This document shows, piece after piece, positions 1 to 64,000 of a stretch of DNA of 64,000 nt. Position numbers and translations under genes: made by a program. A model generated the notes under the pieces. That model did no database searches, was not told the origin of the DNA, and saw only the letters and a list, made by a program, of their open reading frames with translations. The stretch's first letter is position 1. Each line of letters begins with the position of its first letter. The stretch comes from an uncultured delta proteobacterium (GTDB taxonomy: Bacteria > Desulfobacterota > Binatia > UBA9968), in the NCBI GenBank assembly GCA_963760795.1, contig CAVXEP010000014.1, positions 19,500 to 83,499 on the forward strand, read 5' to 3'.

Positions 1-153
1 CGAGGTATCCTACGGAATGGTTAGGTTAAGTCAAGGTACAAAATTTGGCACACTGAGAATGTGCGCATGGCCAGGGGTTAATTCAAGCCCTGTGTTTCAA
101 AATTGCTATGAATTGACCTAATATCGCATAGTTGCCAATTGGAGGGATATGCC

Positions 154-1027
154 ATGCGAGTCGGAGTAGTGTTTCCGCAAACCGAAATCGGCGCTGATCC
201 ATACTATGTCAAGGACTACGCTCAGGCCGCCGAAGAGCTGGGCTTTGCCCATCTCCTAGCCTACGACCATGTGGTCGGCGCCAACCCGGCGAGCCGGCCC
301 AACTGGAAAGCGCCCTACAGTCACTTAGACATGTTCCACGAGCCGTTGGTTCTTTTCGGCTACCTCGCCGGCGTGACCAGGAAAATCGAATTTTGCACCG
401 GCATCGTCATCCTGCCGCAGCGCCAAACCGTCTTGGTCGCCAAACAAGCTGCCGCATTAGACGTCTTGAGCGGCGGTCGTTTGCGCTTCGGCATCGGTAT
501 CGGCTGGAACCCGGTGGAATATGAAGCCCTCGGCGAAGATTTCAAAAATCGCGGCCGCCGCTGCGAAGAGCAAATCGAAGTCATGCGCCAGCTCTGGACG
601 AATCCGACTGTGACGTTCGCAGGCCGCTGGCATAAGATCACTGACGCCGGAATTAACCCGCTCGCCCGTGCAGAGGCCGATCCCGATCTGGTTCGGCGGT
701 AGCGACGAGCGCGCGTTACGCCGGCTCGCGAGATTCGGTGACGGCTGGTTTCCACTAGTCGGACCCGATGAAAAATGCCGGGCGATGATCGATAAGATTC
801 GTGGTTACGCGCAGGAAGCCGGGCGCGACCCGCAAGCAGTCGGCATCGAAGGCCGCATATCCTACGGCCAAGGCGCATCGGAGGCTTGGCGCACAGATCT
901 AGCAGCATGGAACACCCTTGGCGCCACGCATGTGAGCTTCAACACCATGAAAGCGGGACTGAAATCGCCGTCAGCGCATATCGAAGCGCTGCGGCGATTT
1001 GCCAAAGCTATTGCCGCGACTTCGTAA
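154..1027 (+). CDS. LLM-class (probably F420-dependent) oxidoreductase, split by +1 frameshift near 665
   Basis: GGAGG RBS then ATG at 154. MRVGVVFPQTEIG..YDHVVG..LPQRQTVLVAKQAA.LDVLSGGR..GIGIGWN in ORF 139..702 continues as VQRPIPIWFGG..ARFGDGWFP in ORF 668..1027. Confidence 0.85.
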
Positions 1028-1087
1028 ATCGAGAGGCGAGTTTAATACCCGCGCTCCAAGTCAGAATTTTTTTTGCGTTCTACGCAG

Positions 1088-2162
1088 CTAACTGTTCTTC
1101 GCTAACTGCCGCACCGCCTCGAATGGATCGCCGCCTTTCGCCGCGGCTCGCTGTAACAGCTCGATGGTTTTGGCCAAGTCCCTGTCCGCCGATTCGTACA
1201 GTGACTCGAACAAGTCGAAATCTTTCAAATAAACGACATAGTGCATCAGCACAGCGTTATTGAGCACTTGCTGGCTGAAACCGCGGAAGCGGTGCGCCGG
1301 CCGATCGGCGATGCGTCGCGCCCATTCGGCCTTGCTGCGGGTAAATACCTCTTCGCGCAGGCGCAGTTTGTCTTGGCGCGAGAGATCGCTCTTGTACAAC
1401 ACCGTCAAGTCGCGCACGACTTCAGCGACAAAGGCGCCGAACTCGCGCTCTTCGGTCCACCACTGAAGCGCGCGCTTATGTTCAACGCTGTCGGTGCCGA
1501 ACTTGGCGCGAAAAAAATCGACGGCAGCGCGATGGCCGATGAAGTTGGCGGCGCTTTCGTTGAAAGCGCTCTTCCCCGCCAGGTACAGCGTGTTGTGAAA
1601 CAGTTCGTGAAAAACGATCTCGGCGAGGCCGACTTTGTCGTACTTGAGCAGATGGGATAGCAGCGGATCGTCGAACCAGCCAAGCGTGCTGAACGCCGCC
1701 GAGGTGCGCAGAACGGTGTCGTAGCCGTCGGCTTTTAAGCGCTCCATTTCTGCTTCTGCGTCAGGTTTCGAGAAGTAGCCTTTGTAAGGCACGTTGCCGA
1801 CGATCAGAAACCACCAGGTGTACGGTCGCAGCTCGGTCTTGGGCGCGGCAACAACAACATAAGTCAAATCGGGGCGGTCGACGTAGGAATAGCTCGCATA
1901 ACTGCCGCCGACGTTGAACTTGAGGACATCGCGCGCATATTCGCGCACCGCTAGAACGGTTTTCAGCTTCTCCTGAGTCTCGGCGGCTGACCTCCGGCTT
2001 CTGGATGTAATCGGCAATCGATTCGCGCCGCCAGAGAATTTTCCCCTCTTCATAGGCGGCGCGTATAACGTAGACGGGCGAGCAGGCGGAAAGCAAAGCC
2101 GAAAGAACAAGGGTCAGAACGAGCAAGATACTGACAGGCAAGAGTTTATACGGCGCAAGCAC
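1088..2162 (-). CDS. Putative zinc aminopeptidase lipoprotein, frameshift near 1990
   Basis: Lipobox LSAC in ORF 1761..2321 joins ORF 1088..2110 with WWF..VG.VPYKGYF, AFSTLGWFDDP, HELFH (HExxH) and FNES.A motifs. GTG start at 2162 is a guess, just downstream of TGGTATAAT. Confidence 0.75.
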
Positions 2163-2349
2163 AGGCGAAATTATACCACTCCATCGCAAAAGGAAAAATC
2201 TCTCTGATCCGATACCCATCCAGGAACGCAGCGGAGGACCCCTCGTAAGCGACCTTTGCCACTTTTTGCAGGCACACCATATCAGGCGTTGGTTATCTGC
2301 TTTCGTCTTTCGCCAACTCATTCATGGTCGGCACCGTATCGTTCTTCTC

Positions 2350-3466
2350 TTACTCCCCCAATTTATACAACCGCGCCGCATTTTCCCCAAGTATCCGTTT
2401 CTTCGCTACGGCAGTCATTTCCGCCTTCTGGATCGGCGCGACGGTGTTGGGCCATTTGCTGTCGGGGTGGGGGTAGTCGGAGGCGTACATGATGCATTGG
2501 TCGCCGACGGAACTGACGACATAGGGCAAGGTTTTTTCACCGGGCTCGCAGGAGACGATCATCCGGCCGGAGGTGAAAAGATCGCTGGGCTTGGTTCTCT
2601 TTCCCAGATATCTTCCGCCGCAGCAGACCGTCGTAAATCGCCGGTTCATGCTCGCCGCGTTCGTGCAGATCGTCGAGCCGTTCGAGCCAATAGGGCAGCC
2701 AGCCGCAGCCGGTTTCCAACAAACCGAAGCGCAACTTGGGAAACAAGTCGGCAATGCCGCCGGCGATGAGCGACACCAACGCCACCGTCAGTGTCAGCGG
2801 CATAGCGACGGCCTTGGAGCCGAAGAAGTGATCGAACAAGTCTGCGCCCACCGTCGGATACATGCCGGTGACCGTGTGGATACCGACGCCGACGTCGCAT
2901 TTCTCAACTCTTTCCCAAAACGGGTAGAGATCGGGATGATCGAGGGTGCGCGTGCCGACGGTGCCGGGCACCATGACGCCGACGGCGCCTAATTGGGTCG
3001 CGGCGTATTCGACTTCGTCGGCCGCGGCAAGCGGATCTTGCAACGCGACCACCGCCGCGTAACGCAACCGGCCTTGCGACTCGGCGCAGCGGTCCGACAT
3101 CCAGCGGTTGTAAGCGCGCGCTACCGCCGTGGCGAGCGCGGCGTCGTCGAAACTATTGATCGACATCAAGACGTTGGGATAGATCACCTGAACGTCGATG
3201 CCTTCCCTGTCGAGATCGGCCAAGCGTCCGGCGATATTTTCCATGCCGAAGGACTGGCAACCCGCGAGCCGGCGACTGCCGATGCTCAGCGGTGTCCCCG
3301 GTCCCCAGCCCGACGGTTTGATGATCACCCGTCCTTCGATGATGTAAACCCCGCGCCCGTCGTCCAGTTCGACATAACGCGGCCGCTTGGCGCGAAACGC
3401 CGGATCGAGATATTCGTCGAACACGACATTAGAAACATGCGTATGGCCATCGGCATCGATAATCAT
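2350..3466 (-). CDS. Amidohydrolase family protein (amidohydro_2), frameshift near 2605
   Basis: IIDADGH N-terminus, D.EGIDVQV.YP, LETGCGWLPYWLERLD. C-terminal YASDYPHPD..KRILGENAARLY lies in the overlapping frame 2350..2754. Confidence 0.85.
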
Positions 3467-3496
3467 TCTTCGCTCCCTTCGGTCGCTGAGATCGTA

Positions 3497-3586
3497 AGGG
3501 GTAAATCGTTAGGGGTGAGGTTCGATCCGGACTCCTGACTTCCGACCTCTGATTTCTGGCTCCTTACTCCTTACCCCTCACTCCTC
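3497..3586. repeat. Heptamer-period inverted short repeats
   Basis: aggggtaaatcgttaggggtgag ... ctcctga cttccga cctctga tttctgg ctcctta ctcctta cccctca ctcctca. Confidence 0.6.
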
Positions 3587-4565
3587 ACTTCTTAAGTTGA
3601 TCCAGCTCCCGCACCACTTCCGTGGTCACGCTCCAGTCGACGATATCGCTGGGCTTGATAGTGCCGGCTTTTTGTTTGGTGCTGCGCAACGTGGTCTCGA
3701 TGAAATCCACCACCGCTTCGTCGGTGGTTCGGCCGGTGTCGCGGAAGGATTTCACCATCTGCGTGATCGAAAGGCGCGCTTCCTTGTCATTTAAATTGAG
3801 AAACTGCTTGGCGAACGCCTCGGCTTCGCCGCGGTTGGCAGCGATGTAGCGGCGGATGCGTTCCAGGCCGCGCACGATCGCTTTCACCTCGGCGCGGTCC
3901 TGCGCCAGTTTTTTCTTGCTCGTCGCCAGGCCGGAGAACGGCATATCGAAAATCTCCGACGAATCGAACAAGCGGTTGGCGCCCTCCAGCTCGGCCTTGA
4001 TGTCGTAGGGCGGCCCCAAGATCGCGCTGTCGATGGTGCCGGCGGTGAGCGCGGAATAAAGTGTCCGGCTATCGCCGATCTGCAGCAGCGTCACCTGCTT
4101 TTCGGCATCGAGTCCGTGATGCTTGAGTATCAATCGAGCCGCCAGATCATAGGCGCCGCCGAACACGCTGATACCCACCGTCTTGCCCTTCAGATCGGCG
4201 ACCTGTTTGTACTTGGCCTGAGAGACTAAGTACATCTGCGCCTTGAACATCGAGTAGATGCCGATCACCGGCGCGCCGGCGATGGCGGCGCGCAGCGTGC
4301 CGCCCATGGCCGCGGAGTAATCGACGTCGCCGCTCATCAGCCCCTTGGCGGCGATGCTGGTCGACATGTAAATCATCTTCACGTCCAAGTTGGCTTCCTT
4401 GAAAAATCCCTTGCGGCTCGCCCAGGCGAACGGCATCTCGGCGATGGTCCGCCCGGAGTAGCCGATCACCGCGTCGCGCGCCTGCGTGTCATGGGAAAGC
4501 CCGAGCAACAAGACAAGAATGATGAGGAGCAGATCTCTTTGAGAACGAAAGCATGACACCTCCAA
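3585..4565 (-). CDS. ABC-type substrate-binding protein, SsuA/NMT1 family
   Basis: Signal peptide, KGFFKEANLDV, DLKGKTVGIS..GG, AL.AG.IDSAIL.PP. Confidence 0.85.
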   Translation of the reverse strand: MEVSCFRSQRDLLLIILVLLLGLSHDTQARDAVIGYSGRTIAEMPFAWASRKGFFKEANLDVKMIYMSTSIAAKGLMSGDVDYSAAMGGTLRAAIAGAPVIGIYSMFKAQMYLVSQAKYKQVADLKGKTVGISVFGGAYDLAARLILKHHGLDAEKQVTLLQIGDSRTLYSALTAGTIDSAILGPPYDIKAELEGANRLFDSSEIFDMPFSGLATSKKKLAQDRAEVKAIVRGLERIRRYIAANRGEAEAFAKQFLNLNDKEARLSITQMVKSFRDTGRTTDEAVVDFIETTLRSTKQKAGTIKPSDIVDWSVTTEVVRELDQLKK

Positions 4566-4590
4566 TGAGTAGTAGGTTACCGAATAATCT

Positions 4591-4731
4591 TCTCGGAGTC
4601 CTTCGACAAGTTCAGGACGATCGGCAATAGTCCTGAATTGACAAAAACCAGCCGTTCATGCTGACACCTCGACAGCTCGGGACAAAGGCTGTCGAGGGTG
4701 CCTGCCCTGAGGCCCCCTGAAGGGTCGAACC
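4591..4731. repeat. REP-like palindromic element (CCTTCGACAAGxTCAGGACG family) with internal inserted hairpin
   Basis: ttctcggagtccttcgacaagttcaggacgatcgg...ccgttcatgctga...aggctgtcga; an inverted copy lies at 6581-6668. Confidence 0.6.
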
Positions 4732-4844
4732 GTTCCAAGCTCCACTCATTTAGCAAACGGCCTGACAAGACTGCAAACCAAATCGCCGACGCGAGAGCGG
4801 CGCTGCAGCGATTGCCAAACCGTTGAATGATTCCACACTTCGCC

Positions 4845-4874
4845 TTGACAGTGGAAAAACCTCCCGTATAAGAT
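4845..4874 (+). promoter_or_regulatory. Putative sigma70 promoter of thiolase operon
   Basis: TTGACA at 4845, TATAAG/TAAGAT 16-18 bp downstream. Confidence 0.55.
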
Positions 4875-4966
4875 CGCGCCAACAAGAAAATTGGCATCGC
4901 ACTGAAAAACACTCTGATCGGTTCATTGCCAAGTATGCCTTTTAAAAAGTCGACGAAAGGAAAATC

Positions 4967-6121
4967 ATGACGAACCTCAGTGGCAAATGCGCCATCGTAG
5001 GAATGGGCGAGACCGTGGTGGGAAAGCGTCCCGACGCCACCACCAACTCGCTCCATCTTGAAGCGATCAAGGCCTGCCTCGACGACGCTGGCATCAAAGC
5101 ATCCCAGGTCGACGGCCTGTTGACCAACCAACCGCTCAACGACGCGCACCGCAGTTACGCCACCAAGCTCTCGCATATGGCCGGCATCGATCCGCTGTTC
5201 GCCACCGATCTCGCGCTCGGCGGCGCGACGCCCATCGCCATGGTCCAGCATGCGGCGATGGCGATCGAAGCCGGCATGGCGACCACCGTCGTCTGCGTCC
5301 ATGCGCGCAAGCGCTCCACCGCCGATCCGACGCCCGGTCATCCGATCCGGCGCGGCGACGAGCATTGGGAGGAGCCCTGGGGCCACTTCGCCGCCGCCGG
5401 CGGCCACGCCTTTGCGGCGCAGCGCCACATGTATGAGTTCGGCACCACCAGCGAAGACCTCGCCCATGTCGCGGTGTCGACGCGCTACCACGCGAGCCTC
5501 AACAAGAACGCCACGCTGCGCAAACCCATGACCATCGAGGAGCACCAGCAGTCGCGCATGATCGTCGCGCCGCTGCGCTTGTTCGATTGCTCGCTGGAAT
5601 CCGACGGCGGCGGCGCCGTGTTGGTGACCAGCGCCGAGCGGGCGCGGGATTTCCCCAAGAAAGCGGTGGCGATCTTGGGCATGGGGCAGCATCACCCGCA
5701 CTTCAGCCTGCTCGATGCGCCGACGCTGACGACTCTCGGCGGCAAGAAATCTTCTGAGGCGGCTTACCGCATGGCGGGGATGAAACCTAAAGATATGCAG
5801 TTCGCGCAGATCTACGATTGTTTCACGATCACGGCGATGATCACGCTGGAAGATTACGGCTTCTGTAAAAAAGGCGAAGGCAAGGACTTCGTCAAGAACG
5901 GACGGATTACTCTCGGCGGCCAACTGCCGCTCAACACCCACGGCGGCTTGTTATCGCAAGCCCATCTTGAAGGCCAGCTGCACATCACCGAGGCGGTCAA
6001 ACAACTGCGCGGCAACGAAGTCGAGCCGGAACGGCAGGTGGCAAACGCTAAAGTCGGCATCGTCAGCGGCCATGGCGGCAGCCTTTCTATGCATGCAACG
6101 ATGATCTTGGGGGCATTATGA
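4967..6121 (+). CDS. SCP-x/Ltp2-type thiolase-family protein
   Basis: AIVGMGET, PLRLFDCSLESDGGGA, IYDCF, PLNTHGGLLS; the usual N-terminal Cys position reads GGAT. Confidence 0.9.
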   Translation: MTNLSGKCAIVGMGETVVGKRPDATTNSLHLEAIKACLDDAGIKASQVDGLLTNQPLNDAHRSYATKLSHMAGIDPLFATDLALGGATPIAMVQHAAMAIEAGMATTVVCVHARKRSTADPTPGHPIRRGDEHWEEPWGHFAAAGGHAFAAQRHMYEFGTTSEDLAHVAVSTRYHASLNKNATLRKPMTIEEHQQSRMIVAPLRLFDCSLESDGGGAVLVTSAERARDFPKKAVAILGMGQHHPHFSLLDAPTLTTLGGKKSSEAAYRMAGMKPKDMQFAQIYDCFTITAMITLEDYGFCKKGEGKDFVKNGRITLGGQLPLNTHGGLLSQAHLEGQLHITEAVKQLRGNEVEPERQVANAKVGIVSGHGGSLSMHATMILGAL

Positions 6122-6549
6122 GCAAAGACGAACGCGGGCGCGCCGCGCGCCGAGGACAACCCTATCTCGAAGAGCCTGACGCCAAACCGTTTTGGGCCAA
6201 TTTGCGGGAACACAAACTAACCGCCCAACGCTGCTCGTCATGCCAGAAAATATTTGGCTTCCCGCCGCAGTCGCACTGTCCGCATTGCCTGGCGAACGAC
6301 TATGAATGGGTGCCACTGAGCGGCAAGGGAACAATCTATTCCCATATCGCCTACCACCGCGCTTGGCATCCGGCGTACCAGGACAAGGTTCCCTACAACG
6401 TGTCGCTGGTCGACCTCGACGAAGGCGGACGGCTGGTGACCAACGTGGTCGGCTGCCCACCGGAAGAAGTCAAGATCGGCATGAACGTCGAAGTGATCTT
6501 CGAGGACCTGCCGGACTATACGCTGCCGAAGTTTCAGCCGGTGAAATGA
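6118..6549 (+). CDS. DUF35 Zn-ribbon/OB-fold protein
   Basis: CSSC..CPHC, SGKGTIYS, VDLDEGGRLVTNVVG; start overlaps the thiolase stop (ATGA). Confidence 0.9.
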   Translation: MSKDERGRAARRGQPYLEEPDAKPFWANLREHKLTAQRCSSCQKIFGFPPQSHCPHCLANDYEWVPLSGKGTIYSHIAYHRAWHPAYQDKVPYNVSLVDLDEGGRLVTNVVGCPPEEVKIGMNVEVIFEDLPDYTLPKFQPVK

Positions 6550-6580
6550 GCCGAGTGGATTGCAGAAAAAAGTTCGGAAC

Positions 6581-6797
6581 GCATCGACAGCCTCAGCATG
6601 ATCGGAAAATCCACAAGGACATCAAAACCCTCCGTTCGTCCTGAGCATTGTCGAAGAATTCCGAGAGAGATTTTCAGCATCCTGAATGCTGGTTCAGCTG
6701 GTCTAGATTCCCTCTCGGAGTTTATCCCGGCGCAGCCGCAGGATTCGGGATGACGGCAACTCGCGATCTGTCATTTCGAGCGCAGCGAGAAATCTTT
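6581..6797. repeat. Two adjacent palindromic elements (CCTTCGACA family copy; GTCATT..GAG..AATCT family)
   Basis: ccgttcgtcctgagcattgtcgaagaattccgagag (inverse of 4591) followed by agattccctc...cgggatgac...gtcatttcgagcgcagcgagaaatct. Confidence 0.55.
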
Positions 6798-6855
6798 CTT
6801 ACTGCCTGCAATCAAGTGGAACTCAATCTCAACCATGAACCCCATTGACGCAGGC

Positions 6856-7941
6856 TTACTTTCTCTCCTGCTCGATAAATTGCCTGATGAATTTGGCTAA
6901 GTCAGGAGAAATCCCCGTGGCGCGTTGATAAAGCCGTTCGCCGCTCGCGCCCATTTCAAACCTCGGGCGAAAGCGCATCACCTTCACCGCATCGGCGAGA
7001 TATTCTTCGTCCTTCGATAGCGACGCAGCGGCTTGCTTCAGCGCGGCTACCGCCTCCTTGGGCGCGCCGGGCGGCAGTAATATCGCCCGGGTCATGTTGG
7101 TGCCGGCGATGTTGGCCGCCTTCAAAGCTTCGTACTTGATGCCGGAAGGCGGCTTGCCCAAGACTTGCGTGTAAAATTTCGTGAACGACAGCAGCTCTGG
7201 AACATCCGGACTATCGGCGACACCGCCGTCAGCATCGATCAAGTCCGCGTGGTACAGCGCCGTCACTTGGCCGGGTTTTACCATGTTGGGCTCCACCTGC
7301 GATCGGTACGCCGGCAGGGTTTCGTCATGATACTGCACTTCGTTGCGCTGCACCGCCAATCGGGCGTCGGCGCTGGAGTTGTAACCGGTCACATAGTCGT
7401 ACTGCAAACCGAGAAGATCGAACGATAGTCGAAACGCCACGTCCTTGAAACTATCGTTGCTCAGGCCGCCGGCTTTGAACCGTTGGGCCTTTAGAAGATC
7501 GCCGGGCTTCTTGATGCCGGGAGCGACATCCGAGCGAATATAAGACACGGTGACTCCCTGGATTCCCGAAATGAAAGCGTATTTCGACAGGTCGGTACGC
7601 AGCGCGGGGTTTTTCACCTGCTGATGAAACAGCGCGCCGGTGAAGTAGCCCATGGTCAGCCCGTCGGCTTTGGCGACTTGTCCCAAGAAGTTGGTGCCAA
7701 TGATGCCGCCCGCGCCAGAAATATTTTGCACGATGACATTCGGTTGTCCCGCCACATGTCTGCCAAGATGGCGCGCCAAGAGCCGGCCCTCGACATCGGT
7801 GGGCCCGCCGGCGGCATAATTGATCAAAACGATGAGGGTCTTGCCCTCGTAGAAGGGTTTCTCGGCGGCTAAACTTTGCGTAACCCACGCAATGTAAACG
7901 CCGATAACCAACAAGCGAAGACGTAATGAATGATGCTTCAT
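6856..7941 (-). CDS. TctC/Bug-family tripartite tricarboxylate transporter substrate-binding protein
   Basis: PFYEGKTL..INYAAGGPTDV.GR..ARHL...V.GQPNVIVQN..GAGG. Confidence 0.85.
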   Translation of the reverse strand: MKHHSLRLRLLVIGVYIAWVTQSLAAEKPFYEGKTLIVLINYAAGGPTDVEGRLLARHLGRHVAGQPNVIVQNISGAGGIIGTNFLGQVAKADGLTMGYFTGALFHQQVKNPALRTDLSKYAFISGIQGVTVSYIRSDVAPGIKKPGDLLKAQRFKAGGLSNDSFKDVAFRLSFDLLGLQYDYVTGYNSSADARLAVQRNEVQYHDETLPAYRSQVEPNMVKPGQVTALYHADLIDADGGVADSPDVPELLSFTKFYTQVLGKPPSGIKYEALKAANIAGTNMTRAILLPPGAPKEAVAALKQAAASLSKDEEYLADAVKVMRFRPRFEMGASGERLYQRATGISPDLAKFIRQFIEQERK

Positions 7942-7987
7942 TCCCTACTCCTCTTTTTTACGGGATCAATTCCCCGCAGCTCGCAGT

Positions 7988-9055
7988 TTATCGCACAGGC
8001 AGCGGCTCGACACCGGAGAACTTCTTCAACAAATCGACGACCTCGGCATCGCGAGGCATTTCCTGAATCACTTTGGCAAGCTCTTCGGGCATCAGCGGTG
8101 AAGCATCGTCGTTGGCGAGCTTCTTGAACTCAGCGCGAAACTCGGGATCCTTGAACACTTTGCGCATGGCGTCTTGCAGGATCTCCACGCGATCCTTCGG
8201 CGTCCCCGGCGGCAACACGAACGGCGACGTCGCCGTTCGAAAGCTGCGCCACATGGTCAGCAGCTTTCGCTCTCTATCGGTTTTGGCGAAACTCTCGATC
8301 TCCGGCAGTTGCGCCAGGCGCGGGTGCGGTGGCTTGTCGTCTTTCGGCACGGCGATGATCGCGTGAAAATCCATAATGCCCTTGTCGATCCAGTCGCGAT
8401 TGCGGGTCAGGACCGAAGTCACGTTATTCGAGCGCGAATCGATCTCGCCGTTGCGCAACGCCACGTCCGCTTCCAGCGAACTATAGCCGGTGACGAACTT
8501 AGGCGCTTTAATATCGAGAAAGTACGCGAACAGCCGAGCCGAAACATACGCCACCGCGCCCACCTCCTGGGCGCCGAGGCGAAGCCCGCTCGCCGCGCGC
8601 AGCTTGTCCAGTGAATTGAGACCCAACTCCCGCCGCGTGTAGATGACGTTATGGTTCTCGCTCACCGGCGTGCCGAGATAGATAAACTTGTCGATATCAT
8701 ACATGACACCGGTCTCTTTCATGACCTGAAGGCCGATCATCGCGCTGCTGAGCGCGCCGACGGTCAGACCGTCCGGCTTGGCGTTTTGAAAAACCTGGTT
8801 GGCCGCCCGGCGTCCGCCGCCGCCTTCGACGAACTCGATAAGCAACGTTGGATTGCCAGGAATATATTTGCGCAGGTAGGTCATCACGACCTTGACCCGC
8901 AGCCCCGCGGTGCCGCCGGGGTCGTTATTGATGATCTTGATTGTCTTGCCCTGAAAAAATGGCGCTTGGGAATGAACCGATGGCGGAGCAACCGCAAGCA
9001 GATACAAGATGCCGAAAAAGAATGTCGGAAACATTTTTTTCGATCTCATGCACAC
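7988..9055 (-). CDS. TctC/Bug-family substrate-binding protein
   Basis: PFFQGKTIKII...PGG, KYIPGNPT, AKPDGLT, PPGTPKDRV.IL. Confidence 0.85.
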   Translation of the reverse strand: MCMRSKKMFPTFFFGILYLLAVAPPSVHSQAPFFQGKTIKIINNDPGGTAGLRVKVVMTYLRKYIPGNPTLLIEFVEGGGGRRAANQVFQNAKPDGLTVGALSSAMIGLQVMKETGVMYDIDKFIYLGTPVSENHNVIYTRRELGLNSLDKLRAASGLRLGAQEVGAVAYVSARLFAYFLDIKAPKFVTGYSSLEADVALRNGEIDSRSNNVTSVLTRNRDWIDKGIMDFHAIIAVPKDDKPPHPRLAQLPEIESFAKTDRERKLLTMWRSFRTATSPFVLPPGTPKDRVEILQDAMRKVFKDPEFRAEFKKLANDDASPLMPEELAKVIQEMPRDAEVVDLLKKFSGVEPLPVR

Positions 9056-9151
9056 CTCCGGGATTCAAGAATCATCTGAATCATCACGGGTCAACCAGCC
9101 TCACCGGACAAAGCCAGTCGCTCCGGTGGATTATCGAGACGATGGGTTCGA

Positions 9152-10168
9152 CTATCTTCCGCCGTACAACTTGGCTATGAAACCCTCGCCTTCCAGCTCG
9201 CCGATCAGACTACGGTCGATAAAATCTTCCGCCCTCAGTTGGCCGGCCTGGGGGACCGTGGCAGCGAGTTGTTTCAACGCCACGGCCATTACCTTTGCGT
9301 CCGGTGCGGGAATCTTCTCTTGCACGTCTTTGTAAACCTCAAAGGTTCGGTCGAGGATATCGCGGTCGGCCGTCTTGAGAAATTTTTGCAGCACTCTGAC
9401 GGTGAGCCCTTTGTCAGTGCGCGCCGTCTTGATACCCTCGATCCAGCCGCGCAAAAATCTTTTCAGCACTTCGCGCTTCGCCTGAACAAACGCTTTGCTC
9501 ACCACGATGGTGCTGCCGGGATATTGAATCGGCAGCTGGCTAAGATCGATCACCGTATGGAAGCCCAACTTTTCTGCGTGAAACGCCGTGTCGCCGGTAA
9601 GGATCGCGCCGTCCACGGCGCCCGCTTTCAACGCGCCGAGCCTTTCGGGAAGACCGCCGGTCTGCATGATCGCGACATCGCGGTCGGGAGTTAAGTTGAA
9701 GTGACGCAACGCATCCCGCAGCACTAAATCGGAGAGCGATCCGTAGCGGTCGCTACCCACCCGTTTGCCTTTCAGATCCTCCGGTTTCTTGATCGCCCCG
9801 CGGCTCATGACGACATGGAGTAGGCGATTGGAAGTCACACCCACCGCCACCAGCTCGGCGCCGCGCGCCCAGGCGGTGAGGGCGGGGGCTGAACTCATGT
9901 TGGCGATCTCCACCTGCCCGGATAACAGCGCCGGCACGATGATTGACCCCGCGGAGATATAAACCGGCTGGATTTCCAGGCCGTATTTTTTGAAATAACC
10001 GGCCTGCTCGGCAATCCACAGTGGCGCATAGGTCGGTGACAGCGCCGCATAGGGCACTTTCATGCTCTGCGCAAAGAGCGACGGCGGCGCGGAAACAAAC
10101 AGGTATGAAACCAGAACGGTGAGTAATTCGAGCTTGCGTCGCGGCCCCATGATCGATCGAGCTTTCAA
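9152..10168 (-). CDS. ABC-type substrate-binding protein, SsuA/NMT1 family
   Basis: PLWIAEQAGYFKKYGL, EDLKGKRVG..RYGS, FIDRSLI.ELE.EGFI.KLY. Confidence 0.88.
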   Translation of the reverse strand: MKARSIMGPRRKLELLTVLVSYLFVSAPPSLFAQSMKVPYAALSPTYAPLWIAEQAGYFKKYGLEIQPVYISAGSIIVPALLSGQVEIANMSSAPALTAWARGAELVAVGVTSNRLLHVVMSRGAIKKPEDLKGKRVGSDRYGSLSDLVLRDALRHFNLTPDRDVAIMQTGGLPERLGALKAGAVDGAILTGDTAFHAEKLGFHTVIDLSQLPIQYPGSTIVVSKAFVQAKREVLKRFLRGWIEGIKTARTDKGLTVRVLQKFLKTADRDILDRTFEVYKDVQEKIPAPDAKVMAVALKQLAATVPQAGQLRAEDFIDRSLIGELEGEGFIAKLYGGR

Positions 10169-10776
10169 GCCCCGGCAGTCCTAAGCTGCGCGACTGGCGC
10201 GTCTACGAATAATTGCAGCTGGTCGGATCGCGACACCGTCACGTTGAAGTTGTACGCGTTGGAGCGGAACTGCGCCAACGCGAAAGGCTGGGAGTGCGCG
10301 GCGACGCCGTGGATGCAGTCTTCCGGCACGATCGTGTAATAATTGCGGATGTGAAATCCGATCACCGCGTGATAGACGCAGTTGCTCGAACCGATGCCGG
10401 TGACGATCACCGTGTCACGGCAGGCGCGCAGGTCAAGCTTGTCGAGCACCGTCTCCATGCTCGTCTTGTAGAAACAGTCGTGCGAAGTCTTCTGCACCAC
10501 CGTCTCGCCCGGCAGCGGTCTTAATTCCTCGACGAAATCGGCGCCCGGGCTGCCCAAGATCAAACCATAGGGCCGGCCGAATACGGTAAACTCCGGATGA
10601 TCCTTGGTCCGCACCGATTGGACATGAATGATCTTGCCGTTAATCGCGCGGAAGCGGTCGAGCAAGGCGCGAATATTGGCGATGACCGGTTTCATCTCTG
10701 GGCCATGGCGTTCGCAGCCTTCCACTTGCATGTCGACGATCACCAATCCGGTGGATTCGGGATTTAAATCGATCAT
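10165..10776 (-). CDS. Isochorismatase-family cysteine hydrolase
   Basis: LVIVDMQ, K..HDCF, TGIGSSNCV; ATG at 10776. Confidence 0.88.
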   Translation of the reverse strand: MIDLNPESTGLVIVDMQVEGCERHGPEMKPVIANIRALLDRFRAINGKIIHVQSVRTKDHPEFTVFGRPYGLILGSPGADFVEELRPLPGETVVQKTSHDCFYKTSMETVLDKLDLRACRDTVIVTGIGSSNCVYHAVIGFHIRNYYTIVPEDCIHGVAAHSQPFALAQFRSNAYNFNVTVSRSDQLQLFVDAPVAQLRTAGA

Positions 10777-10821
10777 TTCTTCGATCCTCCTGGCGCGCTC
10801 TACGGACAATCTGTCTTGAAA

Positions 10822-10962
10822 CTATTCCACAGCCGGGTCCGTGTCGACGGCGCCCACCGCTTCGAGCCAAGGCCGCGTCAAACCGAAGCGGGCGACCTCG
10901 CAGTCAATGGCGCCGGAACCGTAGAAGATGACTTTGATTTTGTCGCTGCGCTCCGTGCTCAT
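10822..10962 (-). pseudogene. 46-codon N-terminal fragment of a DapB/Ord-like NAD(P)-dependent oxidoreductase
   Basis: Manual translation MSTERSDKIKVIFYGSGAIDCEVARFGLTRPWLEAVGAVDTDPAVE*: Rossmann beta-alpha-beta with GxGxxG altered to GSGAID; not in the ORF track. Confidence 0.6.
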
Positions 10963-11026
10963 GGCAACGCCGGGTCTCGCCAATTGAACTTCCTGGTGCG
11001 TAAAACCAACCTCAGCGCTACCAAAG

Positions 11027-11986
11027 TCACGCTGCTTTCTTGTTCTGCCAGAGCGCCATTAACCGATCGCGCTCGTTTTTGTCTAGATGGCTAAGCGCCT
11101 GATCGACGATATCCATCCCCACCATCTGGTTCCACGCGCCAATGAGCCGTAGCGTTATCGGCCCCGGCGCGCCTTTGCCGATCTTGGCGCCATTGACCGT
11201 GCGGACCGGTACAAATGTCGGGCTGGTACTCGCTAGAAAAGCCTCTTCCGCGGTGTAAAGGTCGTAGGGCGTGAAATTTCCTTCGACGATTTCTAGGCCC
11301 AATTGCCTCGCCAGGCCGAAGACCGCCTCCTTGGTAATGCCGCCGAGCACGTTGCGGTCGGACGGCGTGCACAACTTGCCGTTGACCACGAGGAAGAAGT
11401 TATGCGCGCTGGTCTCGCTCAGGTTGCCATCGATATCAAGCATCAGCGGGATCGCCCGCGGGTCCACCTGCTTGGCCTCGAAGGATGCCATGTTATGGTT
11501 CATCTTGTTGGTAATCTTGGCTTTGGACTCAAGGCACTCTGGCGGTATGCGGCGTGTCGATGGAATGACGATGGGCGCGCCCTCGACATAAAAGCTTGCG
11601 AACTCGGGAAAATTTACGATCACCGAATAGACCGTCACGGTGGCCCCGCCGGCCACACGATTGCCCCTGGAAGAACGCACGCCGCGGCTCACCACTTGCC
11701 AAAGCGCGAGGTCTTCATTGGCGCGCAACTGCGGCTTATTGCGATCGAGCACTTGCAAGGTAATTTTTTCCATCTCTTCACAGGATAGGCCGCAGTCGAT
11801 GCGCGTGTACTGCAGCGAGCGGAACAGCCGCTCGGTATGCTCGCGCAAGCGAAAGGGCCTTTGATCAAACGTACGCGTAACGTCATAGACTCCGTCGCCC
11901 GCGTTGAAGCCGCTGTCCAAAACCGACACCTTCGCCTGGCTCTCCGGCACAAAGGCACCATTCAAATAGACGATCCGTTCTTCCAT
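11027..11986 (-). CDS. Class IV PLP aminotransferase (IlvE/Dat/PabC family)
   Basis: VYLNG.FVP...AKVSVLD.GF..GDGVYD, FRLREH..RL..S, catalytic K in KAKITN, LGGIT, AEEAFL.ST. Confidence 0.9.
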   Translation of the reverse strand: MEERIVYLNGAFVPESQAKVSVLDSGFNAGDGVYDVTRTFDQRPFRLREHTERLFRSLQYTRIDCGLSCEEMEKITLQVLDRNKPQLRANEDLALWQVVSRGVRSSRGNRVAGGATVTVYSVIVNFPEFASFYVEGAPIVIPSTRRIPPECLESKAKITNKMNHNMASFEAKQVDPRAIPLMLDIDGNLSETSAHNFFLVVNGKLCTPSDRNVLGGITKEAVFGLARQLGLEIVEGNFTPYDLYTAEEAFLASTSPTFVPVRTVNGAKIGKGAPGPITLRLIGAWNQMVGMDIVDQALSHLDKNERDRLMALWQNKKAA

Positions 11987-12117
11987 CGCTGATCTCCCTT
12001 CGAGCCGCGTCATTCAAAGCGGCGACCAAGCTATTTTCTACTGCCCAGCCATCGTCACTGTCAAGCCATGCCCGACTATTCAGCAGGATCTCGTCCAAGT
12101 CGTGCCGAGCAGGATGC

Positions 12118-12182
12118 AAAATCCCTCTAAGTCTCCCTTTACAAAGGGAGACATTCAAATGCCCCCGTTGGGCAAAGGAGGG
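12118..12182. repeat. Palindromic element (TCCCTTT..AAAGGGA family)
   Basis: aaatccctctaagtctccctttacaaagggagac...cccccgttgggcaaaggaggg. Confidence 0.5.
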
Positions 12183-12248
12183 AATTGAACAAGCGATACT
12201 CGTGAAATTCAATTACTAAGGTGGAACTGACTGTGATATTGCCGCGGC

Positions 12249-13256
12249 CTATTTGGCGAAAAATATCTGGCGAAATTCGTTGCTCAGACTCTTCGCCTCC
12301 TCCGCGCTGGGATTGTCCATGATCACCATGTTGGGGGCGACTTTCTCCGCACCTTGAATCGGCGGGTAGACGCCGGGGAAGAGCACGAACTCGCCGTCCT
12401 GGGCAATCAATTTTTGGCCGTCCGGCGAAGCCGCGTATTCGATGTAGAGACGTGCGGCGTTGGGCCGGGCCGCCTTCGCGGCCAACGCCAAATGGTTGGG
12501 ATCGGAAAGGTACTTGTCGAGAATGGAATAAGACACTGGCCCTTTGTACTGCTTGACGAACTTGATGTAAGCGATCCCGACATGAGCCTCGCCTTTGATG
12601 ACTGCCGGTGTCACCGGTGCCAGCGACTCGACCAACAGCGGCTGCTGTTTGGCGAGATTCTTTACGTAGTCGCGCCACTTTGCGCCCATGAGTTTTTCCA
12701 GGTTCCAGAGAAATTTCGCTGTCGTCGTATGCCGCGATGGGTCGGGCATGCTGATCTTGCCCTTCCACTTGGGCGCCAGCAGTTCCTCCAGTGATTTCGG
12801 CGCTTCGGCGGCCTTCACCAGATCGGTGTTGTAAAGAATGCTGATCGGCAGCAGGCGCCAGGGTGTGATCAGCGCATCCTTCTCCTTGAACTGTTCGGGG
12901 AATTTCTCCGACGAGGGAGGAATGTAACGGGCAAAGAGCCCTTCTGTTTTCATGATCGCCATCACGTCCCAACTCGACTCCACCACGTCGAAAGCCGGAC
13001 GGCCGGCGCGCCACTCCGACTGCGCCCGCTCCGCCACGGCCGTCGAGGAACCGCGCCAGTAGTCGACTTTGACGTCGTATTTTTTCTCGAAGTTTTTATG
13101 CAGCTCCTCCATCGCCTGAGGCACCACAGAGCCATAAACAACCACCCTGCCCTCTTTTTTTGCCGCCACAATATCGACGGGCTGTGACCGCGCGATCGCC
13201 GTGTTCAACAGGATCGATATGAGGAACATAAGCATAAAGCTGCCAGCGTTTTTCAT
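12249..13256 (-). CDS. Extracellular solute-binding protein (Fe3+/polyamine-type)
   Basis: AAKKEGRVVVYGS, YNTDLV...PKS.EELL.PKWKGKI, PNAARL.IE. Confidence 0.88.
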   Translation of the reverse strand: MKNAGSFMLMFLISILLNTAIARSQPVDIVAAKKEGRVVVYGSVVPQAMEELHKNFEKKYDVKVDYWRGSSTAVAERAQSEWRAGRPAFDVVESSWDVMAIMKTEGLFARYIPPSSEKFPEQFKEKDALITPWRLLPISILYNTDLVKAAEAPKSLEELLAPKWKGKISMPDPSRHTTTAKFLWNLEKLMGAKWRDYVKNLAKQQPLLVESLAPVTPAVIKGEAHVGIAYIKFVKQYKGPVSYSILDKYLSDPNHLALAAKAARPNAARLYIEYAASPDGQKLIAQDGEFVLFPGVYPPIQGAEKVAPNMVIMDNPSAEEAKSLSNEFRQIFFAK

Positions 13257-13361
13257 CGGTATGACCTTTCTTGCAAGTAACTAACCTCAGCTATCACAAA
13301 ACCTCGGCGGCTGCCCTGGGCAATGAACGGTTCGAAATACTTTCACTCATCCATCGGCGAG

Positions 13362-14375
13362 CTACTTCACCCCATGCGCGGCAAACAGCTTGTCGATATA
13401 GCCGCTGTCGTCGAGGCGGCGCAGGATTTGGTCGTCGACTAAGTCTTCCAACTTGATGTTGGCCAATTTTGGATTGCGCTGTTTCATCAACCTCTGGATA
13501 TTGCGCAAGCCTTCCATGGACGGAAACGGCTTCTTGTCCATGCCGATGAGCATATCGACGAAGCCCTCTTCCGCCTCCCGCTCGCTCACGTGCAGACGCC
13601 GCTGTAGCAACTTGATCGTCGCTGCTTTGTTCGGCGCGCCAAGCACGAAGGCGATCCCCTCCATCACCGCCTTCATAAAATTCTCCATGAGCTGGGGATT
13701 TTTCTGGATGTAAGCCTGGCGCGCAACGATGCTCGTGCTGGTGATCGGCAGGTTGGTCTTGTGCAGCTCGGCCAGAATCGGAAATCCCTTTTGGGCAAGC
13801 CGCTTGCTAAAAACCATATCGAGCACCGTGGCGTCGATGCGGTTATCTTCCAGCGCTTGACTGAGGACCACCTGGTCGCCGAGAACGAGAAATCGGATAT
13901 CGTCGCGGCTGGTGTCGATTCCCAACTTTTCCAAGCCGAGCACACCACCCATCCACAACGTGCCGCCGATGCTGGTCACGCCGAAGCGTTTGCCGCGTAA
14001 ATCTTCGGCGCTTTTGATGCCCGGCCGCGCCACCAAGTCGTAAGTCACACGGTTGGTCAGTACCGCGAGAATTTTTAGATCTATGCCCGCTGCCGAAGCG
14101 CCGAGCACCGCGGTGCCGCCGGTGTAGCCGATATTCATGTCGCCCGAAGTCAGCGCCGCCACCAACGTCGGCGCGCCGCGCACGAAGATCACTTGCGGCT
14201 CGATGCCATATTTTCGAAAGATGCCGTATTCGTCGGCGGCCCAGAGCGGCGCCGAGCGCGGCCCGATGGAAGCGTAAGCGATCGTCATCTTGTTGGGCGC
14301 CACCGCCGCATGACTGACAATCGCGCCGGTAAGAATCGCTAAAACAACCAGGATCAGCACTCGCAGGTCAAGCAT
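13362..14375 (-). CDS. ABC-type substrate-binding protein, SsuA/NMT1 family
   Basis: APLWAA..YGIFRKYG, DLRGKRFGV.SIGG, KPFPSMEGLRNI. Confidence 0.88.
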   Translation of the reverse strand: MLDLRVLILVVLAILTGAIVSHAAVAPNKMTIAYASIGPRSAPLWAADEYGIFRKYGIEPQVIFVRGAPTLVAALTSGDMNIGYTGGTAVLGASAAGIDLKILAVLTNRVTYDLVARPGIKSAEDLRGKRFGVTSIGGTLWMGGVLGLEKLGIDTSRDDIRFLVLGDQVVLSQALEDNRIDATVLDMVFSKRLAQKGFPILAELHKTNLPITSTSIVARQAYIQKNPQLMENFMKAVMEGIAFVLGAPNKAATIKLLQRRLHVSEREAEEGFVDMLIGMDKKPFPSMEGLRNIQRLMKQRNPKLANIKLEDLVDDQILRRLDDSGYIDKLFAAHGVK

Positions 14376-14513
14376 TTTTTCTTCTCCTTTCGCGATGCTG
14401 GCAGTGACGCTGGAAATCGATTACTTGGAGACTGCGCAAGCCGACGAAACTTAACTTAGAAGAAGCAACGGAGACCCGTCAAGGGCAAACCTGGGTAAGC
14501 AGAACGATTCCAA

Positions 14514-14543
14514 TTGACAGGATTTTTACCTTTCCTATACACT
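14514..14543 (+). promoter_or_regulatory. Putative sigma70 promoter
   Basis: TTGACA-N18-TACACT upstream of AAGGAG RBS and ATG 14580. Confidence 0.5.
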
Positions 14544-14579
14544 CCACGGCCTGTTAACCGTCATCTCAAGGAGCACGGC

Positions 14580-15587
14580 ATGAAATTGATCCAACGAATC
14601 TTACGAGCGATCCGAAGATCAAAACCGAGACCATTGATCGTTTTCGCCGCTCTAAGCTGGCTCGGCGTTACCTGGACCGGCGAAGCCGCGGCACAAAAAG
14701 TGCGCATCGCCATGCCGGCCAAAAGCATGACATTCTTGAATTTCTACGTCGGCGATAAGTTCGGCATCTACAAAGCCGAAGGGTTCGAGGTTTCCTTGGA
14801 AGTCATCAAGCCCGACGTCGGCGTCGCCGGCATGGTGGCCGGCGAAATCGACTATACTTCAGCCATCGGCACCGCTATGCGCGCCGCCGCCACCGGCGTG
14901 CCGACCAAGGCCGCCATGTTCACCATGGACAGGGTGGTGGTCTACATGTATGCGAAGCCATCGATCAAATCGATCGAAGAACTTAAAGGCGGCAAGACCG
15001 TCGCTTCCACCGGTCTGGTGGCAACTCCGACCTACGCCGCCAAGGCGATGGCGCGCGCCCATGGACTCAATCCCGACCGCGATCTCACTTTCGTTTTCAC
15101 CGGCGATGCCGGCAATTCGCTCACGTCACTGCTCAGCGGGGCGACCGATGTGGCAATGCTGTCCATGCCCTTCAACGTCAAAGCTGAGGAGATGGGCTTT
15201 CGCAATCTCGGCAACGCCATCGACTATCTGCAAACTCCCTTTGCCGGACTCGGCGTCACCGAAGCGAAGATCAAAAACAACCCGGCGCAAGTAAAGCGCA
15301 TGATCCGCGCCACTCTCAAGAGCGTGGAATTTACCAGGGACCCGGCGAATCAAGATAAGGTGGTCGCCCTACTGATCGACGAGTTCAAACTCGAACGCAA
15401 AGCCGCCACGGCGGCGCTGCGCGATCTCATCAAAGCCTTCAGCAAAGACGGCACGACTTCGGAAGACGCGGTGAAGTTGGAGATTAGAGACATCCGCGAA
15501 CAAGCCAAGATCAAAGCGGAGGTGCCGGTAAGCCAGTTGGTCGACTACAAGCTGCTCGAAGAGGTGCTGGCGGAAATGAAAAAGTGA
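14580..15587 (+). CDS. ABC-type substrate-binding protein, SsuA/NMT1 family
   Basis: Signal peptide, G.YKAEG.EV, GEIDY, QVKRMIRA.LK. Confidence 0.85.
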   Translation: MKLIQRILRAIRRSKPRPLIVFAALSWLGVTWTGEAAAQKVRIAMPAKSMTFLNFYVGDKFGIYKAEGFEVSLEVIKPDVGVAGMVAGEIDYTSAIGTAMRAAATGVPTKAAMFTMDRVVVYMYAKPSIKSIEELKGGKTVASTGLVATPTYAAKAMARAHGLNPDRDLTFVFTGDAGNSLTSLLSGATDVAMLSMPFNVKAEEMGFRNLGNAIDYLQTPFAGLGVTEAKIKNNPAQVKRMIRATLKSVEFTRDPANQDKVVALLIDEFKLERKAATAALRDLIKAFSKDGTTSEDAVKLEIRDIREQAKIKAEVPVSQLVDYKLLEEVLAEMKK

Positions 15588-16729
15588 AGGCACCGGCAAT
15601 GACTATTCATCTTTTTCGCGCCGTCCTCGCGCTGCAATTGCTTGTCGGAACAACTCACGCATATGCGGCCGAAGCCAAATCATCCTGGCAAGTCGAGTGG
15701 GAAAAACTCGTCAAAGCCGCCGAGGGCGAAGGCGAAGTCAACGTGTACGTCGTCGATTACCCGAGATTTGCCGTCAGCCAATTTCAAAAAGCATTTCCGA
15801 AGATCAAACTAAATATGATCGACGGCCCGAGCGGCCCGGCGCTGTCGTCGCGCTTGATGGCCGAACGGCGCGCTGGCAAGTACCAGGCCGATCTCTACAT
15901 CGCCGGCCAGGGCACGCATGTTTCGGTGCTCTATCCGGCAAAGGCATTGGCGCCGATGCCGGCGGCGTTCATCCTGCCGGAAGTCAAAGACGAGTCGAAG
16001 TGGTTCAAGGGTAAGCATCGCTTCGTCGATCCGGAAACCCGCCACTCGTTTGTCTTCCAGGGCCATCGCGGCCTCTATGTTTCCTACAACACCGGCCAGG
16101 TCAAAGCCGACGAGATCAAGTCGTGGGCGGATCTGATCAATCCGAAATGGAAAGGCAAGCTGATCGGCTACGATCCAGCGGTCGCCGGCGTGGCGCGCAA
16201 CGTGCTTTGGTACGTCTACAAGAATAAATTTCTCGGCCCGGACTTCATGCACAAACTCTACGGCGACATGGAAATCACGATCGCCCGCGACCAGCGCCAA
16301 CTGGTCGACTGGCTCGCCACCGGCAAAGCCGCGCTCTGCATCGCCTGCGACGACGCTGACATCAACGGCGCCAAGGAGAACAAGCTACCAGTGGAAACCT
16401 TCACCCAGACTTTGAAAGAAGGCGACTATGTCGCCGCCGGCCAAGGCGCCATCAGCATGCTCGCACCCCCACCCCACCCAAACGCCGCGCAAGCGTTTCT
16501 CAACTGGTTTCTCTCGAAGGAAGGCCAGACGATTTATCAGGAACAGTCGGTGAAAGCAGGCCAGCGAAACGCCAACTCCCGGCGCATGGACATCGCCAAA
16601 GACGTGATCCGCCCGGAATACCGCCTGAAAGATAGCGCCGAAGTCTGGGAGAACGGCCCCGAAGTCGACAAGGAAACCGCGGAGGCGACCAAGCTGTTGA
16701 AAGAAATCCTCGCCAAGCGGTCGAAGTAA
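15584..16729 (+). CDS. Extracellular solute-binding protein (Fe3+/polyamine-type)
   Basis: WEKLVKAAEGEG.V, MAERRAGKY.AD, DLINPKWKGK, PHPNAA..FLNWFLS.EGQ. Confidence 0.88.
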   Translation: MKAPAMTIHLFRAVLALQLLVGTTHAYAAEAKSSWQVEWEKLVKAAEGEGEVNVYVVDYPRFAVSQFQKAFPKIKLNMIDGPSGPALSSRLMAERRAGKYQADLYIAGQGTHVSVLYPAKALAPMPAAFILPEVKDESKWFKGKHRFVDPETRHSFVFQGHRGLYVSYNTGQVKADEIKSWADLINPKWKGKLIGYDPAVAGVARNVLWYVYKNKFLGPDFMHKLYGDMEITIARDQRQLVDWLATGKAALCIACDDADINGAKENKLPVETFTQTLKEGDYVAAGQGAISMLAPPPHPNAAQAFLNWFLSKEGQTIYQEQSVKAGQRNANSRRMDIAKDVIRPEYRLKDSAEVWENGPEVDKETAEATKLLKEILAKRSK

Positions 16730-16745
16730 TTGGATTCAGGAACGT

Positions 16746-16781
16746 GTTCCAGTCGTTCAAATCGTTCAAGTCGTTCCAATC
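16746..16781. repeat. 9-bp tandem array GTTC(C/A)A(A/G)TC x4
   Basis: gttccagtc gttcaaatc gttcaagtc gttccaatc. Confidence 0.8.
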
Positions 16782-16880
16782 GTCACAGGAAACGTAGGGA
16801 ACCAGAAAATTAACCGCAACGAACGCAATGGGCGCAAAAAATGTCCCTTATGGTAACTAAAATGTCCAAAGGAAATCTAT

Positions 16881-18107
16881 ATGCTCTCCCGTGAAGACAA
16901 TGAACTGCTAACACGAATCGAACCGGGCACACCGATGGGCAGCCTGTTTCGCCGCTATTGGATTCCCGCGCTGTTGGCCGAAGAGATCCCTACACCCGAC
17001 TGCGCGCCGGTGCGGGTGCGCCTGCTCGGCGAAGAGCTGGTCGCGTTTCGCGCCAGCGACGGCAAGATCGGCCTGTTGGGCGAGCACTGCGCCCACCGCG
17101 GCACGTCGCTATTCTTCGGCCGCAATGAAGATTGCGGCTTGCGCTGCATTTACCACGGCTGGAAATATGACGTCGACGGCCACGTGCTGGAGACGCCGGC
17201 GGAGCCGGCCGGCAGCCAGTTAAAAAGTAAAGTGCGCCACACCGCCTATCCCTGCGTCGAAGCCGGCGGCATCGTCTTCGCGTACATGGGCGGCAGAGAA
17301 AACCAGCCGCAATTCCCCAACTATCCTTGGCTCGGCGTGCCGCAACAACAGCGCTATATCGCCAAGAGTTTTCTCGAGTGTAACTATCTCCAAGGCCTCG
17401 AAGGCGACTGCGACTCGGCGCACCTGAACTTTCTCCACAAAATGTTCAAACCGGATGCTCGCCGGGAGTTTTTGAGTCTCGTCGATCAAGCGCCGGACTT
17501 CGAATTCGACGAACTGGACTGTGGGGTAAGGGCGGCCGCCATTAGAAGGTTGGACAAAGGCGCCACCTATGCGCGCGTCTCCCATTTCATCATGCCGTTT
17601 ATCGGCGCGGTTCCGGTGGGCTCCATGGTCGACGGGAGATTGGACGGCTTCAAAGCGGTCTATCAGGTGCCCGCCGACAACCGAAACACCTGGCGCTACG
17701 ACTTCTTTTTCAAATGGTCGCGACCGTTCAGTAAAGAAGACTCCTCCAAGCGTGATTTCGTCGACGCGAGCTATAAGAAACTACGCAACCAGCGCAACAA
17801 CTACCTGCAGGATCGCGAGCGGCAGAAAACGGTAAACTTCACCGGCATCACCGAGTTCTTGAACCAAGACGCCTGCGCCACTGAAAGCATGGGGGCGGTT
17901 GTCGACCGCAGCAAAGAACATGTCGGCGCCAGCGACGCATTCATTTTGCAAGTGCGCCGCTTCCTGCTGCGCGCCGTCAAGGACGTTCAAGCCGGTAAAT
18001 TGCCGCCGGGATTGATCTTCGAACGCGAGCAAAACGACCTGGCCCATCTGCGCTGCGAGGCCGCGCATCTGCCGGCGGGCGTCTCATGGCGCTCGCTCTA
18101 CGAGTAA
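16881..18107 (+). CDS. Rieske non-heme iron oxygenase, phthalate 4,5-dioxygenase-like subunit
   Basis: CAH-x16-CIYH Rieske ligands, DSAH..FLH iron site, QD....ESMG, R..EH.G.SD. Confidence 0.9.
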   Translation: MLSREDNELLTRIEPGTPMGSLFRRYWIPALLAEEIPTPDCAPVRVRLLGEELVAFRASDGKIGLLGEHCAHRGTSLFFGRNEDCGLRCIYHGWKYDVDGHVLETPAEPAGSQLKSKVRHTAYPCVEAGGIVFAYMGGRENQPQFPNYPWLGVPQQQRYIAKSFLECNYLQGLEGDCDSAHLNFLHKMFKPDARREFLSLVDQAPDFEFDELDCGVRAAAIRRLDKGATYARVSHFIMPFIGAVPVGSMVDGRLDGFKAVYQVPADNRNTWRYDFFFKWSRPFSKEDSSKRDFVDASYKKLRNQRNNYLQDRERQKTVNFTGITEFLNQDACATESMGAVVDRSKEHVGASDAFILQVRRFLLRAVKDVQAGKLPPGLIFEREQNDLAHLRCEAAHLPAGVSWRSLYE

Positions 18108-18175
18108 CGGCGAGAGATAAATTTAAGCTTGGTTAATCCGAAAAATTCCCGCGCACAGGCGGGACGGCCCAGACC

Positions 18176-18335
18176 CGTCATTCCGAGAAGTACGAGGATC
18201 TCAGAAAATTTCTCCACTCGAGCGAAATGACAGGCCACCAATTTCCCCCTGCGTCTTGGCGGGAAATAATCCGAGACTGACCGGTGCGCGGAGCGCACCC
18301 GACGAAACTTTGTGTTCTTTGCGTTCTTTGCGGCC
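18176..18335. repeat. Cluster of palindromic elements and a 9-bp CTTTGCGTT array
   Basis: gtcattccgag...cgaaatgac; ggtgcgcggagcgcacc; ctttgtgtt ctttgcgtt ctttgcggc. Confidence 0.55.
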
Positions 18336-18366
18336 AATTATCCGCTCGTCCCGCCGATCCGAAATT

Positions 18367-19419
18367 CTACCGATTCAAATATTTTTTCATCAGGCCGTTG
18401 ATGTAACCTTGGATCGACGGCGACACGACCAGGAGTTGGCGCAGCAGTTGCTCAGTTTCGCCGGCTGAAAGTATTTGCGCATCTTCACCGCTCACCCGCT
18501 TCAACTCCAGTTTGAACTCGGCGTCATCCTTCATGCGCGTAAAGCCGTCGCGCAGTTGGTGCAACAAGTGCGCCGGCGTCTTTGGCGCCGCATGCAGGGG
18601 CCGACCAACGCTGTCAGTGCCGGCAAATATGGTATAGGCCTGCCACGGCACACCGCTCGGCCGTTGCTCCTTGGCCACATCTTCGAACACCGGCACATCC
18701 GGGAACTCGCTGCGCCTTTGGAAGCCACCGTTCGCGCCCAACATGCCCTGCTGCACAAACGGATAGAAACCCTGGCCGATAAACTTCTGCAAGGTTGGTA
18801 AAGTCGCGGTTGGATAAATATCGGTTTCGTTGCGTTCAAAGGCGAGCTGAATCTCTCCGCCGCCGGGATAACCTTGCACCCACCGGACATTCCATTTGAG
18901 AAACTCCGCGCCCCAGAGAAAGATCGCGTTCCAACTTTCGTCGCCCGAGCGGACACCGACTTTGAGCGGCTCGCCGGCGCCGGTCAGACGCTCCAGGCTT
19001 TTTTTTCGGATCAGCGCCACCGACGTGCCGCGCCGCACGCTGCCGAGCGCCGGCCAGCGGGTCAGATCATGCTTGGCCTCTTTAACGCTCATGGCCTGCT
19101 GATTGATCGTCGTCGTGCTGGTGTAGTGCAGCGTCAAGCCATCGGGCTTGGCGAATTGCTCGAACCAATTGCTCGCTACCGTTCCTCCCGCCCCCGGCAT
19201 ATTTTGCACCATCATCGTCGGATGGCCCGGAATATAACTTCCCAAGAAGCGCGCCATCATGCGCGCCTCGGCATCGACTCCGCCGCCGCCGGGAAAGCCG
19301 GCGATGATGCGAATGGTCTTGCCCTTGAAATAGGCTTCCTGGGCGGACAAAAGATTTGTCTCAGGAAATAGAAGAATACATACGAACGAAACCACGCTAT
19401 AGCTGAATTTAATCCGCAT
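18367..19419 (-). CDS. TctC/Bug-family substrate-binding protein
   Basis: GGAGGA RBS; YFKGKTIRIIAGFPGGGG.D..AR, IPGHPT..VQNMPGAGG, AKPDGLT. Confidence 0.85.
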   Translation of the reverse strand: MRIKFSYSVVSFVCILLFPETNLLSAQEAYFKGKTIRIIAGFPGGGGVDAEARMMARFLGSYIPGHPTMMVQNMPGAGGTVASNWFEQFAKPDGLTLHYTSTTTINQQAMSVKEAKHDLTRWPALGSVRRGTSVALIRKKSLERLTGAGEPLKVGVRSGDESWNAIFLWGAEFLKWNVRWVQGYPGGGEIQLAFERNETDIYPTATLPTLQKFIGQGFYPFVQQGMLGANGGFQRRSEFPDVPVFEDVAKEQRPSGVPWQAYTIFAGTDSVGRPLHAAPKTPAHLLHQLRDGFTRMKDDAEFKLELKRVSGEDAQILSAGETEQLLRQLLVVSPSIQGYINGLMKKYLNR

Positions 19420-19533
19420 CGATGAATCCTCCGCGGCATATTTGAGCTGCACCGAAAACTCAGTCGGCGCAGCACCGAACCCCGGATGGGGAGAAACACA
19501 ACGTCATCGCTCCGGTTCGGGTTCCACGTCATG

Positions 19534-19631
19534 TCTTTAATGAGTTGATCTCCGACTTGTCAACACAACTACTAAACTTTTCGTTCCGCGATACAATTGC
19601 AATTGACAGAAATTTTGCACTTCCATAGACT
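19534..19631. promoter_or_regulatory. Divergent putative sigma70 promoters
   Basis: Minus strand: TTGACA (19558-19563) then TAAAGA about 18 bp downstream. Plus strand: TTGACA (19603)-N17-TAGACT (19626). Confidence 0.55.
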
Positions 19632-19891
19632 CCGCCTGATTCCTAAGGAACGAGCAACGCGAGCGGTAGGACAGCGGATGAGAATGGGTAGGACGGCAAC
19701 GAGCCATAGTCAGCGTTTGGAAGACTATTCTGGCGCTAACCGGTAAAGCGAGAAAGTCGACTCGGGTGCGTTGTTAATGTGACCGCTCAATTGCATCGCG
19801 CTCGCTTTTGCGGGGGGCCTTTGCAGATATTAGTCTCGGCAAGAGACCCGGTCGGGCAGCATGCACCGCTAGCGGCCTCCAGAGTGTCATC

Positions 19892-20377
19892 GTGATAACG
19901 ATTTGTCGTGCGCAGATAGATGACATCCACGGAATCAAAGCTGTCCTGGCGGCAACTTGGACTGATACCTATTCATCATTTCTCTCGGAGTCATCCATAG
20001 CCAGCGTGACGGCTGAATGGCATTCACCGAGCGTTCTTGCAGCCGAGATCCACCGGCCTTCAACCTTCACTGGCGTAGCCAAAAGCGTTTCAAGCGAAAT
20101 TGTCGGGATGATAACGGCACATTCACAGGGCGAGCTGTTACTCATCACTCGCTTGTATGTACTTCCCACGTATCAACGACAGGGTATAGGGGTAAGGCTG
20201 ATGGACGAAAGCTTCCGCGCATTCCCTCAAACACGGCGAGTGCAACTGGACGTTGAAGAAGAGAATCCTAAGGGGAGGGCTTTTTATAAAAAACTCGGAT
20301 TTAACGAGGTCCGTGTCAAAATCGATGATCTCGCAGGCACAAAACTAAACTCCATCGTGTTGGAGAAGCATATTTGA
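19892..20377 (+). CDS. GNAT-family N-acetyltransferase
   Basis: LYVLP.YQRQGIG..L (motif A), V...N.KG..FYKKLGF (motif B); GTG start at 19892 is a guess. Confidence 0.85.
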   Translation: MITICRAQIDDIHGIKAVLAATWTDTYSSFLSESSIASVTAEWHSPSVLAAEIHRPSTFTGVAKSVSSEIVGMITAHSQGELLLITRLYVLPTYQRQGIGVRLMDESFRAFPQTRRVQLDVEEENPKGRAFYKKLGFNEVRVKIDDLAGTKLNSIVLEKHI

Positions 20378-20613
20378 CTACTATCTAACCTGCGCTGCGC
20401 TCGGCCGCGTCTGAAACGAAACGTTCAGCTCGAATCTATCTCTCCGACGTTTCCCATCGCATCGAACTAATCGATCGCATCCATTTTTCATCGTCGCGCC
20501 GCTAAATATTCCGGGAACGGCGGCGTAGAATCGTTTTTCTGAGGAAAGGCATCAGGCCCCTTCGTGGGATCAAACTTCACCCTCCGCCTTCATCCTTAAT
20601 GCACCACTTCTCC

Positions 20614-20643
20614 TTGACAGCTCCGCTCGCCCGGAAATATGAT
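20614..20643 (+). promoter_or_regulatory. Putative sigma70 promoter
   Basis: TTGACA-N18-TATGAT ahead of GGAGG RBS and ATG 20668. Confidence 0.6.
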
Positions 20644-20667
20644 CCGCCCAATCGAAGGAGGCCACCC

Positions 20668-21648
20668 ATGTTGAAAACCATCTTCGGCATAGCCGTTATC
20701 ATGGTGCTGTCGGTGGCAACTCACGTCGCCGCCCAGCCGATCAAGATGACCATCGGCCAGACCGGCATTAATCCCGGCACTGCGCCGTTTATCATTGCGC
20801 AGAAAGAAAACCTCTTCGCCAAGCATGGCCTGGAAGTGAAAATCATCGAGACGCAAACCACCGCGGCAGTGCAGGCGATGCTCGGCGGCAGCATGCAGTT
20901 CACCATGGGCGCCGGCGCGGCATTTACCACCGCTACGTTGGAAGGCGCGCCGCCGTTCGTCAATGTCGCGTCCTGGATCAACGTCTTTCCCTATTATCTG
21001 GTCGCGCGCAAGGAGTTTGCCAAGGTCGCCGATCTCAAAGGCAAGCTCGGCCAGGTCGGTGGGCCGTTCGGCGCCGCGCCCGATGTCGCCATGCGTTTCG
21101 GTCTATCCAAGCTCGGCATCGATCCTGAGAAAGATGTGAAGTTCGTGCAGATGGGGCGGCCCGATTGGGCCAACGTGATCGTCCAACTTGAAAAAGGCGA
21201 TGTCCAGTTCTCCGTGCTACCGCCGCCCTTCGATCGTATCGCCGAGGCGCGCGGCATTCACAAACTCTACGCATTGCCGGACTTGGGCATTCAATGGCAG
21301 CAAAACGGCGAGTGGGTGCAAAAATCCTTTCTCGCCAGCAACCGCGATACGGTGGTGCGTGTCGAGCGCGCGCTGGCTGACGCGATGAAGTTCTATTTCA
21401 ATAATAAGGAGAAGACCATCGCTTATCTCGTCGACTTTCTCGGCACTAGCCGTGAGGACACCGAATACTCTTACAACGCCTACGCCAAATGGGCCGATAA
21501 AAATCCCCGGCCGAAACTGGATGCGATGAAAAACACCTTGCAGGCGATCAGCCGCACCACGCCCGCGGCATTGAAAGCCGATCCGGCGGCGTTTATCGAT
21601 ACCACCATCATCGATCAGTTGCTCAAAGAAGGCTACTTTAAGTATTAG
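20668..21648 (+). CDS. ABC-type substrate-binding protein, SsuA/NMT1 family
   Basis: F.IAQKENLFAKHGLEV, DLKGK, GIDPEKDV, FIDTTIIDQLLKEGYF. Confidence 0.85.
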   Translation: MLKTIFGIAVIMVLSVATHVAAQPIKMTIGQTGINPGTAPFIIAQKENLFAKHGLEVKIIETQTTAAVQAMLGGSMQFTMGAGAAFTTATLEGAPPFVNVASWINVFPYYLVARKEFAKVADLKGKLGQVGGPFGAAPDVAMRFGLSKLGIDPEKDVKFVQMGRPDWANVIVQLEKGDVQFSVLPPPFDRIAEARGIHKLYALPDLGIQWQQNGEWVQKSFLASNRDTVVRVERALADAMKFYFNNKEKTIAYLVDFLGTSREDTEYSYNAYAKWADKNPRPKLDAMKNTLQAISRTTPAALKADPAAFIDTTIIDQLLKEGYFKY

Positions 21649-21760
21649 CCAAGCATGATGCATCCGCAGCGATGATCGGTCGCCGAACGATCTTGAACGG
21701 CGGCACCGCATCCGGCCGAAACCTCGCTCTCCGATCTCATCGGCAGAAAGGCCCGAGTGC

Positions 21761-22831
21761 ATGGGTAAAAAATCTATACCGCTCTTGGCAATCCTCTGCG
21801 CGGCTCTGCTGTATCACTCGCTCATGGCGAGCGCGCTTGCGCAGGAACCCTATTACAAAGGCAAGACGGTTCGCTTTCTCATCAACTTTTCCGCCGGCGG
21901 CCCGACCGATGTGTTCGGCCGCTTGATCGCTCGCTATTTTTCCAAGCATGTCGCCGGCAACCCCGCGGTCGTGGTGCAGAACATGAGCGGCGCCGGCGGC
22001 ATCATCGGCGCCAACTATGTTTATGAAATCGCCAAGCCCGACGGACTCACGGTGGGAGTCTTCTCGGGCATGTACCTGCCGCAAATCCTTGGCGGCGCCG
22101 GTGTGCGTTACGACCTCAATAAAATGCCGATCATCGCCGGCGCCGCCGAGACTTCGATCGTCTACATCCGTGCCGACACGGAGGTCAAAACTCCATCGGA
22201 CTTGCTCAAACCGGCAAAGCCGATCGTTCTCGGCGGCTTTACCAGGGAAAACAACAAGGATCTCGCGCTCCGGCTTGCCTTCGATCAACTGGGAGTTCCC
22301 TACAAGTATGTCACCGGCTATGCCGGTGTCGCCGAACTCCGTATCGCAATTCAGCGTGGCGAGATCAATGTCACTTCCGAGAGTCTAACCGGATATAACA
22401 CCGGCGGCTCGCTCATGGTCAAAGAGGGCGTCGTCCTGCCGCTCTATCAAGAAGGCTTGCTCGGACCTGACGGCGATACGGTCGCCGACGCCCGCTCGGA
22501 CCTGCCGTCGTTCAAGGAATTTTATCGAAGAGTCAAAGGCAGCGATCCCAGCGGGCCGCTGGCCGAAGCCTACAAAATCTCCGGCGGCTCGCGCACCATG
22601 CTGCGCTTCATCACCATGCCGCCGAAAACCCCCGGCGAGTTATTGATGCTGGTGCGCAGGGCTTTTCGCGACATCTTTGCCGATCGGGAGTTTCGAGTGG
22701 AGTCCGATCGCTTGCTGCAGTTCCAGCTCTTGAGCTTTGTCGGTGAGGACGCGGAGCGTGTCAACGCCGCGGTGTTTCGCGCCGCCACCGGGCCGACCCG
22801 GGAAATCGTCAAAAAGATGGCGCGGCAATAG
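21761..22831 (+). CDS. TctC/Bug-family substrate-binding protein
   Basis: YYKGKTVRFLINFSAGGPTD..GR, AGNP..VVQNM.GAGG, AKPDGLT. Confidence 0.87.
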   Translation: MGKKSIPLLAILCAALLYHSLMASALAQEPYYKGKTVRFLINFSAGGPTDVFGRLIARYFSKHVAGNPAVVVQNMSGAGGIIGANYVYEIAKPDGLTVGVFSGMYLPQILGGAGVRYDLNKMPIIAGAAETSIVYIRADTEVKTPSDLLKPAKPIVLGGFTRENNKDLALRLAFDQLGVPYKYVTGYAGVAELRIAIQRGEINVTSESLTGYNTGGSLMVKEGVVLPLYQEGLLGPDGDTVADARSDLPSFKEFYRRVKGSDPSGPLAEAYKISGGSRTMLRFITMPPKTPGELLMLVRRAFRDIFADREFRVESDRLLQFQLLSFVGEDAERVNAAVFRAATGPTREIVKKMARQ

Positions 22832-22852
22832 CCGGTAGCATGATTGGCTTCC

Positions 22853-22882
22853 TTGACATTCTTTCGCTTCGGGAAATATGAT
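22853..22882 (+). promoter_or_regulatory. Putative sigma70 promoter of radical SAM gene
   Basis: TTGACA-N18-TATGAT. Confidence 0.6.
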
Positions 22883-22927
22883 CTAAGCGCAATCCGCGAC
22901 AATCCGAACCGCCACGGGAGTTGAAAA

Positions 22928-24322
22928 ATGGAAACGACCATCGAAGAAACCAACGCCAGGAAGTTAGACGAACTGGAAAACTATTTTCACAGCTACAATG
23001 ACCTGCCGCGGGAAATTATTTTGAAACACGACCTGCTCCGGGTCGGCCACTGGTTCACCGACGCCGCGCTGGAGTTGGCGTCCCAGGCTCTGGTGAAGTC
23101 TTACCGGTTGTTTTCCTACGACCTCATGGCGATGAAGGACATGAAGCGCAAGGAGCATCGCAAGACGCCCGAGTGGTTCACGATTCGGCGCGGCATGTAC
23201 GGTCTCAGGCCGGTGAGCATTCAAACCTCGCTCGATTCAAACTCACCCTACGTCATCGACGTCGTCGACGGCCAGCCGAAGCTGTTACTCAACGGCAAAG
23301 AGATCTGCGAGGTCCATTTTCCCAAGCCGATGAAATACTACACGCGCAAGTTCGACGACGGCACGGCATATCACGAGATCATCGCCTTCGGCTATTTCGT
23401 CACGGTGTTTCGCAATTGCCAGTACTGGGGCCCCGATGAAGAATGCCGCTTCTGCGACATCAATATCAACGCGCGCCAGATGAAGGAGTCGAAGGATTTC
23501 ACCTTCGACGCGCCGGTGAAGCCGGTCAAGTACATGGTCGAAGTCGCCCGTTCCATCGAACAAGACGCCACCGAGGAAGTCGGCTTCACCCCGCCGATGG
23601 ATTTTCTCATCACCGGCGGAACGATTTTGAAAACGCTGCACGGCAAGAACGAGCTCGACTTCTATTCCGAATATGTCTCGGCGCTCAAGTGGGGCGGCCG
23701 GCGGCGCTTCGTCAATCTGCAAACCAACGCCCAAGACAAAGACACCATGAAGCACTACCGCGCCGCCGGCGTGGACTGCCATCATTCGAACATGGAGGTG
23801 TGGGAAAAGCGCTTGTTCGAATGGATCAATCCCGGCAAAAACCGCCGGGTCGGCTGGGACGGCTGGGTGAGAAGCATGATCGACGAAGTCGATATATTCG
23901 GCGAAGGCAACGTGCGGCCGAATTTCGTCGGCGGTGTCGAGATGGCGAAACCGTACGGCTTCGAAACCGTCGCCGAAGCGGTCAAGTCGACTTCCGACGG
24001 CGTCGATTTCATGATGAGCCACGGCATCATCCCGCGCTTCAACCAATGGCGCCGCGAGCCGGGCTCCAACCTGGGCTCCCAGTGGAACCAACCGCCGATC
24101 CCGCTGGAATATTATCTTCAACTCATGGGCAACTATTACAACAGCTGGAAGAAATACAATTTACCGATGCCGCGACGCGAATGCGTCCATCCCGAACGGC
24201 GCATCGGCTCCGGCCATGGCACCTACGACGACATTCTTTTGTTGAACGAACTGCCGGACTACGAAGAGGCCTGGGACCGCGGCTACAACGAAGGGCTCAA
24301 GGGCTGCGTGACGAGACACTAA
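22928..24322 (+). CDS. Radical SAM protein with atypical Cx8Cx2C motif
   Basis: CQYWGPDEECRFC, ITGG, NMEVW..LF..I.PGK, NFVGGVE. Confidence 0.8.
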   Translation: METTIEETNARKLDELENYFHSYNDLPREIILKHDLLRVGHWFTDAALELASQALVKSYRLFSYDLMAMKDMKRKEHRKTPEWFTIRRGMYGLRPVSIQTSLDSNSPYVIDVVDGQPKLLLNGKEICEVHFPKPMKYYTRKFDDGTAYHEIIAFGYFVTVFRNCQYWGPDEECRFCDININARQMKESKDFTFDAPVKPVKYMVEVARSIEQDATEEVGFTPPMDFLITGGTILKTLHGKNELDFYSEYVSALKWGGRRRFVNLQTNAQDKDTMKHYRAAGVDCHHSNMEVWEKRLFEWINPGKNRRVGWDGWVRSMIDEVDIFGEGNVRPNFVGGVEMAKPYGFETVAEAVKSTSDGVDFMMSHGIIPRFNQWRREPGSNLGSQWNQPPIPLEYYLQLMGNYYNSWKKYNLPMPRRECVHPERRIGSGHGTYDDILLLNELPDYEEAWDRGYNEGLKGCVTRH

Positions 24323-24328
24323 AAACCG

Positions 24329-24461
24329 GTTCCAAGGGTTCCAATAGTTCCACGGGTTCCAACCGTGTAACGCAATCCGATCCTCTCGCCCGCTCTGCGA
24401 GAGAGGGTTAGGGTACCCTGAAACTATTGGAACGACTGCAACCCGTGGAACAGTTTCGAAT
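24329..24461. repeat. Inverted 9-bp GTTCCA arrays enclosing a CCTCTCGC..GCGAGAGAGG palindrome
   Basis: gttccaagg gttccaata gttccacgg gttccaacc ... tcctctcgcccgctctgcgagagagggttaggg ... ttggaacga ctgcaaccc gtggaacag. Confidence 0.7.
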
Positions 24462-24470
24462 GAGGAAAGA

Positions 24471-25875
24471 ATGATCGGCACTGGCACCTTAACCAAGCAA
24501 ATCGCCGGCTATCTGGCGCGCACCGGCTTCGACGCGCTCGATGACGCTGCGCTGCGCGCGACCAAGGAGCATATCCTTTACACCCTCGGGACGATTCTCG
24601 CCGGCTCCAGCGCGCCGGGAATAAAGCAGGCGCTGGCCGGCGCGATTACACTGAGCGGCGGCGCCAATGAAAGTTCGGTGCTCGTCACTGGTGAGAAACT
24701 GCCGGCGGCTTCGGCGGCGCTGGTTAACGCCGCCATGGGCCATAGCCGCGAGCTCGACATCAACGACGACCGCATCGCCTACAAATCCAGCGTTACCGTC
24801 ATCCCGGCGGCCCTCGCATTGGCGGAGAAAACCGGCAATGTTTCCGGCAAAGATTTCCTTACCGCTGTATGCCTCGGCGTCGACTTAGGCATCCGTCTCG
24901 GCTTGGCGACCAATCCGAAACCTGTGCATGCCCGCGCCATCGCCCTCGGTCCATTCGCCGCCGCGGCAGGCTGCGGGAAAATTCTCAAACTGGACGAAGA
25001 CGGCATGCACAATGCGCTCGGCATCGCCTTCTGCCGATCCACCGTCGCCGGCAATAGCACCGTCGCGCCGTCGCTGACCAAACGGCTTGGCGTCGGCTTC
25101 GCCTCCCAGAGCGGCGTGGTCGCGGCAACTCTCGCTTCGGTCGGCTATCCAGCCGCCGGCGAAGTTTTGCAAGGCGCGGCCGGTTTCTTCCAGACTTTTT
25201 ATCAGCAAGAGGGCGACTATGCGCAGCTGCTCGATCAATTGGGTAGCCGCTTCGAAATCGTTCTGGTCGGTCCGAAGCCATTTCCCTCTTGCCGTTACAC
25301 CCACTGCGCCGTCACCGGCGTCTTGGACCTCGTGCGCAAGCATGGGATCAAGGCCCGCGATATCCAGGAAGTCGGCGTGCAGATCGGCGAACGCGACATG
25401 CGCTCGGTGGGCGGTTGGACCGACGATGAGAAGAAAAAGAAACACCGCCCTGAAGGCGTGGTTGACGCACAGTTCAGCATTCCCTACACCGTCGCCGCCA
25501 CCCTCGTCAGCGGCGGGCTGTCGCTGGAAGAATTCACCGATGCGAGAATTCGCAGCGAAGAAATTCTCGATCTCGCCGCTAGAGTGAAAACCATTCTCAC
25601 CCCGGAGTTCGACAAAGGCCCGATGGATGTAAAACCGCAAGTCGTCGAGATCGTCATGCGCGACGGCAAAGTATTCACGGCAAAAGTAATCTATCCGAAG
25701 GGCAACCCGAACAATCCCGGTGACATCGGATGAACTCGTCAACGCCTTCCGCGGCATGGCGAGCTACGCGGCAAAGCCGTTGGGCGGCGCGAAGATCGAC
25801 GAAGCCATCGAGCTGGCGCTGCGGTTGGAAGAAGTGGACGATGTCGCGCTGCTCGCGAAATTGCTGACGGCCTAG
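24471..25875 (+). CDS. MmgE/PrpD family protein, frameshift near 25720
   Basis: AALVNAAMGHSRELD, VIPAALALAE, KPFPSCRYTH, AQFSIPY, PKG.P.NP; C-terminal VTSDEL..F...L..LL continues to TAG at 25873. Confidence 0.87.
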
Positions 25876-25917
25876 GCAATGCCGACAGAATCGTTCGGTC
25901 AGCAATCTTACTTCTTC

Positions 25918-25993
25918 ACCCTCTCCCGCTGGGAGGGCAGGGTGAGGGCTCTTGTCGCGCACGCCCTCACCTCAGTCCTCTCCCAGAGGGAGA
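25918..25993. repeat. REP-like CCCTCTCCC/GGGAGAGGG palindrome doublet
   Basis: ccctctcccgctgggagggcagggtgaggg ... ccctcacctcagtcctctcccagagggagagg. Confidence 0.7.
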
Positions 25994-26002
25994 GGAAGTA
26001 AG

Positions 26003-27097
26003 ATGCCGACCATGAAATTCAACAAATCAACTAGTGTCTTCTGGTTCATTGCATTACTGGCATCGGCGTCAACGGAAATCACTTTCGCCGCCGAGCCTTT
26101 CTACCAAGGCAAAACTCTCCGGGTCATCGTCGCTTCGGCATCCGGCGGCGGCAGCGACATCGTCGCGCGCTTGATGATGCGTCATTTGCCGCGCCATATT
26201 CCCGGCAGTCCGACCGTCATCGTCGAAAATATGCCCGGCGCCGGCGAGATCGTCGGCACCAACTATGTTTATGGCAAAGCCAAGGCGGATGGGCTCACCG
26301 CTCTGTTCGCCACCGGTACACCGATCAATCAGTTGATCGAACTACCCGGTATCGAATTTGACGTGACGAAAATGCCGATCATCGGCGGCAGCTCCGAATC
26401 CGTCGCCGCCTTCGTGCGCAGCGACAAGACCGGCGTCAAATCGGCGCGCGATCTGTTGAACCCGAAAGGCGCCATCGTCATTGGCGGCTCCGGCTACGGT
26501 TCGATCAAGGATGTGTCGATGCTGGCGGCGATGAACCTGCTCGGCGTAAAAAGTCCGACTTACGTCACCGGCTACGGCAGCGCCGGCCCAATCCGTCTCG
26601 CCTACGAGCGCGGCGAAGTGAATTTCACCCAAGAAACCGCCGTCGGGATATCGCGCTCGGTGATGCCCTGGGTGCGTGAAGGCTGGACGTCCATGCTCTA
26701 CCAGGTCGGTTTTCTCGACGCCAAAGGCAACGTCGCCAAAGATCCAGTCTGGAAAGAGCTCGGCATCAACGCGCCGTCCATCGCCGAAGTCTACCGGACG
26801 ATTTACGGCCGGGATGCCGCGGGTCCCGCGTGGGAAGCGGAGAAGGCTTTGATCGGCGGCTACTCGCTGACACGGATGATGGCGGTGGCGCCCAAGACTT
26901 CCCCAGCATTAGTCACCGAGCTGCGCAAAGCGTTCCTCGCCATGGGCCAGGACCAAACCTTCTTGACGGAATGGAACAAGAGCCAAGGATCGCCGCCGCG
27001 CCTGGTGCCCGGCGAGGAAGCCGGCACGATCGCCGCGTCGATTCTGAAAGCACCGAGAGAAGCGGTGAATATTTTGAAAAAACTCTCGGCGCCGTAA
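26003..27097 (+). CDS. TctC/Bug-family substrate-binding protein
   Basis: PFYQGKTLRVIVAS.SGGGSD..AR, HIPGSPT.IVENMPGAG. Confidence 0.87.
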   Translation: MPTMKFNKSTSVFWFIALLASASTEITFAAEPFYQGKTLRVIVASASGGGSDIVARLMMRHLPRHIPGSPTVIVENMPGAGEIVGTNYVYGKAKADGLTALFATGTPINQLIELPGIEFDVTKMPIIGGSSESVAAFVRSDKTGVKSARDLLNPKGAIVIGGSGYGSIKDVSMLAAMNLLGVKSPTYVTGYGSAGPIRLAYERGEVNFTQETAVGISRSVMPWVREGWTSMLYQVGFLDAKGNVAKDPVWKELGINAPSIAEVYRTIYGRDAAGPAWEAEKALIGGYSLTRMMAVAPKTSPALVTELRKAFLAMGQDQTFLTEWNKSQGSPPRLVPGEEAGTIAASILKAPREAVNILKKLSAP

Positions 27098-27110
27098 ATT
27101 ATGAAAGCCC

Positions 27111-27211
27111 GTTCCAATCGTTGAACTCCGAGTCCGAGTTCCCTCGCCCTTTGGAGAGGGTTAGAGTGAGGACGCCACTGGAACCGTTGGAACAGCTGGA
27201 ACGATTGGAAC
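27111..27211. repeat. Nested 9-bp array plus CCCTC palindrome
   Basis: gttccaatc ... ccctcgccctttggagagggttagagtgagg ... ctggaaccg ttggaacag ctggaacga ttggaacc. Confidence 0.7.
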
Positions 27212-27230
27212 CTGTTCATTTATTAAAATC

Positions 27231-28206
27231 ATGACCAAACTCGCCACGCTAACATTTACAGTCTTGCTCCTTCTTACTCGCCCGGTTGCCGCCGCCGACA
27301 AATTGCGCATCGGCTACGGCGCGCCGTCGGTGGCGATGTCGGTGCTGTGGATCACCAAAGAAGGAAGAGTTTTCGAGAAAAACGGCCTCGACGTCGAAGT
27401 GCTTTATCTTGAAAGCGCCTTGGTGCAGCGCGCTCTGATCGCCGGCAACATCGCCTTTGGCGAAATGACCGGCTCGTTGATGTCGGCGCCGAAGCTGCAA
27501 GGCGCCGATCTGGTCATGGTCGCGGGCTTTCTCAACAAGCTGCTGTACCGGCTGATCGCCCGTCCGGAAATCAGCTTCGCCCACCGACCTGAAAGGCAAA
27601 CGAGTCGGCGTGTCGCGCTTCGGCGCCGGCGCTGACCGGGCCACGCGCTTACTAATAACCAAGCTCGGCTTAAATCCGGAAAAGGATTTGACCTTGCTCC
27701 AAGTCGGCGGCGCGCCGACGCGCCTGGCCGCGTTAATCGCCAACAGCATCGACGCCACCATCGTCGAACCGCCGGATCATAAGAAAGCCCAGGAAGCCGG
27801 CATGCGCCTGCTCGCCAACATGGAAGAGATGAACATTCCCTTCCAGCATACCGGCCTGGTGACGACGCGGGCCCAGCTGGCGAAATCGCCGGATGTTTCC
27901 CGGCGCGTGGTCAAATCCTTTGTCGAAGGCATTCATCTGGCCATGACCAACGCCGAAGTTTCCAAGCAAGCCTTTCGCCGCTACATCCGCTTGCAGCAGG
28001 ATCGCGAACAGGAAGAGTCGCTTGAGGTCCTGCGCAGTTTCCTGCCGCGCAAACCCTACCCGTCGATCGAAGGATTCAAAGCCGTCTTCGCCGAACTCGC
28101 CGAGCAAATTCCAGCGGCAAGAACCGCCGACCCCAAAGACTTCATCGACACGAGATTTTTGGAAGAGCTCGACCGCAGCGGTTACATCGACGGACTGTAT
28201 AGGTAG
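27231..28206 (+). CDS. ABC-type substrate-binding protein, SsuA/NMT1 family, frameshift near 27575
   Basis: LWITKEG..FEKNGLDVE in 27231..27635; DLKGKRVGVSRFG..KPYPSIEG..FLEELDRSGYIDGLY continues in the frame of 27610..28206. Confidence 0.83.
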
Positions 28207-28218
28207 GCGGAAGGAGTT

Positions 28219-28492
28219 TTCACCACGAAGGAGGCAGCGCGGCAGACCCACAACCCAAAAAGCCACCGGGATTGCACCACAGAGGCGCGGTGTTCACAGA
28301 GCGCGGAATGTATCTTCATCAAGTACTCTGCGTCCTCGGCGTTTCTGCGGTGTGTCTTACCAACTTCGTGCCCCCGCATCGCTGGTAAGTCGCATTCGAT
28401 CGATGCGGTTCGCCGACTCACCACATTCTACGGGTTCTGCCATTTTGATTTTCCGTGGATGTGCGTAAGCACATGAAACACTTCGTGGTGAA
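28219..28492. repeat. Nested inverted-repeat composite (CACCACGAAG outer, CACCACAGAG inner)
   Basis: ttcaccacgaag ... caccacagaggcgcgg..cagagcg / ctctgcgtcctcggcgtttctgcggtg ... cttcgtggtgaa. Confidence 0.6.
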
Positions 28493-28547
28493 TACTCATT
28501 CACACAAACCCCGGAAAGACCGTTAAGAGCCATTTGGAGGTTTCATC

Positions 28548-29642
28548 ATGATCTACCTCAGTAACCAAGACATCGCCAAACTCTTGACCGCGAAAGACTG
28601 CATCGACGCTCTTGATGACGCGTTTCACGCGCTCGCGCGCGGCCAAGCGGTGTCGCGGCCGCGCACCGATGTCTGGATTCCTTGCGGGCGCGACGACGGC
28701 TACTACCGCTGGGGCAGCATGGAAGGCGCCATCGAACCCTGGGGGATTTTTTGCACGCGCATGAAGTCCGATATCGTCACCTGGACGGCGCAAGGCACGG
28801 ACGAACTGCACTGCGTCGAGCCCGGCACCTTCAGCGGCTTTTTGATGTTGTTCAGCACGCGCAACGGCGCGCCGCTGGCGATGATGAACGATGGCATCCT
28901 GCATCACCTGCGCGTCGCCGCCGGCGCCGCGCTCGGGCTGCGCTACCTCGCCCGCGAAGATTCCTCGGTGATCGGCATGCTCGGCTCCGGCGGCATGGCA
29001 CGCGCCTACCTGCCGGCCTTTTGTGCCGTGCGAAATATAACCAAAGTAAAAGTTTACAGTCCGACCCGAGCGCACCGTGAAAGCTTCGCCGATGAGATGA
29101 CGAAAGAGTTAGGTATCCCGGTCGAACCGTTCGATCGCGCCGAACCGGTGCTGCGCGGTTCGGACATTGTCGCCACGTGCACGGACTCGAACAAGCTCGT
29201 CGTCACCGATCCGAACCTGATCGAAAAAGGCATGCACCTGGCGAATTGCAGCTCGAAAGAATTCAGCTGGGACATCGTCAAGCGCTGTGACATCGTCATC
29301 CAAGTCGGTACGGAAACCTTCGGCGCCAAAGGCGGCATGGCGGAGTCCGAGCGCCATCATGGTTGGGCCTCTTGGGTGGTCGGCAGCGCCGAACAGCAAG
29401 CGCGTATCCCCAAGCGGCCGGTGAGCAATCTCGACTTCGTCAACTATCCCGCGCTCACCGATCTATTGAACGATCCGGCTAAACGGCGCAGCTCGGCCGA
29501 ACAGATCACTTTCTTTCACAACCTGGGCTTGCTCGGCTTTCAGTTTGCCGCCGTGGCAGCCAAGGCGTACAACTTAGCCCGTGAAAAAGGCGTCGGTTTA
29601 GCAATGTCTACCGATCCGTTGTTGCAAGATATTCGCGATTAA
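28548..29642 (+). CDS. Ornithine cyclodeaminase/mu-crystallin family protein
   Basis: G.AVSRPR, LFST.NG.PLA, LRVAA.AALG..YLAREDS..IG.LGSGGMAR, DIVATCT. Confidence 0.88.
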   Translation: MIYLSNQDIAKLLTAKDCIDALDDAFHALARGQAVSRPRTDVWIPCGRDDGYYRWGSMEGAIEPWGIFCTRMKSDIVTWTAQGTDELHCVEPGTFSGFLMLFSTRNGAPLAMMNDGILHHLRVAAGAALGLRYLAREDSSVIGMLGSGGMARAYLPAFCAVRNITKVKVYSPTRAHRESFADEMTKELGIPVEPFDRAEPVLRGSDIVATCTDSNKLVVTDPNLIEKGMHLANCSSKEFSWDIVKRCDIVIQVGTETFGAKGGMAESERHHGWASWVVGSAEQQARIPKRPVSNLDFVNYPALTDLLNDPAKRRSSAEQITFFHNLGLLGFQFAAVAAKAYNLAREKGVGLAMSTDPLLQDIRD

Positions 29643-29688
29643 GAAAGCCAATTTTGCCATGCTACAGCTCACAAGTTTGGAGGTTTCC

Positions 29689-30718
29689 ATGAAGCGCGTC
29701 GCCCTGGCACTGTTTTTTCTTTTGCTCTCGACGGTTCATCTTCACGCCCAAGCGCCATTCTATCAGGGCCAGACGGTGCGCATTATCGTCGGCTATCTGG
29801 CCGGCGACGCCTACGATCTTTGGGCGAGAATCTTCGCGCAATACATGGGCAAGTACATGCCGGGCAATCCCAGCTTCATCGTTCAGAACATGACCGGCGG
29901 CGGCGGCTTGATCGCCGCCAACTACGTTTATGGCGTCGCCAAACCGGACGGCCTGACTCTTGGCGCCCTCGGTCCGTGGATCTATTTCGATCAACTCGCG
30001 GGGCGCAAAGAAGTTCAATTCGATTGGTCGAAGTTCACCTGGATCGGCACGCCGGAACAAACCGACTCGATCCTAGTCATGAGAATGGATAGTCCATACA
30101 AATCTATCGAAGCTATCCGCAAAGCCGCCGAGCCGCCCAAGTGCGGCGCGCCGGGAACCAGCACGACCAGTTACTACGTCCCCAAGTTTTTGGAGGAAAA
30201 CATTGGATCGAAATTTAACATCGTCACTGGCTATCCCGGCGGCAACGAAGTGGACCTCGCCATCGAACGCGGCGAGCTGCACTGCCGTACCATGACGATC
30301 AGCACTTACTTTGCCCGGGAGCCTTACCTCACCTGGCACAAAAACGGATTCGTCCGACCGACTCATGCAAACGCCAAAAAAGCGCGACGGGCGCATTCCC
30401 GATGTCCAGACCATTCACGAAGTCATGGATCAATACAAAGTTTCCGAGGCCGGTCGCCGTCTTGCCACTGTCCTGCTCGCGCCCGCCGTCTTCGGCCGGC
30501 CCATGGTAGCCGCCCCCGGCGTGCCGCCGGCGAGAGTAAAAATCCTGCGCGATGCCTATCATCGATCGCTCAAAGACCCTGGGCTGCTGGAGGAACTGAA
30601 AAAGCGCCGCTGGGTCGTCGATGCCATCGGCGGCGAGGAGATGGCGGCTTTGGCAAAAGAAGTTATTGCCCAGCCGCCGGAGATCATCGAACGCATGAAA
30701 AAATTGTTGGGCAGTTGA
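29689..30718 (+). CDS. TctC/Bug-family substrate-binding protein, frameshift near 30360
   Basis: PFYQGQTVRIIVGY.AG..YD.WAR, PGNP.FIVQNM.GGG; C-terminal RP.VA.PGVP..RVKILRDA in frame 30311..30718. Confidence 0.83.
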
Positions 30719-30734
30719 TTTAACCCGGCAACTA

Positions 30735-31793
30735 TTAGGATTGCTTTTTGCCGATCTCCCTGAGCAATTTCTCCCAGCGCTCGGCGGCCTTGTCGTACTG
30801 CACCGTCGACATTCCCGCCTCGGGATACCAGAGTTTGTAGGACACCGGTTTGAACACGCTGCCGTATTCCAGGTCGCCGAGGATTTTTGCCGCTTCCGGC
30901 CCGAGGAGATAGTCGGTGAGCAAAACCGCCGCATGGGAATGGGGCGCCAGAGCGACGATCACCACGCCGCCGGCGTTTGTCGGCACCACTTCCATCGCCG
31001 CCCAATCGATGGGACCGCCCTTGGCTTTCATCTCCAGCGCGTGATCGCGGAAAATGGTCGGCGAGAGCGGGACTTCGCCCGACAACACCAAATCGGCCAT
31101 GGCCCGGCCCGAGACGTTTTGCAGAGTGATATCCTGGCCTCTGAGCTTCTTAACGAACTCTTCGCCTTTGACATTGAGTATCGAGCCAAGGGTGCGCGTA
31201 CCGGTCTCGTTGGAGACAAAGCCGATCTTGCCTTTGAGCTCCGGCTTCAATAGATCGCCATAATTTTTCGGGACCGCCGTGGCCGGGATGACGTTGGTAT
31301 TGTACCCCACGCCCATGTAGGTCTCGCGGTCGATGCCCCAGTAGACCAAACCCTTCGTGGCATTTTCCTTGGCATGCGCCGGATACTTGGCGAGATGCAC
31401 CGAAGTGTAGGGAATCAGCAGCTTGCTTTCGCGCAGAAAACGCAGTGTCGGCAGCGTCGTCTCGATCACGTCGGCGATGACCTGCTTGGCCTGCGCCTCG
31501 GCCGTGACCTTGGTCATGATATCGGTGCTGGTGGCGCGGTACGGTTCGATCTTGATGCCGTATTTGGTCTCGAAGCCCTTGGCGAGGTCTTTGTACGAGC
31601 TGCCGGCGAGCGAAGTGTACCAAACCACCTTGCCTTCGACCTTTGCCCCGGCGATCAGCCGCTGCTCGCGGTCGGCGCCGGTGTACGCGGCGAGCTCGGC
31701 GAGCGAAATGGCTTTCTTCGCCTGCGCCCAACCATCGGAACAAAATAACAGAGCCGCAATCGCCAACATCGAATATCGAAAGAATTTGTTCAT
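30735..31793 (-). CDS. Extracellular solute-binding protein (Fe3+-type)
   Basis: Y.GADREQRLIAGAK.EG.VVWYTS, YNT..IP...PK.Y.DLLKP.LKGK, APH.HAA.L. Confidence 0.87.
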   Translation of the reverse strand: MNKFFRYSMLAIAALLFCSDGWAQAKKAISLAELAAYTGADREQRLIAGAKVEGKVVWYTSLAGSSYKDLAKGFETKYGIKIEPYRATSTDIMTKVTAEAQAKQVIADVIETTLPTLRFLRESKLLIPYTSVHLAKYPAHAKENATKGLVYWGIDRETYMGVGYNTNVIPATAVPKNYGDLLKPELKGKIGFVSNETGTRTLGSILNVKGEEFVKKLRGQDITLQNVSGRAMADLVLSGEVPLSPTIFRDHALEMKAKGGPIDWAAMEVVPTNAGGVVIVALAPHSHAAVLLTDYLLGPEAAKILGDLEYGSVFKPVSYKLWYPEAGMSTVQYDKAAERWEKLLREIGKKQS

Positions 31794-31822
31794 CGTCGCC
31801 TCCGACTGCCTACGATTGTGGG

Positions 31823-33511
31823 TTAAGTTATCGCCTCGGCTGGAAAGGCCTGCGGATAATTTTTACGGGCGTTCTGTTGCGACGAATAACCGAGTTCGAC
31901 GTCCCGCGCCACCGCCGCCGCTTTGCGCTCACCAGGCGCGCCATAGCCGCCACCGCCGGCGGTGAAAAAGGTTACCGTCTCTCCAGGATGAATTTGCATC
32001 TGGCTAAACTTGCCGGGCAACTGTTCGTCTTTGCCGCCGCGCTCGATGCGCGTCTCATTGACCATCGCCGCGGCACCGCCGAGCAGTCCCCATGGCGGGC
32101 ACTTAGTACGGTCGGTGTTGCGGCTCAGGAAACAATTCTCCAGCGGCTTGAGCCGCACTTCGACGCCGTTGCCGCCGCGAAACTTGCCGGCGCCACCGCT
32201 GTCGGTGCGAAAGGCGTGGCACTCGTAGAGCAGTGGATAGTAAAGTTCCTGCAACTCGATAGGCGTGTTTTTGACATCGCCCTGGCACATCGACACCGCG
32301 GAGGAAACGCCGTCTTCGAAGGGCCGCCCGCCCCAACCGCCGCCGATAATATTCTGGCAGACGTAACGGCGGCCGGTTTTGGAGTTCATGCCGAAAATCG
32401 CATAGCCGCCCATGTCGCCTTTATGCGCCGCCGGCACGCGTTCCGGCAGCGCCGGCGCTAGAGCGCAAAAGATCGTGTCGAGCACCGTCGGCAACGATAG
32501 ACTCCAGCCGCCGATGGGGGCGGGCCGGCGCGCACTGAGTAATTTTCCCGGTGGCAGGATCACTTTCAACGCGAGAAACGATCCTTCGTTCACTTCACGT
32601 TGCGGCGACGTCAGCGCCTTGAAAGCGACCCGCGCGGCGGCCATGCCGCCGGATTCGCCGCAGTTGATAAAGCCCGGCACTTGATCGGCGACTTCAGAAT
32701 AGTCGATGGTCAGCTCATCGCCGCGCACGACGACTTTGATCTTGAGCGGGATCGTCTTGTTCATCACCCGGCCGTCGTCGTCGAGAAACGATGCCGCTTC
32801 GTAGACGCCGTCGGGAATCGCCCGCACCGACTCGCGCACCAGCTTATCGGTCTGAGTCCAGATCGCTTGCACGGCTTCTTGAAAGCGCGCGCCGCCGTAT
32901 TTGCGGCAGATCTGCTCCAAACGGTCCTCGCCAGTGCGGCAGCAGGCGATCTGCGCCCGCAGGTCGCCAAGCGAAGATTCGGGAAAGCGAATATTATCTT
33001 CGATCAAGCGCAGCACTTCCGTATTTGGCTTGCCGCGCTTGTAAATTTTCACCGAGCGTACTTGCAGCCCCTCTTCGTAAACGTCGCGGGTATTGCTCGA
33101 CCCAAAACCGGTGCTGCCGCCGCCGACATCGATCCAATGGGCGCGCACGGCGAGAAAGCTAACCAGCTCGCCTTCCCAGAAAAACGGCGTGTACACCGCC
33201 ATGTTGTTCAAATGCTGGCCGCAGATCTCGGGGTGATTGACGAGAAAGACGTCGCCGGGATGAATATCGTTTTTGCCGTAGACTTCGATGCCATCCTGGA
33301 CAGCAACCCCCAGGTCGGCAAGAAAAATCGGCAGCGCGCCCTCGTTCTGCGACATTGTCCGCCCCTCATGATCGAGCACCGCGACGCAGTAATCCTGCAC
33401 CTCATAGATCATCATGTTATAAGCGGTCTTCTTCAAAACAGCCGACATTTCATTGGCGGCGGCTTTCAAGGCGCAGCGAATAATTTCTACAGTGATGGGA
33501 TCGACGGACAT
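31823..33511 (-). CDS. hyuB: Hydantoinase B/oxoprolinase family protein
   Basis: DPITVEII..AL..AA.EM, GQHLNN, RAHWIDVGG, GDLRAQIA, NTPIE..E..YP, DSGGAGKFRGG, TAGGGGYG. Confidence 0.9.
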   Translation of the reverse strand: MSVDPITVEIIRCALKAAANEMSAVLKKTAYNMMIYEVQDYCVAVLDHEGRTMSQNEGALPIFLADLGVAVQDGIEVYGKNDIHPGDVFLVNHPEICGQHLNNMAVYTPFFWEGELVSFLAVRAHWIDVGGGSTGFGSSNTRDVYEEGLQVRSVKIYKRGKPNTEVLRLIEDNIRFPESSLGDLRAQIACCRTGEDRLEQICRKYGGARFQEAVQAIWTQTDKLVRESVRAIPDGVYEAASFLDDDGRVMNKTIPLKIKVVVRGDELTIDYSEVADQVPGFINCGESGGMAAARVAFKALTSPQREVNEGSFLALKVILPPGKLLSARRPAPIGGWSLSLPTVLDTIFCALAPALPERVPAAHKGDMGGYAIFGMNSKTGRRYVCQNIIGGGWGGRPFEDGVSSAVSMCQGDVKNTPIELQELYYPLLYECHAFRTDSGGAGKFRGGNGVEVRLKPLENCFLSRNTDRTKCPPWGLLGGAAAMVNETRIERGGKDEQLPGKFSQMQIHPGETVTFFTAGGGGYGAPGERKAAAVARDVELGYSSQQNARKNYPQAFPAEAIT

Positions 33512-33528
33512 AAACACCTCGGAATTTT

Positions 33529-33739
33529 AAACACAAAGAGCACAAGTTCACATATATGAAATTTCAGAATCGGAGATGTAGCCGCAAAGAACGCAAAGCG
33601 CACAAATGAGACTTCCCAACTGTAAGAACGACCGGTTGGTTGCCCATAGATCCCTTTTGCGCCCTTTGCGCTCTTTACGGTTAAACAATCCGATTCCGAT
33701 TCTTCTTACTTTGTCGCCTATGTGCTCTTTGTGGTTAAA
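33529..33739. repeat. Three-layer nested inverted repeat
   Basis: Outer cacaaagagcaca/tgtgctctttgtg, middle gaatcgga/tccgattc, inner ccgcaaagaacgcaaagcgcacaaa/ttttgcgccctttgcgctctttacgg. Confidence 0.7.
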
Positions 33740-33753
33740 CCTCTTCTGTCGCC

Positions 33754-34776
33754 TCACAACCCCTTGCTGCCCTGCAGCCGGGCGAAGAATCCTTCTTTGC
33801 GCAACTCTTGCAACAGACTATTGTCGAAAAACTCTTCCGCTTTGGCGCTCTTAGCACCGGCCCCGCCCGGCTGGGTGGCGAGAAATTTGAGCACCACGCC
33901 GATTGCTTTCTCGTCGGTCAACGGCGGCAATGAAAACAGCTTGGAGTAGTATTCGTAACTGCGCTTGGCGATGACCTCGTCGGTGATGCGCATATACTTT
34001 TTCATGATCGGCAGGCTGGTCTCGACATCGGTCTTGAGGACGTGAATCGCCTCGACATATGCAATCAACATGCGCTTGACCAGATCGCGGTTACTACGCA
34101 GCAGTTCCTTGCGCACGACCAAGCCGGATTGGGGAAAAGGATCAGAACCGGTGGCGAAGTCCGCCAACGGCGTCAGATTGTACTTTTCCGCTTCGAAGCT
34201 AAACGGCGGCGCCAACACCGTTGCATCGATGGTGCCGGCGACCACCGCGGCAAGCCGCGGCTGGGTTCCTGGAATAGCCAGGACCGTCACCGATTTCGGA
34301 TCGATGCCCCAGCGTTCCAGCGCGTTGAGAAAAAAGAAAGTGTTCATTTCGCCCGGACCGACGAGGCCAACGGTCTTGCCAATCAGGTCCTGGGGTTTCT
34401 TAACCGTCTTCGGCTGGCCGACGATACTCACCGTCGGCCGATTGGTCGAAGTCGCGATAATCACCAGATCGCCGCCAGCCAAGTTCGCCTGCACCGGCGC
34501 CACGCCGGCGCTCTGCGACAGTTGCAGCGCGTTAGCCAGCAACGCCGCCGTGCTGCGCGCCCCGCCGGCGATGCGCACCAGTTCTGAAGTCATGCCATGC
34601 TTAGCGAACAACTTCAGCTCATGAGCCACCCAAAGCGGCGCCTGATAACCCAGCTCGCCGCCGTAACCCGCCGTGATCTTGACTTGCGCTCCAAACGCAA
34701 CCCCATGCAGCGCGATAAATAACCCAAACAGTGTCGCAATAAGTTTTCCGAACACGCCTAACCCTTTACCCTTCAC
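33754..34776 (-). CDS. ABC-type substrate-binding protein, SsuA/NMT1 family
   Basis: APLWVA.ELKLFAKHG, AALLA, DLIGKTVG, FFDNSLLQEL.KEGFF. Confidence 0.87.
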   Translation of the reverse strand: MKGKGLGVFGKLIATLFGLFIALHGVAFGAQVKITAGYGGELGYQAPLWVAHELKLFAKHGMTSELVRIAGGARSTAALLANALQLSQSAGVAPVQANLAGGDLVIIATSTNRPTVSIVGQPKTVKKPQDLIGKTVGLVGPGEMNTFFFLNALERWGIDPKSVTVLAIPGTQPRLAAVVAGTIDATVLAPPFSFEAEKYNLTPLADFATGSDPFPQSGLVVRKELLRSNRDLVKRMLIAYVEAIHVLKTDVETSLPIMKKYMRITDEVIAKRSYEYYSKLFSLPPLTDEKAIGVVLKFLATQPGGAGAKSAKAEEFFDNSLLQELRKEGFFARLQGSKGL

Positions 34777-34840
34777 TTCTTACTGCCTCTTCTTCATTGC
34801 GCCGCTTCGACGTAGCTCGACGACGAGCCACTAACCACGA

Positions 34841-35905
34841 TCATCGAATCACCTTCTGCGCCCGCGCCAGCACGGTCGGCGGAACCGTCAAGCCGATCTG
34901 CTTCGCCGTTTTTAGATTGATGAAGAGATCGATGTTATCGACTCCCTCCACCGGCAAGTCCTTAGGATTAACACCAGTGAGAATGCGCTGGACGTACTTC
35001 GCTGACAGGCGACCAATTTCGTGGCGGCTCACGCTATAGCTGGCGAGACCTCCCATGATGACAGAACTTTGGCTCTGGAACATAGTCGGAAACTTCTTGA
35101 CACTTGCCGTGTCGATGATCAGTTGATTCTGGAGAGCCACATGCGGGTCCGACACTTCGAAGAACGCATCCATCTCCTTGGCGCTAAGCGCTCGTATACG
35201 CGCCTGAAGTTCCTCGACGGAAGCGAAATGCCGTTCGAGTAGCTCGATCCCCAGAGGTCGCGCGACTTCCCGCACCAACTTGGCGGCCTGGCTGCCAACA
35301 GGACCGCGAGGATCGTAGAACGTCACTACCCGGCGGAGTTTCGGGACCATCTCTTTCAAGATCTCCAGTCGCTTCGCGGTCAGGTCGGTGTCCCGGTAGA
35401 ACACGCCTGTGAGTCTTCCCCCCGGTTTTGCGAAGCTGTCCACGAGCCCAAGATCAACCGGGTCGGCCCCGGCACAGAATACGATGGGAATGTCTGCCGT
35501 CGCCCGCCTGGCTGGCATGGTTACGGAGGATTGCGTTGTATAGATCAGGTCGACTTTCTCTTGTTCGAGATTCCTCGCCGCCTCCTCTGCCACCTTGGTA
35601 TCGCCCTTCGTATCTCGGATTGTCAGAACAAATTGTTTTCCCTCTTCAAACCCCAACTTCCTTAGTCCGACCCGGAGCCCGTCGATTACCTCGTACCACG
35701 GGCCGCCTGAAGTGATGACACCGACACGGTAGACCTTTGGCTGCTGGGCCTGAGCCACAGCCCCAGCCATCACGAGCACGAAAGCGATTAACGAAAACCA
35801 TGGCCATTTTAGTCCGCGGGGCAGCTTTTGGTCCGCGGGGCCGCTTTTCGATTTTAGATTGCCGGAACAAGAATGGGCAACTCGCCTCCAACATCTTTTG
35901 TTCAT
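34841..35905 (-). CDS. ABC_sub_bind-type (Trp/Tyr-like) substrate-binding protein
   Basis: AQQPKVYRVG, DPV.LGLV.S.A.PGG..TG, KRLEILKE..P, DLPVE, INLKTAKQIGLT.PP.VLARA. Confidence 0.88.
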   Translation of the reverse strand: MNKRCWRRVAHSCSGNLKSKSGPADQKLPRGLKWPWFSLIAFVLVMAGAVAQAQQPKVYRVGVITSGGPWYEVIDGLRVGLRKLGFEEGKQFVLTIRDTKGDTKVAEEAARNLEQEKVDLIYTTQSSVTMPARRATADIPIVFCAGADPVDLGLVDSFAKPGGRLTGVFYRDTDLTAKRLEILKEMVPKLRRVVTFYDPRGPVGSQAAKLVREVARPLGIELLERHFASVEELQARIRALSAKEMDAFFEVSDPHVALQNQLIIDTASVKKFPTMFQSQSSVIMGGLASYSVSRHEIGRLSAKYVQRILTGVNPKDLPVEGVDNIDLFINLKTAKQIGLTVPPTVLARAQKVIR

Positions 35906-35985
35906 CCTTTTTTCCCCGAATCGAAAATCGGCAATCGAAAATCCAAAATTGGGTCGCCTAACCCCTTACCCTTCACGCCTTACTT
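35847..35985. repeat. Heptamer-period repeats (AATCGAA family and CCCTTA family)
   Basis: ttttcgattttagattgccg ... aatcgaa aatcggc aatcgaa aatccaa aat ... cccctta cccttca cgcctta. Confidence 0.65.
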
Positions 35986-35988
35986 CCC

Positions 35989-36771
35989 TCACTTCTTCTC
36001 CGGCTCATCCTTCCCCACATACGACTGCCGATAAGTTTGCAGCGTCTTACCGCGCAGTTCATAGAGGAATTGAATCACCCGCTCGTTGCTCATGAACTTA
36101 TCCTGCTCGTAGCGATCGTGATGAACAATCTCGTCCAGCGGCCGGCGCACGCCTTCGGACGGCTGCACGGCCGGATAGCCGATGGGAATGATCAGATAGA
36201 GCATCATCAGATCCGGCACGTCGAGAACTTTCTTGAACGGCTCCTGGACGTGAATCGTCACCCACTGGGTCGCCAGACCGAGCGACACCGCGGCGAGATG
36301 CATGAACGTGCAGGTGTTCGCCAACCCATCGGTGAGATGAGATTGATCGCGGCCGAAAGTGTGCGCCCCTTGCACCGTGCCCCACTGGCGCCGGCCGTCG
36401 CCGACCACGACGATCAACGCCGGTGCCTCGGACCAGCCGGCGCCGCGTCGCTGGCGCTCCACCGCCGCATCGGCGGTCATTTGATAGGCCGGATGGCGCA
36501 GCTCGAAGACACGCTGCTGCTCCATCCAGTAAATAAAGTCGGTGTTGTCTTCCGAGTAACAACGGAAGAGATCCTTTTTCACTTTAGGATCTTTGACGAC
36601 GATATACTCCCAGGGCTGCGAGTTCGCCCCCGACATCGCCCAGCGCCCGGCTTCGAGAATCTTGCCGATATATTCGTCTGGAATCGGATCGGGCTTCAAC
36701 TTGCGCACGCTCGAGCGGCGCCGGATGATGTCATAGAGTAGATCGTAACCTGAGGTGGTATCTGCACTCAT
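35989..36771 (-). CDS. Nitroreductase-family flavoprotein (paralog 1)
   Basis: R.SVRK.KPDPIPD..I.KILEAGRWAMSGANSQPWE, LAA.SLGL..QW, IPIGYP. Confidence 0.88.
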   Translation of the reverse strand: MSADTTSGYDLLYDIIRRRSSVRKLKPDPIPDEYIGKILEAGRWAMSGANSQPWEYIVVKDPKVKKDLFRCYSEDNTDFIYWMEQQRVFELRHPAYQMTADAAVERQRRGAGWSEAPALIVVVGDGRRQWGTVQGAHTFGRDQSHLTDGLANTCTFMHLAAVSLGLATQWVTIHVQEPFKKVLDVPDLMMLYLIIPIGYPAVQPSEGVRRPLDEIVHHDRYEQDKFMSNERVIQFLYELRGKTLQTYRQSYVGKDEPEKK

Positions 36772-36864
36772 GTTGGAACCTCCAAAGTGTATGGACAAGT
36801 GATTTGAAACTCAGTTCTTATAGCCGACAACACCGTGCCGCTTCAATCGTCGTCGGGTCTTATA

Positions 36865-36971
36865 CCCTCGCCCTTTGGGAGAGGGAAGGGTGAGGGCTCT
36901 TTCAAGGGCGCAGTCCAAGCCGGTCGTCCATCGGAGCCCTCATCCTAGCCTTCTCCCTGAGGACGAAGGAA
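36865..36971. repeat. REP-like CCCTC palindrome doublet
   Basis: ccctcgccctttgggagagggaagggtgagggctc ... gagccctcatcctagccttctccctgaggacgaagg. Confidence 0.65.
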
Positions 36972-36985
36972 CCTGATCCGCAACG

Positions 36986-38359
36986 CTACTCTGATAACTT
37001 GAGCGCCGCCAGCAGCGGAGCCATCGAATCCCGCGTATCCAACAAGGTAACTTGATCAATCACCGCTCGCGTTTTCTCTTCGCCCAGTACCGGCGCAGCC
37101 AAGCCGAGAAACTTCGCTTCGACATCTTGCCGCGTCATCGGATTCTCAACCTCGCCTTTGGGTGCGATAATCTCCCCGCTACGCACCTGACCGTCCGCAA
37201 GCGTCACCGTCACTCGTCCCGCCCAATATTTCGGGAAATGCCGATCGAGCTCCGTGCTGGCGCGGACCGTCACTTTAGTCATCAACTGGCGAACTGGCAC
37301 GCTCTGTAAATACTCGTCTTCGAATGATGCCAAATCGATTTTTCCTCTGAGCGCCGTCACCGCCATTACATATTGCCCACTCCCCAACGTCGCCGCCCGC
37401 AGCGTCGGCGTCGCCGGGCGGTCGATCATGCCGGCGTTTTGCGTCGGCACCGCCAGTTCGATCGCGCGAATCGCTTCCGCGCCAATCGAATATTCGCTTA
37501 TCAGCCTCAGCAGCGCTTCAACCCCGGCATGCAACTGGCGCGCGCAGGGGTAAGGCTTGAACGCGACATCGAGCAAATGAAACTGTTTGAAGTCTTGAAG
37601 AAACTCGAACTTCGGTTCGGCACAAAGGGTGAAACAAAAGCCGCGCGGATCTTCCAGCGCGCGCTTCGGCCCCGTGAGCCCTTGCTCGGTGGCGAGCAAA
37701 GCGAGCAGGCCATTTCGCGCCGCGGACCCAAAAGCGAGATGACGCGCCGTCGCGCCTTCCTGTCCGCCGGTGAGCATGCCGCCGGTGTGAAGAGAAGCGA
37801 TGCCGAGGGCGTTGGTCGTCTTGTCGACCGGCCAGCCGAAGAATTTCGCTCCCGCCGCTGCCACACCGAAGGCGCCGCAAACCGTACTCGGCCACCAGCC
37901 GCGGGCGAACAGCTTCGGCGCATCGATGCTCAAGCCGATGCGAGCGGTGGTTTCGTAGCCGGCAATTGCCGCTTCGAGAAACCGCCGGCCGCTGCCGCCA
38001 TGTTTTTCCGCCAGCGCCAGGAGCGCGGGAACGATCATGCCGCCGATGCAGGTCGCGGCGCCGCCATGAATGTCATCGAGCTCGCCGCAGTGCGCCGCAG
38101 TCGCCATCGCCTGCACGGCGTCGAGATACCCGGCGCGTCGAGCCGTTCCAAAGAGCGTCGAATCGGCATTGCCAACGCTCGCCTCGACAGCCAGATTGTA
38201 CGCCAGCCGTCCCGGCTCCAAGCGCGAACCGGCAAGAATACAACCGAGGGAATCGAGGATGTGGAGCTTGGCGGCGTCGATAACGTCGTGCGGAAATTCT
38301 TCGTAGCGTAGCGCTAGGCAATGACGTGCGAGCTGCTCGCTTACAGTGTCGTCGGGCAT
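36986..38359 (-). CDS. MmgE/PrpD family protein
   Basis: HILDSLGCILAG, AAHCGELDDIH, VPALLALAE, FKPYPCAR..H, PKG..ENPM....VEAKF. Confidence 0.88.
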   Translation of the reverse strand: MPDDTVSEQLARHCLALRYEEFPHDVIDAAKLHILDSLGCILAGSRLEPGRLAYNLAVEASVGNADSTLFGTARRAGYLDAVQAMATAAHCGELDDIHGGAATCIGGMIVPALLALAEKHGGSGRRFLEAAIAGYETTARIGLSIDAPKLFARGWWPSTVCGAFGVAAAGAKFFGWPVDKTTNALGIASLHTGGMLTGGQEGATARHLAFGSAARNGLLALLATEQGLTGPKRALEDPRGFCFTLCAEPKFEFLQDFKQFHLLDVAFKPYPCARQLHAGVEALLRLISEYSIGAEAIRAIELAVPTQNAGMIDRPATPTLRAATLGSGQYVMAVTALRGKIDLASFEDEYLQSVPVRQLMTKVTVRASTELDRHFPKYWAGRVTVTLADGQVRSGEIIAPKGEVENPMTRQDVEAKFLGLAAPVLGEEKTRAVIDQVTLLDTRDSMAPLLAALKLSE

Positions 38360-38495
38360 TGTCCGTATTACTTGTATCGTCTTTTGCGCGATAAACCAGG
38401 ACGGCGGGTTTCAAACCCGCCCCTACCTATTCTGAGTCTTTTTGTGAGACCTTTGCGTTCTTTGCGGCCAACATTCCGAATCCGAATCTCACTCC

Positions 38496-40532
38496 TCAGC
38501 TCCCCACCTCGATCACCAGCTGGCCGAGTTCGTTCACCTCCATGGTGTCGCCGGGATAGACGAGGATCGTCGCGCCCAACTCTTCGATCACGGCGGGACC
38601 TGCTAATTGGTCGCCAGCTTTGAAACCGCTGCTTAGATAAATCGGACAGTCCACCGGCTGGGTGTCGAAGATCACCGGCCGCCGGCCCCGTTCGCCGCGG
38701 TCTTCGGCGCGGGACGCCGTCGCCAGGGGTAATTTGTTGTCAAATTTTCCTAACGCGGAAAGACGCAGATTGACCATCATCACCGGCTCTTTCGGCGCCG
38801 AGTGGCCATAGTGATCTTGATGCATTTGATCGAAGCGCGCGCGGATCGCGCTGAAGTCGGTGAGCGTGCGCAGATCTTCAGTCACCGGCACCGGCAACGT
38901 GTACTCCTGGCCGCGGTAGCGCATGTCGAGAAAGCGCCGCAAGACCATCTGCTCCGGCTTGCAGCCCTCTTCGCGCAGCGTATCTGTGGCGGATTTTTCC
39001 AGCACCGCGAACGCGTCGGCGATCTGTGCGCCGCTGGTGTCGGCCAACTCGCGCACGAAAGTCTGCACATAATCATGCTTCAAATCAGCCATCAGCATGC
39101 CGAGGGCGGAAAAATGCGCCGGCATCGGCGGGATGATCACCCGCGGCACCGACAGCTCCCGGGCGATGGCGATGGCGTGCAGAGCGCCGCCGCCGCCGCT
39201 CGGCACCAGCACGCAATCGCGCGGGTCGTAACCCTTCTCGACCGACACCGCGCGCACCGACAGCGACATATTGAAATTGGCGATGGTGAGAATTCCCAAT
39301 GCCGCCTCTTCCAAAGAAAGTCCGAGCGGCTTGCCGACCTTTGCCATGATCGCCGCCGCCGCTTGGTCGCGCTGCAAGCGAATGCCGCTGCCGAGAAAAT
39401 ATTCCGGGTCTATTCTGCCCGCGATCAAATTAGCATCGGTAACGGTCGGCTCGACGCCGCCTTTGCCGTAGCAAGCCGGCCCCGGCGCCGCGCCGGCGCT
39501 CTGCGGTCCGACTTTCAAACCGCCGGCGGGATCGATCCAGGCGATGCTGCCGCCGCCGTTGCCGACCTCGACGATGTCGACCACCGGCAGCATCATCGGA
39601 TGGCCGGTGACATAACCGCCGACGTAATAGCTGCTGGTCACCTCGGGATGAAAGTCCTTGATCAAGCTCGACTTCGCCGTCGTGCCGCCCATGTCGAAGG
39701 AAATGATATGGCGGCAGCCGAGCGCTTCGCCGAGCCGCGCCGCCGCGATGACGCCGGCCACCGGCCCCGATTCCATCATCGTCACCGGCATTTTCTTCGC
39801 CGTCTCCGCCGACATCACGCCGCCGTTGGACTGCATGACGCGAAAGGTGCCGTGAAAACCGGCGGCGCCGAGCATTTTTTCCAGCGAGACTAAATAACGG
39901 CGCACCAGCGGCCCGACGTAGGAATTTAGCGCCGTCGTCGAAGTGCGCTCGTACTCGCGGAACTCGCGCAGAATCTCGTGCGACAGCGACACGTAGGCTT
40001 CGGGAAACTGTTGGCGCAGCAGCTCGCCCAGCCGCTGCTCATGCGCCGCATTGGCATAGGAATGGAGCAAACACACCGCGACGCTTTCGACGCCGGCTTT
40101 TTTTAACGCGTCAATCGCCGTCGCCGCCGAAGTTTCGTCGAGCGCGGTCAGCACTTCGCCGCTAGCATAAAGCCGTTCGTCCACTTCCAGGCGCAAGTCG
40201 CGCGGCACCAGCGGCACCGGCCGTTTGAAAAACAAATTGTAACCTTCCGGCCGGTTGCCCCGGCCGATCTCGTAAACGTCGCGAAAACCTTTGGTGGTGA
40301 TCAGACCGGTGCGCGCGCCCTTGCGCTCGAGCACGGCGTTGATGGTCACCGTCGAGCCATGGACAAAAAAGTTCGCGCCGGCGACGGCGACGTTGGCGCC
40401 TGTCAAACAATCGCCGATGCCGCGGGCCAAATCGTCCGGCGTGGTCAGCGCTTTACTACGCGACACCCGCCCGTCGTCATCGACGGCAACTAAATCGGTA
40501 AACGTCCCGCCTATGTCAACTGCGATTCTCAT
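38496..40532 (-). CDS. hyuA: Hydantoinase A/oxoprolinase (ATP-dependent) family protein
   Basis: VDIGGTFTD, HGST..IN...ERKGA, EYERTST, ESGPVAG, DMGGTT, GPQSAGA.PGP.CY, PTVTDA. Confidence 0.93.
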   Translation of the reverse strand: MRIAVDIGGTFTDLVAVDDDGRVSRSKALTTPDDLARGIGDCLTGANVAVAGANFFVHGSTVTINAVLERKGARTGLITTKGFRDVYEIGRGNRPEGYNLFFKRPVPLVPRDLRLEVDERLYASGEVLTALDETSAATAIDALKKAGVESVAVCLLHSYANAAHEQRLGELLRQQFPEAYVSLSHEILREFREYERTSTTALNSYVGPLVRRYLVSLEKMLGAAGFHGTFRVMQSNGGVMSAETAKKMPVTMMESGPVAGVIAAARLGEALGCRHIISFDMGGTTAKSSLIKDFHPEVTSSYYVGGYVTGHPMMLPVVDIVEVGNGGGSIAWIDPAGGLKVGPQSAGAAPGPACYGKGGVEPTVTDANLIAGRIDPEYFLGSGIRLQRDQAAAAIMAKVGKPLGLSLEEAALGILTIANFNMSLSVRAVSVEKGYDPRDCVLVPSGGGGALHAIAIARELSVPRVIIPPMPAHFSALGMLMADLKHDYVQTFVRELADTSGAQIADAFAVLEKSATDTLREEGCKPEQMVLRRFLDMRYRGQEYTLPVPVTEDLRTLTDFSAIRARFDQMHQDHYGHSAPKEPVMMVNLRLSALGKFDNKLPLATASRAEDRGERGRRPVIFDTQPVDCPIYLSSGFKAGDQLAGPAVIEELGATILVYPGDTMEVNELGQLVIEVGS

Positions 40533-40583
40533 GGAGCCTTTCAATCTGCGGTAAAAGATTCTCGACGCGCTGTCATATCCGAT

Positions 40584-40653
40584 CCCCTCGCCCGCTTGCG
40601 AGAGAGGGCGAGGGTGAGGGTTTCATAGAAGGGCGACCGCCGGTCGCCCCTAC
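40584..40653. repeat. CCCTC palindrome plus GTAG-type REP
   Basis: cccctcgcccgcttgcgagagagggcgagggtgaggg; agggcgaccgccggtcgcccctac. Confidence 0.65.
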
Positions 40654-41811
40654 GCGCCCACCAACGACTTCGCGCCGCTCGCCGTCACCTGAAAACTGTC
40701 GCCGTAAAGCACCACGCCAACGTCGGACTCGATGGTCACACGCAGCGCCACCGTCATATTCTCATTGAGCGTCGTCGCACCCACGGTCGACGGCACCGAC
40801 TTCATGCGCGTCACTTTCATTCAAGAACGGCGCTTCCCATTGATTGAGACCGATGCCGTTGGCGAGACCATAGACGGCGGCTTTGGCGTAGAACTCGCCC
40901 AGCTCTTTGCGCGCGGTTTCGTCAATAGCAGTCACGGCGCCATTGGGCCGAAGCTGCTTGGCCATCGCCGCAACGATTTCTTGCGCTCGCTCATAGGCCG
41001 CCTGAATCTTGCCATCGCCGGTTAGAATAAACGTCCGCCCCGCCTCGGCCCAGTAGCGCTCATGCTGCACGGCGAGATAAAGCGCCCAATGAGAACCGAT
41101 GCTCGCCGCCTGTTTGAAGCTCGGCGGATTGAGCCGCCGGTCGCCGGCGAGGATGCGAATATCTTCAGCACCCTTGTCGCGCGCCAAGCGATCGATATCG
41201 GCGACGATTTCATACTCCTTGCGCCCAGATTTAATAAACCGTGCGGCGCCGGCGCAGACTTCGCTAAGCAGGCTGCCGGCTTCAGACATGGCGCCGAGCT
41301 CGCGCGCCGTCTTCGCCACACGCAACGGCGCGACGATGTCATCGCAATCTAGCCAACTCACGTTGGGCAGCGCGGTTTTCATATCCTCCAACTGCGGCAG
41401 CGGAAATCCATGACCGGAATCGGCCAAACCGACCTTAGATTTCTCGAAGCCTTTTTCTTTGATCATCTTCGCGCCATCGCTGCCGACCTGATTGGACGCG
41501 CGCACGTCTTCGACCCAAGTTAGCGTCTTGGCGAACGGCACATCGCGGCTGCCGATATTGAGCAACATGGAAATCGCGCCATCGCGCGGCACCACGGCGA
41601 TGCCGCCGCGCACTTTGGGAAAGTAGTTGGTCAGGTAGCAAAGATCGGCGAAGGAATAGTTATCGCCGTAAATCACCAAAGCGTCGAGATCGCGCCGCGC
41701 CATCTCCTTGCGCACGGCGTCAAGCCGCGCCTGAAACTCCGCCTGCGGCACCGCCGCCGGATCCCAAGTGGAACAACCACGCTTCAATACTGAATGTCGG
41801 CCAAAAATCAT
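40650..41811 (-). CDS. M24/creatinase-fold protein lacking metal ligands, frameshift near 40790
   Basis: Creatinase_N (EF.ARL..VR.EM....LDAL..YG, YLTN), pita-bread C-domain with NGIGL in place of HGIG; C-terminus NMTVALRV..GDSF.V ends at TAG 40650. Confidence 0.78.
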
Positions 41812-41843
41812 ATTGTCCTCATCGACTCCGACTCGATCGACGA

Positions 41844-41931
41844 CTTGAACGTCTTGAACGATTGGAACGAGAAGGGTCGCAAGCCGTTCAAATCGTGTCA
41901 CCTCGTTCAAACCTTTAAACCAGCTTGAACG
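41844..41931. repeat. Inverted 9-bp TTGAAC/GTTCAA arrays
   Basis: cttgaacgt cttgaacga ttggaacga ... cgttcaaat ... cgttcaaac. Confidence 0.65.
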
Positions 41932-41935
41932 GAAT

Positions 41936-43051
41936 TCATTCTTTAATATAAATATCCCAAGAAGATTTCATCAACGACTCCGCCTGGTTCTTACCCATCA
42001 CCACGGTATCGCCGAGCGTAAGATAACCGGTCTCCGGCACATATTGGTTGGGATGAATGATGAAAGTCATCCCTTCTTCCAGTTTGGTCTTGTTGTCATC
42101 TTCCAAACTGCCCGGCGCCGACGAACCGCAGCCGAGGCCATGGCCGCGCACGCGCATGAACGGCGGCCGGCAATACTCTGCGTAGCCATATTCAATGAAC
42201 GTCCCGTTGATCGCCTTGGCCACGGCGCTCGCCGGCGCGCCGGTCTGCGCGGCGGCCATGCCCAAGCCCATCGCTTTGTGCAGGATCGCGTACTTCTCGC
42301 GCACCACCGGCGGCGGCTCGCCCAACACCACGGTGCGGCAGATCTGCACGAACAGACCGCCGATGCACGGCGTGATCTCGCCGATGATGATATCGCCCGG
42401 CTGGACGACGCGATCGGTGGGTGGATGGAGCGCTTGATTGTGATGGTTCGCCACCACCATGCCGAAATTATCTTCGGCGCCGAGCGAACGCATCTTATAT
42501 TCGACGATGGCGGCGAGCTCATATTCTTTCAAGCCGGGCCGCGCGTCTTCGTGCAAGGCGCTGACGCCGGCATCGGCGATCGCCGCCGCGCGCCGCATGC
42601 GCTCCAGCTCGAACGGACCTTTGCAGCGCGCCATGGTCTCGATGATATCTTTGGCGTTCACCGGGGTCTGACCCAGCGCTTTGACGATCTCGTCATGCAG
42701 CCCGACATGCATCGCTTCCCGGCCGATAAGCCCAACCTTGCCCGCCAGCTTCGCCACGCGGTCGTGGAAATCCAGGAAAGGCCGAACATCGCCAACCCAC
42801 GATTCTTCTTGAGCGCGCGGGATGTCCCACGCCGGCGCCAGATAGAGCACCGGCGCATCGTCGAGCGGAACGACCAGCATGGTATCCGGACCGACGCTGA
42901 TGAAGTCGGTGAGATAGGCAACGTAGTTCATGCGCAAAAAATTATGCCGCCCGGCATCGTGCACCAGCAAAGTTTGCAACCCTTGCTCGCGCATGGCTTG
43001 ACGCACTTGGGTCAACCGACTTTCAAATACTTTTTGCTCATCCATACTCAC
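41936..43051 (-). CDS. M24/Xaa-Pro peptidase-fold protein with altered metal site
   Basis: K...E..RMRRAA.IAD, PG..EYELAA, GEITP..GG.FVQI.RT, GHGLG, IHPN, GDTVV. Confidence 0.83.
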   Translation of the reverse strand: MSMDEQKVFESRLTQVRQAMREQGLQTLLVHDAGRHNFLRMNYVAYLTDFISVGPDTMLVVPLDDAPVLYLAPAWDIPRAQEESWVGDVRPFLDFHDRVAKLAGKVGLIGREAMHVGLHDEIVKALGQTPVNAKDIIETMARCKGPFELERMRRAAAIADAGVSALHEDARPGLKEYELAAIVEYKMRSLGAEDNFGMVVANHHNQALHPPTDRVVQPGDIIIGEITPCIGGLFVQICRTVVLGEPPPVVREKYAILHKAMGLGMAAAQTGAPASAVAKAINGTFIEYGYAEYCRPPFMRVRGHGLGCGSSAPGSLEDDNKTKLEEGMTFIIHPNQYVPETGYLTLGDTVVMGKNQAESLMKSSWDIYIKE

Positions 43052-43180
43052 CTCGTAAATTTCGCCGCTATTCTCATTAAGTGCACGTATCTAATCAGCT
43101 TGAAGAAAGTAGCAAAGTTATCCCCGCTTCACCACCGCTTCGTGGAGGCTAGAGTGAGGGTGCCCGACTAGCGAATGTAG

Positions 43181-43282
43181 TCGTAGGGGCCGACCTGCGT
43201 GTCGGCCCTCCGAACGGGCGGACATTGGAGCGCGGACATTCTTGTCCGCGGTTAATCGCGGGTTGGAAAACCCGCGCTCCCT
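43181..43282. repeat. GTAG-type REP palindromes
   Basis: gtaggggccgacctgcgtgtcggccc ... ggagcgcggacattcttgtccgcg ... gcgggttggaaaacccgcgctcc. Confidence 0.65.
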
Positions 43283-43313
43283 TATCCGCTCTACCATTGC
43301 ATAGTTGCCTTAT

Positions 43314-44312
43314 TCATCGAATCAGCCTACTCGCCCGCGCCAGCACCTCCGGCGCAATCGTCACGCCGATCTGCTTCGCCGTCTTGAGATTGATCACGAA
43401 CTCGAACTTCGTCGGCTGCTCCACCGGCAGATCGGCGGGCTTGGCTCCCTTCAGGATTCTGTCCACGAAATATGCGACGCGCCGGTAGCTGTCCGCTGAG
43501 TCCGCCCCGTAGGACATGAGCCCACCGGCATCTACAGCTTCTCTGTCTGGCGTACATCGACGGTAACCGGCTCTTTAACGCAAAGCCGACGATCCGTTTT
43601 TGGTTAGCAATCATTAGCGGGCCGCCGGAGCACGTAGAGTCCATCCGGGCGCTGCTTGTTTAGCGCAGCGAATACCTTGTCGAAATCGTCCGCAGCTCGT
43701 ACCTCCCAAGGCTGAAGAGTCAACTTCAGCGCACGCGCCGCGACTGGGAGAACCTCTTTCACCTCGAGTACACTGGCCCGGAATGGCCGGATCGTAGAGA
43801 ACCGCGACACGGGCAAGTTTGGGAACGGCTTCTTTGAGCAGCTCCAGCCGCTTCCCGCCTAGTTCTCTGTTAAGGTTTGTAATGCCGGTGACGTTGCCGC
43901 CGGGACGGGCAAGGCTTTCAATTAGGCCTGCCTCGACAGGATCGGCCCCACCGCCCATCATAACGATGGGAATCGTCTTGGTCGCATTCTTGGCCGCCCG
44001 GATCCAGCGGGTCCCTCCTGCTACCACGATGATATCAACCTTGAGACGCACCAACTCGGCCGCAAGCTCAGGGACCCGATCGACGCTTCCCCTCCGCATA
44101 TCGGTACTCGATGGCGATGTTCTGTCCTTCTATGTAGCCACGCTCGCGCAGAGCCAGCCGAATTGCCTCGGCACGGGCGGACTCACTAGCTGGATCGCTC
44201 GCCGATAGATACCCTATCCGCGGGACTTTCTTCGGCTGCTGCGCCCGAGCTGAGACAAGGGAAGAGCCAAGAGCATCGAGCAAAAAGCTCGCCGAGTGAT
44301 TTTTTTGTGCAT
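43314..44312 (-). pseudogene. ABC_sub_bind-type substrate-binding protein with about 4 frameshifts (pseudogene or sequencing errors)
   Basis: Pieces AQQPKKVPRIGYL..GY.EGQNI.IEYR; ELVRLKVDIIV..DPVEAGL..SLARPGGNVTG..KRLELLKE; GGLMSYG..PADLPVEQPTKFE.VINLKTAKQIG lie in different frames. Confidence 0.7.
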
Positions 44313-44356
44313 CAGTTTCGCCGTTTCTTCTTCCTCGGCCTCGGATTGGTGAGGCT

Positions 44357-44417
44357 CGGCGACCGGCGGTCGCCCTTGCCCTCACCCCTGCCCTCTCCCA
44401 TCGGAATGGGCGAGGGA
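44357..44417. repeat. REP-like palindromes
   Basis: ggcgaccggcggtcgcc; ccctcacccctgccctctcccatcggaatgggcgaggg. Confidence 0.6.
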
Positions 44418-44480
44418 GTTAAGATCGCTTGGCTCTAAACGATTCAGCCATATTTTTCGTGGGGCAAGTGGTTCCATCTG

Positions 44481-46142
44481 CTACCGCTCGTGGATTACCG
44501 TCATGTAACCAAGTCGCTCATCCCGCTCAATCAAATCGCCCGCGCGCTCGGCCGGCGCGCCATAACCGCCGCCACCGGCGGTAAAGAAAGTCACGCTGCC
44601 GCCCGCTTTAAGAGGATGATTGGGTTTCTTCGTCAACCACACGCCGGGATCGTCGGGCGATTGTTTGACCAGCGCCTGGGCCTTGGCGCCGCATTCGCCG
44701 TCGAACAAACCCCAGGGCGCGGTGCGCTGGCGTTCGACGTTAATATTCGTGGAAGCGTCGCACAGCACGCGCACCGTCACTTCGATGCCGAGGCCGCCGC
44801 GAAATTTGCCACTGCCGCCGCTGCCCTCGCGCAGTTGCTGGCGCTCGATGACCACCGGATAATAAATCTCCTGCATCTCCACCGGCGCGTTCTGGACGTC
44901 GCCTTGGCACATCGACACGGTGGCGTTCTCGCCGTCTTCGTGGGGACGCCCGCCCCAGCCGCCGCCCATGATCGTCTGGCAGAGAAATCTTCTGCCGGTC
45001 TTGGGATTGACGCCGAAGAACGCATAACCGCCCATGTCGCCCTTATGACCCGCCGCGATTCGCTCCGGCATCGCCGGCGCCAGCGCGCGGAAGATCAGAT
45101 CGATCACCGTCGGCAAGGTCCGGCTCCAGTTGCCCACCGGCGAGGGCGGCGTGGCGCTCAAGATTTTGCCTGGGGGAATAATAACTTTCAGCGCGCGAAA
45201 GCAGCCTTCGTCAATCGGCGCATAAGGACTCACCAGCGACTTGAACGCCACCCGCGCCGCGGCCACCGCGCCGGACTCGCCGGAGTTGATCGAGCCCGCC
45301 ACCTGCTCGCTGATCTCGGAGAAATCGATGGTCATGTCGCTGCCGGCGACTTCGACTATGACTTTCAGCGGCACCGGTTTGTCGAGATTGACGCCGTCGC
45401 TATCGAACAACGCTTCGGCTGCGTATTTACCCGGCTTGATGCGCGCCACTTGTTCCCGCGCCAGAGCCTCGGACTGCCGCCAGATGGTTCGCACGCACTG
45501 CAAGAAAGCATTTAAACCGTAACGGCGCACCAGCGCGCCGAGACCGCGGTCGCCGACCCGGCAGGCGGCGATCTGCGCGCGCAAATCGCCGAGGGACGAT
45601 TCGGCGAAACGCACGTTATCGGTAATGATTTGAAAAATTTCTTGATTGGGCTGCTCGCCACGGTAGAGTTTCAAAGAACGGAACTGCAACCCTTCTTCAT
45701 AGACTTCCCGCGTGCCGCTGAAACCGAATCCCATGGGCCTGCCGCCGATATCGATCCAGTGCGCGCGCACGGCGAGAAACGCCACCAGTTCGCCTTCATG
45801 AAAGAACGGCGTGTAGACCACCACGTTGTTCAAATGCTGGCCGCAGACATAGGGATGATTCATGATCAGCACGTCGCCGGGTTTGAAGCCGTCCCGCCCA
45901 TGCATGCGCACGCCGTCGACGATGGCGGGACCGAGATCGGCGAGAAAGATCGGCAGCGCGCCGAAATTTTGCGACAAGATGTTACCGTCGGGATCGACGA
46001 TGCCGACGCAGTAGTCGCGCACCTCGTAGATCATCATGTTGTAGGAAGTCTTGCGCAGCACGGTGGCCATCTCGTTGGCGATATGGGCCAGGCCGTTGCG
46101 CACGACTTCGACGGTGATGGGATTGACAGGTGGGTGAGCCAT
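44481..46142 (-). CDS. hyuB: Hydantoinase B/oxoprolinase family protein (second paralog)
   Basis: NPITVEVV, TSYNMMIYEV.DYC, GQHLNN, RAHWIDIGG, HKGDMGGYA, MCQGDV.N, TAGGGGYG. Confidence 0.9.
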   Translation of the reverse strand: MAHPPVNPITVEVVRNGLAHIANEMATVLRKTSYNMMIYEVRDYCVGIVDPDGNILSQNFGALPIFLADLGPAIVDGVRMHGRDGFKPGDVLIMNHPYVCGQHLNNVVVYTPFFHEGELVAFLAVRAHWIDIGGRPMGFGFSGTREVYEEGLQFRSLKLYRGEQPNQEIFQIITDNVRFAESSLGDLRAQIAACRVGDRGLGALVRRYGLNAFLQCVRTIWRQSEALAREQVARIKPGKYAAEALFDSDGVNLDKPVPLKVIVEVAGSDMTIDFSEISEQVAGSINSGESGAVAAARVAFKSLVSPYAPIDEGCFRALKVIIPPGKILSATPPSPVGNWSRTLPTVIDLIFRALAPAMPERIAAGHKGDMGGYAFFGVNPKTGRRFLCQTIMGGGWGGRPHEDGENATVSMCQGDVQNAPVEMQEIYYPVVIERQQLREGSGGSGKFRGGLGIEVTVRVLCDASTNINVERQRTAPWGLFDGECGAKAQALVKQSPDDPGVWLTKKPNHPLKAGGSVTFFTAGGGGYGAPAERAGDLIERDERLGYMTVIHER

Positions 46143-46180
46143 CTATTTCGCAGTTCTTTCGGCGTTACTCTAAAGAGTTT

Positions 46181-46263
46181 TTCACCACGAAGGACACGAA
46201 GAGCACGAAGTTCGGAATATTATCTTTCCGAACCCTTCGTGTCCTTCGTGCCTTCGTGGTGAA
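46181..46263. repeat. Near-perfect hairpin of 9-bp CACGAAG repeats
   Basis: ttcaccacgaaggacacgaagagcacgaagttcgga-loop-tccgaacccttcgtgtccttcgtgccttcgtggtgaa. Confidence 0.85.
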
Positions 46264-46309
46264 AAAGAAATCTGCATGTCACGGGTAAGCCACACAAGAC
46301 CTTAAACCT

Positions 46310-47095
46310 CTATTTTTTCTCGTCCGCCACCACCGACCTCGACGCCGAATGCACCGGCACCGTCGCCTCGCGCAGCGAGTAGAGATACTTGATGACATCT
46401 TCGTTGGACATGTACTTGCTCATGTCGTAGCGCTCGCGGTGCACCATATCTTTCAGCGGCCGGCGCACGCCATCGCCGCGGGACGAGACATCGGGATAGC
46501 CGATCGGGATAATCAGGTAAAGCTTCAGCAAGTCGGGCACATTGAGAATCCGCTTGTGCGGCTCCTCTATATGAATGGACACCCACTCCGAAGTAAGACC
46601 GAGCGAAGCGATGGCGAGATGCAGCAGGAAGCAAGCGTTGGCCAGACCGTCGGTCAAGTGCGATTGATCGCGGCCAAAGGTATGCGCCCCCATCACCGTG
46701 CCCCACTGGCGCCGGCCGTCGCCCAGGACAACGATCACCGCCGGCGCCTCATGCCAATTGGCCTTGGCCTTGTTGAAGCGCAGCGATTCGTGCGGATCGT
46801 TTTTCACTTGATAGGACGGATGGCGCAGATTGTACTCGCGCTGCTGCTCCATCCAGAATATCAGATCCGTGTTGTACTCCGAGTAAGCGTCGCGCAACTC
46901 TTTTTTGGTCTTCGGATCGGTGACGACGATAAACTCCCAGGGCTGCGAGTTGGCGCCGGACATTGCCCAGCGCGCCACTTCGAGGATCTTTTCGATGGTG
47001 TCTTCGGGAATCGGATCGGGCTTGAACTTGCGCACGCTATGGCGCGTCTTCACCAGCTTGAGCAACATGTCATAGGTTTCGTTGGTACTCGACAT
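46310..47095 (-). CDS. Nitroreductase-family flavoprotein (paralog 2)
   Basis: R.SVRKFKPDPIP, RWAMSGANSQPWEF; GDGRRQWGTV.GAHTFGRDQSHLTDGLAN shared with the 35989 gene. Confidence 0.88.
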   Translation of the reverse strand: MSSTNETYDMLLKLVKTRHSVRKFKPDPIPEDTIEKILEVARWAMSGANSQPWEFIVVTDPKTKKELRDAYSEYNTDLIFWMEQQREYNLRHPSYQVKNDPHESLRFNKAKANWHEAPAVIVVLGDGRRQWGTVMGAHTFGRDQSHLTDGLANACFLLHLAIASLGLTSEWVSIHIEEPHKRILNVPDLLKLYLIIPIGYPDVSSRGDGVRRPLKDMVHRERYDMSKYMSNEDVIKYLYSLREATVPVHSASRSVVADEKK

Positions 47096-47189
47096 TCTAG
47101 TTCTCCATGATTCTGAGCCCGAACGATTCACGTTGTTGAGTCTTTGTTTTCGCCCTCGACAGACTGTGTCGCAATGGGCAAATCCCCAT

Positions 47190-47264
47190 GTCATCCGAGC
47201 GAGCGAGAGATCTCGTCATCTGCACTTACGAAGGCGAGATTCCTCGGCGTTGCCTCGGAATGAC
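47190..47264. repeat. GTCAT..GAG..GGAATGAC palindromic element
   Basis: gtcatccgagcgagcgagagatctcg...cgagattcctcggcgttgcctcggaatgac. Confidence 0.65.
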
Positions 47265-47319
47265 AGTTACAACAGAGTCTCTTCGGCAAAGGGCAAAGGT
47301 ACTCGACCGGCCGGGCGCC

Positions 47320-48286
47320 CTACCGCCCCTTCAGCACATCTTCCAACACCGACTCATCGATGAACTCGTTAGGATTGCGCTTCGACACCCCCGGCTTGGT
47401 CGCTTCCAGAGTCGCGAGAAACTCGACGATCCCATCGCGCTCGGTGCGCAGCGTGTCCGAGGTGCTCTTGGCAAAATAATCGTAAGTCTTCACCGCCTCG
47501 GTCTTCGAGCCGACATGAATATACTTTTCGATGACCCGGAGAGTCGCCTCGCGATTGGTTTTCATGATCCGCACCGCTTCGACGAAGGCGCGCAGATAGC
47601 GGCGCACCAGATCGCGCCGTTCCTTCAAGTCGCGCTTGCGCGTGACGATCGACAGCTCGGGATAGCGCATCCCCATGGCGCTCAAGTCGCCCAAGCGCGT
47701 GTAGCCCTGAGCCTCGGCGACGAACAGTCCCGGCGGCGATATGATCGTTGCCGAAATCACGCCGCGCTCCAACGCCGTCAAACGATTGCGTTCGCCGCCC
47801 AGCTGCAAAAACGTTACGTCCTTATCGGGATTGATACCATTTTTCTTGAAGGCAAAGCGCAGGCCGATGTCGTTGTTGCCGCCGAAGCTGGCGATGCCAA
47901 GTTTTTTGCCTCTCAGGTCTTGATAGGATTTGATGTCTTTGGCAGCGATCACGCCGGCCGACATGGAGTTCGATCCGGTGCCAATGATCGTCACATCCGC
48001 GCCGTTGAGATTAGCCTGTACCGACACGCCGCCGCTGACATGGGCGAAGTCCAGTCCTCCGGATAGCAATGCCTGCATGCTCTTCGACCCACCCGAGATC
48101 AACACCGCGTCGACGTCCAAGCCCGGCCTTCTTGAACTCCCCGCCGTCCAGCGCCACCCAAAATGGAATGTTGTAACCGGCAATACCGGGATAACTGACG
48201 GCAATGCGCTGCTGCGCCGAGAGATCGGCACCGCATACCAGCCCTAGGGTAATGACAAAAACAAAAGATATTAACGATTGCATCAT
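47320..48286 (-). CDS. ABC-type substrate-binding protein, SsuA/NMT1 family, frameshift near 48125
   Basis: Signal peptide and PFWVALD.G.FKK.GL (48011..48286) join GLDVD...GGS.SMQALLSG, DLRGKKLGI..FGG (47320..48231). Confidence 0.83.
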
Positions 48287-48381
48287 GGCTTGGTACCTAC
48301 TTGAGCGATCAACTTATTCATAGGGATGGATATAAGTCAAATTTTCCAGACTAGAGGAGCCGAGACAAGCACGACCTGCGC

Positions 48382-49428
48382 TTAGCGCGCGGCATTTAAC
48401 CTGGCACGGCCGATCAATTGACCGCCTTCGGTTACGGCATCGACGCGCACCACCGCACCGGGCTCGACCACGTCGAACAGATGGTTGGTCCAAAGCCGGA
48501 ATCCTTGTTCACGACCGCCGGTCACTTGAATGAACGGCGACGCCCAAACCAACTTGCCGTTTTTGTACCAGCGGTGCTGCACGGCTTCTTTCAGCCCCAG
48601 GGGCGCTTTGATCGGCGTGATGACATGCAACCGGCGCCCCTGGCCGGCCTCCGCTTCTGTCAGCTCCGGCTCGACAGACTTCGACTCGGCTAGATAATCG
48701 CTGCCGAACTGCCCGCCGACCAGACGCAACGGCGCCGGCGGAATAAATGGCCGTGCGAACTCAACCAACGCCACCAGCAAGACCAGTGAGCTCCCGGCGA
48801 AGACTCTCTGCCAGCGCTGCAATTGAGCGAACGGCCTGAGAATCGTCGCAAACCCGAGCGCCGCCAGCAGCGCGCTGACACGGGTCGCCCAATTGTTACC
48901 GATACTCCACAACACCGGCAGCATGACATTGAGCAGGGCAAATAAATTGAAAGCGAAAAATAGCGCCGTCAGGCCGCGCCGCACCGAAAGATGGCGGTCA
49001 TAGACGACGTCGAGCGTCGACAGCAGTGCCGAAATCGCCAGGAGCACGACAAAAAGTACATTTTCCGACGACAGGGTCGCGCTACCGAAGTAAATCGGCA
49101 AGATGAAGAACAGCACCTGCTGATAGAGATTCTTGTTGAAAAAGTTCACCAGCAGGCGCAGCCGCTCGGCCCAGCGCGCGGAGAGCCAAGGTCGATTGAG
49201 TAGCCGTGGCAAATAGAGACTGGAAAGCCAGATAAAGCCGACGTGAAAAACCGTCACGCGCAAAAAATTGTAGTTACGCGCCCCGAGCCACATGATGCCC
49301 ACGCCCAGGAGCAATGCGTAAGCACTATGAAACCACCAGAGCTTGTCTTTGTGACGCTGAAACCAACTGGCGGGCGGCGATTCAGCTTGCCCGAGCGGCA
49401 TTGATTCGATGCGTGCGGAATCCGCCAT
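48382..49428 (-). CDS. Membrane protein with C-terminal DUF2914-like domain
   Basis: Multiple TM segments, LFF.LP.Y..S, IPPAPLRL, I.AP.GL...V.H.W, GGR..GFRLWT, TEGGQLIGR. Confidence 0.75.
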   Translation of the reverse strand: MADSARIESMPLGQAESPPASWFQRHKDKLWWFHSAYALLLGVGIMWLGARNYNFLRVTVFHVGFIWLSSLYLPRLLNRPWLSARWAERLRLLVNFFNKNLYQQVLFFILPIYFGSATLSSENVLFVVLLAISALLSTLDVVYDRHLSVRRGLTALFFAFNLFALLNVMLPVLWSIGNNWATRVSALLAALGFATILRPFAQLQRWQRVFAGSSLVLLVALVEFARPFIPPAPLRLVGGQFGSDYLAESKSVEPELTEAEAGQGRRLHVITPIKAPLGLKEAVQHRWYKNGKLVWASPFIQVTGGREQGFRLWTNHLFDVVEPGAVVRVDAVTEGGQLIGRARLNAAR

Positions 49429-49435
49429 GTCGATG

Positions 49436-49508
49436 AGGGTAAGGGGTAAAGCGTGAGGCGTGAAGAAATCCGGAGTCGCCTTACCTCTTACCCTTCACCC
49501 CTTACGTC
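49436..49508. repeat. Inverted heptamer arrays
   Basis: agggtaa ggggtaa agcgtga ggcgtga ... cgcctta cctctta cccttca cccctta. Confidence 0.75.
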
Positions 49509-49517
49509 TTTTGCAAC

Positions 49518-50495
49518 CTACGGATACAGCTCTTTCAACAAGCCGCTCTTCTCCAGCGTATCGAGAAAGCGCATGTCGACGAATTGCTCAGGCTTGGCGT
49601 TTTTCGCGGCGGGCACGGTTTTGGCCAGATCGTCGAGGACGTTGACGACACCAGCCATGTTCACCGCCGGCGTCTTCTCCAAGACTTTGGTCATGTAGAA
49701 ATCGTAGGCTTTCTGCAGCACCACTTGATCGTTGATCTTGGTGTATTTGGCCAGCGACTTGTAGGTGAACTCTCGGTCGGTGCGCGCCTTATGCACGCCG
49801 CGCGTGTAGGCGCGCATGAAACGGTTGATCACGTCAGGCTTGCTGCGGATGATCGAGCCCACCGCCACCAGTGCCGGATTGGGAAAAGCGTAATCCATGT
49901 CGGTGATGCTGATCAATTCTTTGAAACCGGCCTTGTCGATGGCGAACTGCGTCGGCGGCGACACCACACCGCCCTCGATGGAACCGCCTTGCAGGCCAGC
50001 CGCCACCGTCGCCATGAAGCCGAGCTGGATCAACGTCAGATCCTTATCTGGGTTGATATTGAATTTTCTCAGCGCATAGCGCACCGAAATATCCGGCGCC
50101 GAACCGAAGCGCGTGATGCCGATCTTCTTGCCCTTGAGCGCGTCAACGGTTTTGATCTCCGGCCGGACGTAGAGCGAAAAAACCATCTTGTTGCCTGAGT
50201 TGCCGATGATTTTCAGATCGGCGCCGGAAAGCGCCGCGGCGATCGCCGAGCTACCGTTGAGCGAGCCAATGTCGATCTCACCGGCGACCGTCACTTGCGC
50301 CAGCTGCGTGCCGCTGGGGATCAGGATGATGTCGTCTTGCAATCCTTCCTTGGCAAAGAAGCCGGCATCATGGGCGACCCAGATCGGCGTGTAGGCGCCG
50401 CTGATCGAGCTGTAGCCGATGCGAATCCGGTCGGCCGCATGGACCCCGCTAAGGCACATCGTGGCGACGACAATTGCAAACATAATTCGCTTCAT
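49518..50495 (-). CDS. ABC-type substrate-binding protein, SsuA/NMT1 family
   Basis: RIGYS.ISG...PIWVA.DAGFF.KEGL, LKGKKIGITRFGS, FVD.RFL..LEKSG. Confidence 0.88.
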   Translation of the reverse strand: MKRIMFAIVVATMCLSGVHAADRIRIGYSSISGAYTPIWVAHDAGFFAKEGLQDDIILIPSGTQLAQVTVAGEIDIGSLNGSSAIAAALSGADLKIIGNSGNKMVFSLYVRPEIKTVDALKGKKIGITRFGSAPDISVRYALRKFNINPDKDLTLIQLGFMATVAAGLQGGSIEGGVVSPPTQFAIDKAGFKELISITDMDYAFPNPALVAVGSIIRSKPDVINRFMRAYTRGVHKARTDREFTYKSLAKYTKINDQVVLQKAYDFYMTKVLEKTPAVNMAGVVNVLDDLAKTVPAAKNAKPEQFVDMRFLDTLEKSGLLKELYP

Positions 50496-50704
50496 TTGCT
50501 ATCCTTTCAGGAAGTTTTCGCTTTGACTACTAGCGGTCATACTTCATTAATCGACACTTCTTCAACGGTCACGGCGCTAATTTACCAGCCGAGATTTACA
50601 TATAACGGCATTAACGAAACCAGTCAACGCGAAAAGAGAGCATACTCTAATCCCGGTCAATGATAAATCACATGGGAGATTCGCCGAAGATAGGGACAAC
50701 CGAA

Positions 50705-51892
50705 TCAAGCGTGTGCATGTTGTTCGATCAGCTCACATGCCGTGGCGGCGCCGTCGGCGTTTTTCAATCGGCCGGCGAGCGTCCGGCAGTTCTCGCCAAC
50801 CTCTGGCGAACGCAGCAATCGAAGCATGGCATCCGCTATAATTGCCGGCTGCCATTTTGGCGGGGGTAAGAACTCCGCGATCCGCAGCTTCTTCAAATGG
50901 GACGCGTTGTCCGGACGATCCGCCCCTTTGGGCAGAACAAGCTGTGGAACTCCGGCAGCCATCGCGCATCCCAGGGTTCCCATACCCCCATGGTGAATCA
51001 CCAGTTTTACTTGGGGCATCAGCTTCCCGAATGGAACATAGCCGACCCAACTAACACAACCAGGATAATCACCCGGTAGCTGCTCCTTGTGCTGTGCCAC
51101 CAGAATCCCTAGAACATTTAACGATCGGCAGGCTGCAGCACTAGCGGCATAGAATTCCCCATCTAAATACATGCCCGTGCCCGCCGTGATCAGAATCGGC
51201 GTGGCAGATTTATTCACGGCGTTTTGGATAATCTCTGGAATCTCGCCCTCATTACCGTCGTCATCTCGAAAAAAACCCACCGGGGTCACGGTGAACGGCA
51301 AGTCAAATTCAACCTTGGCAAACCAGTCGGGCCACAACCCGATTGCGCCCGATGGATACTCAAGCCGGGCATCTCCATGCACGACTTTCTCCAGGCCCAG
51401 CGCTGCTCGAGCTCGATCGATGTCAGATCGTAACAGATCGGTGAACAATTGTTGCCGGAGCTTCCAGGTCGCAGCTTGACTGGGAAATCCGAAAACCCAG
51501 CGCAGCGGCAAGTGGCTCTTTTCGGCGGCCACGCGCATCGCGGTGTCGAAAAGATCGCGGGTTACGAGAACGGTGTTTCGTGATTGGCACGCCTGCGCAA
51601 TCAACTCGTAATGTCTGACAATCTTAGCTAATGAATGTTTTCGAATGAATTCTGATACTCCACGAGGATCATTCAAGAGATGCTGATCGGCGATGAATTC
51701 TCGGTACTCTTCGGGAGTGTCGACGGGGATGAACTCTAAAGAGGCTCGTTTGGCTATTTCTTCGTAACCAAAATGAGTTATGAGATTGACCTCATGACCT
51801 CGCGCTTTGAGCCGGCGTCCAATCTCAATGAACGGCGAGACATCACCCCTCGATCCAACAGAAAAAAGAACCACATTTAACGGTAGGGTCAC
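50705..51892 (-). CDS. GT1 (GT-B fold) glycosyltransferase, RhlB/sterol-glucosyltransferase-like
   Basis: GSRGDV.PF..IG..LK.RGHEV, HHGGMGT, GVPQLVLP..ADRPDNA. Confidence 0.88.
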   Translation of the reverse strand: MTLPLNVVLFSVGSRGDVSPFIEIGRRLKARGHEVNLITHFGYEEIAKRASLEFIPVDTPEEYREFIADQHLLNDPRGVSEFIRKHSLAKIVRHYELIAQACQSRNTVLVTRDLFDTAMRVAAEKSHLPLRWVFGFPSQAATWKLRQQLFTDLLRSDIDRARAALGLEKVVHGDARLEYPSGAIGLWPDWFAKVEFDLPFTVTPVGFFRDDDGNEGEIPEIIQNAVNKSATPILITAGTGMYLDGEFYAASAAACRSLNVLGILVAQHKEQLPGDYPGCVSWVGYVPFGKLMPQVKLVIHHGGMGTLGCAMAAGVPQLVLPKGADRPDNASHLKKLRIAEFLPPPKWQPAIIADAMLRLLRSPEVGENCRTLAGRLKNADGAATACELIEQHAHA

Positions 51893-51912
51893 GTAAGTCC
51901 TGCCGTGCGTCC

Positions 51913-54154
51913 CTACTTGCGCTCCGGTAGATGGGTCTCAGATAAGCGGCTGCCAGTAAGATTCTCGGCTTGCTCTTCGGTAAGTTCCGATAGCTTCTGA
52001 AAAATCTGATTTACATCCTCTGAGTTCATTCTCTTAAGTTGTTGCTGCACTAACGTGTCCGCTAGTTCCGCCACCGTGAAGCTGCTGGTGAAAAGCAACG
52101 TCGGCGTGAGCTCGGCATCAAACTCAGCGTTCAATCGGGACAGTACTTGCATCGCGATTAGCGAGTGACCACCCAAATTGAAAAAACTATCGTGGACACT
52201 GATTTCGTCAAGACCCAACAAGTCGCAGAAGATCGCAGCGACCGCGGTTTCCACCGGAGTGCGAGGACGGATAGCGATCGGAACTGCGGAGTGTCGCATA
52301 CGGATCTGAGCAAACCGGTCGTGAATCGACGGGACATCGCGCAGCCTCTCAGCGATGGTAGCCAAGAACGTATTTAGGGCGGCCATCTCGGCTGTGGTCA
52401 TTCCGCCTGGAACCTGCATCGTCACTTTCTTCGACTCGGCCATTGTCATTGTTGGAATGCTCGGTCGGAGAGTAAGTGACCGATGCCGCGGCCGCCGCGA
52501 CAAGCTGAAACAGCTGGCGATCGGGGAATGAAGTACAAACGACGCCCGGCAGGCTTTTCAGAAACACCACGGCAGGAATATTTTTCGGCGACGGTTTGCA
52601 CATGATATTGACGGACTTCAATCCGCGCTGTTGTGCAAGTAAGCCGAGATGAGCGATCACTCGGTGCTCCACCCCGCGGCCCAACGCTCGGCAACTGAGC
52701 AGAAACGAATCGACGACTAAGCCGTCGTTCTCTGTCTGATATAGGATCGCCCCAACAAGGCCATAATCTCCAAACCGGTCCTTTACATGCACGACCAGGC
52801 AATCTGTAGATGCGGCCCCCTGAAGCTGCTTCATTTCCAAAGGCGTGCGCCGCTGCGTCGTCGTATTGAATTGGTTGGTTCTCATTGTCAGTTCGGCCAC
52901 CCGCTCGACCTCGGGATCGGCCATTTTTGAAATGGTCACCGCCAACTCAAGATTGGCGAGAAAATCGTCGAGCGATGTTGCGTCACGCCGAACCTGTTCG
53001 CGCATGAAATGCTCTTGATAGAGTTTCGTGCGTTGCCGGTCCTCGTTGGTCAACGACTCATGATCGAAGGCCCAAACATGGCGCAAGAAGGCTGGAATTT
53101 CGCTCGGCACCGGTGGCAACAAAAGAGTCAGAACTTCCGGCAACCTCGCGCGGATCTCGGCACAGACCATTGAATCGTCGTCGAGAAATATAAAACTATC
53201 GAGGGAAAGCCCAAGTTCCTGCGACAGGGAGGCCAGGTTCTCCGACTTCGACTGCCAATTGATTCGCCAGGCCACGAGATCCCGTTTCTTCAACAGCATT
53301 TCGCTGCGCGCATCGAAAACCTGCAACACTTCTTGTTCATCGTTCTTGCTGCAGAGGGCGACCAGCATGCCACGGCGCTGCTGTGCGAGAACGCATTCCT
53401 GAAGAATTTTTCGGCAGGGTTCGAAACTTATCCCTGCACAGCCATCCTCACCGACAACACCGCTCCACAAAGTATTATCGCAATCGAGCACGATGACCTT
53501 ACGCTGAGGGAGCTTTAACTTGTGCAGCTTACGGGCAATCATCATCGACAAGGCTGTATAAAAACGGGGTGCATAGGGAATGTCGGCCAATAGACTGCCG
53601 TGAGGGTCATGATAGTCGGCCAACGGATACAGAGATAAGAGAGCGCCGCTAGTGACGATCTCCACGGCGCTCATTCGTGAGAGCTCCGATGCAAGCCACT
53701 CTTCCATTTCAGCCAAGGAGTTGGATTCCCGAATTGAATCTGCAATCGACGGACTAGGCGGGCATAGTATCACAATTAACGGAGCGGCATTCCGCTTCCT
53801 GAGCTCGACAACCCCGGCGAGAAAATCGACAACGTTGCGCTTCAATTCTTCATGTGAATCCGGCATTGGGAAGTCATCAGTTGGAGCAACAACAGGCTTT
53901 CCATACCAATCTGCAAGGCGTACCAATGCAACATTCACTCCGTTTTGGTTCTTTGCATGCAAGCTCGCTGGGTCGAGTAATTGTTGAAACACCTGGTTGT
54001 ACGGCGCGAAGGAAATCGCAGCAGTGACGCCCATCTCACGCAGCCAGCATTGAAGCGGCTCTTCCACTGGCTCGGCGACAAAGGTGGCGCAGATCGCCAC
54101 GTGCAGTCCGGGAGGACCCGCGGCTTCTATCGAATTGTCGTCCACTGTATTCAT
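51913..54154 (-). CDS. fkbH: FkbH-like glyceryl transferase/phosphatase fused to a phosphopantetheine carrier domain and C-terminal docking-like tail; frameshift between about 52380 and 52480
   Basis: ATFVAEP..YNQVFQQLLDP, KVIVLDCDNTLWSGVVGEDG (HAD DxDxT), LCSKN, RTNQFN, DRFGDYGLVG, LLSCRALGRGVE. Downstream frame: PRTPVE...FFNLGGHSL (Ppant Ser) and LSELTEEQAENL. Confidence 0.88.
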
Positions 54155-54167
54155 GAATTACCCTCGT

Positions 54168-55637
54168 CTACTGAATCATGCATTTTTCGAGCAGAAGCTG
54201 AATCGATTGCTTGGCTAGTTGGTTTGGCGGCATCAGAAGCCCCGCGCTCCCACGGGCGATTCGGACACGCGGCGACTCCACCGTCGCTGTTCGTCTGGTT
54301 CCAGCCAACGGCGCGAAAGGGTCCTGCGTCGCTGCCAATTTGTTTGTCGCCATACTATTCGCCAGGCTTGGCATCTGCCTACTATCCACGGCGAACCAGC
54401 ATTGGTAGACTCCCTGATCGGTCTCCAAGATCATGAAAGCGCTACGTTGTAGCAGGTCCAGCGCTGGAGCATCCAAGTCGTTTAAGCGCAGCAAACTCAG
54501 TCCGCCTTGCCGGCCATGGTCCCCGGGACGAATAGCCACACTAAGATGCTTATGCTCGGCCTCTCTCAAGAGCTCGGGCAATCGGCGTCGAAGGTCGTCA
54601 GGTCCCAAATTTGGTAGCGACTCCAATACTTCGCTATTTTTTGCGCTCACCCTCAGTTCGAAACAATCCCGGTCGATGGACTGGAAAAGCGCAATCATCA
54701 ACTCGGCTTGTTCAACAGGAGATACACCCTCCTCTTCGTCCGCGACATACGTAACCCCGGTCATGATTCGGCGGTGCCCTCGGCCAAACTTGACCAATAA
54801 GTCCCTTGATACCGGAGTCGATTGGTTGTTGCCACGCCATCCCATGGCAGTGACGCCCCACTTTTCGCAGAATCGGTTGGTGGTGGCGATATTCCACTGC
54901 TCGCTCCACCGAAGCATGAAGTACGGCAGGTCGGTCCAGTCGTAGGGAGGTGAAGGAATATAAGTAACGACAGATTTTGGTTCGAAATAAACCGAGCCAC
55001 CCGCTCGGTTTACGCCCAAACAAAAATCGATATGCTCGTGGACACTCAATAGTTGCTCGTCCAGAGTCCCAACAGATTGGAATGTCTCGGTTCGCACCAA
55101 CATGCAGTGAAACTCTACATAGTCAAAGCGTCTTCTTACCAGCCGCTCTTTTAATTCTCGAATCGGCGTATTGAAAAGATTTTGCTCGTCGTACAAAACC
55201 TTCCCCCCAGACTCGTCTTTGAAGTTGACATTTCCACCGGCAACGTGGACAACCCCGGCGCCGATCTCGCCGATCAAGCAGAGCGGTCCGACAACCCAGG
55301 CGCCGGTCTCCTCGGCGCAGCGAACCATGGCCTCTAGCCATCCCGGAGTAACCAGCGCGTCGTTATCGATAAAAACTACGTATTTCGTCTTGACCTCTTT
55401 CACGCCGAGGTTACGTGCTTGATTGGGCGATATGTGATGTTCCGTAGTGATCAGCAGAAATCCCTTTTCGCTCGACTGCTGTTGAAGGTAGCGTTGAACA
55501 CGGGAGGGAGCTTTACCGGCAACATAAACGAGGTGAAACGGCAACGGAGTGTTTTCGTAAATGCTCGAGAGGGATCGCTTCGTCAAACTAAAACGCTCTC
55601 GTAGCACAACAACTAAAGTGACTTGCGGATCTTGCAA
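54168..55637 (-). CDS. GT2 glycosyltransferase fused to C-terminal RepB-primase-like (AEP) domain
   Basis: GGAGG RBS then TTG at 55637. GT-A motifs SPNQARNLG, VVFIDND (DxD), EFHCMLVR, EHIDFC. C-terminal about 175 aa: VAIRP..LLRLNDLD..ILETDQGVYQCW..PLAG. Confidence 0.8.
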   Translation of the reverse strand: MQDPQVTLVVVLRERFSLTKRSLSSIYENTPLPFHLVYVAGKAPSRVQRYLQQQSSEKGFLLITTEHHISPNQARNLGVKEVKTKYVVFIDNDALVTPGWLEAMVRCAEETGAWVVGPLCLIGEIGAGVVHVAGGNVNFKDESGGKVLYDEQNLFNTPIRELKERLVRRRFDYVEFHCMLVRTETFQSVGTLDEQLLSVHEHIDFCLGVNRAGGSVYFEPKSVVTYIPSPPYDWTDLPYFMLRWSEQWNIATTNRFCEKWGVTAMGWRGNNQSTPVSRDLLVKFGRGHRRIMTGVTYVADEEEGVSPVEQAELMIALFQSIDRDCFELRVSAKNSEVLESLPNLGPDDLRRRLPELLREAEHKHLSVAIRPGDHGRQGGLSLLRLNDLDAPALDLLQRSAFMILETDQGVYQCWFAVDSRQMPSLANSMATNKLAATQDPFAPLAGTRRTATVESPRVRIARGSAGLLMPPNQLAKQSIQLLLEKCMIQ

Positions 55638-55918
55638 TTGGCGCCTCCGATTTCTCACGCACACGGAATTAACCTACTATCCAAGAGCACCGATGGTCCT
55701 TTATTTACTCGAGCTTAGCAAGCCAAATGCGCGGCCCATTCGCTTTGCCCGGACTCCGCACCCATGAATTAACAGATATAGCTATCGGCATCCAGGCGTC
55801 GACGACTGAGGAGTTTTGTTCTGGAACATTTCTATTCTATCGAATCTCCCTATTGACGGCGAGGCGGCCATTGAATATTGGTACGACAGCTAAAATCCGC
55901 AGCGGAGGTATTTTGCAT

Positions 55919-56929
55919 ATGCGCATGATCGTCATCGGCACCGGCCCCATCGGCGGCATCATCGGCGGCAGGCTGGCGCGCGCCGGCGCGGACATCACCT
56001 TCGTCGACATCGACAAGGAACATGTCAGCGCGATCCGCGACAAAGGCTTGCAAGTCGACGTCCCCGACGGTCCGTTCAACGTCAAAGTAAAGATCGTTTA
56101 TCCCAACGAGCTCAATGAGATTGGCGACAAGTTCGACACCGGCTTTATCGCCGTGCGTTCCAACTACACGCCCGACGCCTTGAACACTGTCCTGCCCCAT
56201 CTCGCTGACGACGGCGTGTTGGTGTCCATGCAGAACGGTATCAATCCGCCGCTGCTGCAAGAAAAAGTCGGCGCCGACCGCACTCTCGGAATGGCGATCC
56301 GCATGGGTTGCCGCAAAGTCGGCCCCGGCCATGTCCAAACCGACATTCGCGGGCATCTCTACCTTGGCCACCTGCACGGCAAAACCACGCCGCGCTTGCA
56401 AGAGCTGCAAAAAACTCTTGACGCCGTTATGGAAACGGAAATCTCCGACAATATCCTTGGCGTACTCTGGAGCAAGCTCACCTACACCTGTCTCGGCTAC
56501 TACGGCTCGCTGGCCGACGCATCCTTGGCGACAACTTGCACGACCGAAGCCGACCGCCGCACCATCGCCGACTTCTTCGCCGAAATCGTCGCCGTTGGCG
56601 AAGCGCTGGGCGTGCGCTGGATCAAACTTGCGGAGTACTACCCAGCCGATTTCCATCCAAGCAACTCCGCCGACAAACGGCTTGCCGCGGTCAATGAATT
56701 CGCGAAAACCTGGAAGCCAGAAGACCGCAAAGGCCCGCTGCGCTACGTCCAGAACAAGCTTCGCACCGAAGTCGACTTCACCCTCGCCTACGTCGTTAAC
56801 GAGGGAAAGAAGCTGGGGATGAAGATGGCGCTGTGCAGCGAGCTGCTGGAGATTTTCCGCGAGTTGGAAGCGGGCAAGAGGCAATTTGGCCAACAGAACT
56901 ATGAGGAGCTGGTGGCAACAATTAAATGA
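55919..56929 (+). CDS. Ketopantoate reductase (PanE/ApbA) family protein
   Basis: VIGTGPIGGIIG..L, VSMQNGI, SDNI....WSKL, TEVD. Confidence 0.85.
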   Translation: MRMIVIGTGPIGGIIGGRLARAGADITFVDIDKEHVSAIRDKGLQVDVPDGPFNVKVKIVYPNELNEIGDKFDTGFIAVRSNYTPDALNTVLPHLADDGVLVSMQNGINPPLLQEKVGADRTLGMAIRMGCRKVGPGHVQTDIRGHLYLGHLHGKTTPRLQELQKTLDAVMETEISDNILGVLWSKLTYTCLGYYGSLADASLATTCTTEADRRTIADFFAEIVAVGEALGVRWIKLAEYYPADFHPSNSADKRLAAVNEFAKTWKPEDRKGPLRYVQNKLRTEVDFTLAYVVNEGKKLGMKMALCSELLEIFRELEAGKRQFGQQNYEELVATIK

Positions 56930-56975
56930 TTCAGCCAAGAGCCCCGGTGGAAAATCAAATACATCGAGAGCCCTG

Positions 56976-57884
56976 TTATCTTCCTTGGATCCCTGCCAGG
57001 TATTGACTGAACCTATCGTTGAAATTCTCAAGCGTCTCACCAAAGGCTTCGGAAAAATTGCGCTGACGATTATTCAACTTGGCGAATTTGCGGAAATAGT
57101 CGAGTACCGCGGCCATTCCTTTCTCTTCGATTAATAAATCGATCGCGACCATACCCTGGCCGTAAGCCGCAGGGCGTCCCTGGGTCGTGGTCCAAGTCAG
57201 GATATCGGCCTGGGTATGCAGTTGTATCAACGACGGCAGAGCCTGGCGCGCGCTACCGGCGACAACGGAATCCACGACACGCTGGCGACTTTCGCCAAAG
57301 TTTTCGATGTTTAGACTATCGAGAACTTTGTAGCCGACCCAATCGGCAAATCCTTCAATCAGCCAGTTTTCCCAACTCGCCGGGCGTCGCGCGGCGAGAC
57401 TTCGCTGGAGCAGATGGGTTATCTCGTGCGCCAATACCCGAACACGCTCGCTCCATGGGTATCGTCTAAAAGCGATTTCATGAACGAGAATGTTATCGTC
57501 AATTGCCACTGCCGCTGCCGTGACGGAGCGCTGCCGAGCTAAAAAAGCGATATTTTCCTGTCTGGCCGCCTCTGGCTGCCGCCTACCGGTACGCTCTTCC
57601 GCCCGGCGAGCGCTTTTTTCGAACTCCGCCGCCAAGCCACTCTCAAAAGTTTGATAGTTAGAATAGAAAGTCACGACACCCTGGATCGGTGGGAATTTCA
57701 GCTCCCGTACCATCGCCGTGCTGATAGCGGAGAGCACTTCCGGATAGTTCTCGTTGAGCCAATTCACTGAACGAGCAGCGTCCTCGGACGGCGCAGGAAT
57801 CGGAATCACCTGCGGCGCTGTGGCGCACGCGTGGAGGAACAGGCCACAAAAAACAGCGCAAACTAGCCGCTTGAATGCGCGCAT
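56976..57884 (-). CDS. Putative lipoprotein with gluzincin-type (peptidase MA-like) zinc site
   Basis: Lipobox LHAC; AHEITH (HExxH) followed by WL.EGFADW; F.EAFG C-terminus. Confidence 0.7.
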   Translation of the reverse strand: MRAFKRLVCAVFCGLFLHACATAPQVIPIPAPSEDAARSVNWLNENYPEVLSAISTAMVRELKFPPIQGVVTFYSNYQTFESGLAAEFEKSARRAEERTGRRQPEAARQENIAFLARQRSVTAAAVAIDDNILVHEIAFRRYPWSERVRVLAHEITHLLQRSLAARRPASWENWLIEGFADWVGYKVLDSLNIENFGESRQRVVDSVVAGSARQALPSLIQLHTQADILTWTTTQGRPAAYGQGMVAIDLLIEEKGMAAVLDYFRKFAKLNNRQRNFSEAFGETLENFNDRFSQYLAGIQGR

Positions 57885-58061
57885 TCACTTTCCTCCTGAT
57901 GGCTTTCACTGGCCAACGAACCGGGCTTTTATCGTGTTATCTGTATCAGGCTTTGTTTATTTTCGTATTGCCAACGCACTAAGCGAACTTTTATCTCCCA
58001 ATCGGGGTCACGGGTTCAGCTTACCGTTGCACCATGCATTCAACGAAATGGCTGGTTTGCT

Positions 58062-58349
58062 TCATGCCAGGCGAAGAACCAGGCGCTTGCCACAGGCATT
58101 GACGTGGTTTCGCACAGTAGCGATGGACTGCGAGTGCGTGCCGGTCGCAAGCGCGCGCTCGACACGGGCAATGGCAGGGGCGTGCGTTCCCATGCGTTGA
58201 GCAAGCTGCGCCTCGGAGAGACCCGCCTGTTGACGCGCTCTGAGCAAGACATCTAGGAGAACTCCTTCTTCTCGCTCGATGCGTTCGACTTCCGAGCGCA
58301 CGCCTTTACGGCGCATCAGCTTCTCAACCAATTGATTGTGAGTTCGCAT
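58062..58349 (-). CDS. XRE-family HTH antitoxin (HigA-like)
   Basis: LL.AR.QAGLS.AQLA.RMGT.APAIAR.E, ACGKRL. Confidence 0.8.
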   Translation of the reverse strand: MRTHNQLVEKLMRRKGVRSEVERIEREEGVLLDVLLRARQQAGLSEAQLAQRMGTHAPAIARVERALATGTHSQSIATVRNHVNACGKRLVLRLA

Positions 58350-58435
58350 TTTTAATCTCCTTCATTCGCGCCTCGGCTATCTGGCGTTCACACCGATGGC
58401 GTTCGTCGCGATTTTTTGAAGGAGCTATGAAGATC
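58325..58435 (-). pseudogene. C-terminal remnant of a RelE/HigB (Gp49-like) toxin
   Basis: Manual translation LHSSFKKSRRTPS, then after a frameshift ERQIAEARMKEIKNAN, overlapping the antitoxin start. Confidence 0.6.
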
Positions 58436-58509
58436 AAAGTTCAGCTGCAAATGATAACGAATATGCTACTTACGCACAATTGCCCAAGACAGGGATTCCG
58501 ATGAACATT

Positions 58510-58570
58510 GTAGGGGCAGACCCGCGTGTCTGCCCTCCGGAGGGGGCGACCACCGGGGGTCGCCCCCTCC
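58510..58570. repeat. GTAG-type REP doublet
   Basis: gtaggggcagacccgcgtgtctgccc ... gggggcgaccaccgggggtcgccccc. Confidence 0.7.
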
Positions 58571-58697
58571 ATAGGATTTCAATACTGAAAACTACATAGC
58601 TTTCAGAAGCGTTGACATCGAAATAGCCTTTCCACTAGTGTCGATTTCTGTGCAACCAGAAGCGATCGGCAATTCCAATCCAAAAGGACATCAAGCC

Positions 58698-59561
58698 ATG
58701 AGCGATCAACTCTACAAAGACTTCCGCCCAAACGAGATGGAGTATCAGTACAACCCGCGCGCGTCGGTGCCGGAGTATCCGGAGCTGGCGAAAGTCCGCG
58801 CGGCGCAGGCAAAGAAAGTCCGCGAGACGGCGAAGTCCTGGCTCAATATTTCGTATGGCAGCTCGCCGCGCGAGACGTTGGATATTTACGCCGCCGACAA
58901 GCCCGGCGGGCCGGTGCTGGTCTACATTCACGGCGGCTATTGGCGCAGCGGCAGCAAGGAAGACAACTGCAACTTCGTGCCGACCTTCACCAAGCGCGGC
59001 GCCACGGTGGTGCTGGTGGAGTACGATCTTTGCCCGCAGGTCACGGTCACCGACATCGTCCGGCAGACCCGCGCTAGTATCGCCTGGGTCTGCAAAAACA
59101 TCATGCGTTACAGCGGCGATCCGTCGCGCATCTATCGTCTCGGGCCACTCCGCCGGCAGCCATCTCACCGCCATGGCGCTGGCGCATGATTGGACGAAGG
59201 AAGGTCTACCGCAGGACTGCATCAAAGGCGCCGTCGCGACATCCGGCGTTTTCGATCTCGACATGGTGATGAAGATCAGCGTCCAGGAACAAGTGCGCAT
59301 GACGCCGGAAGTCGGCCAAGCTCAATAGTCCGTTTACTCAATCCGCCCATAGTAAAATGCCCGCTGGTGGTCGCCGTCGGCAGCGCCGAGCCCAAAGGCT
59401 GGCAGCAAATGTCGGAAGATTATTTCAACTATTGCAAACGACAGGGAATGAACGCCGACTATCTCGTCGTCCCGGGCGCGAACCATTACACCATGTCGGC
59501 GAAGTTATTGGACGAGAGCAACCCGCTGACCCAGGCCATGATCAAGCAAATGGGAATATAA
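58698..59561 (+). CDS. Alpha/beta hydrolase, arylformamidase (KFase)-like, two frameshifts (about 59135 and 59315-59335)
   Basis: YNPR..VP, YG....E.LDIY, VYIHGGYW, GHSAG.HL, SG.FDL, VG..E, GANHY. Confidence 0.82.
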
Positions 59562-59574
59562 ACCGAAGAAATCT

Positions 59575-59700
59575 GTTCCAAGGGTTCCAAATGTTCCAGT
59601 CGTTCCAATTGTAAAGCCCATGCGCAATCAAGCTGGCTTTCTCGGTTGAATATGGAATTGAGTTCCGAAACCTTGGAACGTCTGGAACCATTGGAACATT
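59575..59700. repeat. Inverted 9-bp GTTCCA arrays
   Basis: gttccaagg gttccaaat gttccagtc gttccaatt ... ttggaacgt ctggaacca ttggaacat. Confidence 0.8.
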
Positions 59701-59735
59701 TGGCACGAGTTAAAAGATTTTAGGAGTTATAGACC

Positions 59736-60569
59736 ATGCCCAACGTAAACCTACCGACCGGCGCAAATCTCTATTACGAAACCCACGGCCAGGGCGAGCC
59801 GCTGGTGCTGATACCGTCGACGGCGTTTTCCTGTGAAGTGTGGAAGCCGTCGCAGTTGCCGCTGGCGCAGTCGACACAGCTGATCCTGCACGATCCGCGC
59901 GGCTGCGGCCGCACCACTGAAACGCAGAAAGTTTACACCATCAATCAGATGGCCAACGATGTCGTTGCGCTGCTCGACCATCTGAAAATTCCGTCGGCGC
60001 ATCTTTGCGGCCACTCCATGGGCGGGCGCATCGCGCTGGAGATGGCGCTCAACTTTCCCGGCCGGGTAAAGAGTTTGATCATGGCCGCCAGCGGTTCGGG
60101 CCAAGCGGCGCGGCCGGGGCCGGACTGCATTCCCGGTCTGCCCCATTGGCTGGTGATCCGTCTGGTCGAAAAAGGCTTCGAGCGCGCGTTGCGCGAGGAG
60201 TTCTGCGACACCGATGCATTTTTCACCAAAGACTTTCGCCAACGCCATCCGGAAAAAGTCGAAGCATTTTTTCAGACAGCTTACGCGACCCACGCCAAGC
60301 TGCCGGAGTTCATTCATTTGATTATCGCGCGGCACAACTGGGAGGCGACCCATCGTCTCGGCGACGTGCAGTGCCCGACGCTGGTATTTATTGGCGACCA
60401 CGATTCGGCGCGCAGCAATCATCTCGCTCAAGCCGAAGCGCTCCGCACTCGCATCGCTAAAGCCGAACTACAAGTCTTAAAAGGCCAATCCCACGGCTTT
60501 TTCTGGCAAGCGCCGGAAGAGACCAACCAAGCGATTGGCGAATGGGTAAAGAGACATAGCACCAGCTAG
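59736..60569 (+). CDS. Alpha/beta hydrolase (PcaD/enol-lactonase-like)
   Basis: YYETHG.GEPLVL, D.RG.G, GHSMGG nucleophile elbow, PTLV..G..D, SHG. Confidence 0.88.
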   Translation: MPNVNLPTGANLYYETHGQGEPLVLIPSTAFSCEVWKPSQLPLAQSTQLILHDPRGCGRTTETQKVYTINQMANDVVALLDHLKIPSAHLCGHSMGGRIALEMALNFPGRVKSLIMAASGSGQAARPGPDCIPGLPHWLVIRLVEKGFERALREEFCDTDAFFTKDFRQRHPEKVEAFFQTAYATHAKLPEFIHLIIARHNWEATHRLGDVQCPTLVFIGDHDSARSNHLAQAEALRTRIAKAELQVLKGQSHGFFWQAPEETNQAIGEWVKRHSTS

Positions 60570-61026
60570 GGCCGCCATCTCACAAGCGTATCTACAAGGC
60601 GGATGGCCATAAGAAACACCTGGTACGGGAATCTTAATTGCGCGTAGTGCATCGAGACTAACCTCGCCACTTATCCCTCGCGGATCCTGCCGCGGGGTTA
60701 TTTGCTGCCTCTGTCGAGTTGGCGGCGGATCTCCGGGCACACTGCGGGTTGCCACCCAAACACTTGATAAAATTAATCTTTTTGCCTTTTCCAAATGCGC
60801 CGCCTGATAGTGACAGCTAAGCTTATTAGTACCGCCACAGCAGCGCTCCTTGGCACCGCTCGCTCTAGGAATAGCGTTGCATGCAGGAGCACCGGACTTT
60901 AAAAATCAATCCCACTCGTCGATGTCAATTGATTTGTAACAAAAAAATGGCTTGTTTTACTTGACATAACGTCCGTATTTAATGCTAAGTTTGGCAAGCC
61001 TTTGACCAATACCGAGACGGTGGCCC

Positions 61027-62337
61027 ATGGCAGAGCGGACAACACCAGAGTTCACCTATAGCCGAACTCAGCGGCTCCTCCAGGAAGGCAGCTACGACGA
61101 TGCGATTGCCATGCTTTCGCGGCGGGTCGAATCGCAGCCACTGGATCGCGCGGCTCGGTTGTTGTTGCTGTTTGCCAACATGTCCAAATTCGGCCCCGGC
61201 GAGTTCAAGCAGCAAATTGAAGAAATCAAGTTCATGAACGATTTTTCCGGCAACGAGCGGTATATCGTCCAGCAAATTTTTCTTGTCGGTTTCAGACATG
61301 CAGCGCAAGAAGGTCAGACGCTTCAAAAAATTGTCTATCAATGTCTCCTCAGGCGGCTCATGTTGGGGCATCCGCTCGATGTGGCGATTAGCGAGACTCG
61401 GGAGATCGAAGAAGAGTGCAGCAACCCATCTTCCGCCGAAGATATCTCTCCTACTTTGGCCATTGCGGAAATGAAACCCGTTGAGGCTGAGCCAGATGTG
61501 GCTCCGGTAGCGCCTACACGGATCCGGCGCTGGCGCCAACACGCGATGATAGGAGCGGGCGCGATGTTTACCATCGTTCTTTTAGGCTTCTATGTGGCCA
61601 CCGAACCTAAAGCGCCATTGGCACAGCAGCCGTCTTGGCCGCCTGCTCTGGTTGACGGCGGTGTTCAAATGGCGACCGGCGCAGATAGCAATCCACCCGC
61701 CGTCGTCTTGGCGCCGACATTTACCGCGGAGCCGACAAGACGGCTCATCGTCGGCCAGCTCGGAAAGTTGAACAACGCCTATGCCCGCTGGTCCAAAGCG
61801 GATCCCTCCACCAGCGGAACCGTGTCGCTTAAGCTCAGCATCGAACCGTCAGGGAAAATTGCCAAAGTCGAGGAAGTACTCTCCAGACTATCGGAACACC
61901 GGTTCCTCGACATAGTCGTCGCCGAGGTAAAACAGTGGAAACTACCGCTGGGCGGTACAAAACCCGCCGAGATCTCGGTGCCGCTGATTTTCATACCGGC
62001 TAAGGCCGGACCAGCGCAGCTGGCGGCAGAAGGCAAATCTCGCGGGCTTGGCGTGGCGCGCCAAGACCGCCCGTCAACGCGTACGAGGCTCGCGGCGGTC
62101 AAACCCAAACTCGCCGCCACGTCTACCATCCCGGAGAGTGAAACTGAAATCGCCCACACCGTTACGCTCAAACACGCACCGCGCTTCGCCGCCGACGTGA
62201 TCGAAGAAGTCGGTCTGGGAACGCGCGTGACGGTGCTGCGCAAAGAGCGCGATTGGATCAAAGTTAAGGTGAACGATTCAGGCAAGGTCGGTTATATGCG
62301 CAAGGAATATCTGGCGGCCGCCGACACTCTTCGTTAG
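61027..62337 (+). CDS. Bitopic membrane protein: helical N-domain, TM, TonB_C/AgmX-like domain, C-terminal SH3b
   Basis: TM AMIGAGAMFTIVLLGFYV; L...Y.R.....P...G.V.LKLSIEPSG.I..V...V..WK.P; L...P.....VI..V..GTRVTVL....DWIKV.....K.GYM. Confidence 0.65.
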   Translation: MAERTTPEFTYSRTQRLLQEGSYDDAIAMLSRRVESQPLDRAARLLLLFANMSKFGPGEFKQQIEEIKFMNDFSGNERYIVQQIFLVGFRHAAQEGQTLQKIVYQCLLRRLMLGHPLDVAISETREIEEECSNPSSAEDISPTLAIAEMKPVEAEPDVAPVAPTRIRRWRQHAMIGAGAMFTIVLLGFYVATEPKAPLAQQPSWPPALVDGGVQMATGADSNPPAVVLAPTFTAEPTRRLIVGQLGKLNNAYARWSKADPSTSGTVSLKLSIEPSGKIAKVEEVLSRLSEHRFLDIVVAEVKQWKLPLGGTKPAEISVPLIFIPAKAGPAQLAAEGKSRGLGVARQDRPSTRTRLAAVKPKLAATSTIPESETEIAHTVTLKHAPRFAADVIEEVGLGTRVTVLRKERDWIKVKVNDSGKVGYMRKEYLAAADTLR

Positions 62338-62391
62338 ATGGGTCAAGCTCTCCGCGTTAAAATTCATTTTTCTTGACGGTCTCGCCAGCAT

Positions 62392-64000
62392 CTAGCTGAC
62401 CGGCGCATTGACACCGACATGGGATGAAATCGCTTTACCATGTTTGCGCAGGAGCCACTCCGCGACAACCAGAGAGATCGCTAATACCAGTCCGATTCCA
62501 TTAGATACCCAGGTCAGCACCGCGAATGGGCCGGACGGAAGGAAAGGAATGAAGAGGCCGACGGCGGATAGAATAAACAGGGCGCGGCGAAGTGCGCCGA
62601 TCGGTTGAAATAGATAGCCCACCAGGCCGACCCCCAGCATAACCGTGGCGATCAGCGCGCAAAGCCACTGTTACGGAAACACTCTCCCAGGGACCGATCA
62701 AAAGTAGCGCCGGCGACAGAGCAAAAATAAACGGCACGATATAAGCCAAGATCCCCAAGCGCATGCACTCCCACCCGGTTTTCATCGGGTCCGCCTTGGC
62801 GATGGAAGCCGCGGTATAGGCCGCCAGGCACACCGGCGGCGTGATGGTGCTCAACATGCCGAAGTAGAAAATAAACAGATGCGCAGCGATCGGCATAATC
62901 CCCGCCTTGGTCAAGGCTGGGCCGATCAGCACCGCCAGCATGATATAGACGGCGGTGGTCGGCAAACTCAGTCCCGAGGATCATGTTGACGATCGCCGTG
63001 AGTACGAGCAAGAGAATGATGCTCGATTGGGCGACGTTCAACAGCGTGAAGGTCAAGGAAAAATCGAGACTGGTCAGCGCCAAAGCGCCGATGATGATGC
63101 CGGCGAGTCCGGTAATGATCGCGATATCGAGCAGGCCGCGCCCGGTATCGGCGAGGATGTTGACGATCTCCCGAAGCCAAGTTTGATCCCCGGCGTCAAC
63201 CAGCCGACGATGAAACAGGAGCCGGTCGCTAACAGGCCCGCGACTTCCGCGCGTTTTGGAATGAAGAACAGAAACGTGATCAACACCGCCAGCGGCACCA
63301 GGAAACCGGCCGAGTTGCGCATCACGGGCGCCATTTGAGGCAACTCTTCACGCGGCAGACCGCGAAGCTTATGCTTGCCGGCGAGCAAATCGACTTGCAC
63401 GAACAGCGCGACGTAGAACAAGCACCGCCGGCACCAGCGCGCGCAGCGCGACTTCGGGATAGGGCATCTGCAGATACTCGGCGATGAGAAAGGCCGCCGC
63501 GCCCATGACCGGCGGCATGATCTGGCCGCCGGTTGACGCCGTCGCTTCGACGGCGGCGGCAACATGCGTCGGATAGCCGGATTTTTTCATCATCGGAATC
63601 GTCATGGTGCCGTCGACGACAACGTTGGCGACGGCGCTGCCGCTGATGGTGCCGAACAAGCTCGATGACATGATCGCCATCTTGGCCGGCCCGCCGCGGA
63701 AACGGCCCATCAAGGCCAGCGACAGATCGGTCAAAAAGGCCGCGCCGCCAACGGCATAAAGCGCATTGCCGAATAAGATGAAGACCAAGACGATCCCCGC
63801 GGCGACTTCCAGGGACTGGCCGAAGATCCCGTTGCGGTCGAGATATAGATAGGTCGCGACCCGCTGCACCGACCAACCGCGGCCATAGAAGGGGCCGGGA
63901 AACAGATAGGCGAAGAAAGCGTAGAACAGAAAAATCGCCGCGATGATCACCAGCGACCAACCGGTCAGCCGCCGGCACGCCTCGGCGAGGAGAACAATCG
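62392..64000 (-). CDS. TRAP transporter 4TM/12TM fused permease (5' part outside window, several frameshifts)
   Basis: GRFRGGPAK...SS.LFGTISGSAVANV, TIPMMK..GY, EA.ASTGGQIMPPVMGAAAF, LPTTAVY, AHLFIFYFG.LS..TPPV. Confidence 0.88.

What the first reader, a model, noticed from the sequence alone, without database searches (positions are those of the whole stretch)
54168..55637. GT2 glycosyltransferase fused to a degenerate RepB'-type primase (AEP) domain
Seen: after a complete GT2 domain, the last about 175 aa (about 54720-54190) read QAELMIALFQSI..CFEL..DLRRRLPELLREAEHKHLSVAIRP-x8-LSLLRLNDLD..AFMILETDQGVYQCWFAV..PLAG..PRV. Established knowledge (recalled, not searched): plasmid RepB' primases of the RSF1010 type have the ordered motifs VYIRP, LVLVDDL, VVETSPxNYQAW and RLAGFTN. 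The motif order and spacing match, but the first catalytic Asp is Asn (NDL), RLAG is PLAG, and the primase helical C-domain is missing. Inference: a catalytically altered primase fold is reused as a nucleic-acid- or nucleotide-binding module on a sugar transferase. It might target glycosylation to DNA/RNA or a nucleotide (modification or defence), or sense ssDNA. I know of no described GT2-RepB fusion.
Basis: partly seen in the sequence, partly recalled or inferred. Interest (0 to 1): 0.85.

Follow-up and report, generated by a model that had tools for sequence, protein, structure and literature searches.

The report
Glycosyltransferase carrying a dead primase domain
A sugar-adding enzyme has permanently acquired the core of a plasmid DNA-primase that has lost its catalytic residues, and this fused form is always encoded beside a glycerate-loading carrier protein, so the old primase fold now seems to serve small-molecule sugar chemistry and not DNA.

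Summary
Gene 54168-55637 (-) encodes an intact GT2 (GT-A) glycosyltransferase. Its last ~185 residues are a true homolog of the RepB' (RSF1010-type) primase catalytic domain. Foldseek's best PDB hits are 3H25/3H20 (E 4e-8, TM 0.61). A profile built from fusion proteins alone scores 75-145 bits on bona fide RepB primases.

The domain is catalytically degenerate. None of 115 fusion homologs keeps all four RepB' catalytic residues, against 41 of 46 standalone primases. The helix bundle needed for priming is absent, and the domain is acidic.

The fusion is not a chimera. It is a single-origin family present in several phyla.

- All 17 fusion loci examined, and both copies in this genome, are followed directly by an FkbH-ACP (glyceryl-loading) gene, then a GT1 or GT4.
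- Some loci add NRPS modules, and one has ABC exporters.
- None of 63 GT2-only relatives has an FkbH neighbour.
- There were no PADLOC or plasmid matches.

Best reading: an exapted pseudo-primase domain acts as the recognition or docking module of a glycosyltransferase working on carrier-bound glycerate. The exact role of the domain is inferred, not shown. No paper describing it was found.

The parts
54168..55637 (-). GT2::RepB'-like fusion gene. Probable TTG start at 55637 with a GGAGG Shine-Dalgarno site. The longest ORF starts at GTG 55664. Stop TAG at 54170-54168.
   Evidence: homolog starts and lengths
54765..55628 (-). GT-A fold GT2 glycosyltransferase domain (P0001 residues ~13-300). 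The D100-N101-D102 motif and E184/H186, D202/E203, E210/D213 are invariant or nearly invariant in 62 homologs.
   Evidence: Pfam; invariant columns; AF2 model pLDDT 90.3, pTM 0.91; Foldseek top hits are GT-A polypeptide GalNAc-transferases, E 8.8e-14
54171..54719 (-). RepB'-type AEP primase catalytic-domain homolog (P0001 residues 316-498). Catalytically degenerate, with no helix bundle.
54471..54485 (-). Motif I remnant L-N-D-L-D (residues 394-398). It corresponds to RepB' D77-D78. The first Asp is Asn here.
   Evidence: alignment to 3H20; column counts (pos. 395: D91 E15 N3 of 115; pos. 396: D54 of 115)
54396..54407 (-). Motif II Y-Q-C-W (residues 420-423), retained. It corresponds to RepB' Y105-Q106-A107-W108.
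   Evidence: Q 108/115 and W 110/115
54300..54311 (-). P-L-A-G (residues 452-455). The motif-IV Arg (RepB' R145) is replaced by Pro. The motif-III Asp equivalent (A444) is also lost.
   Evidence: R 32/115 in fusions against 45/46 in primases; D 5/115 against 43/46
51913..54154 (-). FkbH-ACP gene (N-terminal domain, FkbH/HAD-IIIC domain, PP-binding carrier, conserved C-terminal tail). In the window it is split into two overlapping ORFs by a 1-nt insertion near 52394.
   Evidence: NCBIfam TIGR01686 293 bits against cutoff 146.65, and PF00550; single 746-aa ORF in L001-L003; DNA alignment
50705..51892 (-). GT1 (macrolide-GT-like, GT-B) glycosyltransferase, the third gene of the cassette.
   Evidence: PF06722, PF03033; TIGR01426/TIGR04516 partial matches; conserved in 7 of 17 fusion loci

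Best explanation
The gene encodes an active-looking GT-A (GT2) glycosyltransferase. Its C-terminus is an exapted, catalytically dead RepB'-type primase (AEP) domain. The domain was acquired once from a RepB-like primase lineage. It then lost the helix bundle, the second motif-I Asp, the motif-III Asp and the motif-IV Arg, and became acidic.

The fusion works in a three-gene cassette: GT2::RepB-like, then FkbH-ACP, then a GT-B glycosyltransferase. FkbH loads a glyceryl unit from 1,3-bisphosphoglycerate onto its own carrier domain. This step follows from established FkbH chemistry.

Inferred steps:
- The GT2 and the GT-B enzyme glycosylate the carrier-tethered glycerate, or a product made directly from it.
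- The pseudo-primase domain, packed rigidly on the GT-A domain, provides the recognition or docking surface that couples the transferase to the FkbH-ACP protein or to its tethered substrate.
- The product is a glycosylated glycerate-derived metabolite. In other lineages it is passed to NRPS C-A-T modules or exported by ABC transporters.
For: Homology and fold:
- 13 of 62 homologs hit PF16793.
- Direct phmmer links lead to proteins with PF16793 and PF22448.
- An HMM built only from 115 fusion proteins scores about 75-145 bits over nearly its whole length on the standalone primases.
- Foldseek's top hits are 3H25/3H20.
- The top three ESM Atlas clusters shown carry PF16793 in 97-99% of their members.

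Inactivation:
- RepB' needs D77, D78, D134, R145 and its helix bundle (PMC8567376, abstract and passages read).
- 0 of 115 fusions keep all four residues, against 41 of 46 standalone primases.
- PF22448 is not among the 10 families listed for the 62 homologs.
- The window has N395, D396, A444 and P452.

Single origin: one split holds 115 of 115 fusion domains plus 1 of 46 others, with support 1.0.

GT2 intact: the DND motif and other columns are invariant.

Rigid two-domain unit: full-length AF2 model pLDDT 90.3, pTM 0.91.

Context:
- All 17 of 17 fusion loci have FkbH-ACP immediately downstream.
- Both copies in the window's own genome do too.
- 0 of 63 GT2-only homologs have an FkbH match. 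Those sit in glycan/ABC/OprB clusters.
- In L010 the GT4 is fused to an NRPS C-A-T module, which argues for on-line glycosylation.
- FkbH chemistry: PMC8949500, passages read.
Against: - No direct evidence shows what the pseudo-primase domain binds.
- Its net negative charge (median -5) is not what one expects of a surface that docks an acidic carrier protein.
- The first motif-I Asp (91 of 115), the motif-II Gln (108 of 115) and several fusion-specific polar residues (D331, R332, R393, R466) are conserved. This could mean a ligand pocket or a new catalytic site, and not only a docking surface.
- The minimal cassette has no obvious release enzyme.
- The window's FkbH-ACP carries a frameshift, so this copy may be inactive if the indel is real.
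- Co-occurrence counts come from related loci and are not independent.
Confidence: 0.6

Rival explanations
1. One reading: the altered primase fold binds nucleic acid or a nucleotide and directs glycosylation to DNA/RNA or nucleotides (modification or phage defence), or it senses ssDNA.
For: The fold is a true AEP primase fold. The motif-II Gln/Trp and, in most members, the first motif-I Asp are retained. HD-domain (DUF6817/HD_4) proteins occur in 7 of 17 loci. GT4 neighbours weakly match PF20706 'GT4-conflict' alongside stronger generic GT4 models.
Against: - The strict partner is FkbH-ACP, a carrier-protein pathway.
- The motif-III Asp is kept in 5 of 115 and the NTP-binding Arg in 32 of 115.
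- There is no helix bundle.
- The domain is acidic: median pI 5.5 against 8.8 for primases, and only 7 of 115 are net positive.
- None of 5 cassette proteins hits PADLOC.
- There is no plasmid match, and no mobile-element genes were seen in the neighbourhoods annotated.
Confidence: 0.05
2. The domain is neo-functionalised as a new catalytic or ligand-binding site. For example, it may bind the phosphopantetheine arm or the glycerate carboxylate, or release the glycosylated product from the carrier, using the remodelled former active-site face.
For: Some polar residues are conserved in fusions but differ in primases:
- D331: 111 of 115, against Gly in 41 of 46 primases.
- R332: 103 of 115, against Ala in 29 of 46.
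- R393: 73 of 115, against Gln in 44 of 46.
- C422: 105 of 115, against Ala in 36 of 46.
- R466: 93 of 115.
R393 lies two residues before the motif-I Asp on the same strand. The minimal cassette lacks a thioesterase.
Against: These residues could just as well form the interface with the GT-A domain or lie in the core (Cys for Ala). No known hydrolase or transferase motif was recognised.
Confidence: 0.2
3. The domain is only a structural or oligomerisation appendage (or a decaying relic) with no specific partner. The link to FkbH-ACP merely reflects shared descent of one transferred cassette.
For: - The C-domain evolves faster than the GT2 domain: 64-67% against 86-87% identity in L002/L003, and about 31-39% against 53-57% in distant loci.
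- All fusions form one clade, so the co-occurrence could be inherited.
Against: - The domain is kept full-length, with nearly invariant positions, across loci whose record titles name Chloroflexota, Acidobacteriota, Beta-, Gamma- and 'delta' proteobacteria.
- It is kept even where the rest of the cluster has been rearranged: GT1 or GT4, NRPS, and an HD gene inserted between the two genes.
- The model packs it confidently against the GT-A domain.
Confidence: 0.15

Closest known systems
RepB' primase of plasmid RSF1010 (PDB 3H20/3H25; Pfam PF16793 RepB_primase)
   Same: Same alpha/beta AEP catalytic-domain fold and the same motif order: the FDL strand, IRP, the (L)DDL strand, ET..YQxW and LAG(S). 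It is the best structural hit and the best PDB sequence-profile hit (E 4.6e-12; that profile was mixed, see Tried and rejected).
   Different: - No helix-bundle (PF22448) domain.
- The window has Asn for D77, Ala at the D134 position and Pro for R145.
- The family as a whole has lost these residues.
- The domain is acidic.
- It is fused behind a glycosyltransferase in a chromosomal biosynthetic cassette, not in a plasmid replication or mobilisation module.
~570-620-aa proteins with an unassigned N-terminal region plus an intact RepB primase and helix bundle (e.g. P0128, P0141)
   Same: They are the closest catalytically intact relatives of the fused domain. P0128 is 40% identical, with E 1.1e-18 and 197 bits against the fusion-only HMM. 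They share the helix-plus-FDL start of the domain.
   Different: They keep LDDL, GAD..G..R.AGS.N.K and the PF22448 helix bundle. They have no GT2 domain.
GT2-only homologs of about 320-365 aa, mostly cyanobacterial (L016-L080)
   Same: About 47-56% identical over the GT2 domain, including the FMLRWSExW region.
   Different: The 8 sampled have no RepB-like domain. None has an FkbH neighbour: 0 of 63. They lie in clusters with GT28-like and GT4 transferases, an ABC exporter, a histidine phosphatase, an epimerase and an OprB porin.
Polypeptide GalNAc-transferases (GT-A catalytic domain plus a C-terminal lectin domain)
   Same: They are the best structural matches of the full-length model (E 8.8e-14). 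The logic is analogous: a GT-A domain followed by a non-catalytic, acceptor-targeting C-terminal domain. The analogy is my inference.
   Different: Only 14-17% identity. The C-terminal domains are unrelated (ricin-type lectin against AEP fold). The acceptors are different.
FkbH-carrier loading modules of PKS/NRPS pathways
   Same: The neighbour gene matches TIGR01686 well above its cutoff and carries a PP-binding domain with the GGHSL serine. FkbH domains load a glyceryl unit on a T domain (PMC8949500, passages).
   Different: Here it is a stand-alone FkbH-ACP invariably paired with the GT2::RepB-like gene. In the window's clade no PKS or NRPS gene was found among the cassette and the flanking ORFs annotated.

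Membership tests
RepB'-type AEP primase (functional enzyme) | AEP/RepB' catalytic-domain fold and sequence homology (PF16793) | tested here: met
   Foldseek 3H25/3H20 at E 4e-8, TM 0.61. 13 of 62 homologs hit PF16793. The fusion-only HMM scores 75-145 bits on RepB primases. The window's own domain has no direct Pfam hit at E<=1.
RepB'-type AEP primase (functional enzyme) | Motif I catalytic Asp pair (RepB' D77, D78) | tested here: not met
   The window has N395-D396. Among fusions, D is found in 91/115 and 54/115. Among standalone primases, 45/46 and 44/46. D77A or D78A abolishes primer synthesis (PMC8567376).
RepB'-type AEP primase (functional enzyme) | Motif III catalytic Asp (RepB' D134) | tested here: not met
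   The window has A444. Asp occurs in 5/115 fusions against 43/46 primases. The region is variable, so the column assignment rests on the spacing to the LAG motif.
RepB'-type AEP primase (functional enzyme) | Motif IV Arg that positions the incoming nucleotide (RepB' R145) | tested here: not met
   The window has P452. Arg occurs in 32/115 fusions against 45/46 primases.
RepB'-type AEP primase (functional enzyme) | Motif II Gln (RepB'-family substitute for the AEP His) | tested here: met
   Q421 is present in 108/115 fusions and 45/46 primases. The Gln in RepB'-like enzymes is described in PMC5862659 (passages).
RepB'-type AEP primase (functional enzyme) | C-terminal helix-bundle domain (PF22448), required for dinucleotide formation | tested here: not met
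   The ORF ends about 25 residues after the domain. PF22448 is not among the families found in the 62 homologs. The requirement is stated in PMC8567376.
RepB'-type AEP primase (functional enzyme) | Plasmid or mobile-element replication context | tested here: not met
   No tblastn match in 72,556 plasmid records. The neighbours are biosynthetic genes.
GT2 (GT-A) glycosyltransferase | Pfam GT2 models above the gathering score | tested here: met
   PF00535 at 45.5 bits (cutoff 23.3) and PF13641 at 38.8 bits (cutoff 27).
GT2 (GT-A) glycosyltransferase | DxD-type metal/nucleotide-sugar motif, conserved | tested here: met
   In D100-N101-D102, N101 and D102 are invariant and D100 is at least 90% conserved in 62 sequences. 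That this is the DxD motif is my reading from general knowledge of GT-A enzymes.
GT2 (GT-A) glycosyltransferase | GT-A fold | tested here: met
   AF2 model pLDDT 90.3. The top PDB hits are GT-A enzymes with probability 1.00.
GT2 (GT-A) glycosyltransferase | Donor and acceptor identity, and transferase activity | not testable with these tools
   This needs biochemistry.
FkbH-ACP glyceryl-loading protein (neighbour) | FkbH domain above the curated cutoff, plus a carrier domain with the attachment Ser | tested here: met
   TIGR01686 at 293.4 bits against 146.65. PF00550 at 58 bits. GGHS(L) and the LSCRALGRGVEH block are invariant or nearly invariant in 15 sequences. In the window the two parts are in different frames.
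Known anti-phage defence systems (PADLOC) | Match to any PADLOC model | tested here: not met
   0 families for 5 cassette proteins at E<=0.01.

The most novel reading that the evidence does not exclude
A plasmid primase catalytic domain was captured once by a glycosyltransferase and stripped of its polymerase chemistry. Its former nucleotide-binding cleft was re-tooled, with new conserved Asp/Arg residues, into the module that recognises a phosphopantetheine-tethered glyceryl substrate or its carrier protein. This would enable on-carrier glycosylation, and would be the first AEP-fold pseudoenzyme working in natural-product or glycoconjugate biosynthesis.
Probability: 0.3. Interest if true: 0.75.

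Novelty: new variant of a known kind. Interest (0 to 1): 0.6.

Why it matters
AEP primases are known as nucleic-acid enzymes of replication, repair and mobile elements. A conserved, multi-phylum family in which the RepB' catalytic fold has lost its catalytic residues and is fixed to a glycosyltransferase in a carrier-protein pathway would extend the known uses of this fold to small-molecule metabolism. It is a clean case of pseudoenzyme exaptation.

It also flags an uncharacterised, patchily distributed three-gene cassette (GT2::pseudo-primase, FkbH-ACP, GT-B). The cassette probably makes glycosylated glycerate-derived metabolites in soil bacteria.

There is a practical point for annotation as well: PF16793 hits inside glycosyltransferases should not be read as plasmid replication genes.

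Tried and rejected
1. Direct Pfam and NCBIfam scans of the window's C-terminal domain found nothing relevant. A single-sequence PDB search found only a chance scFv match at E 2.1. The relationship appeared only through homologs, profiles and structure.

2. The A2 profile that hit 3H20/3H25 mixed fusion fragments with standalone primase-like sequences. I therefore do not use it alone as proof of homology. It serves only to map residues. The clean tests are.

3. My first mapping of RepB' D134 to an Asn of the window (from alignment A2) was replaced by A444 after the larger alignment. The region is variable, but no conserved Asp exists at either place.

4. Complex prediction of the full GT2::RepB-like protein with the linker-ACP-tail part of the L001 FkbH-ACP gave no verdict: score 0.28, mark 0.32, controls not run. 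It counts neither for nor against binding.

5. I tried to fetch RSF1010 from the plasmid collection by accession. There is no such record, so RepB' was used only as printed.

6. Defence and mobile-element ideas: no PADLOC hit and no plasmid match.

7. Literature: searches returned no paper whose title or abstract describes a GT2-AEP/RepB fusion or this FkbH-GT cassette. Only listings were read for those.

9. I did not use read mapping. The fusion's wide occurrence already excludes a chimeric join, but the FkbH-ACP frameshift remains unchecked.
Full report
**What is there.**
The minus-strand ORF 54168-55664 (498 aa, GTG start) contains the finding. A TTG at 55637, preceded by GGAGG, matches the 'MQDP' starts and 489-aa lengths of the nearest homologs. 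I use the 498-aa numbering (P0001); subtract 9 for the TTG start.

Residues 13-253 match Pfam GT2 models above threshold. N101 and D102 of the D100-N101-D102 motif, and several other acidic or His positions, are invariant in 62 homologs, and D100 is nearly so. The full-length AlphaFold2 model is confident (pLDDT 90.3, pTM 0.91). Its best PDB matches are GT-A enzymes, led by polypeptide GalNAc-transferases (E 8.8e-14).

**Is the C-terminal domain a RepB' primase domain?**
Yes. The window's own domain has no direct Pfam hit, but several lines of evidence that do not share a method agree:
- 13 of 62 full-length homologs hit PF16793 at E<=0.01, best 1e-7. Seven of the 120 listed database homologs already carry a precomputed PF16793.
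- phmmer with the window's 189-aa domain against 1.84 billion representatives gave 103 hits at E<=1e-3. Of the 20 hits I scanned, 18 carry PF16793 and/or the PF22448 helix bundle. One (P0196) had no hit, and one (P0127) is a GT2 fusion.
- An HMM built only from the C-terminal columns of 115 fusion proteins scores about 75-145 bits, over nearly its full length, on the standalone primases.
- The domain model (pLDDT 91.2) has RepB' structures 3H25_A and 3H20 as its best PDB hits (E 4.4e-8 and 5e-8, probability 1.00, TM 0.61-0.62, 20% identity). The cyanophage S-2L PrimPol AEP domain comes next, and further AEPs follow at weak scores.
- The top three ESM Atlas feature-search clusters shown carry PF16793 in 97-99% of their members, at scores of 0.95-0.96.

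**Is it catalytically competent?**
No, by every sequence criterion I could test. RepB' needs D77, D78 and D134 for nucleotidyl transfer, R145 for the incoming nucleotide, and its helix-bundle domain for dinucleotide formation. The isolated catalytic domain is inactive (PMC8567376, abstract and passages). RepB'-like enzymes have Gln in motif II (PMC5862659, passages).

I mapped positions through the HMMER alignment to 3H20 and a joint alignment of 115 fusions with 46 standalone primase-like domains.

| RepB' residue | Window residue | Fusions keeping it | Standalone primases keeping it |
|---|---|---|---|
| D77 (motif I) | N395 | D 91/115 | D 45/46 |
| D78 (motif I) | D396 | D 54/115 | D 44/46 |
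| D134 (motif III) | A444 | D 5/115 | D 43/46 |
| R145 (motif IV) | P452 | R 32/115 | R 45/46 |
| Q106 (motif II) | Q421 | Q 108/115 | Q 45/46 |

None of the 115 fusions keeps all four catalytic residues, against 41 of 46 primases. One of the 46, P0150, groups with the fusions.

There is no helix bundle. The ORF ends about 25 residues after the domain, and the next gene starts 13 nt later. PF22448 is not among the families found in the 62 homologs.

The structural core motifs are retained: IRP, ET..YQxW, LAGS. The domain is acidic. Its median pI is 5.5 and its median net charge is -5, with 7 of 115 net positive. The standalone primases have a median pI of 8.8, with 27 of 46 net positive.

**Is the fusion real, and how old is it?**
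The fusion is not an assembly artefact. 115 of the 121 best homologs (470-545 aa) are full-length fusions from many metagenomes and MAGs.

Of the 80 loci kept from the species-representative genome collection, 17 carry the RepB-like domain by HMM (E 1e-78 to 1e-25). All 8 sampled short homologs lack it. By their record titles, the 17 loci come from 'delta proteobacterium' MAGs, Chloroflexota, Acidobacteriota, Thermoanaerobaculia, and Beta- and Gammaproteobacteria.

In a FastTree of the domain, one split with support 1.0 contains all 115 fusion domains plus P0150 and excludes 45 primases. This indicates a single capture.

The nearest intact relatives are 570-620-aa proteins with an unassigned N-terminal region, an intact primase and a helix bundle (P0128, P0141).

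Distribution is patchy:
- Two copies in the window's own genome.
- Matches in 3 of 18 other genomes of the same genus, and 0 of 12 in other families of the order.
- 0 of 300 in a sample of the phylum, with this single query at E<=1e-5.

**Context.**
This is the most informative result. In all 17 fusion loci, an FkbH-ACP gene lies directly downstream, or after one inserted HD-domain gene. In L018 only a 183-aa piece matched. The same holds for both copies in the window's genome. The paralog on contig C19 has the order GT2::RepB-like, a 746-aa protein that matched PF00550 and aligns in full with the FkbH-ACP family, then GT4, with two divergent ABC exporter genes next to it.

None of the 63 GT2-only homologs has an FkbH match. 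They are about 320-365 aa, mostly cyanobacterial, and 47-56% identical in the GT2 part. They sit with GT28-like and GT4 transferases, an ABC exporter, a histidine phosphatase, an epimerase and an OprB porin.

Downstream of FkbH-ACP there is either a GT1 (7 of 17 loci and the window) or a GT4. In L010 the GT4 is fused to an NRPS C-A-T module. L005 and L004 have A-T proteins. HD/DUF6817 proteins occur in 7 of 17 loci and are fused to the GT4 in L021.

The FkbH-ACP proteins share the HAD motif, the LSCRALGRGVEH block, the GGHSL carrier serine, and a conserved acidic tail after the carrier domain. FkbH domains load and dephosphorylate 1,3-bisphosphoglycerate to give a glyceryl unit on a T domain (PMC8949500, passages).

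**Interpretation.**
Shown:
- A GT2 with an intact-looking active site.
- A RepB'-derived domain that cannot be a primase.
- A single origin of the fusion.
- Strict coupling of the fused form to FkbH-ACP.

Inferred:
- The transferases act on carrier-tethered glycerate or on its immediate product. The GT4::C-A-T fusion argues for on-line glycosylation.
- The pseudo-primase domain supplies the recognition or docking function that the GT2-only relatives do not need.

I put about 0.85 on 'dead AEP domain in a GT2 of an FkbH-ACP glycoconjugate pathway'. I put about 0.4 on the docking or recognition role specifically. The stated confidence of 0.6 is for the whole statement.

Fusion-specific conserved residues (D331, R332, R393, C422, R466) leave room for a re-tooled ligand pocket or a new catalytic role. 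I could not place them in space, because model coordinates are not returned. The acidic charge is a caution against simple docking of an acidic ACP.

Nucleic-acid or nucleotide glycosylation, defence and ssDNA sensing find no support:
- The nucleotide-binding residues are lost.
- The domain is acidic.
- There is no PADLOC hit and no plasmid match.
- No mobile-element neighbours were seen.
- The conserved partner is a carrier-protein pathway.

**Novelty.**
Databases already hold the architecture implicitly (PF00535 with PF16793). These proteins are named only 'GT2 family glycosyltransferase' or 'hypothetical'. Six full-text searches returned no paper on such a fusion or on this cassette. Only listings were read, and subscription journals and supplements were not covered. 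I rate it a new variant of a known kind: a glycosyltransferase with a non-catalytic accessory domain, whose accessory domain has an unexpected primase origin.

**Limits.**
- The complex prediction gave no verdict.
- Co-occurrence counts come from related loci and are not independent.
- The motif-III column lies in a variable region.
- The window's FkbH-ACP has a 1-nt insertion relative to three relatives. It may be an assembly error or a real inactivation.

Noticed in passing
window 51913-54154 (-), indel near 52394: The FkbH-ACP gene is split into a 601-aa ORF and an overlapping 196-aa ORF in another frame. The cause is one extra base relative to L001, L002 and L003, where it is a single 746-aa ORF. 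The indel lies in the linker before the carrier domain. It could be an assembly or sequencing error, or a real pseudogene.
   Followed up: partly
own genome G000:C19:223410-224861 (locus L084 11363-12862, -): A second, 47%-identical GT2::RepB-like paralog sits in the same genome. It has its own 746-aa FkbH-ACP (9144-11384) and a GT4 (7826-9130), plus two divergently transcribed ABC exporter genes (3901-5640, 5640-7454). A luciferase-like monooxygenase and a formyltransferase lie upstream.
   Followed up: partly
L010 11764-16311; L021 11681-13672; L004 9445-10245; L008 9501-10256: In distant fusion loci the GT4 is fused to an NRPS C-A-T module (L010) or to an HD/DUF6817 domain (L021). A stand-alone ~250-aa HD/DUF6817 protein is inserted between the fusion gene and FkbH-ACP in several loci. 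The role of the HD domain is unexplained.
   Followed up: partly
L024 4113-15017 and other cyanobacterial loci L020-L080: GT2-only homologs (about 50% identical, without the primase domain) lie in a conserved cluster. It holds two GT28-like genes, a GT4, an ABC exporter, a histidine phosphatase, an NAD epimerase/dehydratase and an OprB porin. This looks like an exported glycan or glycolipid pathway of unknown product.
   Followed up: partly
proteins P0128, P0136, P0140, P0141, P0158, P0161, P0162, P0223, P0224: A set of 570-625-aa proteins with an N-terminal region of about 280-340 aa, followed by a RepB primase domain. Six were scanned: all six hit PF16793, four also hit PF22448, and none had a Pfam hit in the N-terminal part at E<=0.01. 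The sequences of P0128 and P0141 keep the catalytic motifs. P0128 is the closest intact relative of the fused domain.
   Followed up: no
L015 8001-9125 and 9103-9501: In this relative the fusion gene is itself split into a 374-aa ORF and a 132-aa ORF (a frameshift or an error). The second ORF is the rear part of the RepB-like domain.
   Followed up: no
FkbH-ACP alignment A5, last ~45 residues (window about 51913-52050): After the carrier domain, all 15 FkbH-ACP proteins have a conserved acidic tail (L..L..LSD[D/E]E...LL, with one Asp nearly invariant). It resembles a short docking motif. Its partner is unknown.
   Followed up: no
window 55727-56929 (+): A divergently transcribed ketopantoate-reductase-like (ApbA/PanE) gene lies immediately upstream of the fusion gene. 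It is conserved at this position in L003, but only as a fragment in L001 and elsewhere in L002.
   Followed up: no
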